A stretch of 41,912 bases of DNA from a virus (Duplodnaviria; Caudoviricetes), in the IMG/VR virus record IMGVR_UViG_3300032212_000043, positions 1 to 41,912 of that record; one strand, written 5' to 3'. Numbering within the stretch: position 1 is the stretch's first letter; every line of letters starts with the position of its first letter. The notes beneath the pieces were generated by a model, which was not told where the DNA came from, did not search any database, and worked only from the letters and a program-made list of their open reading frames with translations. Both the position numbers and the translations under genes were made by a program. Of this stretch, positions 1 to 41,912 are shown piece by piece.

Positions 1-127
1 CAGCCAGCGGCACGCTGTCACTCTCATGTACACCCTCACGGCTGACCTCATCGATCACGTCAGGGTCTGACATGCCATCCAGATAGGCGACCTCTGAACC
101 GTCCACGAGGGTCAGGTGCAGCGGCTG
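1..127. repeat. Terminal direct repeat (left copy), circular assembly overlap
   Basis: Bases 1-127 are identical to 41786-41912. The repeat lies inside an ORF, and 127 is a common assembler k-mer length. Confidence 0.95.
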
Positions 128-217
128 GGTAGCGACCCGATAGGTGCGCCCTCCCCACGTCAGGTCCAGGCACCAGACCAGCTCCGCGCCCTCTGTATCG
201 GTGAACCGCCGGGGCAC
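1..217 (-). CDS. 5' part of tail-tip hub/Tal-like protein (continues across the junction into 41912..40344; about 552 aa in total)
   Basis: GTG at 217 overlaps the TAG of the upstream gene. It reads MPRRFTDTEGAELVWCLDLTWGGRTYRVATQPLHLTLVDGSEVAYL, in frame with ORF 40344..41891. Confidence 0.85.
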   Translation of the reverse strand, partial: MPRRFTDTEGAELVWCLDLTWGGRTYRVATQPLHLTLVDGSEVAYLDGMSDPDVIDEVSREGVHESDSVPLA

Positions 218-3200
218 TATCGCACCTCCCGAACGATCACTGTGGCGATGCGGAATATCTCCCCGGTGTCAGGGTCGCACTCCTCACCGAGCACGCCTTC
301 AACCTGCACCTCACTGTCCAACGTGCCGAGCATGAACGCATCGGAGAATCGATAGTGTCTCGTGTCGCCGTTCAGCGCGATGCAGGGGAAGTAGGTCAGG
401 GCATCACGGGCACCGAGGTTCTCCAAGATGCCCCGCAATGACATCGGCGGGTCTTTCTGAGCGATGTTGGCCAGGTTGCCGGATGTCGCGCTGCTCTTGA
501 TGTAGTCGGGGTCAGAGCCGGTCCCCTGGAGCTGCGTGATGTCGATGGGGTCAGGCCATGCGATGCGCAGGATTCTCCCGGCTGGCCCTGCCCTGCGTGT
601 GCGCTGCGTTCCGCTGACGGTGCGCTGTGTGAGGTCTCCAGAGGACGATGCAATCACCCGGCCCCATCCGTACTGCGTGCCGAACACGAACACCCGCCCC
701 ATGGAGAAGTGCCCGATTCTCAGATCCAGGTCTGCCGTCTTCTGGGCGTCGATGCGCAGCGCCCAACCCCCGCCCGTCTCGCCTGCGGTATGGAACGTTG
801 TGGAGAACTTGTCGGGTATGAGGGTCACCACCGAGGATGTCGGCTCGCCGCCGTCGATGCCCGTGAGGAAAAAGACGGGCTTGGCACCGCTGATGTTGCT
901 GGCCAGCGTCCCGGCGGTGTTGCCAGTGATCCGGCGGAACGTCGTGCCCATCTTGACGGTCCACCCCGCGCACTCATTCTCGCGGTAGTAGCGCCCGCTG
1001 GATGTGGTGGGGAGGGACGGCACAATCAACTCGCTACCACGGCGAGTCAGGGAGAACGCCGTGGTAAACCCGTTGCTGATGGTGGCTACAGAGACCCATG
1101 CATTGGTGCCTGTGTCCCATCGCTCGATACTGCCGGACGTCCAGTTCACCCCGGCGAATGTCGCATAGCACATTGTTGAGCCCAGCCCCTGCTCCTCGCT
1201 GCCGAAGGTAGTCGCATCGGCGTTGAGCACGAAGGGGATCAACTGCTCCGGGGTGTCGCCAGAGGTGACCGCGACTGACCGCCAGGGGGTGCGGGGGGAT
1301 GGGCTTTCCCGATGGAAGATGCGCGCGATGGGGTGCTCATAGGCGGTGTCGATGTTGAACGTGTCGCCCTCCATCGCAGACCCGTCGACGGCGACCAGCC
1401 GCACGCCATCATCGATGCCAATGGTCTGACCCCGGCGTGAGAGGGTGCGCCCAAACAGGTCGTCCGGGTTGGTGAACCCTCCACCAAGGGCGCCGTTCAC
1501 CGATGCGCCAGCCATGGCGTGGACTTCGTGAATGTCGTAGTCAGCGGTGCTGGTGGCGATGGAGCCCCACACGACGACGTCCGTGGAGCCACCGCCCGCC
1601 GTCAGGCTGTGCCCCTCGATGGCGGGCGTCCACTCTCGGTCCGACTTGCTGTCCAGCGCCCTGAACCAGACGGACAGCTCGCCGCCCGCGATCGCAGCGA
1701 GGACATCAATCCCTCCGCTCGGGGCTACAGAGGTCTTGTCGGTGCCGATTTGTGCTCCGGCGATGTCGTCCTGCATGCGGAATCCAGCCGTGGTGAACCG
1801 GATGTACACGTCATAGTGGGTGCCGCCGTCCGCGCTGCGCAGGTTCAGTGCGATCCCATTGGTGGTCAGTGATCCGCCGCTGTTGACCGTCAGTGCCATG
1901 CGCGCCACGATTCCCTGCGCAACCGTGCTGGCCAGGGTCATGGTCGTGTATTTGTTGTTTGCGGACGTGGCGCGATTCAGCAGACCGTCTGTGGTGATGC
2001 TGTCGGTGCCTGCTCCGGTCGTGGTCAGGCTGGAGATGTTCGCCGGAAGCTCAAACGGCAGGTAGCTCTCCGTCCACGATGAGCGCTGGTATGCCCGGGG
2101 GTAGGAGATGGGCGCCGGCAGATTGACCGTGGTTGCTCCGCCGAGGAACAGGGCAGAGAGGGTCGTGGATGTGGTCACGTCGGTGGTGTTCAGGCCGATC
2201 AGGATCTGCCGCCCACGGTGAGAGACGCCCACGAAATCAGAGAGGTGGGTGGATGCGTCTCCGCTGTAGTAGACGAGCGCACCGGCTGCGTCTGTGCCGT
2301 CGCTGTCTCCGTTGCCGGTGTACAGCCAGTTCAGCCCGCCATCTGTGGAGCGGGCCAGGAACACACCGCCCTCATTTGTTGCCGTGGCTGACGTCAGACG
2401 CCATGCGCCCTGAATGGTGCCATCCTCATCGACCCACACCGTGCCGTCGCCATCGGTGACTTGCTGGTTGGTGGTTGTGTCGTACTCGAAGACCCGGCCA
2501 TTGGTGCCGCTGCCAGACTCACTGAAAGAGAACACGCCGGCTGATGCCTCAAACGCGGTCGTCACTCGGGTGACAATCGAGGACTGAGCCGAGGGCAAGG
2601 CAACCCGATACATGTAGTTCGCGGTTGGCAACTGCGCGATTGTGGAGGGCCAGAACACCGTGAGGACGCCGTCGATTTCCTTCACTGAATGGAAAGCAAA
2701 GACGTTGGTGTCCCCGGCGTCAAAGTCGATGATCTGGATGGGTGCCGCGAGTGAGAACCGGGCCGCACGGCTCACGCTGAACCACTGCGCAACCTGATCC
2801 CGGGGTTCGGCTGAAACAGTGGTGTTGTTGGAGATGACATGCGCCACCAGCAGGCACTGACCACCACTGAACGCCATGCGCAGCCGCCCAGCCTCATACC
2901 CACTGGCGCCACCACCCGGCGTACCGGAGATGTCCAGACCGGTCTCCAGCGCGTAGGAGGAGACGACCGTCCACGTGACCCCATCCTTTGAGCGGTGGGT
3001 GCGGACCTGTGCGAGACTGGCCCCGGTGTCGTAGATCCAGTGCGCGATGTACAGGTATCCATCGCGCCTGTTGTGCGTGATGGCTGGATGGTATCCGTCG
3101 GTCGGGCTGGTGGTGTCCGTGTGGACCACAGAGGACGTCCACGTGCCGTCTGACGGGTCGTAGACGGCCACCTCGACATTGTACGCGGTGGGGCCGGTGG

Positions 3201-3618
3201 CTTGCCGCTGGTAGACAACGGCGATCTTGTCTGTGCGGTCGGTGTCGTAGAAGGCGCATGCGTCCGGGTCTGCCAGCGCTGTGGTCGCGGCTGCGGCTGT
3301 GGTTCGGATGACCTGCCATGCGCTGGTCTGCTGGACATCACAGCCCCGCCAGTCGTCGTCCCCTTCGTACTGGTAGATGACCTCGGCGCCACCCGGCTGC
3401 ACGAACCCGGCCTGGCTCACCTTGACGCGCAGTTCCTTCGATGCCGACTGTGTCCCGCTCGCTTCCAACGCCAGCGTGTAAGAGCCCTGCGGCACCGGCT
3501 CACCGGATGTCGGCCCCTGCTGCGTGTATGTCGCTTTGTCCGCCCACAGATGGGAGGGGGTGAACGGGTAGGGGATGCCAAAGCCGCGCAGGGCGGTACC
3601 GGTAACGTCATCTGCCAT
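217..3618 (-). CDS. Large tail-tip protein with Asp-box/BNR beta-propeller (sialidase-like) region; probable decorated distal tail protein
   Basis: 1133 aa, Thr/Gly/Ser-rich. Asp-box motifs RSKDGVTW and RSTDGGLNW. Follows the tape measure gene. Confidence 0.75.
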   Translation of the reverse strand: MADDVTGTALRGFGIPYPFTPSHLWADKATYTQQGPTSGEPVPQGSYTLALEASGTQSASKELRVKVSQAGFVQPGGAEVIYQYEGDDDWRGCDVQQTSAWQVIRTTAAAATTALADPDACAFYDTDRTDKIAVVYQRQATGPTAYNVEVAVYDPSDGTWTSSVVHTDTTSPTDGYHPAITHNRRDGYLYIAHWIYDTGASLAQVRTHRSKDGVTWTVVSSYALETGLDISGTPGGGASGYEAGRLRMAFSGGQCLLVAHVISNNTTVSAEPRDQVAQWFSVSRAARFSLAAPIQIIDFDAGDTNVFAFHSVKEIDGVLTVFWPSTIAQLPTANYMYRVALPSAQSSIVTRVTTAFEASAGVFSFSESGSGTNGRVFEYDTTTNQQVTDGDGTVWVDEDGTIQGAWRLTSATATNEGGVFLARSTDGGLNWLYTGNGDSDGTDAAGALVYYSGDASTHLSDFVGVSHRGRQILIGLNTTDVTTSTTLSALFLGGATTVNLPAPISYPRAYQRSSWTESYLPFELPANISSLTTTGAGTDSITTDGLLNRATSANNKYTTMTLASTVAQGIVARMALTVNSGGSLTTNGIALNLRSADGGTHYDVYIRFTTAGFRMQDDIAGAQIGTDKTSVAPSGGIDVLAAIAGGELSVWFRALDSKSDREWTPAIEGHSLTAGGGSTDVVVWGSIATSTADYDIHEVHAMAGASVNGALGGGFTNPDDLFGRTLSRRGQTIGIDDGVRLVAVDGSAMEGDTFNIDTAYEHPIARIFHRESPSPRTPWRSVAVTSGDTPEQLIPFVLNADATTFGSEEQGLGSTMCYATFAGVNWTSGSIERWDTGTNAWVSVATISNGFTTAFSLTRRGSELIVPSLPTTSSGRYYRENECAGWTVKMGTTFRRITGNTAGTLASNISGAKPVFFLTGIDGGEPTSSVVTLIPDKFSTTFHTAGETGGGWALRIDAQKTADLDLRIGHFSMGRVFVFGTQYGWGRVIASSSGDLTQRTVSGTQRTRRAGPAGRILRIAWPDPIDITQLQGTGSDPDYIKSSATSGNLANIAQKDPPMSLRGILENLGARDALTYFPCIALNGDTRHYRFSDAFMLGTLDSEVQVEGVLGEECDPDTGEIFRIATVIVREVR

Positions 3619-3622
3619 GGGA

Positions 3623-3922
3623 TCACTCGGGGTTCAGGGGGGCCAATTCAAGAAAGCGCGCCCGGATGTAGGCATCCTCCCCATACTCCGACGCCGGACA
3701 GTCCACCGTCAACAGCGCCCCTCCACGCCGCACAGGGGCCGTCTCGCAGCCCGCCGCTACGTCGCCATGACAGACCTCAACACCGAGCAGGTGGGCCGCA
3801 TCATGCTGGCTGCTGACCCTCGCTTCGTCGTCCACGCACTCCGCCGTCAGGACGTGGATGTCACCGGTCGTGTGGTACGTCTCCACGTCAGGGGCACACG
3901 CGAGCAGTAGGGCGAGGATCAT
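3623..3922 (-). CDS. Small lipoprotein (moron-like)
   Basis: N-terminus MILALLLA-C is a short signal with a lipobox Cys. Further Cys residues follow. GGAG SD upstream. Confidence 0.7.
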   Translation of the reverse strand: MILALLLACAPDVETYHTTGDIHVLTAECVDDEARVSSQHDAAHLLGVEVCHGDVAAGCETAPVRRGGALLTVDCPASEYGEDAYIRARFLELAPLNPE

Positions 3923-3962
3923 GGGTTCTCCGGGGCTGGGGTTGCCCCTTCATCGTGGCCCA

Positions 3963-5774
3963 TCAGTACCGCCCACGGTTGAGGGGCGGGTGCGGGTTGG
4001 TGCGCAGGTTTCGCGAGTAGCGGGTGGTTCCCGAGCGGGCAGACCGGTCAAGCTCGGTGTCGAGGTGACTGCGACCGATGACAGCGGTGATCACCTGGCC
4101 ACCGCCGCCGGGGAGGTTGCCGTTGTTTGCGTCGTCGATGAGCTTCGTTGCGGTGGAGTTGGCCACAGCGCCGGGGGTGGACAGCTCGGTCTGGAGCACC
4201 TTGCGCCCGAACATGTTGCGCTCATCCGGAGCCATCGCACCGGCTCCGCGTGGGGTACCGATGTGCGCCTCTGGCAGCGGCACCGCTGCGATCTGCGCAA
4301 CCTGCGCCAGCCCGAGGGCAATCTGTGCGGCTGCGGCGGGCGGGCCGATGATGGGGCCGAGGGCCAGCGCCTGAGATGCGCCGACGTAGGTATTGATTGT
4401 CGCCTGCGCGATTCCAGCGGCTTTGCTGGTGACCGCAAGCGCTCGGGCTCCACGCTTGCCGCTTGCCGCCAGCGTGTCAGCCATGGTGGACGCGAGGTCT
4501 CCAACAGCGCCAAACGTGTCTGCGATGGCCCCTGGAACGGCGGCGGTCTGCTGCTCCAGGTCGAGGATCATCGCGTCTAGTTCCCGAATGGTGCCGCCCA
4601 GCGATGCGCTGGTGGTGTCTGCCCATTGCTGGGTAGCGGCTGAGGTGTCCCGAAGTGACCGGTTGTACAACTCAACCCGGGCCGTCATCACGTCGATACT
4701 GTTTGCGCCCTTGGTCTCTAACTCTGCAAGCCGTGCGAGCTGCTCCTGTAGGCTCACCTCGATGGCTTCGTAGGGAGTCAGGGTGTCCGATGTCGCCTGC
4801 GCGATGATCTTCAGGACGCTGGCCTGTGCGCGCTGTGCTGCGGCAAGCTCCCGGGCGTCTGCGGCAGCTTGCCGGTCTGCCTCCGACTTCCGAGAAGCCT
4901 GACGGGCGGCATCCTCTGCGGCTTGTGACGTGTCCTTATACGTCTGGATCAGCGCCTCAGCCTGCGGGATGTAGTCCCCCACGGTCTCTGATGCGGTGCT
5001 AACGCTACCCTTGAACTGGTCGATACTGGATTGCAGGGATGTGAACGCCTCAGCGCCCAGCGGGTCTTTCAGGCGCTCCAGCGGGTTGAGCCGGTCTGCC
5101 ATGAACCGCGTGAACGCGTTGGACAGCAGCATGACCGCATCGATGGTCTTGAGGATCGACACTGGTGCATCACGGACCACCATTGAGAAGGCCGTGATTC
5201 CAACCAGCCCCTTCTCGATGGCAGGCGCAAGAGTCACCACGATTGCGGCTCCCATGCCCTTGATTGCCAGGGTCGTGGCTTCAAGCGTGTCGTCAACCTC
5301 CACCAACCGGTCAATGTCGGCGTCATGGACAAAGCCGGGGAACTCCTCCGCCTCGATGCGCAGCTCACGCGCATTGGCGGTCAGCCTGGCCAGCCCGACG
5401 CTGATCGCCCCGACCGCACCAATGGTCAAGGCGATGCCTGCACCAAGCCCGACCATGGCAATGCCTGCTGCGCCCGCAGATGCGGCGGCTCTGGTCATGC
5501 CCCCTGCAAGATTGCCGAGGATTCGAGACCCCTTTCCGCCCGCCCTGCCAAGGACAGTAAAGCCGCTGGTCGTGGTCCGAATGGACTTGGATAGAGACAA
5601 CAGTGATGCGTCGGTGCGCCTGACCTTCCGGGTGGTCTTGTCCATCTCCCGACCGGTCTTTTCGGTCTGCTTTTCCAGGCCGTCAAAACCCTTGTTTACC
5701 ACCTCTGTGGTTCGGATCAGGTCGCCGGCCTCACCTTCCCAGATGTAGACGATCTTCTTGGTCTCAGTCGCCAT
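3963..5774 (-). CDS. Tail tape measure protein
   Basis: 603 aa, Ala/Gly-rich helical protein with a typical C-terminal AGIAQATINTYVGASQALA segment. Follows the chaperone pair. Confidence 0.9.
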   Translation of the reverse strand: MATETKKIVYIWEGEAGDLIRTTEVVNKGFDGLEKQTEKTGREMDKTTRKVRRTDASLLSLSKSIRTTTSGFTVLGRAGGKGSRILGNLAGGMTRAAASAGAAGIAMVGLGAGIALTIGAVGAISVGLARLTANARELRIEAEEFPGFVHDADIDRLVEVDDTLEATTLAIKGMGAAIVVTLAPAIEKGLVGITAFSMVVRDAPVSILKTIDAVMLLSNAFTRFMADRLNPLERLKDPLGAEAFTSLQSSIDQFKGSVSTASETVGDYIPQAEALIQTYKDTSQAAEDAARQASRKSEADRQAAADARELAAAQRAQASVLKIIAQATSDTLTPYEAIEVSLQEQLARLAELETKGANSIDVMTARVELYNRSLRDTSAATQQWADTTSASLGGTIRELDAMILDLEQQTAAVPGAIADTFGAVGDLASTMADTLAASGKRGARALAVTSKAAGIAQATINTYVGASQALALGPIIGPPAAAAQIALGLAQVAQIAAVPLPEAHIGTPRGAGAMAPDERNMFGRKVLQTELSTPGAVANSTATKLIDDANNGNLPGGGGQVITAVIGRSHLDTELDRSARSGTTRYSRNLRTNPHPPLNRGRY

Positions 5775-5998
5775 CAGGACGCCTCTTGCAGTTGGGCTGC
5801 GGCTTGCATGATTGTCTTGCGCTTCATGCGCTCGTCAAACTTCTCACGCGCTGCGGGCTTGCCGTGCATGAGGTTGTGGGCCATCCGAACAGCAAGGAAC
5901 GCCTCGACTTCATCCCGATTGGTGTTGTCGTCGGGTGTCGTCGAGCGGGCCTGGGCAAGAACGAAGTCTAAGCGGCCCCGTTCGCTTTGGTAAAAAAA
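5774..5998 (-). CDS. Tail assembly chaperone, -1 frameshift extension (gpGT-like)
   Basis: The -1 frame opens at the T7 run (5992-5998) and reads FYQSERGRLDFVLAQ...QEAS. Its stop overlaps the tape measure ATG. Confidence 0.8.
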   Translation of the reverse strand, partial: FFYQSERGRLDFVLAQARSTTPDDNTNRDEVEAFLAVRMAHNLMHGKPAAREKFDERMKRKTIMQAAAQLQEAS

Positions 5999-6420
5999 GC
6001 GGCGTCCTCGATGACCTCCGCACGCGGAATGCTGGCCGTGATCTGCTGCATGAGGACAAACCCGACCGTCCACAGGGTCAGGGCGATGCTGGAGCCGTCG
6101 GGCTTCTGGAGCCCGATCTCTTCACCGTCGATGGTGTGGACCTTGACCGGCGTAGACGGGGACATGCCCCACTGGCCCAGCATGACCTCACAGACGCTCG
6201 CAGCGTACTTGTAGACGTCCCGGTCTCCCCGGTCAGGGCGATAGGAGGGCAGGCGGTTCTTGTCAGCCCAGCACGCGCCCAGAACACCCCACATGAGGCG
6301 CCCACGATCGGCGTCTTCTGCCCCCCATGCCGTCAGCAGGTCGAGGCGGGCTGCAAACGACTGCGGCAGTTCGACGGAGATCTCCCCGGCCCCTGCGATG
6401 TGAATGGTCTTGATGTCCAT
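5968..6420 (-). CDS. Tail assembly chaperone (gpG-like)
   Basis: Lies between tail tube and tape measure genes. Ends with slippery GCT TTT TTT ACC. Confidence 0.85.
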   Translation of the reverse strand: MDIKTIHIAGAGEISVELPQSFAARLDLLTAWGAEDADRGRLMWGVLGACWADKNRLPSYRPDRGDRDVYKYAASVCEVMLGQWGMSPSTPVKVHTIDGEEIGLQKPDGSSIALTLWTVGFVLMQQITASIPRAEVIEDAAFFTKANGAA

Positions 6421-6423
6421 GGA

Positions 6424-6948
6424 CTACGCCGGACCGGTGACGGTGTACCCGCCGAGGCACATTGCGGAGATCGTGATCTTGGACGGGTCGCCTTCCTTGA
6501 GGTCGTACTTGAAGATGCACTTTGAGAAGGTCACGGTGTTGTCCGCACCGTCGCCCCAATCGCTGCCCTCAACCGTGAAGGTCATGTCCAGGTTGTGCTG
6601 TTCGTGGCTGTTGCTGACCTTCGTCCACGCCGACGCGCCACCCGTGCCGGTGATGACATCCAGCAGTGATGCCGGGTTGGTCGCGCTCGTCTTGCTGTTG
6701 GTGAACGTCTTGAGTTTGACCGTGAAGGTGACCTCAATAGGCTGCTGCTTGCCCTTGCGGCTCGCAGTGATGATGTTCCGGTCATAGATGACGATGGTCT
6801 CGTCAATGTCTCCGGGACCGACCGCAAAGCCCACGTCCCCATCTTCGTAGTCAACGAGGAAATCGTTGGTTCCCCCGCTGTCCGTGAGGCTCATAGAGCC
6901 GTCCCGGATGACCTTGGGCATGGTGGATGGATCAGAAAAACTCGCCAT
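6424..6948 (-). CDS. Major tail tube protein
   Basis: 174 aa, beta-rich. Synteny after the tail-completion genes and before the chaperone. Confidence 0.8.
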   Translation of the reverse strand: MASFSDPSTMPKVIRDGSMSLTDSGGTNDFLVDYEDGDVGFAVGPGDIDETIVIYDRNIITASRKGKQQPIEVTFTVKLKTFTNSKTSATNPASLLDVITGTGGASAWTKVSNSHEQHNLDMTFTVEGSDWGDGADNTVTFSKCIFKYDLKEGDPSKITISAMCLGGYTVTGPA

Positions 6949-6950
6949 GA

Positions 6951-7307
6951 CTATGGCTCCCTGGTGAGGATGAGGGTGAGGCGGGTGTTGACCTTGTCTG
7001 TCAGCTCAGCAACCCGCTCCTTGAACAGTCTGTCAGCCGCATCCAGCACGTACCGCGATGGGTGGCCTTTGTAGTGCACGTGTCCGGCGTAGGATGCACC
7101 ATTGGTGATGGTCATGGTGGTTTTGCGGGTCGTGTTGGTGACCCGTCGGCGCCATGACTGACGCATGAGCCCGGTGTCTACCGGGGTGATCGCCTGGATG
7201 TCTTCTTTGATGTCCACCGACTCCGCGCGGGTCACCTCAGTAATCGCCGGAACGATCCGAGACCGGGGGATGCGGGGGATGGCGTCAAAGCGCTGCTTGA
7301 ACTTCAC
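6951..7307 (-). CDS. HK97 gp10-like tail completion protein
   Basis: Motif TPVDTGLMRQSW ... NGASYAGHVHY. Confidence 0.8.
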   Translation of the reverse strand: MKFKQRFDAIPRIPRSRIVPAITEVTRAESVDIKEDIQAITPVDTGLMRQSWRRRVTNTTRKTTMTITNGASYAGHVHYKGHPSRYVLDAADRLFKERVAELTDKVNTRLTLILTREP

Positions 7308-7810
7308 GACGCCACCCGCTCAACCTTGCCGATCCATTCGATCATCGCCGTGACGCGCCAGCGCCGGTACTGCTCGGTCCCGGTGCGCTTCTCAAGCTGC
7401 GTCGGCTTGTAGATGCGCTGGTAGTATCCAGCAATGGCCACAGGACTGGCAGGTGTGCTGTAGTCGAGGAAGGTGAGCGCTCGACCGTCAAGGGTGGTGT
7501 CAAGCTCGCTGGCGGCCCGCCGAGGGGCGTACAGGTCCATCGCTGCACCATCATCCCCGTTTGGCCAGAACAGATCGATGGCCATCTGGACGGACATCAT
7601 GCGCGCATCGTATGTGGCATCAATCCGCCCGCCATACACAGGCGCCTGGGGGCGAAAGGTGACCCGGCCCCATGGGGAGGTCGGAAGGTTTCCAATCCGC
7701 GCCTCTTCGGCATGCCGAATGGCCGGTGAGCCGGTGAGCGTGAGGGTCTGGAGGTACGCCATCCAGCGCATTTCCACGTACTCCACCCGCATGGTTGCAT
7801 CTGTGGCCAT
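7304..7810 (-). CDS. Probable tail terminator protein
   Basis: Synteny, size (168 aa) and coupled start/stop codons. Confidence 0.6.
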   Translation of the reverse strand: MATDATMRVEYVEMRWMAYLQTLTLTGSPAIRHAEEARIGNLPTSPWGRVTFRPQAPVYGGRIDATYDARMMSVQMAIDLFWPNGDDGAAMDLYAPRRAASELDTTLDGRALTFLDYSTPASPVAIAGYYQRIYKPTQLEKRTGTEQYRRWRVTAMIEWIGKVERVAS

Positions 7811-8211
7811 CAGACAGAGCGCTCCATTGTGATCTCGTAGTGTCCGGTGATCATGTCCTGAACCACAAACGTGACACCGTATCGGTCAGAACCAACCGTG
7901 ATGGTGGTGTCTGTCGTCGGGGCAGAGCTGAGCGACGCGGCCTCAATGTAGACAAGCCGGCGTATCAGGACACGCTGCCCCTCATCGTCCCGGATCTCCT
8001 CCGCATCGATGGCACCAAGCAGGGCGTTCACGGTGTCGTCGTCGACCGTGGGGGTGGCCTCACCAGTAGCGTAGTCCATCACCGGGGCGCTGGTGGGGGT
8101 AGAGACGGTGACCGATGCGGAGACGCGCGCGTCTCCGGTGATGCTGGCAATGTCTGCTCTGACCGCCGCCAGCATGACAGCATCGATGATGCCGTTGCCG
8201 TGATAATTCAT
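7810..8211 (-). CDS. Probable head closure (stopper) protein
   Basis: Synteny. C-terminal PTTDTTITVGSDRYGV is typical of the family. Confidence 0.65.
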   Translation of the reverse strand: MNYHGNGIIDAVMLAAVRADIASITGDARVSASVTVSTPTSAPVMDYATGEATPTVDDDTVNALLGAIDAEEIRDDEGQRVLIRRLVYIEAASLSSAPTTDTTITVGSDRYGVTFVVQDMITGHYEITMERSV

Positions 8212-8555
8212 CCCAGCACCGGCTCAACGTACCCGGCATCCATGGGGAGCAGGGCAGTCGACGGCGTCGCCAGTGTGGGAAGGTCGCCACCGTACAGGCT
8301 CAGCAACTCCTTGATGGCGCTGATCTGTGCGGTGTCGTCGTAGGAGAGGCCCTGCACGGAGAACTTCTTCATGCGCAGCCCCTTGGATGCGAGGAGCGCA
8401 CGGAGACATGCCGCAGTGGCATCATCCACACTCCCCTCGCTGGACAGCATCTGGTCAACCTCGGCATCCTCGAACCAGTACGCTGCCGAGTCGGTATCGC
8501 CCAGATTGAAGCGAACCCGGCCCCGGTCAGTCGTGATGTCGTAGGTGAATGCCAT
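8208..8555 (-). CDS. Head-tail adaptor
   Basis: MAFTYD...RVRFNLGDTD...FEDAEVD motif directly after the capsid gene. Confidence 0.75.
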   Translation of the reverse strand: MAFTYDITTDRGRVRFNLGDTDSAAYWFEDAEVDQMLSSEGSVDDATAACLRALLASKGLRMKKFSVQGLSYDDTAQISAIKELLSLYGGDLPTLATPSTALLPMDAGYVEPVLG

Positions 8556-8569
8556 GGTCAGACCTCAGA

Positions 8570-9565
8570 TCAGGATGCAGCCTTGTTGGCACAGTACTGG
8601 TAGCGCCACTGGTCAACCGCAGCACCGAACAGGTACTCACTGTTCACCTTGATGTCGCCGTTGTCCAGCGGGGTAACCCACATGCGCGGAGCGCCAGAGT
8701 CGTAGATTCGAAGGCCCCGACCACGCTGGACGACCCACCAGGAAGACGCCGAAGCAGCATCGTCAAGGGCGTTCCACACCACGATATTCAGCGAACCGGC
8801 GATGGGGTTGACGTCGTTGTTGGCGCTGCCCGTCACCTGGGTGCTGTTCAGGATGGTCCGGGCGGTGTACTCCAGGCCCGGGGGGACAATGATGGTGTCT
8901 GGACGAATGAGAATGCGCTCGCCACGGTCGTTGACCGCGTTGGTGCTCCGCATGGTCGTAAGGACCGTCTGAAGGTTCGTCTGGGTCAGGGCCAGGCTGG
9001 CGGTGTGGTTGCTGTAGGTGTTGCCAGAGCCGTCCGCCACGGTGTGTGCGGTGTCGAACCAGGGCAGGCCATCGTAGATGAATCCTGCGTTGGGGTCCGC
9101 GTTGCCGGGGTAGGAGTTGTCGAAGAACTCGGTGCTGCCAGCGGTCAGCGTGCCCTTCTGGAACATGTCCGCGATGTGGTCCTCCTTCTGGAGCATCGCG
9201 ATCTCTGCGCGGTCCCGGGCGAACTCGATGATGCGCGCCTTGACCGCAGAGGCGGCGCCGTTGGAGCGCAGCAGGCGGGAGGGAAGGATCATGCCGCGAG
9301 CGTACTGCTCGATGCTTGCCTGCCAGTCGTACGCCTTGCCCGTGGTGGAGTCGTTGATCTCCTGGAGGTCCGCACGCTTGTCGAAGCGCTGGTGACCCAT
9401 GAACACGGTGCCACGGTCGCCGTAGAGGGCAACGCCGGCCTCGGTGGGGTTGATGATGCGCCCGAGGGTCTGGTACTGCGCGGGCATCGCGTCGTACATC
9501 TCGAACATGGCGGAATAGCCGTCGTTTTCAACGAGGGCTGTGACCTGGGAAACGTCGAGGGCCAT
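8570..9565 (-). CDS. Major capsid protein (Mu gpT-like, HK97 fold)
   Basis: 331 aa with DGLPWFDTAH, PDTIIVPPGLE and FGAAVDQWR motifs. Confidence 0.9.
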   Translation of the reverse strand: MALDVSQVTALVENDGYSAMFEMYDAMPAQYQTLGRIINPTEAGVALYGDRGTVFMGHQRFDKRADLQEINDSTTGKAYDWQASIEQYARGMILPSRLLRSNGAASAVKARIIEFARDRAEIAMLQKEDHIADMFQKGTLTAGSTEFFDNSYPGNADPNAGFIYDGLPWFDTAHTVADGSGNTYSNHTASLALTQTNLQTVLTTMRSTNAVNDRGERILIRPDTIIVPPGLEYTARTILNSTQVTGSANNDVNPIAGSLNIVVWNALDDAASASSWWVVQRGRGLRIYDSGAPRMWVTPLDNGDIKVNSEYLFGAAVDQWRYQYCANKAAS

Positions 9566-9568
9566 TGG

Positions 9569-9991
9569 TTATGCCACTCCGGCGAAGGTGGGAACGATGG
9601 AGACCAGCATCTCGTTCTTGTTGACGTCGACAGACAGGATCTGGATGTCATCGGTGGCGCTGGCGTCAATGTTGACGGTGAGGCCATCAGCGCCACAGTC
9701 GGCGGTGTTCATGGCGTCGGTGACGGCGATAGTGCCAGCGTCGGGCTTGACCTTGTAGACGCTGGCAGGGCTGACGTCGACCTTGACGACCGCGCCACCA
9801 TCAGCGGACGGGCTGCTGACCTGAGAGACGGCAACACCGGTCACAGCCTCGCCTGACCCGTCAACTTCCTTGAAGTATCCGTCGGTCGCACCGGCTGCGG
9901 TGATCATGAGGCCGACCACGGTGTCGGCTGAGGTGGAGTCCAGCGGAAGTTCGATGATCTTCCGGGGACCGTACATGTACTCAAAGGCCAT
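9569..9991 (-). CDS. Capsid decoration/cement protein
   Basis: 140 aa, beta-rich, between scaffold and capsid genes. Strong AAGGAGG SD. Confidence 0.7.
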   Translation of the reverse strand: MAFEYMYGPRKIIELPLDSTSADTVVGLMITAAGATDGYFKEVDGSGEAVTGVAVSQVSSPSADGGAVVKVDVSPASVYKVKPDAGTIAVTDAMNTADCGADGLTVNIDASATDDIQILSVDVNKNEMLVSIVPTFAGVA

Positions 9992-10042
9992 TGTAGGGCC
10001 TCCTTGCTGGGGTTGTTGGTGCCCCGGCAGGCCCTGGAACGG

Positions 10043-10720
10043 TCAGCCCTTGAGCTTGCCCGCTTTCACCAGCCGGGGTTTCATGCGCATCTTCCAGTAT
10101 TGCTTCGCAGGCAGCCCGTAGCGGCTTGCCTCCCGCTCGCACTGCTCCTTGTGCTCGACAGGGATGTGCACGGTGGCCTTCTTCGGTGGCTTGCCGAGGA
10201 TGCCGCCCGCCGGACGGTCCTCTGCTGCCACCATGCGCGCCTCGATCTTGTCGAGCTGCTTTGACAGCGCAGACGGGCTCAGACCCTCGGGAATCAGATC
10301 CCTCCAGTCGTCGTCCAGCGCGTCGAGTCGCTCCGTGTTCTTGGCCGTCAGGGCCTCGACACGGGCTTTCTTCTCGCCCTTGAGCGCCTTCAGTTCCTTC
10401 AACTCCGCTTCCCGCTCGGCCTTGAGCTTTTCGTACAGCTCCCTGTACTGGCCGGCTTCCGCTTTCGACGCTTCGTCGGCAGCTTGCTGAGCTGCTCGGA
10501 TCTCCGCCAGCTGCGCTTCCAGCGCCTGCCGCTTCTCCCGCTCGGCTTTCACAGTCGCCTGAAGCCCCTGAGACGCCTTGCCGGTCGGGGGGTCTGCTGG
10601 TGGCGGGTCGTCCGTCGGATCGTCTTCCAGTTCGTGGTCCTCCTCGAAACACAAGCCACCCGTCTGGGCGGTCGATGGTGTCTGAGTCGGGAGAACGAAG
10701 GTACACGGACGAATGCTCAC
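10043..10720 (-). CDS. Capsid scaffolding protein
   Basis: Acidic/Pro-rich N-terminus, long coiled coil and position upstream of the capsid genes. Confidence 0.8.
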   Translation of the reverse strand: MSIRPCTFVLPTQTPSTAQTGGLCFEEDHELEDDPTDDPPPADPPTGKASQGLQATVKAEREKRQALEAQLAEIRAAQQAADEASKAEAGQYRELYEKLKAEREAELKELKALKGEKKARVEALTAKNTERLDALDDDWRDLIPEGLSPSALSKQLDKIEARMVAAEDRPAGGILGKPPKKATVHIPVEHKEQCEREASRYGLPAKQYWKMRMKPRLVKAGKLKG

Positions 10721-10821
10721 TGATAGACCCCTTGTCGCCCGATAAAGCCCGGCGTCGGCGTGGGTGTGGATATGGTTCTGGAATATCGCTATTCTTCTGG
10801 TAATTCTACAAGTAATCCAAG

Positions 10822-11190
10822 GTGCTACAAGTGTCGATTGAACTCATCCAGGTAAACCTCGCATGGTGCATCGTTGATAAGTCCGTTCCCGGCTGGCGAA
10901 CCATCGAGACACATGGCGAGGAGGATCGTGCGATTCGTCGCCTCGCTGCACTGAAGATGGGTCCAAAAAGTGCAACCGGTCGTGCACAGGTGGTCCCTGC
11001 CGGGGGTGAGGAAGCGCCCGAGGACCCGCTGATGATCTTCCTGGATGGGTCCGTGCGGGATGTCAGGGCGCGCATCGTGGCATGTGAGGACGCGCCTACC
11101 CTGAAGCGCCTGTCAGTCGTCGAGGATGAGCAGGCGGGGCGAAAGACGGTCCTCAAGGCGCTTAAGGCTCGGATTTCCGCCCTTTCCTGA
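10822..11190 (+). CDS. Hypothetical protein with C-terminal small helical (HeH/Rho-N-like) domain, inverted relative to the late operon
   Basis: The C-terminus SVRDVRARI..LKRL...E...GRKTVLKALKARI resembles a helical domain common in phage head regions. AT-rich region upstream. Confidence 0.65.
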   Translation: MLQVSIELIQVNLAWCIVDKSVPGWRTIETHGEEDRAIRRLAALKMGPKSATGRAQVVPAGGEEAPEDPLMIFLDGSVRDVRARIVACEDAPTLKRLSVVEDEQAGRKTVLKALKARISALS

Positions 11191-11481
11191 GTCCGCGAAA
11201 GGCACAGCCAGAAGTGCATTGTACTGTGCGTGAGCGGCACTGATGCATCTCCATGCGCTTGTGACGAAATCAATGGGATTCCCGGAGGCGAGCGCCTCAT
11301 CGGCTTTGGCTGCACCTGCTGCGATCATGGCCGATATTCGCAGACTTCCCGTCTCGGACATCCACTGCCTGAACTCAAGTGGCCCCAGCAGCGACCGAGC
11401 CAACTCAACCCCTTGGGTCCAGACTACCTGGTCTGGGTCGGTCAGGAGGGCGTGCAGGCTGGTTCGCTGGTCGTCGGTCAT
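11113..11481 (-). CDS. Hypothetical protein
   Basis: GAAGGT SD plus ATG right after the portal stop. Its 3' end overlaps the + strand gene. Confidence 0.55.
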   Translation of the reverse strand: MTDDQRTSLHALLTDPDQVVWTQGVELARSLLGPLEFRQWMSETGSLRISAMIAAGAAKADEALASGNPIDFVTSAWRCISAAHAQYNALLAVPFADSGKGGNPSLKRLEDRLSPRLLILDD

Positions 11482-11498
11482 ACCTTCAGTCTAACCGG

Positions 11499-13001
11499 CT
11501 ACTCCTCTTCGGTCGGCTCGTCGTCGGGGTCTTCCCTCATGTCAGGGGCACGCGCTGCGGCCTCCGCACCCAGCCGGGTCACGTACTCTTCCGGGGTCGC
11601 GTCCTGGTCTGCCAGGTCAAGCCCCTGCACGCGCTCCACAGCATCGGCCATGGTGATCAGCCCAGCGCTGCGGGCGTCGGTGATCACCTTGAGCAGTGCC
11701 GCCACGTCAGAGGGCAGCAGCGGGGGGCCGGAGAGCTTGACCGGGTGGCGCAAGGGGTCATAGGGGCGGTTCTGTGCGAGCGCCACACCCATGGCCAGGG
11801 CCTTCTCAATCGCGCTGTAGATGCGCGACCGGATGCCTTCGTACTTCACCTCATAGCGGGTGGCGAGCAGCCGCAGGGCCTCAGCGGAGAGGTTCGCCGT
11901 GGAGCCGCTGAACAGGAACTCAGGGAAGGTCGAGCGCACATCGTCAATCAGGCGCTCCATCTGGGCGCGCAGCTCTGAGACGCCAGACAGCGACGGCTCC
12001 AGGTACTTGGCATCGGTGCTGGCCATGGCGTCCTTGCTGCCGCCGAACAGGTTGAGGATCTTGCCGATGTTGAGCAGGTCCGCACCTTCCCCGACCTTGA
12101 CGCCCTTGATGAGCAGCTTCGGGTTTCCGTAGCGGTCACCCACGGCGCTGATCTGGCTGGCCAGGGAGTTGACCTCGCCCTCGGGCCGGTCAAGACCGTG
12201 CGTCACGGGCAGGCTGTGCTCGGGCTCCATGGGGGAGGGCGTGAACCGACCGTGAGCAATCGGCGTAATGCCGAGCCCATGCTCTCCGGCGCCCCCTTCT
12301 CCCGCCTCGTCCTCAAGCGCTTCCTGTGCATTGTTCTGCGCGTTGTAGCGGGTCCGCTCGATGGTGATGGCCCCGGGCGTCAGGATGCGCTGGTACGTGT
12401 CCACAGCCCCCGACTCTGTGGCGCGCCCCTGCATGTCGACGCTGACCTCACCGATGATCTGGTGGGTGATGACCGCTCGGGAGATCCGACGCCCGAGGAT
12501 GGGGTCATACTCCAGCAGCACCGTGCGGGCGTCGTGGCTCACCAACTCCACGGCGTACGGACGGGATCGGGTCATGCGCACCGGCTCAATGAACAGGTCG
12601 CCGTACAGCGCTGCATCTTTGCTCCAGAGCGTGCCCTGCGTTGCCATCTCTGACCGCTGCCAGATGGCCTCCGCCTCTTTCACGTCCGCATCCGGTGCGC
12701 CCTCCACCGGGGTCAGCACGACGGCGTCAATCGCCAGTGCTGCCGCTGCCACCTCAACCAGAAACACACGGTCCCGGTACAGGCGCCGGGTCTGCGCGAT
12801 GACCTTTCCGTCATCATCCAGCGCCCGGAAGAGCTGGAGATCCTTGATCATCTGCGCGCTGTAGTTCTCGCCATGGTACGCATCGAGCAGGTACTGGTAC
12901 CGCTCCTGCCATGCGTCCGGCGTGCCCGGCCAGCCAAACGGGTCGTCCGTGGTCAGCAGGCTGCGGTGGTCCCGGTCGAGGTATGTGACATTGCCAGCCA
13001 T
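11499..13001 (-). CDS. Portal protein
   Basis: About 500 aa. DAALYGDLFI and NLSAEALRLL motifs (SPP1 gp6-like). ATG at 13001 with AGGGAG SD. Confidence 0.9.
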   Translation of the reverse strand: MAGNVTYLDRDHRSLLTTDDPFGWPGTPDAWQERYQYLLDAYHGENYSAQMIKDLQLFRALDDDGKVIAQTRRLYRDRVFLVEVAAAALAIDAVVLTPVEGAPDADVKEAEAIWQRSEMATQGTLWSKDAALYGDLFIEPVRMTRSRPYAVELVSHDARTVLLEYDPILGRRISRAVITHQIIGEVSVDMQGRATESGAVDTYQRILTPGAITIERTRYNAQNNAQEALEDEAGEGGAGEHGLGITPIAHGRFTPSPMEPEHSLPVTHGLDRPEGEVNSLASQISAVGDRYGNPKLLIKGVKVGEGADLLNIGKILNLFGGSKDAMASTDAKYLEPSLSGVSELRAQMERLIDDVRSTFPEFLFSGSTANLSAEALRLLATRYEVKYEGIRSRIYSAIEKALAMGVALAQNRPYDPLRHPVKLSGPPLLPSDVAALLKVITDARSAGLITMADAVERVQGLDLADQDATPEEYVTRLGAEAAARAPDMREDPDDEPTEEE

Positions 13002-13148
13002 GCGCGGCTCCCTTGGATTGTTTGCAGTATTCCGCACATCCTAACCGCTACGGGGCCGTTTCTCTCAGTATGGGCGGCTGTGGACGATTCGCCATGTCCA
13101 GCGGAGCATCAGCACAGCAGCCGGAATGGCGAGGTGCTCAACACCCAA

Positions 13149-13463
13149 TCACTCCTCCTCCCGCAGAATGCGATTCGCCCACGCCCTGCCAGCATTCCCG
13201 CCCCACAAGCCCCATGCCTGCGCGGCTTTGCTGGTTCTGTCGCGGCGTGCTTTGGCTGCGCATGGTGTCTTGCTGTGCCGGGCGAAGAACGACACCATGC
13301 GCTTGATCGTGTCAAGACTGACCGGGTCACGGTTCGCGAGCTGGTTTGCACGGGCCACACCCACAGCCGTTCCCGCTCGATTGCTCGGGGTCTGCTGGGC
13401 TCGGATTTCAAGGGCACGGCGTGCAACGCGGGCCACTTCGGCGGGTGGTCGGTAGGAGGGCAT
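13149..13463 (-). CDS. Conserved phage head-region protein of unknown function
   Basis: Motifs GTAVGVARANQLA, TIKRMVSFFARH and AWGLWGGNAGRAW. ATG at 13463 is coupled to the upstream TGA. Confidence 0.75.
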   Translation of the reverse strand: MPSYRPPAEVARVARRALEIRAQQTPSNRAGTAVGVARANQLANRDPVSLDTIKRMVSFFARHSKTPCAAKARRDRTSKAAQAWGLWGGNAGRAWANRILREEE

Positions 13464-13651
13464 CAGCCCAACCCCTTGAGCGTCATCAGCAGCCCAAACG
13501 CCAGCAGACCCAGCGGGAGCGCCAGCATGAACGGCATGAGCGGGGCTGGGAAGTGGTCCTCGATGCGAAACGGCTGAGGCTCCGGGCGCTGGCTCGCCAG
13601 CCGGTGCGCCTCCCATGACTCGGAAAGGTGCGTGCGTTCTTCGGTGCTCAT
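13463..13651 (-). CDS. Small membrane protein
   Basis: 62 aa with a C-terminal hydrophobic helix. Coupled at both ends. Confidence 0.6.
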   Translation of the reverse strand: MSTEERTHLSESWEAHRLASQRPEPQPFRIEDHFPAPLMPFMLALPLGLLAFGLLMTLKGLG

Positions 13652-13941
13652 CAGGCGGACTCATCGGACACGATAGCGTCAACCTCTGCCCTCATCCGAA
13701 GCAAGGCACGCTCGACAATCTTTCTGACCTCCGCCATCTCATCTTTGCTCAACTGGACCCATGAACCTGAAGGGTAGTTGGCCTTCTCAGCTACCCCGCT
13801 CCTAAGATCCAAGACGTACGCCCCATCTTCGTCTTCAGCCCACCGGCTTGAGAAATAAGCAATGCGCCCCATCCGGACATGCGCTTGCTTCAGCCGTGAA
13901 AGCCTCGCCTCAGTAGCATGGATCGCTTTTTCGATACTCAT
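13651..13941 (-). CDS. Hypothetical protein (lower-GC insert)
   Basis: 96 aa with AAGGG SD. Upstream spacer is AT-richer. Confidence 0.65.
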   Translation of the reverse strand: MSIEKAIHATEARLSRLKQAHVRMGRIAYFSSRWAEDEDGAYVLDLRSGVAEKANYPSGSWVQLSKDEMAEVRKIVERALLRMRAEVDAIVSDESA

Positions 13942-14058
13942 CGAAGTGTTTTCCCTTGATTTTGGCTATTCATCTGCTCATTGTCCGCGTTCAACCGTTC
14001 CGCGCCCTCTCTGCTCCCGTTCTGGGAGCACTTGCGGGGTGTTTCCCCGGGAAAACGG

Positions 14059-15732
14059 CTACCCATTGAACTTCGCATCTCCATCAAACTTAGCCGATCC
14101 GCCGCCTTCCAGCAGCCAGATTGCACGCTCCCAGGAGTCGGGGCCGTCGTCGTGTGTGCCGGTCGGGATCTCCCGCGCCTGCTCGATGGCAACCGGGTCC
14201 ATGTCTTCCGCCACCTCGATGTGCCCGAGGTCGAACATGGGCGCCAGGCGAGACATGCGGACGTTTTTGTTCTCGGTGCTCGTATGCCCCATGAGCGGCA
14301 TGTTCCAGACCTTGCCGGCGTCCCTGCGGGCTCTGCGCTGGTCGTCGAAGATGGTGCCAATGAGCCGGGCAAACCCGTTGTCCTCGTAGCCGTACATGCC
14401 CCGGGGGCCGATGATGCTGAAGATGCTCCAGAGCACGCTGAGTTGACCGAGCGTGTCAACGCGCTGCATGCTTGTGCGCAGCAGGTAGATATACCCAAAC
14501 TGGTCTTGTGCTGCGAGGGTGCAAGAGGCGTAGTCATTGCGCTCTGTCTCTTCGCTGGAGCGCGGGTCAAGCCACACGGCGACCTTGCATGAGTTGAGGC
14601 GGACCTTGCGCCCCTTGCTGGTCGTAATGACCTCCCCGTCAAAGGTGCACCGTGCCCACTTCTCAGGCCAGAACACCTGTCGGGCGGGGTCGGTCGCGAC
14701 GTTCTGCTTCTCGCTATAGAACGATGCTTCCCCGTCTGTCCACAGCATCACCATCAGGTCGTACAGCGGCTCTTTCTCTGGCCACAGGACTTGCGCCCCC
14801 CGGCCCATCTCCGCTTTGTGGCGCTCGTAGTAGCCTCGGGCCGTCTCCTCCCGATCCGGGTCGGTGAGGTCTGCCCACAGCCGCTTGCAGCGCTCCCACA
14901 GGTCCATACGCTCGGGCCATGACTCTACAGCCTGCCAGCGCTGCCCTTTCCAGCCGGGGGCGCCTTTCCCGGTCACACCCAGCAGGGTCGGCAGCATCGC
15001 GGAGGGATGCAGGACAGTCCCCACAACCTCGAACTTGGTGAACCGATCGCCGGCCTTGAGCACATCCTTGGTCAGGTAGCTCCAAAGCTTCTGCCGCTGT
15101 GTCGGGCTGCGGACCTTGTCGGGGTGCTCTCCGTCGTCCACGACAAGTTTTGTCAATCGAATCCCATCGAACTTCGTACCTCGGATGGAGCCGCCGAAGC
15201 TGAAAGCCTTGAAGCGCATATAGTAGGGGCCGGCGTACGCCTCAAAGTCGGTTTTGCCGCCCACTGCCCGCAGCGGTCCATAGACGCGGTGTAAGTCTGC
15301 GTACTTCTCACGGCTGGTGAAGACGCTGTAGACGTCCGCCACCAAATCCTGTGAGAGGTCAAACGTGGTGGAGATGATCCCGGTGTACCGCTCCAACCCA
15401 TACACCGCATCGTGCACCAGGGAGCAGAAGCTAATCAGGGTGCTCTTGGCGTTGCTGCGGGGAGCTGCGTTGACGGTCCGGCTTTCCTTTTCTCGGTTCG
15501 TCCATGCGGATTTTGCCTTCTCAAGCGTCGACCTGTGGAACTTCGAGAATGGCAGCGGGAGCCGGTTGGAGAAGAACACCGCGCTGAACAGCGCAAGGTC
15601 ATACCGGCATCGCACATACAGGCAGGAGTCCCATTCCTCATCCGGGAGCTGCTCCAGCAACTCGAAGAACCCGTCTGTGTCCAACTCCAGCAGCCAGGCC
15701 CACTCCACCGGGTCGATGTGTTCGGCGCTCAC
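14059..15732 (-). CDS. terL: Terminase large subunit
   Basis: Walker A APRSNAKST, Walker B LVVDD, nuclease motifs VWLDP and HDDGPDS. Confidence 0.95.
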   Translation of the reverse strand: MSAEHIDPVEWAWLLELDTDGFFELLEQLPDEEWDSCLYVRCRYDLALFSAVFFSNRLPLPFSKFHRSTLEKAKSAWTNREKESRTVNAAPRSNAKSTLISFCSLVHDAVYGLERYTGIISTTFDLSQDLVADVYSVFTSREKYADLHRVYGPLRAVGGKTDFEAYAGPYYMRFKAFSFGGSIRGTKFDGIRLTKLVVDDGEHPDKVRSPTQRQKLWSYLTKDVLKAGDRFTKFEVVGTVLHPSAMLPTLLGVTGKGAPGWKGQRWQAVESWPERMDLWERCKRLWADLTDPDREETARGYYERHKAEMGRGAQVLWPEKEPLYDLMVMLWTDGEASFYSEKQNVATDPARQVFWPEKWARCTFDGEVITTSKGRKVRLNSCKVAVWLDPRSSEETERNDYASCTLAAQDQFGYIYLLRTSMQRVDTLGQLSVLWSIFSIIGPRGMYGYEDNGFARLIGTIFDDQRRARRDAGKVWNMPLMGHTSTENKNVRMSRLAPMFDLGHIEVAEDMDPVAIEQAREIPTGTHDDGPDSWERAIWLLEGGGSAKFDGDAKFNG

Positions 15733-16250
15733 TTGATGATCCCCACTTTGCGTGCCGCTTCCTTCAAGCTCGCCAGCTTGCGGTCTGGTGTTGAAGCGGA
15801 CTGGTGCGCCATCAGCCCGTCGAGATCCTTGAGCACCTCAACCGTGAGCTTCATCGCCCGTGCGGCATGGTCCGGGCGGGTGCCCTCAAGCCTGACAAGC
15901 TTGCCGTCACTGAAGGGCACCTCCACCAGCTCTCTGCTGTAGTGCTGTGGGTCTGTGATGTACGTGACCACGTTCTGAACCCTCGACACCTGACTCTCAA
16001 GCCAGTCTTTTGCCCCATCCTTCCTGACCTCTGACCGTGCGCGTGTGTTTGCGCGGCGTAGTGCGTCATCCTGTGACACATCCCGCTCCTTCCACCAGCG
16101 CCTAAGCGTCCGGTCTCCGAGCTTCTGCTGTCGTCCGACCACCCTGAACTGAGGTTTCCAGACACCTCCATCCCCTTCCACCGCGGAGGCCATCAGGGCA
16201 GCAAGCGCCGTGTCTCTTTGCTCCTGCGTGTACTTCACCCGTCCTGCCAT
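15729..16250 (-). CDS. terS: Terminase small subunit
   Basis: N-terminal HTH (KYTQEQR...RTLRRWWK). Overlaps the terL start. Confidence 0.8.
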   Translation of the reverse strand: MAGRVKYTQEQRDTALAALMASAVEGDGGVWKPQFRVVGRQQKLGDRTLRRWWKERDVSQDDALRRANTRARSEVRKDGAKDWLESQVSRVQNVVTYITDPQHYSRELVEVPFSDGKLVRLEGTRPDHAARAMKLTVEVLKDLDGLMAHQSASTPDRKLASLKEAARKVGIIK

Positions 16251-16253
16251 CCT

Positions 16254-16544
16254 CTAATCCTCCGTCCGTTCAGTTCTCATGCGTGCGGCCAGTGCCCTGA
16301 TCTCTTCTACCGTAGCGCTCGGCTCCAACCTTCTGCCCCGTCGCTTCCCCCTTGACCGTGGCAGGGCGGCAACATGCTGGACGTCTACGGTGCGAACCAG
16401 CGGCGGGCGACTGGTGAGGTGCCAACGATTGCAGTGGGTGCACCGATAGGGCCAGAGCTTGCCGTACCGGTTCATCAGGCGCCGTGCGTAGCGCTTGGCT
16501 GTGCCCTTGCCGGGGTAGGTGCTTTTGTGGTCGCAGGGGTTCAC
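16254..16544 (-). CDS. Small Zn-binding phage protein
   Basis: C-x2-K-x2-Y ... YRCTHCNRWHLTS motif. Confidence 0.7.
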   Translation of the reverse strand: MNPCDHKSTYPGKGTAKRYARRLMNRYGKLWPYRCTHCNRWHLTSRPPLVRTVDVQHVAALPRSRGKRRGRRLEPSATVEEIRALAARMRTERTED

Positions 16545-16660
16545 GGCTGATGCTTGGTGTCGTGTGGTGTGTAGGGGTCGCAGTGTGTCAACTGTGTGCC
16601 GAGGGCCAGACCCAGCAGCAGGGTAGCGACCAGCTCAGACCTGCTGTAGCGGCGCCTCAC
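16541..16660 (-). CDS. 39-aa hydrophobic peptide (possible lipoprotein)
   Basis: GTGA overlaps at both ends. Reads MRRRYSRSELVATLLLGLALGTQLTHCDPY...; not in the ORF track. Confidence 0.45.
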   Translation of the reverse strand: MRRRYSRSELVATLLLGLALGTQLTHCDPYTPHDTKHQP

Positions 16661-16896
16661 GGTTCAAGCCCCCACTGGTATGACTCTCGAAGCGAGTACA
16701 TCCAGCAGAGCAGGAAGACCGGGCCGACGCCGAAGCTTGGGAGTGGGCCGTCGTAGTAGTCCTCGTCATAGCCCCACACCCAGCAGTCACGCTGGACCAC
16801 GAAATGAAGCGAGAATCCCCGCCACGACACCGCGAGCGCTCCGGCGTTCCTTGCCCACCCAGCGTTAACGGTCAGAGCGGTCTTTTTGCGCCTCAT
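16657..16896 (-). CDS. Hypothetical protein (aromatic-rich)
   Basis: Coupled 4-nt overlaps with neighbours. Confidence 0.6.
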   Translation of the reverse strand: MRRKKTALTVNAGWARNAGALAVSWRGFSLHFVVQRDCWVWGYDEDYYDGPLPSFGVGPVFLLCWMYSLRESYQWGLEP

Positions 16897-17162
16897 TGCT
16901 CACCGTCCCACCGGTATCGCCACCGTGGTAGCCCGCCCCTCTCTGGGCTCCCGGGCTCCTCGGTGCAGGTCAGGTGCGGCAGGTCGTGCATGTCGCCAAG
17001 ATGGACGTACACCCACGCTCCCCCGCCGACCTGCGGGCGCTCCCGGTCAAGCCAGCGGCGGATCTCCAACGTCGTCGTGTTGCCGGCCTTGAGTGCGTCG
17101 ATGAGGTGTGCGCGGCGGCTCGCCTCTCGGGCCATCCACCATGCCAGAATGCGTCTGATCAT
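16893..17162 (-). CDS. PadR-like winged-helix protein
   Basis: VYVHLGDM...ERGGLPRWRYRW wing motif. Confidence 0.55.
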   Translation of the reverse strand: MIRRILAWWMAREASRRAHLIDALKAGNTTTLEIRRWLDRERPQVGGGAWVYVHLGDMHDLPHLTCTEEPGSPERGGLPRWRYRWDGEQ

Positions 17163-17367
17163 CGGTCAGCCTCCAGGCACGCTTCAGCGCCCTTCCCATC
17201 CTCGTCACCGTCCGCACCCCGTAGTGACCCGTCGCAGCCACCCAGACCAGTCCAGCCAGCCACAAGGGCACAATGGCCGTCGCAGCGCCCGCCAGAACCA
17301 ACGGAGCTGCGATCATTAGGAAGGGATCGTCTCGGTCGGGGACGGTCCACCAGCGGAGTAGAAACAC
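17047..17367 (-). CDS. Hypothetical membrane protein (frame ambiguous; alternative is 17159..17371)
   Basis: This frame has a TM-like segment, but the alternative frame has cleaner start/stop coupling. Confidence 0.35.
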   Translation of the reverse strand: MFLLRWWTVPDRDDPFLMIAAPLVLAGAATAIVPLWLAGLVWVAATGHYGVRTVTRMGRALKRAWRLTDDQTHSGMVDGPRGEPPRTPHRRTQGRQHDDVGDPPLA

Positions 17368-17370
17368 GCA

Positions 17371-17880
17371 TCAAGATACCCCGGCGCGGTTGAGGATGGG
17401 CGCAAGCTCTGGCGGGGTGTAGGACAGGAACACCCCGTCGTGCATGTCCTTGACGGTGATGCTCAGAAACTCCCTGACCAGCCATGGCTCTCCGCCCATG
17501 TGATTCGTGGTCGGCACACCATCCACCGCGCGCACCTCGCCATGCCACCAACACCATGACGACCTGACCCACTGAACTTCAAACCGGCGCCCGGTCGCTG
17601 CATGGATGTAGTAGGTGCCGTCCTTGATGTGCTTTGCGGTGTCGTCTCGCCATGGTGAAATGCTGCTGTCAGAAAGCCGCTGTGCGGGCTGCGGTGCTGG
17701 GTGGAGCCTCCTCGACCGGTACGCCCATAGCAGCCTCGTTGAGAGGTGGTACAGGGGCGATAATGGGCCGCTCAGCACATACAGCCAGACGACCCAGTCC
17801 CACGCAAGTGGGTGGCTCACCGGCCAGTGAAATCTCAGCAGGATTGCGATGCTTGCCAGCCAGATCGGTACGGTGATCAT
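17371..17880 (-). CDS. Hypothetical protein with N-terminal TM segments
   Basis: ATGA overlap with the upstream gene. Hydrophobic N-terminus. Confidence 0.6.
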   Translation of the reverse strand: MITVPIWLASIAILLRFHWPVSHPLAWDWVVWLYVLSGPLSPLYHLSTRLLWAYRSRRLHPAPQPAQRLSDSSISPWRDDTAKHIKDGTYYIHAATGRRFEVQWVRSSWCWWHGEVRAVDGVPTTNHMGGEPWLVREFLSITVKDMHDGVFLSYTPPELAPILNRAGVS

Positions 17881-18308
17881 CGGTCACCCCCTCCAAGGAC
17901 AGCCAGCAGCAGGCGGAGTGCCGCTTCGTGCGGGTCGCCTCCGCCTGCCTCAACGTTTGTCGTCTCACGCATCCTGCCGACAGCATCGGGGGCGCTGTGG
18001 TTTCCGGAGAGCGACGCCTCGTAGCCATCCTCCCCATCCCAATACATCCCCCGGCGCTGGTCACGCCCACCGTGCGTCTCCATGGCGATTTTGTGGATGT
18101 CGTCCGCCGAGCAGGGGAGCCAGTAGAACGGCACCGGCTCGCAGTCCGGCACCTCCCATTCCTGCGGCCCCATCCGAAGCACAAGCCACAGCCGGGTGGT
18201 GTCCTTGCAGTCCTGGACAACCCACCCCGGCCCACACTCGCGAAGCTTTGCATGGACCTCAGCGGGCAGTTGCTCCAGCAGGTCAAGGTGTGTCTGGTTG
18301 GGGATCAT
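17877..18308 (-). CDS. Hypothetical protein
   Basis: GGAGG SD and coupled. C-terminal PHEAALRLLLAVL helix. Confidence 0.7.
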   Translation of the reverse strand: MIPNQTHLDLLEQLPAEVHAKLRECGPGWVVQDCKDTTRLWLVLRMGPQEWEVPDCEPVPFYWLPCSADDIHKIAMETHGGRDQRRGMYWDGEDGYEASLSGNHSAPDAVGRMRETTNVEAGGGDPHEAALRLLLAVLGGGDR

Positions 18309-18495
18309 CGGTCCTCCTCGATTCGGTCAATCAGAATCGCTGCAAACTGGTGCGTCATCGGGTTGCGCTCGCTGCACGCCAAGGCGCTGATTGCCTCGAT
18401 GGCATAGCGGGCGGTCCCGAGCACTGCGGGGTCGGCTCTGGTGGCTGCGGGGTCGGCTCTGGAAGCGCTGTGGGGTCGGAGATGATGGTGATCAC
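18305..18495 (-). pseudogene. Small ORF frameshifted by a tandem repeat expansion
   Basis: The coupled start (GTG 18495) and coupled stop (18305) are in different frames. Three CCGACCCCRCAG copies lie between them. Confidence 0.5.
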
Positions 18496-18722
18496 TTCCG
18501 GCCTCCGCTCACGACACCGGGATGACCGTGCCACGTCGCTGCAATCTCAACCTGACACTCATCACCAACAACCCGGCTCGGCTTGCCCTGCGCGACCTGC
18601 TCACAGATGAATTCTGCGCCCTGTTGCCATTCACCGGACCGGGCACGGTTGAGCGCGTCGAAGTGCAGCCAGAGGGCGCTGGCGAGCAGTGCAGCGGAAA
18701 GAGTGAGCATGAGGCGGATCAT
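18492..18722 (-). CDS. Small secreted or membrane-anchored protein
   Basis: N-terminal hydrophobic helix. Coupled. Confidence 0.6.
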   Translation of the reverse strand: MIRLMLTLSAALLASALWLHFDALNRARSGEWQQGAEFICEQVAQGKPSRVVGDECQVEIAATWHGHPGVVSGGRK

Positions 18723-18991
18723 TCCTCACTCCCAGCCCTGAGCAGTCGAATGCAGTGCAGGGCTACCGAGAAGTCCGCAGGGCCGTAGATGCTTGCCCCG
18801 TACACGGCTGCACCCTCAGTGGCGTCTGACTCATTCCCGCTGTTCGCCATCTCCATGGCATAGGCGAATGGCCCGCGCTCCTCGACGGGGAACCAGTCTG
18901 GCCAAAGCCAGTCCGAACACCCGCGCGAAACCTTCCCTTCAACGTAAAGCTCCAGCATGTGCGCAGCGAGACGCCGGTGCAGCGCCTTCAT
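18719..18991 (-). CDS. Hypothetical protein
   Basis: ATGA coupling on both sides. Confidence 0.65.
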   Translation of the reverse strand: MKALHRRLAAHMLELYVEGKVSRGCSDWLWPDWFPVEERGPFAYAMEMANSGNESDATEGAAVYGASIYGPADFSVALHCIRLLRAGSEE

Positions 18992-19215
18992 CCCTCACCC
19001 CCAACCCGCTCGCACACGCCGTCATGGTCCTTGCGCAGCCCGCAGCCAGAGCGGCATCGCGCTGCCCTGACCTCCCCCAAACCTCCCGGCTGTGGCCCGG
19101 GGTCGTAGGCCACCCCAGCCAGCCAGCCGGGGGTAAACGGGTCTGCGGTGCATACGTGGATGTGGCCGGGCTTGTCGCTGCGGGTCTGGTCGCACGCTTT
19201 GCAGACGGTGATCAT
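18988..19215 (-). CDS. Small Cys/His-rich protein
   Basis: ATG at 19215 in an ATGA overlap. CxxC..HxC and CxxxC..HxGxC motifs. Confidence 0.55.
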   Translation of the reverse strand: MITVCKACDQTRSDKPGHIHVCTADPFTPGWLAGVAYDPGPQPGGLGEVRAARCRSGCGLRKDHDGVCERVGGEG

Positions 19216-19469
19216 GGCCGCTCCTTGCGGCTTCCAACCCACTGCACAGCCGCGCCGGAAGACCCGATGCTGATCACGGTGAAGACCTGAACCTCCATCA
19301 CATCGCGGGGCGGCTCGGTCTGCCCCATGACCTCGACGGTTTCTCCGAGGCTGCGAACGTGGATGGAGGCGAACGTGGATGCAGCGTGCGGGGCGCTGTC
19401 GCAGGGGCCGTGCTGGTCTTCCTGCCGCTCCCACCGGCCCGATGCTGGCTTCTTTGCGAACCAGATCAT
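19212..19469 (-). CDS. Hypothetical protein
   Basis: ATG at 19469 (MIWFAKK) in an ATGA overlap, with GGAG SD. Confidence 0.6.
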   Translation of the reverse strand: MIWFAKKPASGRWERQEDQHGPCDSAPHAASTFASIHVRSLGETVEVMGQTEPPRDVMEVQVFTVISIGSSGAAVQWVGSRKERP

Positions 19470-19696
19470 GACCGCTCCGGGGGCTTGCAGGGATGGATTT
19501 CGAGGATTGTCCACTTGCCGCGTATGGTGTGGCCATGGTCCTCTTTGTAGACCGGGTCACCAGCGCCTTCATTGGCAAGGCAGAATCCGTCCGGCCAGCG
19601 GGTTTGACGCCGTGCAAGCATCCAAACAGGCCCATCCGGGCCGGTCACCCACAGCCAGTACCATTTGTTTTGTTCGGTGTCTTTGTAGTCGATCAT
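19466..19696 (-). CDS. Hypothetical protein
   Basis: ATG at 19696 (MIDYKD) in an ATGA overlap, with AGGAG SD. Confidence 0.6.
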   Translation of the reverse strand: MIDYKDTEQNKWYWLWVTGPDGPVWMLARRQTRWPDGFCLANEGAGDPVYKEDHGHTIRGKWTILEIHPCKPPERS

Positions 19697-19965
19697 TGGT
19701 TCTCCTGTGTCGGATATGCGCTGAGGTTCAGCCCGATGGCTGGGATCTCGTCGGTCGGCATGCGCTCCAGCAGCTCCTCTGCCTCGGCACCCGCCCATGC
19801 AATCCGGTCCTCTGTCTGGATGGCCCGAGCACGCCGCCCAGCCGGGTGGGTCGCACGCTGCGGGATGGGCAGGCGATGGAGTCGCCAGAGCCCGACCAGC
19901 GCCAGCGCCAGGCATCCGAGGAAGACCGCGCAGAGGAGCCCGAGGGTGACCTGCTCGACGGTCAT
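19693..19965 (-). CDS. Single-pass membrane protein
   Basis: N-terminal TM helix. Coupled. Confidence 0.65.
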   Translation of the reverse strand: MTVEQVTLGLLCAVFLGCLALALVGLWRLHRLPIPQRATHPAGRRARAIQTEDRIAWAGAEAEELLERMPTDEIPAIGLNLSAYPTQENQ

Positions 19966-20258
19966 GGTGCGGCTTCCAGGGCGGCGACGAGGGCTGCTAC
20001 TTCAGTGGGGCACATTGGCGCGATGTCCCGGTTGCAGTCCCACACGTCCCAAACCAACTCACCTTCATGGGTGCCGGCGATGGCGTGTATGCTGTCGTCG
20101 CTGTGAGCCTCCCGGACCACCGCCAGCAGACAGCCGGAAGCCGCCGCAGAGGGCCAGCCGAACACCTCGACAGCCTTGTAGAAGTCGCGAGTGGTTGCGG
20201 TGTCTACGCCAGCAAGGGCGCGGTCAATGCGGTAGAGCTGCCCGGCTGTGGTGTTCAT
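19962..20258 (-). CDS. Hypothetical protein, paralogue of the upstream gene
   Basis: Shares the GCLL..V..AH and ALVAALEAA motifs. Confidence 0.65.
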   Translation of the reverse strand: MNTTAGQLYRIDRALAGVDTATTRDFYKAVEVFGWPSAAASGCLLAVVREAHSDDSIHAIAGTHEGELVWDVWDCNRDIAPMCPTEVAALVAALEAAP

Positions 20259-20674
20259 GCTGCCTCCAGAGCAGCAACGAGGGCCTCTGCCCGGCTGTCA
20301 AGATGGGTTGTGACCCGGTGAGATGACCCCGATCCGTCATGAATCCACACGCTCCAGACCCTGCCCGTCGTGCGCACCACAGAAACGTCCTCGACAGTCA
20401 CGCCGTGCGCGGTGGCAATGAGTACCAGCATTGCTCCACAGGTGGACGGGTCGGATGGGTCGGGGATTGCATTGGTCATGATCCACCGGCCATACTCGGG
20501 CCGATCTTCCTCGGAGCATCCGAGCCATTCCAAATTGGCCGATGGGGCTGTGAGTCGGATGGGGGTGCAAGTCCCGCCATCACCACAATCCACGACCGTC
20601 AGCATCCCCGGCATCCACCGCCAGTCCTTGCAGGCCACAGCGCGGCGCCCCAACGCGATCAGTTCCTCAGTCAT
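20255..20674 (-). CDS. Hypothetical phage protein (WRWMPGM motif)
   Basis: ATG at 20674. LGRRAVACKDWRWMPGM...PDPSDPSTCG...EALVAALEAA. Confidence 0.7.
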   Translation of the reverse strand: MTEELIALGRRAVACKDWRWMPGMLTVVDCGDGGTCTPIRLTAPSANLEWLGCSEEDRPEYGRWIMTNAIPDPSDPSTCGAMLVLIATAHGVTVEDVSVVRTTGRVWSVWIHDGSGSSHRVTTHLDSRAEALVAALEAA

Positions 20675-20993
20675 GACTGATGCCGCATGTATCGGTAAGC
20701 ACGTAGACAGCATTCTCACACTCCCTCAATTCTATCTCTGCTCTTCGGCGGGCTGTGTCAGTGCACCCATTGGCCGCGATGGCTACTGCACAAACAGCGC
20801 CGATCACCAAGCCGGCGAACCCGTACGCGGTCAGGCGCTCGCCGAACCAATCACGCCTCCTCACCTTGGCTTTGGCTGCTGATTCCCGATCTAAGAACCA
20901 TGCTAGCACCTCCTCACGGTCGGACCCATCGAGATGGTTAAGGGCTGCTCTTGCCCTCTTTTCAATTAGATCTGAACTGCTCTGGTCGCTCAT
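20667..20993 (-). CDS. Membrane protein
   Basis: One TM helix. GGAGGAG SD. Confidence 0.6.
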   Translation of the reverse strand: MSDQSSSDLIEKRARAALNHLDGSDREEVLAWFLDRESAAKAKVRRRDWFGERLTAYGFAGLVIGAVCAVAIAANGCTDTARRRAEIELRECENAVYVLTDTCGISHD

Positions 20994-21220
20994 CGCTCCT
21001 CCCCAATATTCTTTGCAGCCGCCTTGAGAATCGCCCGCACCTCGGCCAGTGACAGCCCCTCACGCGGTCCAATCTCCACGACCGTCTCGCCTGCCCGGTC
21101 CTGGTAGACAAGCACGGTGATCACGTCCTGGAGACGGTGGCCAGGGTCGGGGTTGACGCCTGCGACGGCAACGATTGCCGCTCTGAGGCGCTCTCTGATG
21201 TGGTAGCCGGTGGTGGTCAT
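20990..21220 (-). CDS. Hypothetical protein
   Basis: ATGA coupling. Confidence 0.65.
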   Translation of the reverse strand: MTTTGYHIRERLRAAIVAVAGVNPDPGHRLQDVITVLVYQDRAGETVVEIGPREGLSLAEVRAILKAAAKNIGEER

Positions 21221-21477
21221 CCGGTCACCTCGATCACGTCAACGGAGGAGCCGCGCGGCTCATTCATCTCGTCGTCGTGCCGGAGGCGGACCCCGTACGC
21301 GGCTGACAGTCCACCGGATGCGTCTCGGTAGACACCAGCGCACTCGTACGCCTTTTCGATGGCGAGGACCTCTGGATCCTCGCCCTGCTGATCCGCATCG
21401 CTGGCGTCAACCTCGACGGTCACAGTCGCCCACGCAATGAACGGAATCGTCACGTCGAACTTCTTGGTATCAGGCAT
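21217..21477 (-). CDS. Hypothetical acidic protein
   Basis: ATG at 21477 (MPDTKK) with GGAG SD. Confidence 0.65.
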   Translation of the reverse strand: MPDTKKFDVTIPFIAWATVTVEVDASDADQQGEDPEVLAIEKAYECAGVYRDASGGLSAAYGVRLRHDDEMNEPRGSSVDVIEVTG

Positions 21478-21478
21478 C

Positions 21479-21733
21479 TCATATCTCCAGGTCAGGGGTG
21501 TAGGTCCGGGCTGGCGCATCCAGCAGCCGGTCAATCGAGTGCTGAGTCGGCGCCCACGTCCGGACATCAGCATTGGGGTCGGTGAGCACGTCCGACGACA
21601 GGATCGCCTCACGCTCACAATCCACGCACAGTCCGCGATCAGAGCCGGGGCTCAGGGCGCCCACAGGATGGCTCACGGCGGTCCCGCAGGCGCAGTGGTA
21701 GGTGTGGACGCGACGGAGGAGTTGGAGGGTCAC
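21479..21733 (-). CDS. Small Zn-ribbon protein
   Basis: CxC...CxxC. GTGA coupling. Confidence 0.6.
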   Translation of the reverse strand: MTLQLLRRVHTYHCACGTAVSHPVGALSPGSDRGLCVDCEREAILSSDVLTDPNADVRTWAPTQHSIDRLLDAPARTYTPDLEI

Positions 21734-22158
21734 TGGCCGGCCTTCTCTTTGGCCACCTCAGCGCTTCGTAGGTCTTCAACCAGATTGCGCAGGGTGAGCA
21801 GGAAGAACTCCGGGATGCGGGTGTAGTGCCCGGGATTGACGGGGTTGCCTGTGTCCATCCTGAATCGAAACCGGGAGTACCCCCACTCATCCATCAGGGT
21901 CGCCGTGTCTTCGTCCCACTCGACGAGTCGCCTTACGAAGGTTGCCCCGGTGCGGTCCCTGGTAGGGACTGGTGGCATGGTCCCCGCAGCTTTGGCGATC
22001 AACTTGCAGCGCTCGGCCAGCAGCTCGCTGTAGCGCTTGATTTCCTCCTGACCAAGCGTTGTGTGCGACCCAAAGCCCTTCCCGAGGTCGAGTGCTGCCC
22101 CGATCTGGATGTCAAGTCGGGCCAGCCGCTCCTGGAACGGTTTGTTGTGCTTCATCAC
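21730..22158 (-). CDS. Hypothetical protein
   Basis: GGAGGT SD. Overlaps the XRE gene stop. Confidence 0.65.
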   Translation of the reverse strand: MMKHNKPFQERLARLDIQIGAALDLGKGFGSHTTLGQEEIKRYSELLAERCKLIAKAAGTMPPVPTRDRTGATFVRRLVEWDEDTATLMDEWGYSRFRFRMDTGNPVNPGHYTRIPEFFLLTLRNLVEDLRSAEVAKEKAGQ

Positions 22159-22454
22159 TCTGCACCTCCGGTCGTCTCAAGCAACTCGATGATCTTCCGC
22201 TGCTCGTCAGCCGGAAGCCCGGCCAGCGCCTTGAGTGTGCGGTCACCCACCGCGCTCAGCCGTCCATTCTGGAGCCAGTCAAACGTTACACCGCAGTAGC
22301 TTGCAATGGATTTCAGGGTGTCGTCAGAGGGGCGTCGGTGACCGTTCTCCCAATCGCAGATTGCGACGTGCGAGCACTCGATCAGCCCCGCCAGTTGACG
22401 CAGGGACAACCCTGCTTGAGTTCGTGCATGCCTGATTCGTTCGCCAGTAGTCAT
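22155..22454 (-). CDS. XRE-family HTH transcriptional regulator (probably leaderless)
   Basis: GERIRHARTQAGLSLRQLA...ICDWENGHRRPS. Confidence 0.9.
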   Translation of the reverse strand: MTTGERIRHARTQAGLSLRQLAGLIECSHVAICDWENGHRRPSDDTLKSIASYCGVTFDWLQNGRLSAVGDRTLKALAGLPADEQRKIIELLETTGGAE

Positions 22455-22460
22455 ACACCT

Positions 22461-22489
22461 ACGGTAGCGGGTGTAAGCGCACAGGTCAA
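22461..22489 (-). promoter_or_regulatory. Sigma70-type promoter TTGACC-17-TACCGT
   Basis: The -10 box ends 6 nt before the XRE ATG. Confidence 0.7.
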
Positions 22490-22496
22490 CCACCAA

Positions 22497-23027
22497 TCAA
22501 GCCGCAATCCTCCGACGCTTCAGATAGTCCAGCGCGGGCTGTAGGTAGTCGAGGGCGTACCCCTTGGGTGCGTACGCCACTGCCATCCCATCCATTTGCT
22601 CAGCCGTCAGGGACGCCTCACCGCGTTTTGCCTGCCTGGTGTGCCTGCGGGTCCACCACGGCTCTACGCGGTCCCAGGGTAGCGCCCACGACCCCTGTGG
22701 GGTGTTGACCAGCAGCAGACCCAGCCCACCGTGATGCTCGACTGCGTTCAGCGTCTGCGCCTGATGAGGCTCCAACAGGATGAGCTTCCAGCGCCTCTCC
22801 TGCGTGCTCTTGGCATCAGCCATCAGGGTCAGCCCTTCGGAGAGGATCGTGTAGTCCGGCGCCCCGGTCTTGCGGAACGTCGCCCCGATGATCTGCCCGC
22901 CCCTTCCGCGCTTGATGGTGACCTCGGGATGGTTGCGAGTGACCTGTGCCCGGCCCGAGGACTGGAGGGCGTAGTGGTAGCGGTCGAGCTGGCGCTCCCA
23001 GAGCTTGCCCCGATTTGCGGTGCTCAT
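22497..23027 (-). CDS. recU: Holliday junction resolvase, RecU family
   Basis: NRGKLWE, PDY, DAKST and HQ motifs are colinear with RecU (NRGMxLE, DY, EAKET, HQ). Confidence 0.85.
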   Translation of the reverse strand: MSTANRGKLWERQLDRYHYALQSSGRAQVTRNHPEVTIKRGRGGQIIGATFRKTGAPDYTILSEGLTLMADAKSTQERRWKLILLEPHQAQTLNAVEHHGGLGLLLVNTPQGSWALPWDRVEPWWTRRHTRQAKRGEASLTAEQMDGMAVAYAPKGYALDYLQPALDYLKRRRIAA

Positions 23028-23560
23028 GTTCGCTCCAGCAGGGTGAGGACTCGCTTAATGAGTCGGGCCTGTTGCCAGGCTGACTCCAGGGTGGACGCGC
23101 TGTCGTCTATCAAATTCCGCGCGTCCATGGACGCAAACTCAGCCGGAGATGCCCCGAGGCAGGACTGAACCGCGCCGTGACGCTGGCCCACCCATGCTGA
23201 AGCAGCCCATAGGGCTTCAATGGCTTCAGTCTCGTCTCGCCAAACGGCCAGCAGTACATCAAGGCACCACGCCCGCTGGCAACGTTCCCACATGAGCTGC
23301 GTTCTTCGAGCACACATGACCGCGTGTCGCTGACCCTCTCGACGCAACTCCTCCCCGTTGACTCCAATGCTCAGGATTTCCCCAGGGAATTGCCACCAGT
23401 CCAACTCATCCAGCATGGCCGCTGGGTCTATCGGGAGCGCCCTGCACAGTTCAATGGCTTGACGAGCAATGGCTGGGCTGACCACCTCCAAAACATCCCC
23501 GCCCTCGATCACCAATGCGCTCCTCAGCAGGTCACCAGGCCCGAATCGTTCCGCACTCAC
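23024..23560 (-). CDS. Hypothetical protein
   Basis: Coupled on both sides. Confidence 0.65.
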   Translation of the reverse strand: MSAERFGPGDLLRSALVIEGGDVLEVVSPAIARQAIELCRALPIDPAAMLDELDWWQFPGEILSIGVNGEELRREGQRHAVMCARRTQLMWERCQRAWCLDVLLAVWRDETEAIEALWAASAWVGQRHGAVQSCLGASPAEFASMDARNLIDDSASTLESAWQQARLIKRVLTLLERT

Positions 23561-23781
23561 TTCTCACCCCGCAGCACAGCCGTGATCCGGTCGTGCATCT
23601 CACCCGCAGGCAGTGCCGCCCAGCCCTCGCACAGCCGCTCCTCCATGGCGTCGACCACCTCGACAGGTAAGCCGCCGATGTAGGACGTCAGCGCAGCCTC
23701 GCCCGCCGCAGTATTGGGCGCTCTGGGGTCTGCCATGTTGCAGAGGATCTGGAGATTGATCATGGTTTTACGGTGCGTCAT
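23557..23781 (-). CDS. Hypothetical protein
   Basis: GAGGTG SD. Coupled. Confidence 0.65.
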   Translation of the reverse strand: MTHRKTMINLQILCNMADPRAPNTAAGEAALTSYIGGLPVEVVDAMEERLCEGWAALPAGEMHDRITAVLRGEK

Positions 23782-24047
23782 GGGGTCACCTCAATGTGTG
23801 CGGTGCAGCCGTCCTGCTGCCCGTTTATGTACGCAGCCGCCTCCGCTGCCCTGGCGTGCTGGTCGGCTTTCTCGCTGGTTGTGAAGCGCTTCAGCCAGCG
23901 ATGACCGCGCGGCTGGTCGCTCCCCGGCTTCTCTGGCGTCCAGAACCGAATCAGCTTGCAGTGCGCGGGCTGGCCGGGCCGTGGCTTGAGGATGAGGCGA
24001 TGACAGGTGCGGCACAGGGGGCGCCGAGCCATGGGGATGGCGCTCAT
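23778..24047 (-). CDS. Small Cys-containing protein
   Basis: CxxC...C...C. ATGA overlap with dnaB. Confidence 0.6.
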   Translation of the reverse strand: MSAIPMARRPLCRTCHRLILKPRPGQPAHCKLIRFWTPEKPGSDQPRGHRWLKRFTTSEKADQHARAAEAAAYINGQQDGCTAHIEVTP

Positions 24048-25411
24048 CGTCTGCCCCTCGCTGTGGTCGGCAAATCTTCTCGGTCAAAGTGCGTGCCGGT
24101 CGTGGGGTCCCATGCCAGCTGTACCGTGACATTCCGTGGGCCGGTGCGGTTCTTCCCAACGATCCAGTCCACGTCAAACTCTGGAGCGTGGTCATCGTAG
24201 TAGCCGGGGCGGTAGCAGAGGATCACCATGTCGGCGGTATTCTCCATCATGGTCGAGTCTGCGAGGTTGCTGATTCTCGGGATGGCATCTACAAGGTTCT
24301 CCGCTGCCCGATTGATCTGAGCAAGGCAGAGAATCCAGATCCCCAGCTCTTTGGCCAGTTTCTTCAGCGCCTTGACCCATCCCGAGGTTGCTTCGCTCTG
24401 GCGCTGCCCGGGTGCGGCTTCCATCAGTCCGATGTAGTCCACGACCAGACCGCAGAGCGGGGTCTCTGATCGCCTGTGCATTGCCTGCTGTCGGCGTGCG
24501 TAGCTCCGGAGCTGCCGGATGGTGTAGACGTCGCTGTCCTGGATGTGGATGGGCAGGCTGCTGTAAGTCGGCAGGGCGCCCCGAATCTTCCGCTTGTCAG
24601 ACGCTGTGAGGCGATGCAATCCCTTCTCCCCCATGTCCCGGTAAGGCACCCCGGAAAGCTGGGAGATGTACCGGTCTGCCTGCTGCTGCGATGGCATCTC
24701 CAGGGACGCGAAAGCCACCCGGCTCCCGTTCATCGCCATGTTGAGTGTGACGCAGACGGCCCCGACGCTCTTACCCATCGATGAGCGTCCACCGAGCACG
24801 ATCAGTTCACCGGGGCCAAACCCGTCGATGATGTGATCGAGGTTGCTGATTCCAGTCGGGGAGTAGTTCGGGCGATCGTTGGGGTCGCGGTCAAGCCGTG
24901 CGGCAAGGTCGGACGCTCCTGCCGAAGTGGTCAGCCCGTTGTCTGGGCGGTCACTCTCCAGCCGTTCCCACATCTGCTCGATCTTCTCCTGGACGGCCTC
25001 GACGTGGGTGGAGGGCTTGCCGTAGATGGGCTGCTTTGCCTGCTGGGTGATCCAGTTGCCCCCCTGTGCCAGCCGTCGCAGGTACGCCAGACTGCGCACG
25101 TTGTCGATGTGCGGGTCGACCGTCAGGGGCGGGTCGTCTGCCAGGCTGCTGATGAACTGGATGCCTCCGAACTCCTGCGCCTGCTGGGTGAGCATGACTG
25201 CCTCATAGACCGCCATGCGCTCCAGGCTGAGGCCCTCGTCTGCTCGGTCGAGCAGAAACCGGTAGAGCCGTGCGTGCGGTGCTCGGTAGAAATCCCGAGC
25301 AGAGAGGCCAGTGGCGTGAATGTCGGGGAGGTCCATGCCATCGCTGCCCATGATGCAGGCAAGGATTGCGCGCTCTGACTCGATGCTGTGCAGTTCGTTG
25401 TCGCGGCTCAT
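24044..25411 (-). CDS. dnaB: Replicative DNA helicase, DnaB family
   Basis: HSIESERAIL N-domain, Walker A GRSSMGKS, SLEM, VVDYIGLM, AQINR and KNRTGP. Confidence 0.95.
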   Translation of the reverse strand: MSRDNELHSIESERAILACIMGSDGMDLPDIHATGLSARDFYRAPHARLYRFLLDRADEGLSLERMAVYEAVMLTQQAQEFGGIQFISSLADDPPLTVDPHIDNVRSLAYLRRLAQGGNWITQQAKQPIYGKPSTHVEAVQEKIEQMWERLESDRPDNGLTTSAGASDLAARLDRDPNDRPNYSPTGISNLDHIIDGFGPGELIVLGGRSSMGKSVGAVCVTLNMAMNGSRVAFASLEMPSQQQADRYISQLSGVPYRDMGEKGLHRLTASDKRKIRGALPTYSSLPIHIQDSDVYTIRQLRSYARRQQAMHRRSETPLCGLVVDYIGLMEAAPGQRQSEATSGWVKALKKLAKELGIWILCLAQINRAAENLVDAIPRISNLADSTMMENTADMVILCYRPGYYDDHAPEFDVDWIVGKNRTGPRNVTVQLAWDPTTGTHFDREDLPTTARGRR

Positions 25412-26622
25412 GCTGCCACCTCCAGACGCCAGCGTGCGTCAAACGCTTTGATGAACTTGCGCCGGAGCTGCTTCCGGTCCCAGTCGTTGAGCATCCTAAG
25501 CGCTCGCCATGCAAACCCGACAGAGGACGTCTCGGTCAACTCCTGGAGAACCGTGAGGACCATCGGGTCAACACGATCATCATCCGGGTACAGCCGCCAA
25601 TGGTCCCTGATGCCCGGGGTGTGCCTGGACTCGCTGCGGGTGTACGATTTCTCAATGGTTGCCCAGACGTTGGCCCCGGTGATGGCCGTGGATGCCCCTC
25701 CCAGGAGCGTCAGGGGTGCCCCAGCGCTTTGTGCGCGCTCCAGGTACCCCAGGAAGTTCTTGGCCCTGAGCAGGGTGTCTGCCGGGGTCTTCCAGTTGTC
25801 CCGGTTCCACTTCGCGTCAGGGCTGTTGATAAACCAGCGGAAAACAGTGAGAACATCCTCCTCGCTGCTCTCCTTGATCCGAGCCTTGATTGCGGTGCGC
25901 CGGGAGTCGTTCAACTTCCAGGCTCGTTCACCGGAGGCACGGCGCAGATCGTTGACCTGTTCCCAGACACGGGCTGCACCGCTCGCCGGCGTGCTGCTGC
26001 CTCCTCCTCTGAGGTCTGTAGGAACTCCTGCAACGTCCCCAGCCTGCCGAGGAGCGACTCCAGCATCCTCAGCCTCTGGTGCGGCGGGACGCTCACCAGT
26101 TCTTGGCAGACCAGCGAAGAGACATCCTCCAGCCATTCGCGTTGGTCCGCGTACGTCATCAGAAGCCTCGCTGTTGTTCTTGTGATCTGTGATCTGTGTA
26201 CTGTGTAGATCCGCGCGTGTGGACGCCGGTGGTACGGGAGTGGTACGCGGCTGGTACGCAGCGGACGGTTCAACCTGTGTTTCCAGCGACGGCGTGGTAC
26301 GGGAGTGGTACGCGGCTGGTACGGAGGTGGTACGCTCGCCCGCGAACCGGGGATCTTTCCAGACCTGCTCAGCCTTCAAGAGCGAGCGGACACGGCGGTC
26401 CGGCCAGCCCCAGCGCTTGCGGAAGTAGACCCGGCCAGAGAACCGAAGACGCTTTTTGAGCCGGACCTCGGAAGCGTGGACGCGCAGGTCATGCGCCGCC
26501 TGCCCTTCTGTCCACGGCTGCGGGAGATGCTCCGCGACCTCATGCCAGACCTCGGACGGGAGTGGTTCCCAGCCTGCACGTAGGAGGTTGGACGCCATCG
26601 CGTCGGGTGTGTTATGCTTCAT
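25408..26622 (-). CDS. Replication initiator protein (lambda O-like organisation)
   Basis: Directly upstream of dnaB. N-terminal wHTH (KRWGWPDRRVRSLL), internal iterons, and C-domain with PADTLLRAKNFLGYL. ATG at 26622 with AAGGA SD. Confidence 0.8.
   Translation of the reverse strand: MKHNTPDAMASNLLRAGWEPLPSEVWHEVAEHLPQPWTEGQAAHDLRVHASEVRLKKRLRFSGRVYFRKRWGWPDRRVRSLLKAEQVWKDPRFAGERTTSVPAAYHSRTTPSLETQVEPSAAYQPRTTPVPPASTRADLHSTQITDHKNNSEASDDVRGPTRMAGGCLFAGLPRTGERPAAPEAEDAGVAPRQAGDVAGVPTDLRGGGSSTPASGAARVWEQVNDLRRASGERAWKLNDSRRTAIKARIKESSEEDVLTVFRWFINSPDAKWNRDNWKTPADTLLRAKNFLGYLERAQSAGAPLTLLGGASTAITGANVWATIEKSYTRSESRHTPGIRDHWRLYPDDDRVDPMVLTVLQELTETSSVGFAWRALRMLNDWDRKQLRRKFIKAFDARWRLEVAA
26172..26334. 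other. Probable replication origin: 7 TGGTACG iterons plus an adjacent AT-richer tract
   Basis: TGGTACG at 26230, 26241, 26252, 26295, 26306, 26317 and 26328 (11-bp period). TGTGATC repeats at about 26180-26200. Confidence 0.75.
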
Positions 26623-26636
26623 GTGATTCCTTCTGG

Positions 26637-26685
26637 GGGCGACCAAGTTTAGCGGCTGGTCGCCCCTTCCTCTTTTATAGCACAG
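26637..26685 (-). promoter_or_regulatory. Extended -10 promoter (TGcTATAAA) and leader hairpin upstream of the initiator
   Basis: A 10-bp stem GGGGCGACCA/TGGTCGCCCC lies just downstream of TGCTATAAA. Confidence 0.45.
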
Positions 26686-26703
26686 CGGGTTTCTGAACGG
26701 TCG

Positions 26704-26925
26704 TTACGACTTCTGGTCGATGAGCCAGGCGCCGTCCTTGATGGTGAGCTGCCAGCCTGCGCGGTCGAGGGCTTCTGCAATCTGGTAGCCGGACGTAGTG
26801 AGCCCGGACGGGTCGAATGGGATGGGCTTGCCGGCCCATGTGTTGAGGGCGTCCGCGATGCGTTGGAGGTCGCGGTGGTAGGGGCTGCGTGATGCGATGA
26901 CTTCTGCGGGGGTGGGGATCACCAT
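26704..26925 (-). CDS. Hypothetical protein
   Basis: Reads MVIPTPAEVIAS...; overlaps the upstream stop. Confidence 0.6.
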   Translation of the reverse strand: MVIPTPAEVIASRSPYHRDLQRIADALNTWAGKPIPFDPSGLTTSGYQIAEALDRAGWQLTIKDGAWLIDQKS

Positions 26926-27038
26926 GTCGTTACACCAAAATGGTGGTCGGCAATATCCACAGCGGCTTGCCACGAATGTCCTTCGGACATCAAGCGCTGC
27001 ACCATGTACGCGTGAGCCTCAAGATCTCTGTCTTTCAT
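26919..27038 (-). CDS. 39-aa hypothetical protein
   Basis: ATG at 27038 overlaps the TGA of the MTase catalytic frame. AGGAAG SD. Confidence 0.55.
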   Translation of the reverse strand: MKDRDLEAHAYMVQRLMSEGHSWQAAVDIADHHFGVTTW

Positions 27039-27769
27039 TGGGCTTCCTGTTTGACGATATGAGTACCAATCCATCGACCGATCACGGCTCCGCATTGGGG
27101 AACAACGGCATTCCCGAGGGCTTTGAGTCGGTCGCGGTCGTGGGGCTGTCGTGGTCGAGTTCGGGGAGGCTCCCAGGCGTGCTGTGGTCCCGGAGGGGCG
27201 GGCCATCGGTGCAGGTCCAGCCGGGAGGGAAGCCCATAAGACTCTCGACCCAATCCGGATTGAGCCTGCCCCCGCTGCCGGGTTCGATGGGCTCGGTAGG
27301 CTGACCCCGTCGCTGTCCCGGCTTGCTTGAGCCTTTGTGGTCGGTGGCTGAGGGGGTCGGCAGGGCGCGTTTCGCCTCGACGGCCAGAACGCGCCCAGCC
27401 CCGTTCCCGTTCCCGTTCTTGTGCAGAGCCTTTAGACGAGCTCTGCGCTTGTCGAATGACGCCGGGCTCTCCGCATAGTTGAACGCGCTGGCGACCGGGG
27501 TCGGCCAGCCAGCAGACGCAGAACCACCGCTCCCGCCGATGGGGCGCGCCCACCTCTGATGCTCGCAGACCTCCCCAGCGCGCATCATACCCGAGATCGG
27601 CCATGGTCCCGAGTACGGCTCCCAGCCCCCGACCAGTGATCGCTGGGACGTTCTCCATGACAACGATTCGGGGTCGTAGCTCGCGAACGATCCGGGCCAT
27701 CTCGAAAAACAATCCGGACTTCTCACCTGCCAGTCCGGCTCCGTTGCCGGCGAGTGAAATGTCCTGGCA
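27035..27769 (-). CDS. C5 DNA methyltransferase, catalytic C-terminal part (motifs IV, VI, VII, VIII, X); no good start of its own
   Basis: (P)CQDISLAG, MENV, GAPHRRERWF and RLKALGNAVVPQ. Confidence 0.9.
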   Translation of the reverse strand, partial: CQDISLAGNGAGLAGEKSGLFFEMARIVRELRPRIVVMENVPAITGRGLGAVLGTMADLGYDARWGGLRASEVGAPHRRERWFCVCWLADPGRQRVQLCGEPGVIRQAQSSSKGSAQERERERGWARSGRRGETRPADPLSHRPQRLKQAGTATGSAYRAHRTRQRGQAQSGLGRESYGLPSRLDLHRWPAPPGPQHAWEPPRTRPRQPHDRDRLKALGNAVVPQCGAVIGRWIGTHIVKQEAQ

Positions 27770-28449
27770 GGGCTTACCGGGAACCCGCCACAAATCATGT
27801 CGACTTGCGCGAGTTCCCTTTCACCCCCCTTCGGCACTGCCGTGTTGATGGTGTGCCATGCATGGTGACAGCCTTTGCAGAGCCATCGAACCTTGAGCGG
27901 GTGGTTGTAGTCGTCGTGGTGCGCCTGGATGGGGGCGCGACCATCGGAGTACTGCACGCCCGGACCTCTGCACTCCTCGCAGATGGAAGGGCGCTTGAGC
28001 CTGCCCTGCCTGACCGCGACCTCGACGGCATTGTGCACGCCATCGTCGGCCAGAACACCGCCTCGGTAAAAGTGATTGTCCGACCCGTACCGGCGCTGTG
28101 GGCGCATCTTGGTGCGCCGCTTCAGCAGGCCGTGCATTGACTGCCTGGTCACGCCGTACCGGGGAGCGATGGCTCCGCACGACATGCCGCCCTCGTACAG
28201 GGCCACTGCCTCGACTACCTGCTCCGGTGTGAGTTTCTTGAGCTTCCCAGCCATGGGGCCTCCTACATTTAGAATGTTGTCGTACCGCTGCGCGTCAGGC
28301 CAGTGACGCGCCAGCACCTTTCTGGCGTACTCGTTCTGCTCGACCTGCCAGACGGTCTCTGACGGTACCCCGGCGGACATAAGGCCAGCTTCAAGGCCAT
28401 AGTCCAGCCCTCCTACTCCGGAGAACAGGGAGCCGATTCTAAGGGTCAT
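27082..28449 (-). CDS. C5 methyltransferase N-terminus (motifs I-III) plus inserted HTH-HNH endonuclease, running into the alternative-frame beta subunit (TRD/motif IX)
   Basis: SLFSGVGG; VEQNEYARKVLARHWP; CEEC..AHHDDYNHPLKVRWLCKGCHHAWH; VDMICGGFP; WPTP/LPTP; RLNPDWVESLMGFPPGWT. Confidence 0.9.
   Translation of the reverse strand: MTLRIGSLFSGVGGLDYGLEAGLMSAGVPSETVWQVEQNEYARKVLARHWPDAQRYDNILNVGGPMAGKLKKLTPEQVVEAVALYEGGMSCGAIAPRYGVTRQSMHGLLKRRTKMRPQRRYGSDNHFYRGGVLADDGVHNAVEVAVRQGRLKRPSICEECRGPGVQYSDGRAPIQAHHDDYNHPLKVRWLCKGCHHAWHTINTAVPKGGERELAQVDMICGGFPVSPARTFHSPATEPDWQVRSPDCFSRWPGSFASYDPESLSWRTSQRSLVGGWEPYSGPWPISGMMRAGEVCEHQRWARPIGGSGGSASAGWPTPVASAFNYAESPASFDKRRARLKALHKNGNGNGAGRVLAVEAKRALPTPSATDHKGSSKPGQRRGQPTEPIEPGSGGRLNPDWVESLMGFPPGWTCTDGPPLRDHSTPGSLPELDHDSPTTATDSKPSGMPLFPNAEP
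27817..28264 (-). mobile_element. In-frame HNH homing-endonuclease-like insert with its own SD and ATG
   Basis: AGGAGG at 28264-28259 and ATG at 28254. HTH followed by an HNH Zn-finger. No intein termini. Confidence 0.7.
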
Positions 28450-28616
28450 GGCTGCTCCTCGGCAGCGTCCGTCTCAACGATGGCACGAATCAGCGCCTCG
28501 TTTAGCGAGCAGGCGTGACGTGTGGCGATGCGCTGGAGTGCTGCGCGGTGGTCCGCGTTGAGGTACGCGGTGTACCGGGTACGCTTCTCCTCGGGGGGCA
28601 GGGCAAGGCGACCCAT
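28446..28616 (-). CDS. Ribbon-helix-helix (CopG/Arc-like) regulator, 56 aa
   Basis: MGRLALPPEEKRTRYTAYLNADHRAALQRIATRHACSLNEALIRAI. Its stop overlaps the MTase ATG. Not in the ORF track. Confidence 0.75.
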   Translation of the reverse strand: MGRLALPPEEKRTRYTAYLNADHRAALQRIATRHACSLNEALIRAIVETDAAEEQP

Positions 28617-28894
28617 CAGGATGCCCCGGTAATGTGAACGGTGCTGACTGCGGCTTTGATAAGCTTTTTCGCAGCCGCAGCAGAGGACCCATCAGGGATG
28701 ATGATGTCGCTTCCATCTTCCATCACGGCGACCCACAGCCATGGTGCTTGGCGGTCACGAACCAATCCAGACACACCGTTTGCATGCCATCTGGTAGGAC
28801 GCTCCCGTGAGACCTCTCCAATTGACGCGCCGTTTACCGTAATGCCCCATGTGGTCACAGTTTCATCAGTGCCCAGATTTTCAAACTTGATCAT
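28616..28894 (-). CDS. Hypothetical beta-rich protein (first gene of cassette 1)
   Basis: ATG at 28894 behind a GAGGA SD. Confidence 0.75.
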   Translation of the reverse strand: MIKFENLGTDETVTTWGITVNGASIGEVSRERPTRWHANGVSGLVRDRQAPWLWVAVMEDGSDIIIPDGSSAAAAKKLIKAAVSTVHITGAS

Positions 28895-28982
28895 GGTGTT
28901 GTCCTCGGTGGGGTTGGTTCGTCTCCCCACACCAACAACATAAAGCACCGGTGTTCTACCGTCAATAGAACACCGGTGCTTT
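28891..28982 (-). promoter_or_regulatory. Promoter TTGACG-17-TATGTT with a 17-bp inverted-repeat operator and conserved hairpin leader (copy 1)
   Basis: IR arms at 28942-28958 and 28966-28982 flank the -35 box. The leader is 41/44 identical to 31323-31366. Confidence 0.85.
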
Positions 28983-28999
28983 TCTTTAAGCAGTCGTGA

Positions 29000-29173
29000 T
29001 TACCGGTCGGCTTCAACCAGAGCACCAGCCTTCAACTTCAGCACCTCAGCCTTGACGCGGGCCAGCTCCGCACGGGCTGTGTCTGCCTCGATGCTGACCC
29101 GCTGGTACCGGGAGCGGCAGCGGTACCACGCGACGACGAGCAGGAGGCATGCGATGGACAGGGCGGCGGTCAC
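29000..29173 (-). CDS. Small TM plus coiled-coil protein
   Basis: GTG at 29173 is coupled. Reads MTAALSIACLLLVVAWYR... Confidence 0.55.
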   Translation of the reverse strand: MTAALSIACLLLVVAWYRCRSRYQRVSIEADTARAELARVKAEVLKLKAGALVEADR

Positions 29174-29520
29174 TTCCGCCCTCGCTGAATGTTGCGAATC
29201 AAGTGGTTGACCAGCCCGACTCTCAGGGCGGGGGTCTGCCCGATGCTGTAGCGGGTGTCTCGCTTGAAGCGAACCGGCTTGCCATACAGGACCGTGTGAC
29301 CGTCTCTGGCAAGGGTGACCTCTCTGCTGGTGTAGGACAGCAGCCGCCACGACTCCCGCCCGTATGGGGTATCCACAGGGACGCGGGGCAGGGCATTGAC
29401 GAGCCGGTGCACCTCCTCCTGGTACGCTCTGCGCTGCTGGTACGCCTGATCGAGCAGGGCAAACCCATCGCTGGTGACAGCCTGAGTGTGAGGCTCTGGC
29501 GGTGCTTTGTAGAGATTCAT
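29170..29520 (-). CDS. Hypothetical protein
   Basis: Coupled on both sides. Confidence 0.65.
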   Translation of the reverse strand: MNLYKAPPEPHTQAVTSDGFALLDQAYQQRRAYQEEVHRLVNALPRVPVDTPYGRESWRLLSYTSREVTLARDGHTVLYGKPVRFKRDTRYSIGQTPALRVGLVNHLIRNIQRGRK

Positions 29521-29762
29521 GACGGACCTTCCTGCCTGAGACGATGGATCTCCGTCTCCCGCTCAGCCAGCAGCCGCCGCTGGTCTTGGATCTGCCTGCG
29601 CGCCTCGGTAAGCCGGGCCTCAGCCTCCCCGGCGCGCTCCTCCATGGCCTCAAGGTGCACCTGGTACCACTCGATGGTGCCTGGCTCAGGGGCAGCGTCT
29701 GCGGCCTCCCGTGCGTCGGAGAGGCGGCGCTGGTGTTCTGCGAATCGGTCAAATGCCCTCAT
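29517..29762 (-). CDS. Coiled-coil hypothetical protein
   Basis: ATG at 29762 (MRAFDRF) in an ATGA overlap. Confidence 0.65.
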   Translation of the reverse strand: MRAFDRFAEHQRRLSDAREAADAAPEPGTIEWYQVHLEAMEERAGEAEARLTEARRQIQDQRRLLAERETEIHRLRQEGPS

Positions 29763-30124
29763 GACTGCTCCGGGGTGGCATTGAAGCTGGCGTGGTACCC
29801 GGCGACCACATCGGCGGTTGGGCGGGAGATGATCTCGCTCCCAGTGAAGATGCGGGTCACAACCGTGGGCTCCGCAAGCATTAAGCAACCGCGATCATTC
29901 ACATCATCAGTCACCATCCACCGAAGGAATATGGTGTCACCCCAGTAACCGTGACCGGGAGCGTGCTCGTAAAGTGCGGCGCACACGCTGATATCGTCGG
30001 TCACATAGTGGGGGGCAACGCCCCACGGCTCGATAGGCAACCCGCTGATGACACGGGCCCCATCAGAGGAGGTCGCACTGAGAGCCTCCAAGTAGTATCG
30101 AACGCTCATGACTGCTCCGGGGTG
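29758..30124. repeat. 20-bp direct repeat CTCATGACTGCTCCGGGGTG
   Basis: Copies at 29758-29777 and 30105-30124. Confidence 0.9.
29759..30109 (-). CDS. Hypothetical protein flanked by 20-bp direct repeats
   Basis: Coupled. Ends in TPEQS, as does the upstream gene. Confidence 0.6.
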   Translation of the reverse strand: MSVRYYLEALSATSSDGARVISGLPIEPWGVAPHYVTDDISVCAALYEHAPGHGYWGDTIFLRWMVTDDVNDRGCLMLAEPTVVTRIFTGSEIISRPTADVVAGYHASFNATPEQS

Positions 30125-30702
30125 TAGAGGTCGGGGTGCTGACCCTTCTGCACGTCCCTGACGAACTGCTTGCGACCGTCAACGGTCCACTCGTCCATGA
30201 CTCCCCAGCCGTCCTGGTAGGCGATGTAGTCATTCACGGCACCGGGGCTACAACCAGCCGCCTCAAGGGCGCTGTAGGCCCACTCCAGCGAGCCCTCGGT
30301 GTCACGAGCCGAGCGGGGAGCCTGCCGAGGCTGGCGCTGCTCTGCGGGCTCATCACCCGGCAACTCCTCCCGGGCGGTCATGCCGATGCCGAGGTACATC
30401 CGAAGCGCCCGGCACACGGCCCGCGTCTCAGCCATGCGCAGGACGGCTCCGACCATGCCGCGCTTGACGTTGCCGGGGTTGGCGTCTCCGTGAGCGGTGA
30501 AGGTGCCGCGCTCGCCGCTGACAGTCGCCTTGAACACTGCCGACTGCTGCTCTGCGTTCCAGTCGAGCATGGAGGGCTCGATGGTCTTGAGCCCGTTGCT
30601 GTGCGAGGTCACCAGCAAGCCGCTGTAGGTCACAAATTCGCGCCCCTGTAGCTTGATGATTCCGCCGGTCTTCCGGAGGTCGTTGAGGTCGATTCCGCTC
30701 AT
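30106..30702 (-). CDS. Single-strand annealing protein (Rad52/Sak/RecT superfamily)
   Basis: LQGREFVTYSGLL...GDANPGNV...RMAETRAVCRALR...EEL. Confidence 0.75.
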   Translation of the reverse strand: MSGIDLNDLRKTGGIIKLQGREFVTYSGLLVTSHSNGLKTIEPSMLDWNAEQQSAVFKATVSGERGTFTAHGDANPGNVKRGMVGAVLRMAETRAVCRALRMYLGIGMTAREELPGDEPAEQRQPRQAPRSARDTEGSLEWAYSALEAAGCSPGAVNDYIAYQDGWGVMDEWTVDGRKQFVRDVQKGQHPDLYTPEQS

Positions 30703-30845
30703 GTCTTCTCCTGCCCGTCGAGGGCCTTGAGCTTGTTGATGTCGTCGATGAGGTCGGCGAGCTGCCGGTCAGGGATGCCCCGGCGTCGGAGGTAGTCGAG
30801 CCGCTTGATGAGACGGCTGAGGTGGTAGCGTTCGTCTTCGGTCAT
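30699..30845 (-). CDS. 48-aa helical protein
   Basis: Reads MTEDERYHLSRLIKRLDYLRRRG...; stop overlaps the annealase ATG. Confidence 0.6.
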   Translation of the reverse strand: MTEDERYHLSRLIKRLDYLRRRGIPDRQLADLIDDINKLKALDGQEKT

Positions 30846-30890
30846 GACTCATCCACGATGGGCCAATCCCAGCCGATGCGGTTCATGGTG

Positions 30891-31064
30891 TCAGTCATCC
30901 ATGACCTCCCAGAATGCGAGGGCTGCTCGTCGGTATGCGTCGGCTCTGGACTTGCAGCCGAGGTGGGCTGCGATGTCGTCGATGCGGCTGCGCTCCACGT
31001 TCGTCTCTGTGACGCGTGTAGAGTGCTTCCGCTGGTCTTCGATGGGTAAGGTGGGTCTTCCCAT
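30891..31064 (-). CDS. Second ribbon-helix-helix regulator, 57 aa
   Basis: MGRPTLPIEDQRKHSTRVTETNVERSRIDDIAAHLGCKSRADAYRRAALAF with AGGAG SD. Not in the ORF track. Confidence 0.7.
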   Translation of the reverse strand: MGRPTLPIEDQRKHSTRVTETNVERSRIDDIAAHLGCKSRADAYRRAALAFWEVMDD

Positions 31065-31140
31065 TGGTTCTCCTGTCAGGTTGCCGGGATGGCACGCCAG
31101 CCGCCGACCGAGGCCGGGAACTGGGTTCCGCCCCGACTGG

Positions 31141-31326
31141 CTACGGCAGGTAAACGACGACCTGCCCCATCGTGATGGTCTGGCCCAGCATCACAGCCAT
31201 GTCGTACGCGCTGCGGTCGGTGCTGTCCCGGCACTCTTCGCGGCATGTCACGGTGTAGCTGCTGCGATCCATCTCGGTGCGGTTGCCGGTAGTCGTGGCG
31301 GTCAAGTTGGTGATCACTGCGGTCAT
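31141..31326 (-). CDS. Hypothetical 61-aa protein (first gene of cassette 2)
   Basis: ATG at 31326 behind the conserved leader. Confidence 0.7.
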   Translation of the reverse strand: MTAVITNLTATTTGNRTEMDRSSYTVTCREECRDSTDRSAYDMAVMLGQTITMGQVVVYLP

Positions 31327-31409
31327 GGTGTTGTCCTCGGTGGGGTTGGTTTCGCTCCCCACACCATCTACTTACTTTGATACAAACAACCCGTCAATAG
31401 ATTGATACA
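31323..31409 (-). promoter_or_regulatory. Promoter TTGACG-17-TAAGTA with TGTATCAA direct-repeat operator and conserved leader (copy 2)
   Basis: Same spacing as copy 1. Repeats at 31377-31384 and 31402-31409. Confidence 0.75.
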
Positions 31410-31617
31410 GAATAAATGAAAGAATCCCCCACACCCCACACGCACAGCCGCGAGTTTTGAGGGATGCAGGGGAAAGAGGCCCGGCCTGGCTACTGAGGAG
31501 AGCTGAGGGTCAGCAGGGTGGGGATTGTCTGGCGGATAGGGGATGCCAGACCGGGCAGGGGTTTAGATGAGGCCCGCGACGTGGCACAGGGCGAGGATGG
31601 GGATCAGGGTGAGGAGT

Positions 31618-31962
31618 TCAGCGATCATAGAAGGGCTCCGGTCGGATCGTCTCCATCCATGCGACGATGTTGACCCACTCTGAAAGGGGCATGTCCGCGC
31701 GCAATTCGGGGACACAAAGGTGGGGGACCAGGGGCGACTGGTGGGGGCGCTCACCCTCCTGCCCTGACCTCATCCACGCCAGCCATGCAGCCTGCTCCTC
31801 CGGGAAGGTGGGCGGGTGCTCGCCATGGAGGCGCCCCGACACCACAAAGTGCCCACTGCCACGACTGTGCAGGGTGAGGTAGATGGTCCGGTCGCTGTGG
31901 TCGTCGTAGGGGGGCCGCCCGAGGAGCCAAGGGCCATCCTCGATCTTGCCGGCGCTACTCAT
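31618..31962 (-). CDS. Hypothetical protein
   Basis: GAGG SD. Overlaps the upstream stop. Confidence 0.6.
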   Translation of the reverse strand: MSSAGKIEDGPWLLGRPPYDDHSDRTIYLTLHSRGSGHFVVSGRLHGEHPPTFPEEQAAWLAWMRSGQEGERPHQSPLVPHLCVPELRADMPLSEWVNIVAWMETIRPEPFYDR

Positions 31963-32245
31963 GCTGCCTCTCCTCGTTTGAGAACAGGCGCGCGATGCTT
32001 CCGCCGGCCATATCGGACATCACAACGACGGTGTGGGTGTCGTTGGTGAACGTGGGTTTGTCGTACAAGGGGTACTCGTACAAGATGCCCTGCTCAAGCC
32101 ACTGGACAACACCATCACCCAGCGCCCACGTCTTGCCCCGACAGTCCTCGATGTCACTGTAGACGTGGTCGACGCCGAACTGTGACCACAGCGCGGCCTG
32201 TGCAGCATTCAATGCATCCATGGCTTTGTCGGTGCTGGTCATCAA
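31955..32245 (-). CDS. Hypothetical protein
   Basis: AAGGAG SD. Coupled. Confidence 0.7.
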   Translation of the reverse strand: MMTSTDKAMDALNAAQAALWSQFGVDHVYSDIEDCRGKTWALGDGVVQWLEQGILYEYPLYDKPTFTNDTHTVVVMSDMAGGSIARLFSNEERQHE

Positions 32246-32496
32246 GCGCGCTCCTTGAGGATGGGTCGGCTGGTGGTGGAAACTGCCCGGTCGTGCCAGT
32301 CGTTAAATCCGCACACGCAGCCGTCTCGCGAATCGGTGGGCGCCGGGCACTCTTCAGCGTGCCGCGCCCATCCTTCGTGGATGCTTTCGGAAAGCAGGAC
32401 CAGTGCCGAGGCTTGCAACTCCTGACTTGTCGCTGGACAGGTGCAGAACGTGAGCCCATGAACAGCGACTCCCATGCAGCAGGGGATGGCCCTCAT
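32242..32496 (-). CDS. Small Cys/His-rich protein
   Basis: ATGA overlap with the XRE gene. HxxxC...CxCG motif. Confidence 0.6.
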   Translation of the reverse strand: MRAIPCCMGVAVHGLTFCTCPATSQELQASALVLLSESIHEGWARHAEECPAPTDSRDGCVCGFNDWHDRAVSTTSRPILKERA

Positions 32497-32708
32497 GTCG
32501 TCTCCTGGGTTGCGAGGGCCACCAGTTCCTCAACGGGCCTGCCAAGCAGGCGGGCGATGTCTGGAAGGGTGGCGAGCTGAGGGCGACTGTGCCCGCGCTC
32601 CCAATTGCCGACAGTCTGCTGAGTCACCTTGAGAATGCCGGCAACCTCAAGGCGCGACTGACCGCGCTCTGTGCGGTGCTGCTCAATGAGCCTTCCAATG
32701 CGGTTCAC
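32493..32708 (-). CDS. Cro/XRE-family HTH regulator
   Basis: AGGAGG-5nt-GTG start. EVAGILKVTQQTVGNWERGHSRP. Confidence 0.9.
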   Translation of the reverse strand: MNRIGRLIEQHRTERGQSRLEVAGILKVTQQTVGNWERGHSRPQLATLPDIARLLGRPVEELVALATQETT

Positions 32709-32834
32709 ATGTACCTCCTGTCTCAAAGGTAGCGCCTGGCCGGTCCTCTGCAAAGGGTCTTTCACTTTTATCTGAAAAGACCTTTTCACTTACACCGGAA
32801 CGCCTTACAGTTCAGACACCAACCGGGAGCAACA
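32709..32834. promoter_or_regulatory. Divergent early control region
   Basis: Strand switch point, AT-rich. Imperfect IR GGTCTTTCA/TGAAAAGACC at 32756-32782. TTTCACTT repeats. -10-like TACCTT (minus) and TACAGT (plus). Confidence 0.6.
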
Positions 32835-33044
32835 ATGACCGCCAGCGACATGCAGAACCGACAGGAACTCACCGACCGCCTCAGTGCAGCGGCTACCAAC
32901 TACGCACGGGAGATGAGCGAGCCAACCCGGCGTGCCTACTTCGCGGCGGTTCGGAACGCCCTTAAGGCTGACATGCCTGCCGACCTCATTGAGAGCATTA
33001 ACGCTGCCGCAGTCGCCAACACCATGCCCGTGAGCCTGCGATGA
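32835..33044 (+). CDS. Hypothetical helical protein
   Basis: GGGAG SD. First rightward gene. Confidence 0.7.
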   Translation: MTASDMQNRQELTDRLSAAATNYAREMSEPTRRAYFAAVRNALKADMPADLIESINAAAVANTMPVSLR

Positions 33045-33162
33045 GGCTGAATCAGGCGCCTCTTGTCTTCTTCCTTTTGACCCTTCTAACCATCGGATTC
33101 CGGGCAATGTACACCAACATCAATCTCTCTAATGAGATCGCTGCCAACTGCGGGTCGCAGCC

Positions 33163-33702
33163 ATGAGCCTCCCCCGCAGCAAGCAGGAGCAGGCGAAGCG
33201 GTGGGCGGTCGGTTGGGCAACCGCCGAAGCGCGCTCCCTTCGCTCCGACCAGAACGCGCCCATCATCGTGCGCCCCAACCGGGAGCGGTACTGGGCTGGC
33301 CTCATTCGCCGTGCTGGTATCTGCACCCCGGACCGGGAGCACTCCGGCCTGCGCCCGTCGCTCAAGCATGCGATTGACACCGGCTGCGACCCCGTCGAGA
33401 TGGCAGACCGCATCACCATGACGAACACGATGCACCTGCGGCTGCGGAGCTGCACCGCTGCACTGTGGCTGTACACGCTGCGCACGAACCCCAGAAAGGT
33501 CCGCAGCCTCGGCCGCACATACAGCCCGTCTGACTGCGCTGAGTTCTTCCAACTCAGCGCAGACATGGCCAACGACACCGGGCTCACCCTGTGGGTGTTC
33601 CACTACGCAAAAGCGCTCCTCTGGAACTACCAGAACACCACCAAGAAAGACCACGCCAGCGCGCCGATGATGAAAGCGCTTGACGCCGTGATCACACCCT
33701 GA
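33163..33702 (+). CDS. Hypothetical protein
   Basis: 179 aa with high GC3 on the + strand. Confidence 0.65.
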   Translation: MSLPRSKQEQAKRWAVGWATAEARSLRSDQNAPIIVRPNRERYWAGLIRRAGICTPDREHSGLRPSLKHAIDTGCDPVEMADRITMTNTMHLRLRSCTAALWLYTLRTNPRKVRSLGRTYSPSDCAEFFQLSADMANDTGLTLWVFHYAKALLWNYQNTTKKDHASAPMMKALDAVITP

Positions 33703-33723
33703 CCCCCCGACCCAGAGAGAACC

Positions 33724-34098
33724 ATGACCAAAGACGAGCCCGGAACAATCACAAACATCGTGACCAAAGACGAGCCCGGAACAATCACAAACATCGTGAC
33801 CATTGCCATCGCAATTGGTTGCATTCCTCTGACGCTCATTGTGTCGGTCGACCTGTGGCAGTGGTACCTTGTGCCGCTCGGAATGCCCTCAGCAAACTGG
33901 GCTGCTGTCTGGGGTGTGATCCTTGCGGTGCACTGGCTCCGCGTCCAGGGCCATGACCCCCACACAACTTTCGAGGGTCGGATTCTAAAGCCGTACGCGT
34001 ACACATCACGGGTCATTGGCCGTCTGTTGGCGCTGCTTTTGATCTGGCTGACCGGGTACCTGCTTCAGCCCTACGCGGTCATTGGCGGTGCGCTGTGA
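33724..34098 (+). CDS. Multi-pass membrane protein with N-terminal 12-aa duplication
   Basis: Three hydrophobic segments. TKDEPGTITNIV occurs twice. Confidence 0.7.
   Translation: MTKDEPGTITNIVTKDEPGTITNIVTIAIAIGCIPLTLIVSVDLWQWYLVPLGMPSANWAAVWGVILAVHWLRVQGHDPHTTFEGRILKPYAYTSRVIGRLLALLLIWLTGYLLQPYAVIGGAL
33725..33802. repeat. Exact 36-bp tandem duplication
   Basis: 33725-33760 equals 33761-33796, followed by TGACCA. Confidence 0.95.
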
Positions 34099-34502
34099 GC
34101 AAGAAGGGAATCATCTACAGCCCGCCCGACCTGTCCATGTTTGACGGGGAGCTTCAGCGCATCAACGATGCGATAGAGGCGCTGAATGCTGAGCGGACTG
34201 CGGCTCGCCGGAACCGCAGCCTGTGTCTGCGAGCGGCATACCTATGCCTCCCCGAGGTGCCGGCGACCTATGGCAACTGGTCGCGAGAGAAGGATGCTGC
34301 CGTCCGCCTGGTCCGCTACACGAAAGCATCCGTCTGGGTCAGTATGAGCGCCGGCAAGCACAGCCTCAACAATCCGACAAGATGCAGCCGCAAGAGTGGG
34401 TCAGAACACGGCAAGTTCAGCCACTTCAGCAACCGCATCAGGATCACCGACCTCGACGCCCTGGAAGCCGCCATCGCAGCACATGAGCGGGGTGAGAAGT
34501 GA
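34095..34502 (+). CDS. Hypothetical protein
   Basis: GTGA coupling on both sides. Confidence 0.65.
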   Translation: MSKKGIIYSPPDLSMFDGELQRINDAIEALNAERTAARRNRSLCLRAAYLCLPEVPATYGNWSREKDAAVRLVRYTKASVWVSMSAGKHSLNNPTRCSRKSGSEHGKFSHFSNRIRITDLDALEAAIAAHERGEK

Positions 34503-34768
34503 GCACCATCGCGGACAACCTCAACGCCATCTTCTCCAACCTTCCCGATGCCGAGCAGGGGCACCGCGCGGCATCCGATGCCATCTCAATTGCCGCTGGC
34601 CTACTGCTGGACGACCTCGGGCCACTGATGGAGGTGCTGAGCGACCCGGACAACCGGGAGGTGTTCTCTACACTTAAGGTCAACTACCCGGGGACTTTGA
34701 AGATCGACGACCACCGGAGACTCTCCGCCCTCAGCGCCCTGCTTGACGCCCTGGAAGGTGTGGAATGA
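34499..34768 (+). CDS. Hypothetical protein
   Basis: Coupled. Confidence 0.65.
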   Translation: MSTIADNLNAIFSNLPDAEQGHRAASDAISIAAGLLLDDLGPLMEVLSDPDNREVFSTLKVNYPGTLKIDDHRRLSALSALLDALEGVE

Positions 34769-35157
34769 AATGCCAGATGGCCACTGAATCCGGCACCTGC
34801 GGTCGGACGGCTGGGGTTAAGACCGTGCTGGTGCGCGCTCCGGGCTGGTCGGTCCCTGAGCGGCGTGCGGCGTGTGCCCGGTGCCGCAAGGAGGAGTCAC
34901 CCACCCTGTTCCCGCCCGCCGCCCTGCGTGCCATGTGTCCGGTCTGCCAGCGCGGCCCGGTGGTGGAGGACGGCGTGTGTCTTCGCTGCAAGTCGACGGT
35001 CAGGACGTGGATGAGGCTTCGCCCGTTTGTTGTGCCGGGGGAGGACACCATCACGGCCCGGACGATCTGCGCCATGTCGGTGAGTGCGCTGCGCAGGATG
35101 CCTCGGGCCGCTCGGCTGCTGAAGCACCGGCGCCGTCTACAGCAGCGGGGTGCGTGA
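34765..35157 (+). CDS. Zn-finger protein
   Basis: Multiple CxxC pairs. Confidence 0.65.
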   Translation: MKCQMATESGTCGRTAGVKTVLVRAPGWSVPERRAACARCRKEESPTLFPPAALRAMCPVCQRGPVVEDGVCLRCKSTVRTWMRLRPFVVPGEDTITARTICAMSVSALRRMPRAARLLKHRRRLQQRGA

Positions 35158-35246
35158 TGGGCTGGATTTCTATCGCCATGGACCTGTTGCTGTTCGCCTG
35201 CGGGCTGTTCGTCCTGGACTGTGTGCGCAGGCCCCTCGATGGGTGA
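35157..35246 (+). CDS. 29-aa hydrophobic peptide
   Basis: TGATG coupling. Reads MGWISIAMDLLLFACGLFVLDC... Confidence 0.4.
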   Translation: MGWISIAMDLLLFACGLFVLDCVRRPLDG

Positions 35247-35433
35247 GGCGCCGACCATGGGTGAGCTGATGGTGTTGCTCTATGAGCACTTCTTGGCCAT
35301 CCACCAATGCTCTGATGCCGCAAGCGTGATGGCTGCGGATGTGATCAATGACCTGCTGGCCGATGAGCAAGAAGAAACCCCCAGCCCGGTAAGGACTGAG
35401 GGGCGTGAGGGATCTCACTGTACATTGCACTGA
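35239..35433 (+). CDS. Hypothetical protein
   Basis: Reads MGEAPTMGELMVLLYEHFL...; start uncertain. Confidence 0.55.
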   Translation: MGEAPTMGELMVLLYEHFLAIHQCSDAASVMAADVINDLLADEQEETPSPVRTEGREGSHCTLH

Positions 35434-35440
35434 GGTCGTA

Positions 35441-35848
35441 GCCCAGACGAAGCGAAACGCCACCTCACACAAAAACCCATCACAGTTTTCAGGGGTCGCG
35501 CTAATCTACAACAGCGGACGAGAGCCGCACCCACAACCACAACCAATGGACATGAGCCATGCAAGAACGGTACATCACCGCCCGAATCACCACATTTGAC
35601 CCCATCAAAGTCAAAGCTGACCCCATGGCGGGCATCAAGGAGCAGATCCTTTCCCCGTCGTGGCGGATCACCCTGCCGCACCCCCTCAACCCTGAGAAGG
35701 AGGTGACAGTGGTGAGCCAGGACTGGGGGCAGGGTCTTGGAAGGGCCACCACGGTGAGCGTGCGTCCCCAGCAGGACGGTGCAGGGTGGATGCACCCCGA
35801 CAACAAGGCGCGCTGACTGCGGCGGCCCAGACGAAGCGAAACGCCACC
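35441..35848. repeat. 24-bp direct repeat GCCCAGACGAAGCGAAACGCCACC flanking one gene
   Basis: Copies at 35441-35464 and 35825-35848. Confidence 0.9.
35559..35816 (+). CDS. Hypothetical beta-rich (OB-like) protein
   Basis: 85 aa, the only ORF between the direct repeats. Confidence 0.6.
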   Translation: MQERYITARITTFDPIKVKADPMAGIKEQILSPSWRITLPHPLNPEKEVTVVSQDWGQGLGRATTVSVRPQQDGAGWMHPDNKAR

Positions 35849-35870
35849 CGGTTGAGGTGGCGTTTCTGTT
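35838..35870 (+). terminator. Hairpin terminator at the convergence of rightward early and leftward late transcription
   Basis: Perfect 11-bp stem GAAACGCCACC/GGTGGCGTTTC followed by TGTT. Confidence 0.65.
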
Positions 35871-35922
35871 GAGGGGGCCTCCCACAGGTGTAGCCCCTCG
35901 ACTGTAGCCCAGCGGCTGGGGA

Positions 35923-35991
35923 TTGGCATGCTGGGAGTCGAACCCAGACCGGTAGATGCCTCCACCCGTACCCCGCGCACGTCCACGCCAA
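35923..35991 (-). ncRNA. tRNA-like element (acceptor stem plus T-arm, no canonical D or anticodon arm)
   Basis: TGGCGTG/CATGCCA stem, CTGGG-TTCGACT-CCCAG T-arm and internal GGTGGA-GGCA-TCTACC hairpin. Confidence 0.5.
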
Positions 35992-36143
35992 AAGGTGCGC
36001 CCCGGGCGGGTTTGAATCCGCAACCAGTCATCTTTCAGGCCCTACTTGATGATCTGGTCAGGGCTGGGTCCAGGATCGCTTGTCAGGTTCACATGGCCGT
36101 GCTCCCCTGCTCGCTATCCGTCCTCCACCCTCCGGTGCATGAC

Positions 36144-36218
36144 GCCTGCGGGTGAGGGTCGAACTCACGCCTCCCGCTGTTTACACGGTTGTTCTTTCCA
36201 GCTTGAACTACGCACAGA
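36144..36218 (-). tRNA. Degenerate tRNA (anticodon position reads AAA; bulged acceptor stem)
   Basis: U8A9, D-arm GTTC/GAAC with TGG loop, and T-arm GTGAG-TTCGACC-CTCAC. Weak anticodon stem, no CCA. Confidence 0.55.
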
Positions 36219-36234
36219 CCCTCAGACTGTAGCC

Positions 36235-36735
36235 CTACCGACTGGCCCCGGCAATCTTGAGCGGCATCCAGCAGCCCGGCTGGTCACCCTCACGGGGGTT
36301 CTCGACACACAGCGCACCGGCCATGCGTCGCACCCGCACGACCTCGCCAGACATGCGCACCGGCCTCCATTCGTCCGGCGGGAACCTGCGCTCATTAAGC
36401 CAGAATGCATCCTCTGGCAGCAACTGCACCATGGCGTACAGGACGTTGCCTTGACCGTACATGAGTCCAGCAATGCGCCAGTAGCCCGCCCCGCCCGGTG
36501 GGAGGTTGAATGATGCTTGAGCAGGCATCACGGGTGGGCGCTTGACCTCATCGAGGATCTTGAGCGTGCCCTGCTCAATCAACTCCTGTGGCGTCGGGGG
36601 AGGTGGTGGGGGCTGTGCCGCCTTGTGTGCCTTATGCTCACCCCGGATGATGTTCAGCAGTCGACCCTTGGCGACCGCCCGGGAGTCGTGGCTGCGCTGC
36701 CACCCGAGCCGGGAGAGCAGGGTCCGCAGGGTCAC
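36235..36735 (-). CDS. Hypothetical protein, last gene of the lysis cassette
   Basis: GTGA coupling to the spanin-like gene. Confidence 0.65.
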   Translation of the reverse strand: MTLRTLLSRLGWQRSHDSRAVAKGRLLNIIRGEHKAHKAAQPPPPPPTPQELIEQGTLKILDEVKRPPVMPAQASFNLPPGGAGYWRIAGLMYGQGNVLYAMVQLLPEDAFWLNERRFPPDEWRPVRMSGEVVRVRRMAGALCVENPREGDQPGCWMPLKIAGASR

Positions 36736-37508
36736 TCGGCAATCCAGGAGCGCGTGATTCGCCGCTGAGCTTCCAAGTCCTCGCTGATGGAGTTCTGCGA
36801 TGCCAGGTCAGCAGCGGTGATTGCCTTGAGCCGTGCGATCTCCTGCCGCTGTGCTGCAACCTCGGCCGCAAGCCGGTCGGCCTCTGCCTGCTGGACGATA
36901 CGCTGTTGCTTGAGCTGGTCGCGCTCCTGCTGCGTCTCGTTGTGCTTTAGGGCCAGCTCGGTGACGCTCTGGACCTCACCTGGCGTCGGTTCTGGGAGGG
37001 CAGCAGAGACACCCGCCCTGACGAGGGCCTCAATCTCCTCACGGCTCGGTGCCTTTCCACGCCAGCGCCACATCAGCAGGACGGTGATGACGTAGAAGAT
37101 GCCCTTCAGGAATTCGCGCGTCCATGGAACCCACGGGATGCCGGTGCCTCGAATGCGACCATCCTCCTCCAGTCGGTCGACAGCCAGATCGACAGCAACG
37201 TCGACGACCTGAAGGGCTACGCGCTCCTCGACAGGGAGAAGCGCCAGCGCCTCAGCGGTCAGGGCGGGGGTATCCTCCACCACAGCATCCGTGTCCAGCA
37301 GTTCGAGCGGAGAGGGCGCCTCGACGTCCTCCACAGCAGCGCGGTCCACTGCCACGATGGATGGGGCTTCCTCGATGGGCTCAGCCACTGCACCGAGGTC
37401 GTCTGCGGGCTCCGCGTCAGACGGTACGCCGTCCGGGAAGGGGGGCACACCGTCTGCCGCTGCCTGCTCCGAGCATGCGCACGCCAGCAGCAGGGTCAGG
37501 ACAATCAC
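36732..37508 (-). CDS. Lipoprotein with internal TM helix and C-terminal coiled coil (unimolecular-spanin-like)
   Basis: MIVLTLLLA-C lipobox, acidic linker and TM GIFYVITVLLMW. Coupled to the endolysin stop. Confidence 0.6.
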   Translation of the reverse strand: MIVLTLLLACACSEQAAADGVPPFPDGVPSDAEPADDLGAVAEPIEEAPSIVAVDRAAVEDVEAPSPLELLDTDAVVEDTPALTAEALALLPVEERVALQVVDVAVDLAVDRLEEDGRIRGTGIPWVPWTREFLKGIFYVITVLLMWRWRGKAPSREEIEALVRAGVSAALPEPTPGEVQSVTELALKHNETQQERDQLKQQRIVQQAEADRLAAEVAAQRQEIARLKAITAADLASQNSISEDLEAQRRITRSWIAE

Positions 37509-39160
37509 GGTGCCTCCGGAGCTTCAATGATCTCCTCAACCGATGCGCGCCCGGGGAGGTTCGCAGCAACCGGGATGCCAGCAATCGGGCCAGGCTTGCG
37601 CTCGATGATGTGAGCCGGGCCGCCGCGAGTGGGGGTCTCGATGACTTCCGGCGGCTCCTCTTCGCCACCATCGTCACCTTCAAGGACGTTGGACAGTGCT
37701 GCGAGGAAGTCAGAGATTTCACCAGCAGCATCAGAGGCGCGGTCGGTGAGTTGTGCGGCCATCTGCTTGGCTTCTTTGATGTCAGAGAGGGTGTCGGTGA
37801 GCGCGACCCGGAACACCCTCTGAACGATGCCCCTGAGACGAAGCCGCGCGTTCTTGTTTTGCATCATCGCGTACCGGTCCGCTGCGCTGTTCCGGAATCG
37901 AGCATGGGCGAACACGTTGACGGCCTTGTTGACGAACGAATCAAGCGCGGCCTTGATGGCACGCTCATGCGCTCGGCGCTCCGAAGACCCCTCCTGAACC
38001 TCGACCTCATAGGTGCGCCGGTAGCGGTCAAGCCACGGCTCTGGGTCGTTCTGGAACATGTCGCGGACTGCGTCCCGCATGCGCTGGCGTCGGTCCTCGC
38101 GTTCTTCTTTGTTCAGCATGGGGGTCACCTCTGGGGTCGGTTCTGCGGGCGGGGGTGCAGGCTGAGACACAGCCCGGCGGGGAGATGGGGTTTCTGCGAC
38201 CAGTCGACGGGGGATCTTGCCCTGTTGGGCATCGAGCACGGCCTGAAGAGAAGGCGGCAGGCTGGTGGGCTCGGTCGTCAGCACACGATGGCCACCCGGG
38301 GGCATGGGTCGCGTATCGGGGTCAACCGTGCGCGGCTGGGTGCGCTTCCTCGGCAGGGCGCCGGGGGGATGCTCCAGGCCGGGAACCAGCGTTGGGTTGG
38401 GTGCGATCACGGTCGGGGCTTCATCGTCGTCGGCGTCTGGGGCCGGAGTGGTTGCCCCGGCCCCCGGTTGAAAAAGCCGCATTGCCTTGTCGTAGCGCGC
38501 TTTGCGGTCCTGCAAGCCGTTCAAGCCACCGTTGATCTTGCGGGTGACAGCCTCGATGTCTGCCAGGTCTGTGGGCGTGTTGATCCCACGGTCGAGCCAG
38601 TACATCGCGGCGATCTTGAAGGCTTCCTCGGGCCGGGCTGCGCGGCCGGGCTTGTCTTCCAAGCGCAGGGACAGCAGGGCGCCATAGCGCCGATAGTTCG
38701 CCCTCCCGGTGAGCTGGATGACGCCGCGACCCTTGTACCTCACCCCGTCGCCGGGATTGGTGTTGCCGAGGTCTGCACGCCCCTCATACGCCTCACCTGT
38801 GGCGTACTCGACGAGGGTGCGAAACCCCGCTGACTCATGCGCAAGCTGTGCCAGGAACATCGGCAGGCGGCCGGGAAGGATGTGCGCCAGTTGGATGGCG
38901 CCTCGCAGCGGCTTGACCCAATCCTCGGGAAACTCAGGCTCAAACGCACGCATCTCCTTCAGGGTTGGGTACCGGAGGGTTTTGAACTCTGCGTCCACGC
39001 GCTTCTTGAGCGCCTTGAGCGCGTCCTTTTCGTCCACCCCTGCCAGATCCGCAGACGCCAGCGCTTTGCTGGTCGTCTTTCCCATGACGCCATCGAGGAT
39101 GCCGGTAGAGAAACCGAGGCGGCTGAGGGCAAGCTGAATCTCAAGGGTGGTTTTGTTCAC
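37505..39160 (-). CDS. Endolysin: PG-binding domain, GH19 catalytic domain, Pro-rich linker and unknown C-terminal helical domain
   Basis: IQLALSRLGF..GILDGVMGKTT; FLAQLAHESAGF; LGNTNPGDGVRYKGRGVIQLTGRANY; VTRKINGGLNGLQDR. Confidence 0.9.
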   Translation of the reverse strand: MNKTTLEIQLALSRLGFSTGILDGVMGKTTSKALASADLAGVDEKDALKALKKRVDAEFKTLRYPTLKEMRAFEPEFPEDWVKPLRGAIQLAHILPGRLPMFLAQLAHESAGFRTLVEYATGEAYEGRADLGNTNPGDGVRYKGRGVIQLTGRANYRRYGALLSLRLEDKPGRAARPEEAFKIAAMYWLDRGINTPTDLADIEAVTRKINGGLNGLQDRKARYDKAMRLFQPGAGATTPAPDADDDEAPTVIAPNPTLVPGLEHPPGALPRKRTQPRTVDPDTRPMPPGGHRVLTTEPTSLPPSLQAVLDAQQGKIPRRLVAETPSPRRAVSQPAPPPAEPTPEVTPMLNKEEREDRRQRMRDAVRDMFQNDPEPWLDRYRRTYEVEVQEGSSERRAHERAIKAALDSFVNKAVNVFAHARFRNSAADRYAMMQNKNARLRLRGIVQRVFRVALTDTLSDIKEAKQMAAQLTDRASDAAGEISDFLAALSNVLEGDDGGEEEPPEVIETPTRGGPAHIIERKPGPIAGIPVAANLPGRASVEEIIEAPEAP

Positions 39161-39900
39161 GATCGATCCCCTCCGTAGAACACCTGAAGCGTGCCCTTGT
39201 ATACGACCTCACCGACTGCGGCAGACGCTGGGCCGCCAGACAGCCACGCATAGACCTTGTTGCTGCCTGTCAGGGGGTCGCGCGGGGTCTGTGATGAGAA
39301 GTGGGGGTCGTTGCCCCCGCTGCCATGGGTCAAGGTACACGCGTGGTACGTCCACTCATCGCTCTGTAGGATGGGCGTCAGCCGACACAGACCCGGAGAC
39401 GTCTTCAGGGTCGACGTCTGGCCAGTGCTGACGTTGCGCTTGGCATTGATGCCCTCAGAGCCTGAGCCGTTGCTGTACAGATTGGCCCACCGGGACTTTG
39501 TGCCGATCGATGCCCCTGCAAGGTTGGCCGCGACGCAGAACCCAAACCCGACGACCGCTGCCTCACTCGGGCCGGTGTCGGTGACCCAATCCAGTGCCAG
39601 GATCGGGCTGTTGCCTGCGGTGATGTCCACGCCGAACAGGTCGGACAGATCCCAGATGACAGCATCGCCCCAAGAGGTGTTGTTGACGCTGACCACACCC
39701 GATGTGGCCGCAGCCCACGTCGCCGTCAGGACGCCACCGCTATCCGTCCAGTGCGAGCCGGCCTGACTCCCGGCGTTGGAGATGGTGAGGGACATGGGGG
39801 AGGAGATGCCGCCACTCCCGCCACCCCCTGTCGGCTGGCCGGGAATGATCACGCTCGGGCGGGATGTGCCAGCCCCGCCCGATGGTCTCGAAACGCCCAC
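39157..39900 (-). CDS. Probable virion/receptor-binding protein (Gly/Ser/Thr-rich)
   Basis: Composition and position at the end of the tail module. Confidence 0.6.
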   Translation of the reverse strand: MGVSRPSGGAGTSRPSVIIPGQPTGGGGSGGISSPMSLTISNAGSQAGSHWTDSGGVLTATWAAATSGVVSVNNTSWGDAVIWDLSDLFGVDITAGNSPILALDWVTDTGPSEAAVVGFGFCVAANLAGASIGTKSRWANLYSNGSGSEGINAKRNVSTGQTSTLKTSPGLCRLTPILQSDEWTYHACTLTHGSGGNDPHFSSQTPRDPLTGSNKVYAWLSGGPASAAVGEVVYKGTLQVFYGGDRS

Positions 39901-40277
39901 TACTGCCCCCAGCCGATGAGGATGTGATAGACCGTGGTGATGGCGTTGTCAGTGCCGCTCGCAGGGTTGGAGCGGTGGTAAAGGATTGAGCCGTTGAAGG
40001 TCGCTCCCCCAGCTACCTGGTTGTCCACCGTCGCTGCGGCGGTATCGTTCTCCAGCACGACAGCTGCCCCGCTGGGGTTGGTCGTGGTGCCGATGATCGG
40101 ATCAACCGTGGCCCCGGCACCGGACGTCTTGACGCAGGTTTGCCGAAGGATGCGCCCGCGTGAGAAGCCGAGGTCAATGGGATCGGCCTCGCTTGTCGCT
40201 TCGCACTCGGTTTCAGTGACGGTGACCACAACCTCTCGGCTGGTTCGGGTCACCGTCACGGTGTTTGCGTATGCCAT
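39900..40277 (-). CDS. Probable small virion protein
   Basis: Thr-rich beta protein with GAGGGGAG SD. Confidence 0.65.
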   Translation of the reverse strand: MAYANTVTVTRTSREVVVTVTETECEATSEADPIDLGFSRGRILRQTCVKTSGAGATVDPIIGTTTNPSGAAVVLENDTAAATVDNQVAGGATFNGSILYHRSNPASGTDNAITTVYHILIGWGQ

Positions 40278-40343
40278 CGTTTCTCCCCTCGGTCAATCGG
40301 TCGGTCTGGGGGACTGAATGTAGCACGCTGAGAAACAGTGCGC

Positions 40344-41912
40344 CTATGCTCCTGTTTTCTTGAGACTGCTGATTCGGATCGGGTCGTCGTCCAGTGCGAA
40401 GATGAAATCCCACCCCGCCCCGTTCCAGCGCCTGCTCAGCACGGTGGCCAGAAACGTCCTGTACAGGCTCGTCGACTCCAGCCGGAACTGCACGCCGGGA
40501 GCCAGCCATGCAAACCGCCGGTGTGCGCTGTAGGCACGCTCAGCGTAGCCAAATCCCATGACCTGCACGCGCTCCCGAGCCACCAGACCCGCGCTCGCCT
40601 CGTCATACAGCCAGTCAAGCTCAATCACCTCAGACTGAACCACGGTGCGGTCGGTCGTGGTCGTCCAGCGCCCCACGGACAGCTCCGCGTACTCATCGCT
40701 GAACACCTCGGGGTCGTCCGGGTCGGGGTCAGCCTGCACGGTCACAGTGCGTTTGTAGTCGCCGGTTCGGGCACGGGGAGCGAATCGGATGGTGCACCGG
40801 TTGACCACCTCAGAGAGCCGGGTCTGTGTCACCACAGCGCTGTCGGGCTCCATGTCGGTCCCCTCGACCACCGTGCGCAGCCCCTCTGCGTCGGGCGTGT
40901 TGAGCAGTCGCGGCTGTGGGTAGACGCCATCAGGGCCGGTGCGGATCTCCGTCAGGAGCGGGTCAAGCAGGCGCGTCACGAATGACAGCGGCTTGAGGGT
41001 GGGTGTGGTGATGTACGTGGATATCTTCACCCGGTCGAGTGTGCCGGCCTCGATGAGCCACCGGGGGATGTCCACCGGGCGGGCGGATCGCAGGAGCGCC
41101 CATGCGCACACGCTGCCCACACCGCTGAGCAGGGTACCGGACTGGAACGGAGAAGCGAGACCGCCCCCGTCATTCCAGCACACCCAAAACTCTGCGCTGG
41201 AATTGTCAATGGACCCGCTGTGGATGTCGACGTAGCTGTACACCTGACCGAGCCCATCCACATCGGCCTGAACGGTAAATGTGTCGCTGGTTCGGTCTGC
41301 GTCGAAGATGGTGACCGTCGTAGCCTCAACCTCATGCCCTGCGATCAAGAGCAATTCATAGTGACTCGGTGAGCCGTGAGTTGAGATGGGATAGGCCGGG
41401 GAGCCACTGGTGGTCGATGCGGTGCCGTCTGCTTTGTTGAACACGCCGGGGGTGCCGAGCACAATCGGATAGACCTTGCCGATCATCTCCGACGGTGCGC
41501 CCGAGTGCGTCGTCTCGTTGATCACCATCGACTCGTCCAGCAGGTAGACGTTCTCGTCCGCTGGAGCAGCCTCAAGGGTGAAGGTCAGGAACGATACGGG
41601 CCGGGTGGGGTCGGCGTAGACAGGACGGGAGAGGCGTCCTGTGATGTACCTGAACCGCTCCGGGTGAGTCTGGTGTGACTCTCCGGTCTGCTCGGAGACG
41701 AACACGGCGAACAGCTCCCCGCGTGCCTGCTCCAGCCGGAAACCCCGGGCGATGCGCTCCGCGACGTCCACGCCATCCAGGTAGACAGCCAGCGGCACGC
41801 TGTCACTCTCATGTACACCCTCACGGCTGACCTCATCGATCACGTCAGGGTCTGACATGCCATCCAGATAGGCGACCTCTGAACCGTCCACGAGGGTCAG
41901 GTGCAGCGGCTG
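40344..41912 (-). CDS. Tail-tip hub/Tal-like protein (3' part; starts at 217 across the junction)
   Basis: GKVYPIVLG motif. The frame stays open to the contig end. Confidence 0.8.
   Translation of the reverse strand, partial: QPLHLTLVDGSEVAYLDGMSDPDVIDEVSREGVHESDSVPLAVYLDGVDVAERIARGFRLEQARGELFAVFVSEQTGESHQTHPERFRYITGRLSRPVYADPTRPVSFLTFTLEAAPADENVYLLDESMVINETTHSGAPSEMIGKVYPIVLGTPGVFNKADGTASTTSGSPAYPISTHGSPSHYELLLIAGHEVEATTVTIFDADRTSDTFTVQADVDGLGQVYSYVDIHSGSIDNSSAEFWVCWNDGGGLASPFQSGTLLSGVGSVCAWALLRSARPVDIPRWLIEAGTLDRVKISTYITTPTLKPLSFVTRLLDPLLTEIRTGPDGVYPQPRLLNTPDAEGLRTVVEGTDMEPDSAVVTQTRLSEVVNRCTIRFAPRARTGDYKRTVTVQADPDPDDPEVFSDEYAELSVGRWTTTTDRTVVQSEVIELDWLYDEASAGLVARERVQVMGFGYAERAYSAHRRFAWLAPGVQFRLESTSLYRTFLATVLSRRWNGAGWDFIFALDDDPIRISSLKKTGA
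41786..41912. repeat. Terminal direct repeat (right copy)
   Basis: Identical to 1-127. Confidence 0.95.

Follow-up and report, generated by a model that had tools for sequence, protein, structure and literature searches.

An HNH nuclease in a phage C5 methyltransferase gene with a coding gap at the catalytic Pro-Cys codons: a probable mobile cassette and the probable crossing of its gap by hairpin-driven translational bypassing

Programmed translational bypassing is known from very few genes, those listed in the available text of one account being T4-like gene 60, the Hau3 terminase and genes of Magnusiomyces mitochondria (bioRxiv 2024.12.09.627546). The bypass of T4 gene 60 sits in the cassette of the HNH nuclease MobA (bioRxiv 2022.08.31.505936; bioRxiv 2024.12.09.627546, citing Bonocora 2011), while in the terminase of Streptomyces phage Hau3 a 10-nt bypass has been demonstrated by means of a junction peptide (PMC10732093). 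Synthetic stop-hops, in which 9 nt yield one amino acid, occur at a low level and without a stimulator, and the 2016 review describing them, in its available part, knew of no natural in-frame stop-hop at that time (PMC5009743). Two further systems are relevant here. The heterodimeric C5 methyltransferase (MTase) M.EcoHK31I has an alpha subunit with motifs I-VIII as well as X, plus a motif-IX beta subunit encoded in another frame inside the alpha gene (PMC2836561). The ShiLan element is a hidden HNH inserted in mycobacteriophage DNA methylases, which spreads without splicing (PMC11855218).

The locus described here lies on the minus strand of IMG/VR record IMGVR_UViG_3300032212_000043 (Caudoviricetes), whose 41,912 nt, the whole stretch analysed, are referred to as the window. 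A C5-MTase gene is split at GFP|CQ by the 8-nt sequence GTAAGCCC (27777-27770), the letters at the junction being GGC GGG TTC CCG GTAAGCCC TGC CAG GAC. Motifs I-X, with the catalytic Pro-Cys, are all present, but they are divided among two frames and the gap. The 5′ half (27778..28449, 224 aa; PF00145 residues 4-56, PF02796) comprises motifs I (LFSGVGG), II (QVEQN) and III (YDNI) at 28428-28273, an in-frame HTH-HNH beginning at Met66, and GGFP; the ORF that contains it (28449-27082, 455 aa) is open throughout and continues into the beta frame (27082..27777; +1 to alpha and here equal to the unshifted frame; phrog_1008, 1.5e-23), with the motif IX-like LNPDWVESLMGFPPGW at 27264-27217. The catalytic or alpha half (27035..27769, 244 aa) runs from the Cys codon at 27769 to the TGA at 27037-27035 and carries Cys-Gln-Asp of motif IV and motifs VI (MENV, 27658-27647), VIII (PHRRER, 27544-27527) and X (LKALGNAVVP, 27127-27098); it matches PF00145 (4e-23), phrog_363 (3e-41) and M.HhaI 80-181 (4e-13). 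The first ATG (28449), preceded by the SD GAGGAG (28455..28460), overlaps the stop of the upstream ORF as ATGA, and an internal SD, AGGAGG (28259..28264), precedes the HNH start ATG 28254 (MAGKLKKL); in 55 of the 60 relatives in which this Met was locatable, it follows an SD of -5 kcal or better. Downstream, the ATG of a 39-aa ORF (26919..27038) overlaps the alpha stop and its own stop overlaps the following ATG; Pfam and PHROG profile searches gave no family match for it. The preliminary description of this DNA had reported the division of motifs between frames at GGFP|CQ, the two SD-preceded starts, products of 455, 390 and 468 aa, and ATGA coupling of the catalytic-frame stop to the next gene; sequence and translations bear out the first, both SDs are in place, the lengths are reproduced on recomputation, and the overlap is at 27038.

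As in M.EcoHK31I, the motif-IX beta frame lies within the alpha gene, an arrangement that is ordinary in itself, being found in 58 of 84 intact genes. In M.EcoHK31I, however, the beta subunit starts independently and nothing interrupts alpha (PMC2836561), whereas here the unshifted frame leads through the N-terminal half and the HNH into beta, and it is alpha that would need a hop; in the window, a hop would divide alpha from beta output. The beta-frame ATGs of intact genes cluster 22-23 codons ahead of the Cys; the window's beta can be reached from either ATG, 28449 or 28254, and a weak GTG lying 14 codons past the Cys (SD -5.6) is an alternative. A beta N-terminal profile was disregarded, since it can match via the alpha frame alone. 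The resemblance to ShiLan lies in the insertion of an HNH in a phage DNA methylase and in spread without splicing: in the available text, the HNH there is out of frame, the methylase frame is open, and there is no coding gap or bypass, while here the HNH shares the frame of the host gene, which is itself interrupted.

Gaps of 5-15 nt at exactly the GFP|CQ site were found in 131 distinct loci, which fall into 109 clusters at 80% identity and share ancestry, so that counts over them are not counts of independent events; as a control, motif VI (EN|V) of these loci was scanned for inserts, with 0 found (198 intact). This precise recurrence makes an assembly error unlikely as the origin of GTAAGCCC, and such an error was rejected on the same ground together with a clean contig: the one public run with this DNA has a single contig of depth 58 spanning the site, with 0 variant letters and 0 indels, although contigs, possibly the window's own source, are not independent evidence. 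No RNA data set is listed as containing this DNA, which counts neither for nor against the insert. The view that the insert is neither an error nor unique to this genome thus holds. The 131 loci are those left after removal of a spurious-junction row (L254), and they do not include the window's own record (L542), 1-2-nt candidates (GSPC genes), or L087, which is gapped and was lost to the motif filter; intact control genes were retrieved by the TTC-CQD pattern. Metagenome-assembled genomes (MAGs) of five phyla are represented (6 of 120 loci in one search set), INPHARED and plasmids contain no cultured representative, and IMG/VR holds no further CCG-N5-CCN 8-mer. Among phage MTases with this type of motif, gapped genes are estimated to make up about 1% (at least 42 against some 5,700 intact). 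A literature search turned up no report of a Pro-Cys gap with a hop of this type.

The first gap codon is a stop in 123 of the 131 loci (TAA 48, TGA 48, TAG 27) and never TGG; in the window it is GTA, the rarest Val codon (86 of 832 in the long ORFs), and in both cases the A-site codon would be a slow one. The putative take-off codon, assigned from the family pattern, is CCG (Pro; 27778..27780), and the predicted landing codon is CCC (27772-27770, at the end of the gap 27770..27777), both of which the same peptidyl-tRNA would read; across the family the landing triplet is CCN (73/131) or at least has a pyrimidine in the middle (NYN, 131/131), and it is predicted to be re-pairable by tRNA-Pro in all 131 loci. 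The two codons are identical in only 26 of 131 and differ in the window. The third base of the take-off codon is kept in 48 of 58 non-CC landers as compared with 26 of 73 CC landers (Fisher 6e-8; 35/43 and 19/51 on distinct strings), and C is rare among inner gap bases (6/146). Half of the gaps (65/131) are Pro-stop-Pro-like 6-mers and share the geometry of the synthetic stop-hops. The window belongs to a rare sense-first subtype of about eight cases, in which the unshifted frame continues into beta; sense-first, stop-free gaps make up 4 of 13 at lengths of 2 mod 3 and 1 of 118 at others (p 3e-4). For this subtype the Hau3 bypass, with its short gap and slow A-site codon (the rare codon UUA, replaced by a stop in tests in E. 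coli; PMC10732093), is the counterpart of the bypass predicted here. Because the stop of 123 relatives is absent and the gap resembles the common 7-mer TAAG-CCN plus one base, the window copy could have decayed, or could be a derivative that works less efficiently. As regards a nascent-peptide signal and a mini-SD, anti-SD pairing is alike in gapped and intact genes (median -5.5 and -5.1), the residues upstream of the gap are motif IV itself, and the upstream peptide differs in loci that lack the HNH. A coupling of beta through TAATG within the gaps was unconvincing (8/38 in 7/10-nt, 9/80 in 6/9/12/15-nt gaps).

Immediately upstream, a hairpin is predicted at 27779..27818, in which the arm GGGAACUC pairs with the G-F-P codons GCGGGUUCCC as 3′ arm, so that it ends on the take-off codon; the fold of 27830-27760 has -36.8 kcal/mol and a z of -4.5. 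The core is predicted to pair in 129 of 131 gapped genes and in 29 of 129 intact ones; relative to synonymous shuffles, the median z is -2.8 in the former and +0.5 in the latter. At position -7, whose partner was picked without using that position, 49 C-G, 40 G-C, 4 G-G and 0 C-C combinations indicate compensation, and RNAalifold gives a 7-bp stem with 24 C-G and 9 G-C on 33 rows. The hairpin is retained in 33 of 34 HNH-less gapped loci, and it is likely the bypass stimulator. A short local hairpin with -10:-1 covariation was rejected (58 versus 52.6 shuffled, p 0.12), the true stem being longer-range. The GGS bias is attributed to the hairpin and not to a prfB-like internal SD, which was unsupported as its source. 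Unlike gene 60, with its 50-nt gap (20 in one clade), the gaps of 5-15 nt are too short for an A-site stem-loop, and the local fold from -18 to +6 is not above that of intact genes; the 5′ stem reaches into the gap only modestly (-2.3 against -2.0 kcal permuted), and there is no stimulator 3′ of the landing site (median -16.7 against -17.5).

The nuclease itself (27853..28254; phrog_2340 endonuclease, 9e-19; phrog_8446 HNH) is an HTH plus zinc-finger HNH with an intact gene and its own start. Its residues (C157xxC160, H177-H178, W-L-C-x-x-C-H-H-x-W-H) form a motif complete in 97 of 97 in-frame relatives, and its predicted structure matches HNHc/endonuclease VII models of BFVD (rmsd 1.1-2.5 Å over about 70 columns), while Foldseek against the PDB gave no solved HNH structure at E below 0.001. 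All 92 in-frame fusions with a standard junction are gapped and none is intact; in a 93rd, L607, the Cys codon is accompanied by 4 additional nt. Among the 120 protein matches listed, 97 end exactly at GFP, none reads GFPC, and the remaining five long ones run from GFP into beta as in the window. An in-frame HNH is lacking in 34 of the 131 gapped loci, a free-standing HNH ahead of an intact GFP-C gene occurs once (L600), and of six intact genes that follow a free-standing HNH, five carry a motif other than GFP. On a catalytic-core tree of 89 columns, gapped genes are scattered among intact ones (52 label changes, 76 when shuffled), at least 7 changes being forced by starred branches, and these changes disfavour a single origin of the gap. 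HNH and catalytic identity correlate poorly (rho 0.30, with discordant pairs), and L502 and L504 agree at 659 of the 660 nt that lead to the gap, but at about 85% from 30 nt beyond it; tree, discordance and this switch point to joint horizontal spread of nuclease and insert. Searches for splicing elements found no group I or II intron (no Rfam match near the gathering score) and no intein domain at the locus (Pfam).

These observations suggest, with a probability of about 0.7, that the HNH cassette is mobile and that ribosomes cross its gap by translational bypassing, with the hairpin as the driving element. The ribosome would arrive at the Pro codon (CCG) with a stop or the rare GTA in its A site and pause there, aided by poor termination, which is slowed by a Pro preceding the stop (PMC7246954, partial text). 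The hairpin would refold as the mRNA exits and push the ribosome forward; a refolding hairpin upstream favours forward and opposes -1 movement of 70S ribosomes (PMC6321510, partial text). The peptidyl-tRNA-Pro would re-pair at the last gap triplet, CCC, and decoding would restart at Cys, giving an exact GFPCQ in a 468-aa alpha chain still bearing the HNH. Ribosomes that fail to hop would release the HNH in stop-first relatives or, in the window subtype, continue through the beta frame with its motif IX, for a product of 455 or 390 aa, the hop rate setting alpha versus beta/HNH output. The in-frame HNH, hairpin and gap likely form a homing cassette: the nuclease would cut gap-less alleles near the Pro-Cys codons, repair would copy all three together, and the gap would confer immunity to cutting.

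Among other readings, a small chance is given to a -1 slip in the window copy alone, in a family that otherwise hops: with the GTA codon hungry, tRNA-Pro would leave CCG for the CCC that overlaps it. The product would be GGF-PGK-PCQD, with three extra residues. Such a slip restores the frame only at gaps of 2 mod 3, as the 8 nt are, where sense-first, stop-free gaps are enriched, and the sequence TTC CCG...CCC TGC of the window, L566 and L249 preserves Pro-Cys; however, the same enrichment is expected from the need for an open beta frame, upstream hairpins reportedly oppose -1 shifts (PMC6321510), there is no excess 3′ structure, and motif IV spacing is strict in C5 MTases, variable-gap scans having found no true MTase in which additional sense residues interrupt this motif.

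It is comparably improbable that no useful alpha is made, and that the window copy or the whole family is a dead or dying MTase merely carrying the HNH. Orphan phage MTases are often dispensable (PMC11855218, partial text), harmful inserts can spread by homing, L003 has an additional frameshift and the window has lost the stop. Against this, dN/dS is below 1 in all 39 computable gapped pairs (selected at ≥55% identity), with a median of 0.255 against 0.268 in 45 intact pairs, and in L502/L508, L590/L604 and L592/L598 (pN/pS 0.027/0.20, 0.034/0.31 and 0.039/0.27) divergence is spread over the HNH as well as the catalytic half. Downstream, the reading frame is kept for motifs VI and VIII in 81 of 87 gapped and 74 of 81 intact genes, and for motif X in 70 of 83 and 71 of 80. 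Loci without an HNH still obey the hairpin and landing rules, the alpha frame of the window is unbroken and ATGA-coupled, and at least seven other sense-first, beta-fused cases exist. The catalytic half is under purifying selection, and recoding is therefore needed, as the preliminary description had proposed; its homing-element reading also stands with regard to the recurrent insert, the co-occurrence with the HNH and the apparent mobility, while the dual frame is not distinctive.

Removal of the gap from the RNA by hairpin-guided cleavage-ligation, or its skipping by RNA polymerase, is very improbable: a conserved RNA structure does adjoin the gap, and the lower stem can include it in the window, L566 and L249, but no Rfam family comes near the gathering score, gaps go down to 5 nt, no homopolymer run is present, and the stop-first bias without TGG and the third-base compensation are signatures of ribosome and tRNA. 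Equally remote are separate chains made by termination and re-initiation, or stop readthrough, since, although split C5 MTases can function (PMC2836561, partial text) and a few gaps (L601, L603, L567, L605) hold an ATG or GTG in the catalytic frame, most, including the window's, have no such start before the Cys, and readthrough would insert residues and is excluded as a general route by the 52 of 131 gaps of non-triplet length (5, 7, 8, 10, 11 nt).

If hairpin-driven bypassing is true, the element would correspond to gene 60 of phage T4 in miniature, and it would be widespread. In gene 60 the codons are Gly and the nuclease is associated with gene splitting; here they are Pro, landing is often just partly matched, the HNH is in frame inside the MTase, the gap lies within the catalytic dipeptide, and the unshifted frame is predicted to give a second subunit. 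The Hau3 case concerns a terminase tied to UUA regulation in few genomes, and the available text of PMC10732093 mentions no homing nuclease, while over 100 lineages are involved here. More tentatively, at somewhat less than even odds, a portable signal of about 50 nt may bring about programmed bypassing efficiently in many bacterial phyla, some of the cases being the first in-frame stop-hops from nature, with the window subtype as an alpha/beta/nuclease switch. The parts of this signal would be a hairpin made from catalytic-motif codons, a Pro take-off, a slow codon and a Pro-like landing; in the switch, a rare sense codon would divide one mRNA among alpha, beta and the homing nuclease.

More than 100 natural variants of one minimal site are available, in which covariation indicates the driving element and rules for partial landing can be read, and the proposed forward push by exiting mRNA becomes directly testable without the other signals of gene 60. 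By the estimate above, some 1% of the phage MTases with this type of motif are annotated as truncated 'YlxM' or 'transposase-like' proteins. If the reading is true, there would be a route, besides introns and inteins, for a homing nuclease to occupy the active-site codons of an enzyme.

The window is a tailed-phage contig of 41.9 kb and 63% GC with tape measure, portal, terminase, Holliday junction resolvase and repressor-like genes; DnaB and O-like initiator genes lie directly downstream of its C5-methyltransferase (MTase) locus (27035..28449, minus strand). The motifs of C5-MTases are numbered and strictly spaced. In this locus, a 455-aa ORF contains, in order, MTase motifs I-III, an HTH-HNH endonuclease beginning at an internal SD and ATG, GGFP, and a phrog_1008 frame (beta) with motif IX. 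One base back, a second frame holds CQD, ENV, RRER and GNAVVP, and aligns to M.HhaI 80-181. Between the frame ending in GGFP and the catalytic frame starting with CQD stands GTAAGCCC, an 8-nt gap (27777-27770) separating the Pro and catalytic Cys codons. The two starts, split frames, motifs and insert of the preliminary description are all present in the sequence. In the sole public run with window DNA, listed as a microbial mat metagenome and possibly the window's source, one contig (depth 58, no variant) spans the gap site.

Other features of the window were also noticed. A 44-nt direct repeat (28891-28934 and ~31323-31366), perhaps an SD or regulatory element common to both sites, precedes in each case a small leftward ORF reading TNPTEDNTM. 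ARAGORN predicts a tRNA-Phe (36143-36219, minus strand) whose anticodon, AAA, is unusual; the call may be spurious. CTAG is nearly missing from the whole window (2 sites, ratio 0.05), and CTCGAG (0 versus 16.9 expected) and AGGCCT (0 versus 6.3 expected) are absent, a depletion that possibly reflects avoidance of host restriction.

An N-terminal-half search returned 29 viral loci; in all eight full-length fusions among them, and in locus L012, the Pro codon is separated from the Cys codon by 6-8 additional nt. Pattern scans found at least 42 gapped of 78 loci in IMG/VR with TTC (an incomplete scan, which missed the contig of locus L002), 5/120 with TTT, and 6/120, spread over five phyla, in GTDB. 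Loci L468-L621 came from further scans, for which the HNH alone was aligned, so that the gap had no influence on them. Once the record of the window itself, a spurious row and all duplicates had been taken out, the final set comprises 131 gapped loci (109 clusters at 80% identity) and 129 without a gap (intact); an estimated ~5,700 intact stretches match the pattern. Gap lengths are 5 nt (1), 6 nt (65), 7 nt (30), 8 nt (10), 9 nt (13), 10 nt (8), 11 nt (2), 12 nt (1) and 15 nt (1). An insert confined to the window had been considered earlier; with the same site gapped in 131 distinct loci, the Pro-Cys gap is a family trait.

The enzyme half of gapped genes is evidently maintained. Both motif VI and motif VIII keep the reading frame in 81/87 gapped and 74/81 intact loci, as does motif X in 70/83 and 71/80. 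Over the 80 codons after Cys, every one of the 39 computable gapped pairs (2 saturated) has a dN/dS under 1; the median is 0.255, versus 0.268 in 45 intact pairs, and all pairs were selected at ≥55% identity. Three pairs combine low pN/pS with an HNH as diverged as the catalytic half, which argues that selection acted while the gap was in place.

Upstream of the gap, codon bias is limited to three codons (GGG/GGC 96%, TTC 95% in 102 HNH-selected loci; GGA 39%, TTC 63% in the rest of these genes) and is also present in low-GC loci, because a predicted stem-loop uses these codons: a GGAA-S-Y-Y arm ~35-45 nt upstream pairs with GG-S-UUCC. This hairpin, absent from the preliminary description, has its core paired in 129/131 gapped versus 29/129 intact loci, with a median MFE of -26.3 versus -14.9 kcal/mol and a median z against synonymous shuffles of -2.8 versus +0.5. 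The 7-bp stem that RNAalifold predicts from 33 equal-spacing loci includes a single pair that is fully compensatory (24 C-G, 9 G-C); its covariation score was reached by 0/500 shuffles and slid controls were lower, relatedness inflating such counts. In 106 loci with the other six pairs matched, the covarying position is C-G in 49, G-C in 40, G-G in 4, C-C in none and otherwise in 13. The window's own hairpin (27818-27779) has a z of -4.5. A refolding upstream hairpin stimulated forward shifts and damped -1 shifts of 70S ribosomes (PMC6321510), and a proposed driver of bypassing in gene 60 is the formation of stem-loops on mRNA leaving the ribosome (bioRxiv 2024.12.09.627546); here, the hairpin would push the ribosome forward at the MTase gap.

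The triplets around the gap (n=131) fit a hop in which peptidyl-tRNA-Pro, faced with a slow A site, would detach from its codon and re-pair further downstream. The first gap triplet is TAA in 48, TGA in 48, TAG in 27 and never TGG; of the eight others, three place TGA after CAA (2) or CGA, and five are AGA, AGT, TTA, ATA and GTA. Slow termination after Pro has been reported (PMC7246954). The take-off codon is CCG in 89, CCA in 23, CCT in 19 and never CCC, a codon used at this Pro in 51/129 intact genes. The last gap triplet has a middle pyrimidine in 131/131 and is CCN in 73/131; its third base equals that of the take-off codon in 48/58 non-CCN versus 26/73 CCN landers (p 6e-8), or 34/43 versus 11/46 for CCG take-offs. 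Inner gap bases are nearly free of C (6/146). In locus L607 the insert, of 4 nt, lies not ahead of the Cys codon but at it (TGT TAG C CAA), with the 5' hairpin present, which suggests a hop one codon later. In loci L002, L076, L048, L561, L590, L591 and L604, 7- or 10-nt gaps start with TAATG, a beta-frame ATG overlapping the stop; such gaps are not clearly enriched (8/38 versus 9/80).

The gap is real, and we consider, with a probability of roughly 0.7, that it is crossed by translational bypassing. The system would work like T4 gene 60/MobA, whose A-site stem-loop is missing here, and like the Hau3 terminase. An intron, an intein and a ShiLan element were rejected for the MTase-HNH locus. 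Passages of a 2016 review state that no natural in-frame stop-hop was known (PMC5009743), and a search of a literature collection with few subscription papers found no published account of bypassing in DNA methyltransferases.

The beta frame with motif IX, proposed as a dual-frame subunit, is present and occurs widely in gapped (72/93) and intact (58/84) loci alike, a layout matching that of M.EcoHK31I (PMC2836561). The unshifted frame is the beta frame only for gaps of 2 mod 3. Stop-free gaps opening with a sense codon make up 4/13 of these versus 1/118 elsewhere (p 3e-4); among the nine stop-first 2 mod 3 gaps, only that of L588 retains a long frame with motif IX immediately past the junction. 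The gaps of the window, L566 and L249 begin with GTA, ATA or TTA and all end in CCC; that of L003 is similar, with an additional frameshift. The five other long protein matches are all GFP-to-beta fusions at the protein level, and together with the sense-first 2 mod 3 gaps they mark the window as a recurring variant. In this subtype, a rare codon replaces the stop, and non-hopping ribosomes would make beta. It is possible that the window copy instead uses a -1 slip, the class of shift damped in the hairpin experiments, or that it has decayed.

The expected co-occurrence of HNH and insert was found. Among 130 distinct HNH loci, in-frame fusions are gapped in 92 cases and intact in none, with L607 as one further fusion; free-standing HNHs precede 4 gapped and 6 intact genes, 24 loci lack a junction within reach and 3 were unparsed. 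Five of those six intact MTases (L503, L511, L514, L558, L606) read GYP, GTP, SAP or GSP, and L600 reads GFP; the non-GFP motifs IV may possibly give immunity by sequence change instead of a gap. The HNH motif is complete in 97/97; structural matches to the HNH model (pLDDT 82.5) are viral models of HNHc and endonuclease VII, with no PDB entry at E <0.001. An in-frame HNH is missing from 34/131 gapped loci, just as MobA is missing from some gene 60 loci (bioRxiv 2022.08.31.505936); the hairpin is kept in 33 of these 34. On a tree of 113 + 113 rows and 89 columns, gapped genes are interspersed with intact ones (52 changes versus 76 shuffled; at least 7 forced), and sequence identity in the HNH correlates weakly with that in the catalytic half (rho 0.30). 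L502 and L504 share a near-identical tract (660 nt upstream, covering the N-terminal half, HNH, hairpin and gap) that ends ~30 nt past the gap, with diverged catalytic halves, which looks like a recent conversion event. Homing of the HNH cassette is therefore likely.

Among the 120 near-length protein matches listed (of 185 in total), 97 end exactly at GFP, 3 slightly later and 20 lack GFP; none reads GFPC. Truncated MTase-HNH products (P0004, P0015, P0022, P0088 and others) are named 'YlxM DNA-binding protein' or 'transposase-like' in databases, labels that hide the MTase-HNH gap system.

Follow-up and report, generated by a model that had tools for sequence, protein, structure and literature searches.

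An eight-base gap separating the catalytic Pro codon from the Cys codon in a phage C5 cytosine methyltransferase gene, and its predicted reading by short translational bypass

The locus described here raises the question of how ribosomes could reach the catalytic half of a DNA methyltransferase when the Pro codon and the Cys codon of the catalytic motif lie in different frames. The window, by which we mean the whole stretch of DNA analysed (41 912 nucleotides), is a complete phage record of 41.9 kb with direct terminal repeats; it encodes terminase, portal, capsid, tape-measure and DnaB-like proteins and one PF00145 gene, detected as two pieces, which is the sole cytosine DNA-methylase gene of the phage. 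This is a phage C5 cytosine methyltransferase gene interrupted by an 8-base gap between the catalytic-motif Pro and Cys codons. Ribosomes likely hop the gap, because more than 100 relatives have 6–10 extra bases in the corresponding position, preceded by a conserved RNA hairpin. The features of the gene are as follows.

28255–28449, minus strand: N-terminal part of the C5 DNA methyltransferase with motifs I–III (ORF residues 1–65; PF00145 residues 4–56; phrog_363; profile matches to the M.HhaI N-terminus)
28259–28264, minus strand: AGGAGG, 4 nt 5' of the internal ATG (28254) that opens the HTH–HNH insert; possible independent start judged from sequence (relatives are annotated from a MAGKL start, 157–159 aa)
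27838–28254, minus strand: in-frame insert separating motifs III and IV, with an HTH and a zinc-binding HNH-type endonuclease; putative homing endonuclease (HTH_7; phrog_2340 endonuclease, E 1.9e-18; phrog_8446 HNH; invariant CxxC, HHD-Y and WLCxxxH)
27821–27831, minus strand: Shine–Dalgarno (SD)-like element AAGGGGGGTGA just 5' of the hairpin, of uncertain role; no motif IX-frame start follows it here
27779–27818, minus strand: conserved 5' hairpin of 17 bp with one bulge; its 3' arm comprises the G-G-F-P codons and ends inside the take-off codon
27791–27793, minus strand: TTG in the Cys frame, within the 3' arm of the hairpin; rival start, unconserved
27778–27780, minus strand: predicted take-off codon CCG (Pro), from sequence and family alignment
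27770–27777, minus strand: 8-nt coding gap GTAAGCCC with A-site codon GTA and predicted landing codon CCC (27772–27770), from sequence, GTA usage and landing-codon pattern
27035–27769, minus strand: catalytic half, from Cys through motifs IV–VIII and X (CQDIS, ENV, HRRER, LGNAVV; PF00145, E 5.6e-24; phrog_363, E 3.5e-40)
27082–27768, minus strand: frame of motif IX (the 'beta subunit'), which overlaps the catalytic half and in this gene runs on from frame 0 (phrog_1008 DNA methyltransferase, E 1.8e-23; 41% identity to P0125 over its full length)

The 455-residue frame-0 ORF (28449–27082, minus strand) contains motifs I–III, the HTH and HNH-type insert, DMICGGFP and then the motif IX-bearing sequence. 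On the minus strand the junction reads GGC GGG TTC CCG / GTAAGCCC / TGC CAG GAC, with CCG at 27780–27778, the extra bases at 27777–27770, CCC at 27772–27770 and TGC at 27769–27767. Exactly eight bases thus lie between CCG and TGC, as the preliminary description of this locus had stated, and the take-off and landing codons that it had named, CCG and CCC, are indeed synonymous Pro codons. Beyond the junction frame 0 continues without a stop as GGFP-VSPART; CQD sits in a separate frame with a TTG at 27793, and the catalytic half is accessible from frame 0 solely via a hop or a shift. The A-site codon GTA is the rarest Val codon of the phage (16 occurrences among the 6140 codons of 14 ORFs, a count in which host tRNA supply has no part). 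An AlphaFold model has a mean pLDDT of 81 and a pTM of 0.44, and its structure matches are to methyltransferase and Rossmann folds; the structure search with this model returned no HNH structure.

A 24.6-kb contig of ∼58× depth crosses the 8-nt gap with no variants, indels or joints; it is not independent support, since the same run is possibly the source of the window. Assembly error as the cause of the gap is ruled out by this contig together with the existence of the gap family described below. Elsewhere in the window, a 19-bp inverted repeat lies over a weak sigma-70-like site (28942–28982, minus strand) upstream of the methylase region and is a possible operator or terminator, ARAGORN predicts a tRNA-Phe whose anticodon would be the unusual AAA (36143–36219, minus strand) that may be a pseudo-tRNA or a false call, and two large ORFs of 1133 and 515 aa (217–3618 and 40344–41891, minus strand) have no Pfam or PHROG match.

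The family of gap sites and the linked endonuclease

A protein search with the N-terminal 224 residues as query gave 437 matches. Among the best 120 of these, all homologues, [GA]GFP (GGFP or AGFP) is the exact C-terminal end in 111 and none reads FPCQ. Proteins longer than 392 aa fell outside the range of this search, which was therefore extended to them: HNH is present in seven of 26 longer homologues besides the query, and all seven read from GGFP into the motif IX frame. The same passage from GGFP into motif IX occurs in ten other proteins, whose sequences imply gaps of 5, 8 or 11 nt and always place P, R or H at the landing position.

DNA was scanned with TTCCC and the downstream motif fixed and the gap left free. 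The first set comprised 51 unique gap sites, from which one (L362) was removed as not belonging to a methylase, leaving 50 including the window copy. A hold-out scan (CQP subtype), fetched after the pattern had been noted, gave 114 loci, of which 20 were rejected as lacking the GGFP context and 94 were accepted, 68 of them unique and new. The pooled family thus contains 118 non-redundant sites, a count that overstates their independence because the sites are related; all share the gap at the same motif IV codon, where it separates two frames of one protein. The controls were 120 unique intact sites, almost all of them drawn from a ∼7800-site sample. For the CQD pattern, gap sites make up about half a percent of viral sites (42 real among 46, versus ∼7800). 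All gap sites derive from uncultured phages or MAGs, those in named MAG records being assigned to Anaerolineaceae, Betaproteobacteria, Bacillota, Saccharibacteria, Alcaligenaceae and Ignavibacteriaceae; no cultured phage with an HNH-fused methylase gene was found in 50 697 records. A scan of genome contigs returned mostly noise (seven real sites in 120 matches), and a metagenome scan for stop-less gaps gave three matches, namely the window contig, a duplicate of L068 and one that was not accepted. Searches by blastn with a related site and with the HNH DNA as queries gave partial or no matches.

The catalytic half is retained at these sites. ENV is open in the Cys frame at 37/45 sites of the first set and 53/53 of the hold-out, compared with 46/78 intact sites by the same test, and identities at the three codon positions are 0.71/0.81/0.45 for gap sites versus 0.70/0.79/0.41 for intact sites. 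The overlapping motif IX frame is an ordinary property of such genes, being found in 45 of the 120 intact controls.

The nuclease is tied to the gap. HNH lies in frame upstream at 23/50 and 13/68 gap sites, compared with none of the 120 intact sites; it is free-standing just upstream in L012, L046 and L047 and out of frame in L196. Conversely, an alignment of the HNH domain found 59 loci, 44 of which have the gap (42 by script, 34 of them unique, and L535 and L536 by eye). Pro-Cys is intact at two (L541 and L545), an odd one (L544, near 3240) reads GGFH-stop-PCQ, and for the remaining 12 either the methylase motif IV was not found nearby or the HNH motif is absent. In a quick tree, built on 104 columns from the catalytic halves of 39 gap and 66 intact sites, the gap sites are scattered among the intact ones; the 20 gap changes on this tree, at least three of them forced, cannot count origins and fit lateral spread or repeated loss. 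The gap is likely to have spread together with the putative HTH–HNH homing endonuclease and may shield the methylase gene from being cut again by it. In gene 60 with MobA the gap protects against re-nicking (gene 60 preprints on bioRxiv).

Hairpin and codon pattern at the gap

The hairpin upstream of the gap (27818–27779) has z scores of −4.0 and −4.4 and dominates the ensemble, with a probability of 1.0 for its basal pairs. When the 60 nt ending at the Pro codon are folded, z is below −2 at 44/50 and 60/68 gap sites (104/118) versus 6/120 intact sites; eight of the 68 hold-out sites are without a significant hairpin. RNAalifold on a MAFFT alignment found just two pairs, because the hairpins differ in length and their 5' arms are misaligned, and covariation was therefore tested with the 5' arm located in each sequence by an anchor and the test column left out (13 of 50 sites lacked a unique anchor). 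The partner of the Gly wobble base is Watson–Crick at all 37 anchorable sites (22 C-G and 15 G-C) compared with 4/31 intact sites, and in the hold-out this pair is Watson–Crick at 55/57 sites and G·U at the other two.

A different hairpin, spanning the gap, had been put forward earlier for this site. It folds as described, yet with a z of −1.1 it is no better than shuffled sequences; it is not enriched in the family (z below −2 at 1/50 sites) and is outcompeted by the upstream hairpin, which shares its 5' arm. A 3' stimulator is not enriched either (z below −2 at 1/49 family sites).

An SD-like element precedes the hairpin by 3–13 nt at 25/50 sites of the first set versus 4/120 intact sites, and more weakly in the hold-out (15/68). 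It may have a part in hopping, but at 11/50 sites it is explained by a motif IX-frame start that follows it, and at 6/50 such a start lies within the gap. The spacing from SD to landing codon shows no compensation for gap length. In six gaps of 7 or 10 nt (L002, L042, L043, L058, L063 and L247) a motif IX-frame ATG or GTG overlaps the stop, and the SD with a looped-out hairpin may therefore also restart the motif IX chain.

Among the 118 gaps, 89 are of 6 nt, 13 of 7, three of 8, 11 of 9 and two of 10 nt; 100 are divisible by three, 18 are out of frame and three are 3n+2 long. A stop codon directly follows Pro, in the predicted A site, at 112/118 sites (68/68 in the hold-out), and the other six have the sense codons AGA, CGA, CAA, AGT, TTA and GTA. 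The absence of an in-frame stop after the take-off codon, which the preliminary description had contrasted with T4 gene 60, is thus correct for the window copy but is a minority state (6/118) that makes this copy atypical of its family. In L031 and L062 (also L547), with 9-nt gaps, the sense codon CGA or CAA stands ahead of a stop, so that the pause codon is not immediately 3' of Pro.

The last codon of the gap has a pyrimidine at position 2 at 118/118 sites and pyrimidines at both positions 1 and 2 at 110/118 (68/68 in the hold-out), position 1 being a purine at the other eight. It is CCN at 59 sites, of G·U type (TCN, CTN or TTA) at 51 and ACN or GCN at eight. Its third base equals that of the take-off codon at 58 sites, compared with 34.6 expected (none of 20 000 permutations was as high); a change from CCG at take-off to a final C at landing, as in the window copy, occurs at 5/118. 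Clustering at 70% identity gives 37 groups, of which 32 have the stop, 33 both pyrimidines and all 37 the pyrimidine at position 2. The overlapping frame encodes varied residues at this codon. The pattern is what a tRNA-Pro with two anticodon G bases would accept through G-C and G·U pairs. Landing from CCG on CCC, as predicted for the window copy, would need a broad-reading tRNA-Pro; the enterobacterial tRNA-Pro with a modified UGG anticodon reads both codons. In the window copy a CCT codon one base past CCC, which belongs to the motif IX frame, is a competing landing site. An origin of the gap by duplication of the Pro codon could in part account for the CC-like gap ends, but not for a divergence that is confined mostly to U. 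Self-pairing of the mRNA across the gap, another conceivable cause of the codon pattern, shows no covariation in either of two registers (p 0.81 and 0.33).

Predicted reading of the gap and its alternatives

The gap family is probably read by programmed short translational bypass, and the same reading is also likely, if somewhat less so, for the stop-less window copy. The 118-site family supports the hop from Pro to Pro that had been proposed for this locus, which we infer together with the pause before it and the landing after it. The ribosome would melt the upstream hairpin while reading DMICGGFP, and the peptidyl-tRNA-Pro would then pause on CCG in the P site over a presumably slow A-site codon, a stop in most relatives and the rare GTA here. 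Pro before a stop hinders the release factor (PMC3985003), and in some gene 60 relatives a hungry AGG stands in for the stop (bioRxiv gene 60 preprints). The hairpin would refold behind the ribosome and push it onward to the point where the helix is clear of the E site, 4–9 nt before the landing codon; the tRNA-Pro would re-pair at CCC, eight bases on, and decoding would resume at TGC to give GGFP-CQ and a presumably active methylase.

Ribosomes that do not hop would have different fates. In the relatives with a stop they would terminate and release the N-terminal part with the HNH nuclease, and in the window copy they would carry on into the motif IX frame and make an N-terminal/HNH/motif IX chain. 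With the motif IX frame read by the non-hopping ribosomes, one start could give both chains of an enzyme resembling the two-chain M.EcoHK31I, a design that the sequences of the ten other proteins with implied gaps of 5, 8 or 11 nt imply for them as well. A broader proposal has two parts, and we offer them jointly as a tentative one that may well prove wrong: that, by way of a compact mobile 'hop cassette' (SD, hairpin, Pro, a stop or rare codon and a wobble-matched landing codon), an HNH homing endonuclease is able to reside in the catalytic motif of C5 methylases from phages of several bacterial phyla, with more than 100 natural stop hops as the result, and that in stop-less 3n+2 variants such as the window copy the hop has been co-opted to become a switch by which one start serves both subunits of a two-chain methylase and their ratio is set.

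The strongest alternative accepts hopping in the family but takes the window copy as decayed, an extra G having made CCG-TAA into CCG-GTA-A, so that the product would be mainly an N-terminal/HNH/motif IX fusion with little or no active methylase. The window gap differs by a single base from a stop-type gap that is common (G + TAAGCCC versus TAAGCCG in L363), its third-base change is of the rare type, and the enzyme may be dispensable. However, stop-less 3n+2 gaps recur in L003, in L211 and in the ten proteins that read from GGFP into motif IX, and the window copy has its hairpin, landing CCC and every catalytic motif intact. We therefore give decay of the window copy a small chance of being correct.

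Two readings raised in the preliminary description, a −1 slip and initiation at the TTG at 27793, fit the window copy but not the family. In the slip from CCG to CCC, the product would be GGFP-GKP-CQ, keeping Pro-Cys with three extra residues. TTC CCG would permit P-site re-pairing one base back, an 8-nt gap is compatible with a −1 shift and an SD-like element lies upstream; against this, at most 3/118 sites (the 3n+2 gaps) fit by length, L003 would lose the Pro before Cys, the family has no significant 3' stimulator, and a hairpin refolding behind the ribosome would presumably favor forward movement. A slip in the window copy is improbable on these grounds. Removal of the gap at the RNA level, by a micro-intron, by cleavage and ligation or by skipping of the RNA polymerase, could use the hairpin for recognition and would explain why a conserved hairpin abuts the junction. 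It appears very improbable, as conserved splice ends are absent, the gaps are 6–10 nt long with variable ends, the in-frame stop after Pro and the tRNA-Pro-like gap end are translational signatures, and pairing across the gap does not covary. The Rfam search gave no match at the gathering score and only three sub-threshold chance matches, none convincing. The variable ends, the length of 6–10 nt and the lack of an Rfam match at the gathering score do not fit a self-splicing intron, which would have conserved splice ends and a catalytic RNA core.

Initiation at TTG 27793 would make this a split gene, with the catalytic half starting by itself and assembling with the N-terminal chain; the TTG is in frame, and C5 methyltransferases can work as separate chains (PMC2836561). 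An ATG, GTG or TTG precedes Cys in the Cys frame at 2/118 sites only, so that separate initiation cannot supply the catalytic half in the family. In addition, among the 36 in-frame gaps in the first set, 35 have just one codon between the stop and Cys, and the TTG here lies inside the hairpin, ∼28 nt from the SD-like element; a split gene is therefore scarcely to be expected. Stop readthrough or a reassigned genetic code, to which the 100/118 gaps that are multiples of three would conform, can practically be set aside for the family, since all three stops are used, 18 gaps break the frame, two stops occur in several 9-nt gaps and Leu, Ser, Thr or Ala would often be placed before the catalytic Cys, and it is inapplicable to the window copy, which has no stop.

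Comparison with known systems

To our knowledge, the established natural cases of bypassing are those of T4 gene 60 with its relatives and the byps of yeast mitochondria, and that of phiHau3 has support. In the literature searched, which covered few subscription papers, we found no published report of bypass in C5 methyltransferases. Programmed bypassing of the methylase gaps, if correct, would have wider consequences. A 60-nt element with natural variants at more than 100 sites would form a ready mutational series that bears on whether a hairpin behind the ribosome suffices for a hop, on the tolerance of landing mismatches and on the existence of natural stop hops. Function may be retained by many phage methylases whose annotation is that of a truncated 'hypothetical' or 'YlxM-like' protein, and the linkage points to micro-bypass as a further route, besides introns and inteins, by which homing endonucleases occupy conserved sites.

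Synthetic 'stop hops' in E. coli, in which nine nucleotides yield one amino acid, match the 89 six-base gaps, although they are constructs of low efficiency that lack stimulators (PMC5009743). Natural in-frame stop hopping was unknown according to the same review by Atkins et al. (2016), and the 89 in-frame sites are candidates for natural cases of this kind. M.EcoHK31I likewise has motifs I–VIII and X in one frame and motif IX in an overlapping frame; its motif IX chain, however, has its own start (PMC2836561), whereas here motif IX forms one chain with the N-terminal/HNH part and a hop would be needed to make the catalytic chain.

In the large terminase of the Streptomyces phage phiHau3, 10-nt bypasses have been described with a proposed 5' stem-loop and flanking SD; for site 1, mass spectrometry of a UAA variant in E. 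coli demonstrated the bypass (PMC10732093). The methylase sites resemble this system in their short gap, presumably slow A-site codon, synonymous landing codon and 5' hairpin with SD. Site 2 of the phiHau3 terminase (JX182369, L559:2864–2934), when folded here, has a strong hairpin that ends inside the take-off codon, as do the methylase sites, and an SD-like stretch upstream, with a gap of 10 nt and synonymous landing; at site 1 the hairpin ends 7 nt earlier. The gene and the tRNA are different, and the phiHau3 bypass is UUA-triggered and of proposed regulatory function, in contrast to the GTA of the window copy and a family in which TTA occurs at 1/118 sites. More than 100 methylase sites compare with three genes there, and mismatched landing codons are common among the former.

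T4 gene 60 shares with the methylase sites a stop or rare codon after take-off, a landing codon for the same tRNA, a 5' stem-loop as the proposed driver and linkage to an HNH homing endonuclease, putative here, which can be lost while the gap stays (bioRxiv 10.1101/2022.08.31.505936 and 10.1101/2024.12.09.627546). The methylase gaps differ in their length of 6–10 nt (eight here) versus ∼50, in residing in a PF00145 methyltransferase rather than a topoisomerase II large subunit, in the absence of a 3' barrier and of a conserved take-off stem-loop with the take-off codon in its 5' side (z below −2 at 1/50 sites), in an SD that is 5' of the hairpin rather than in the gap, in an endonuclease that is usually fused in frame rather than splitting the gene, and in a landing that often involves a G·U-type mismatch. 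Since gene, gap and signals differ, the methylase sites belong neither to the phiHau3 class nor to that of gene 60.
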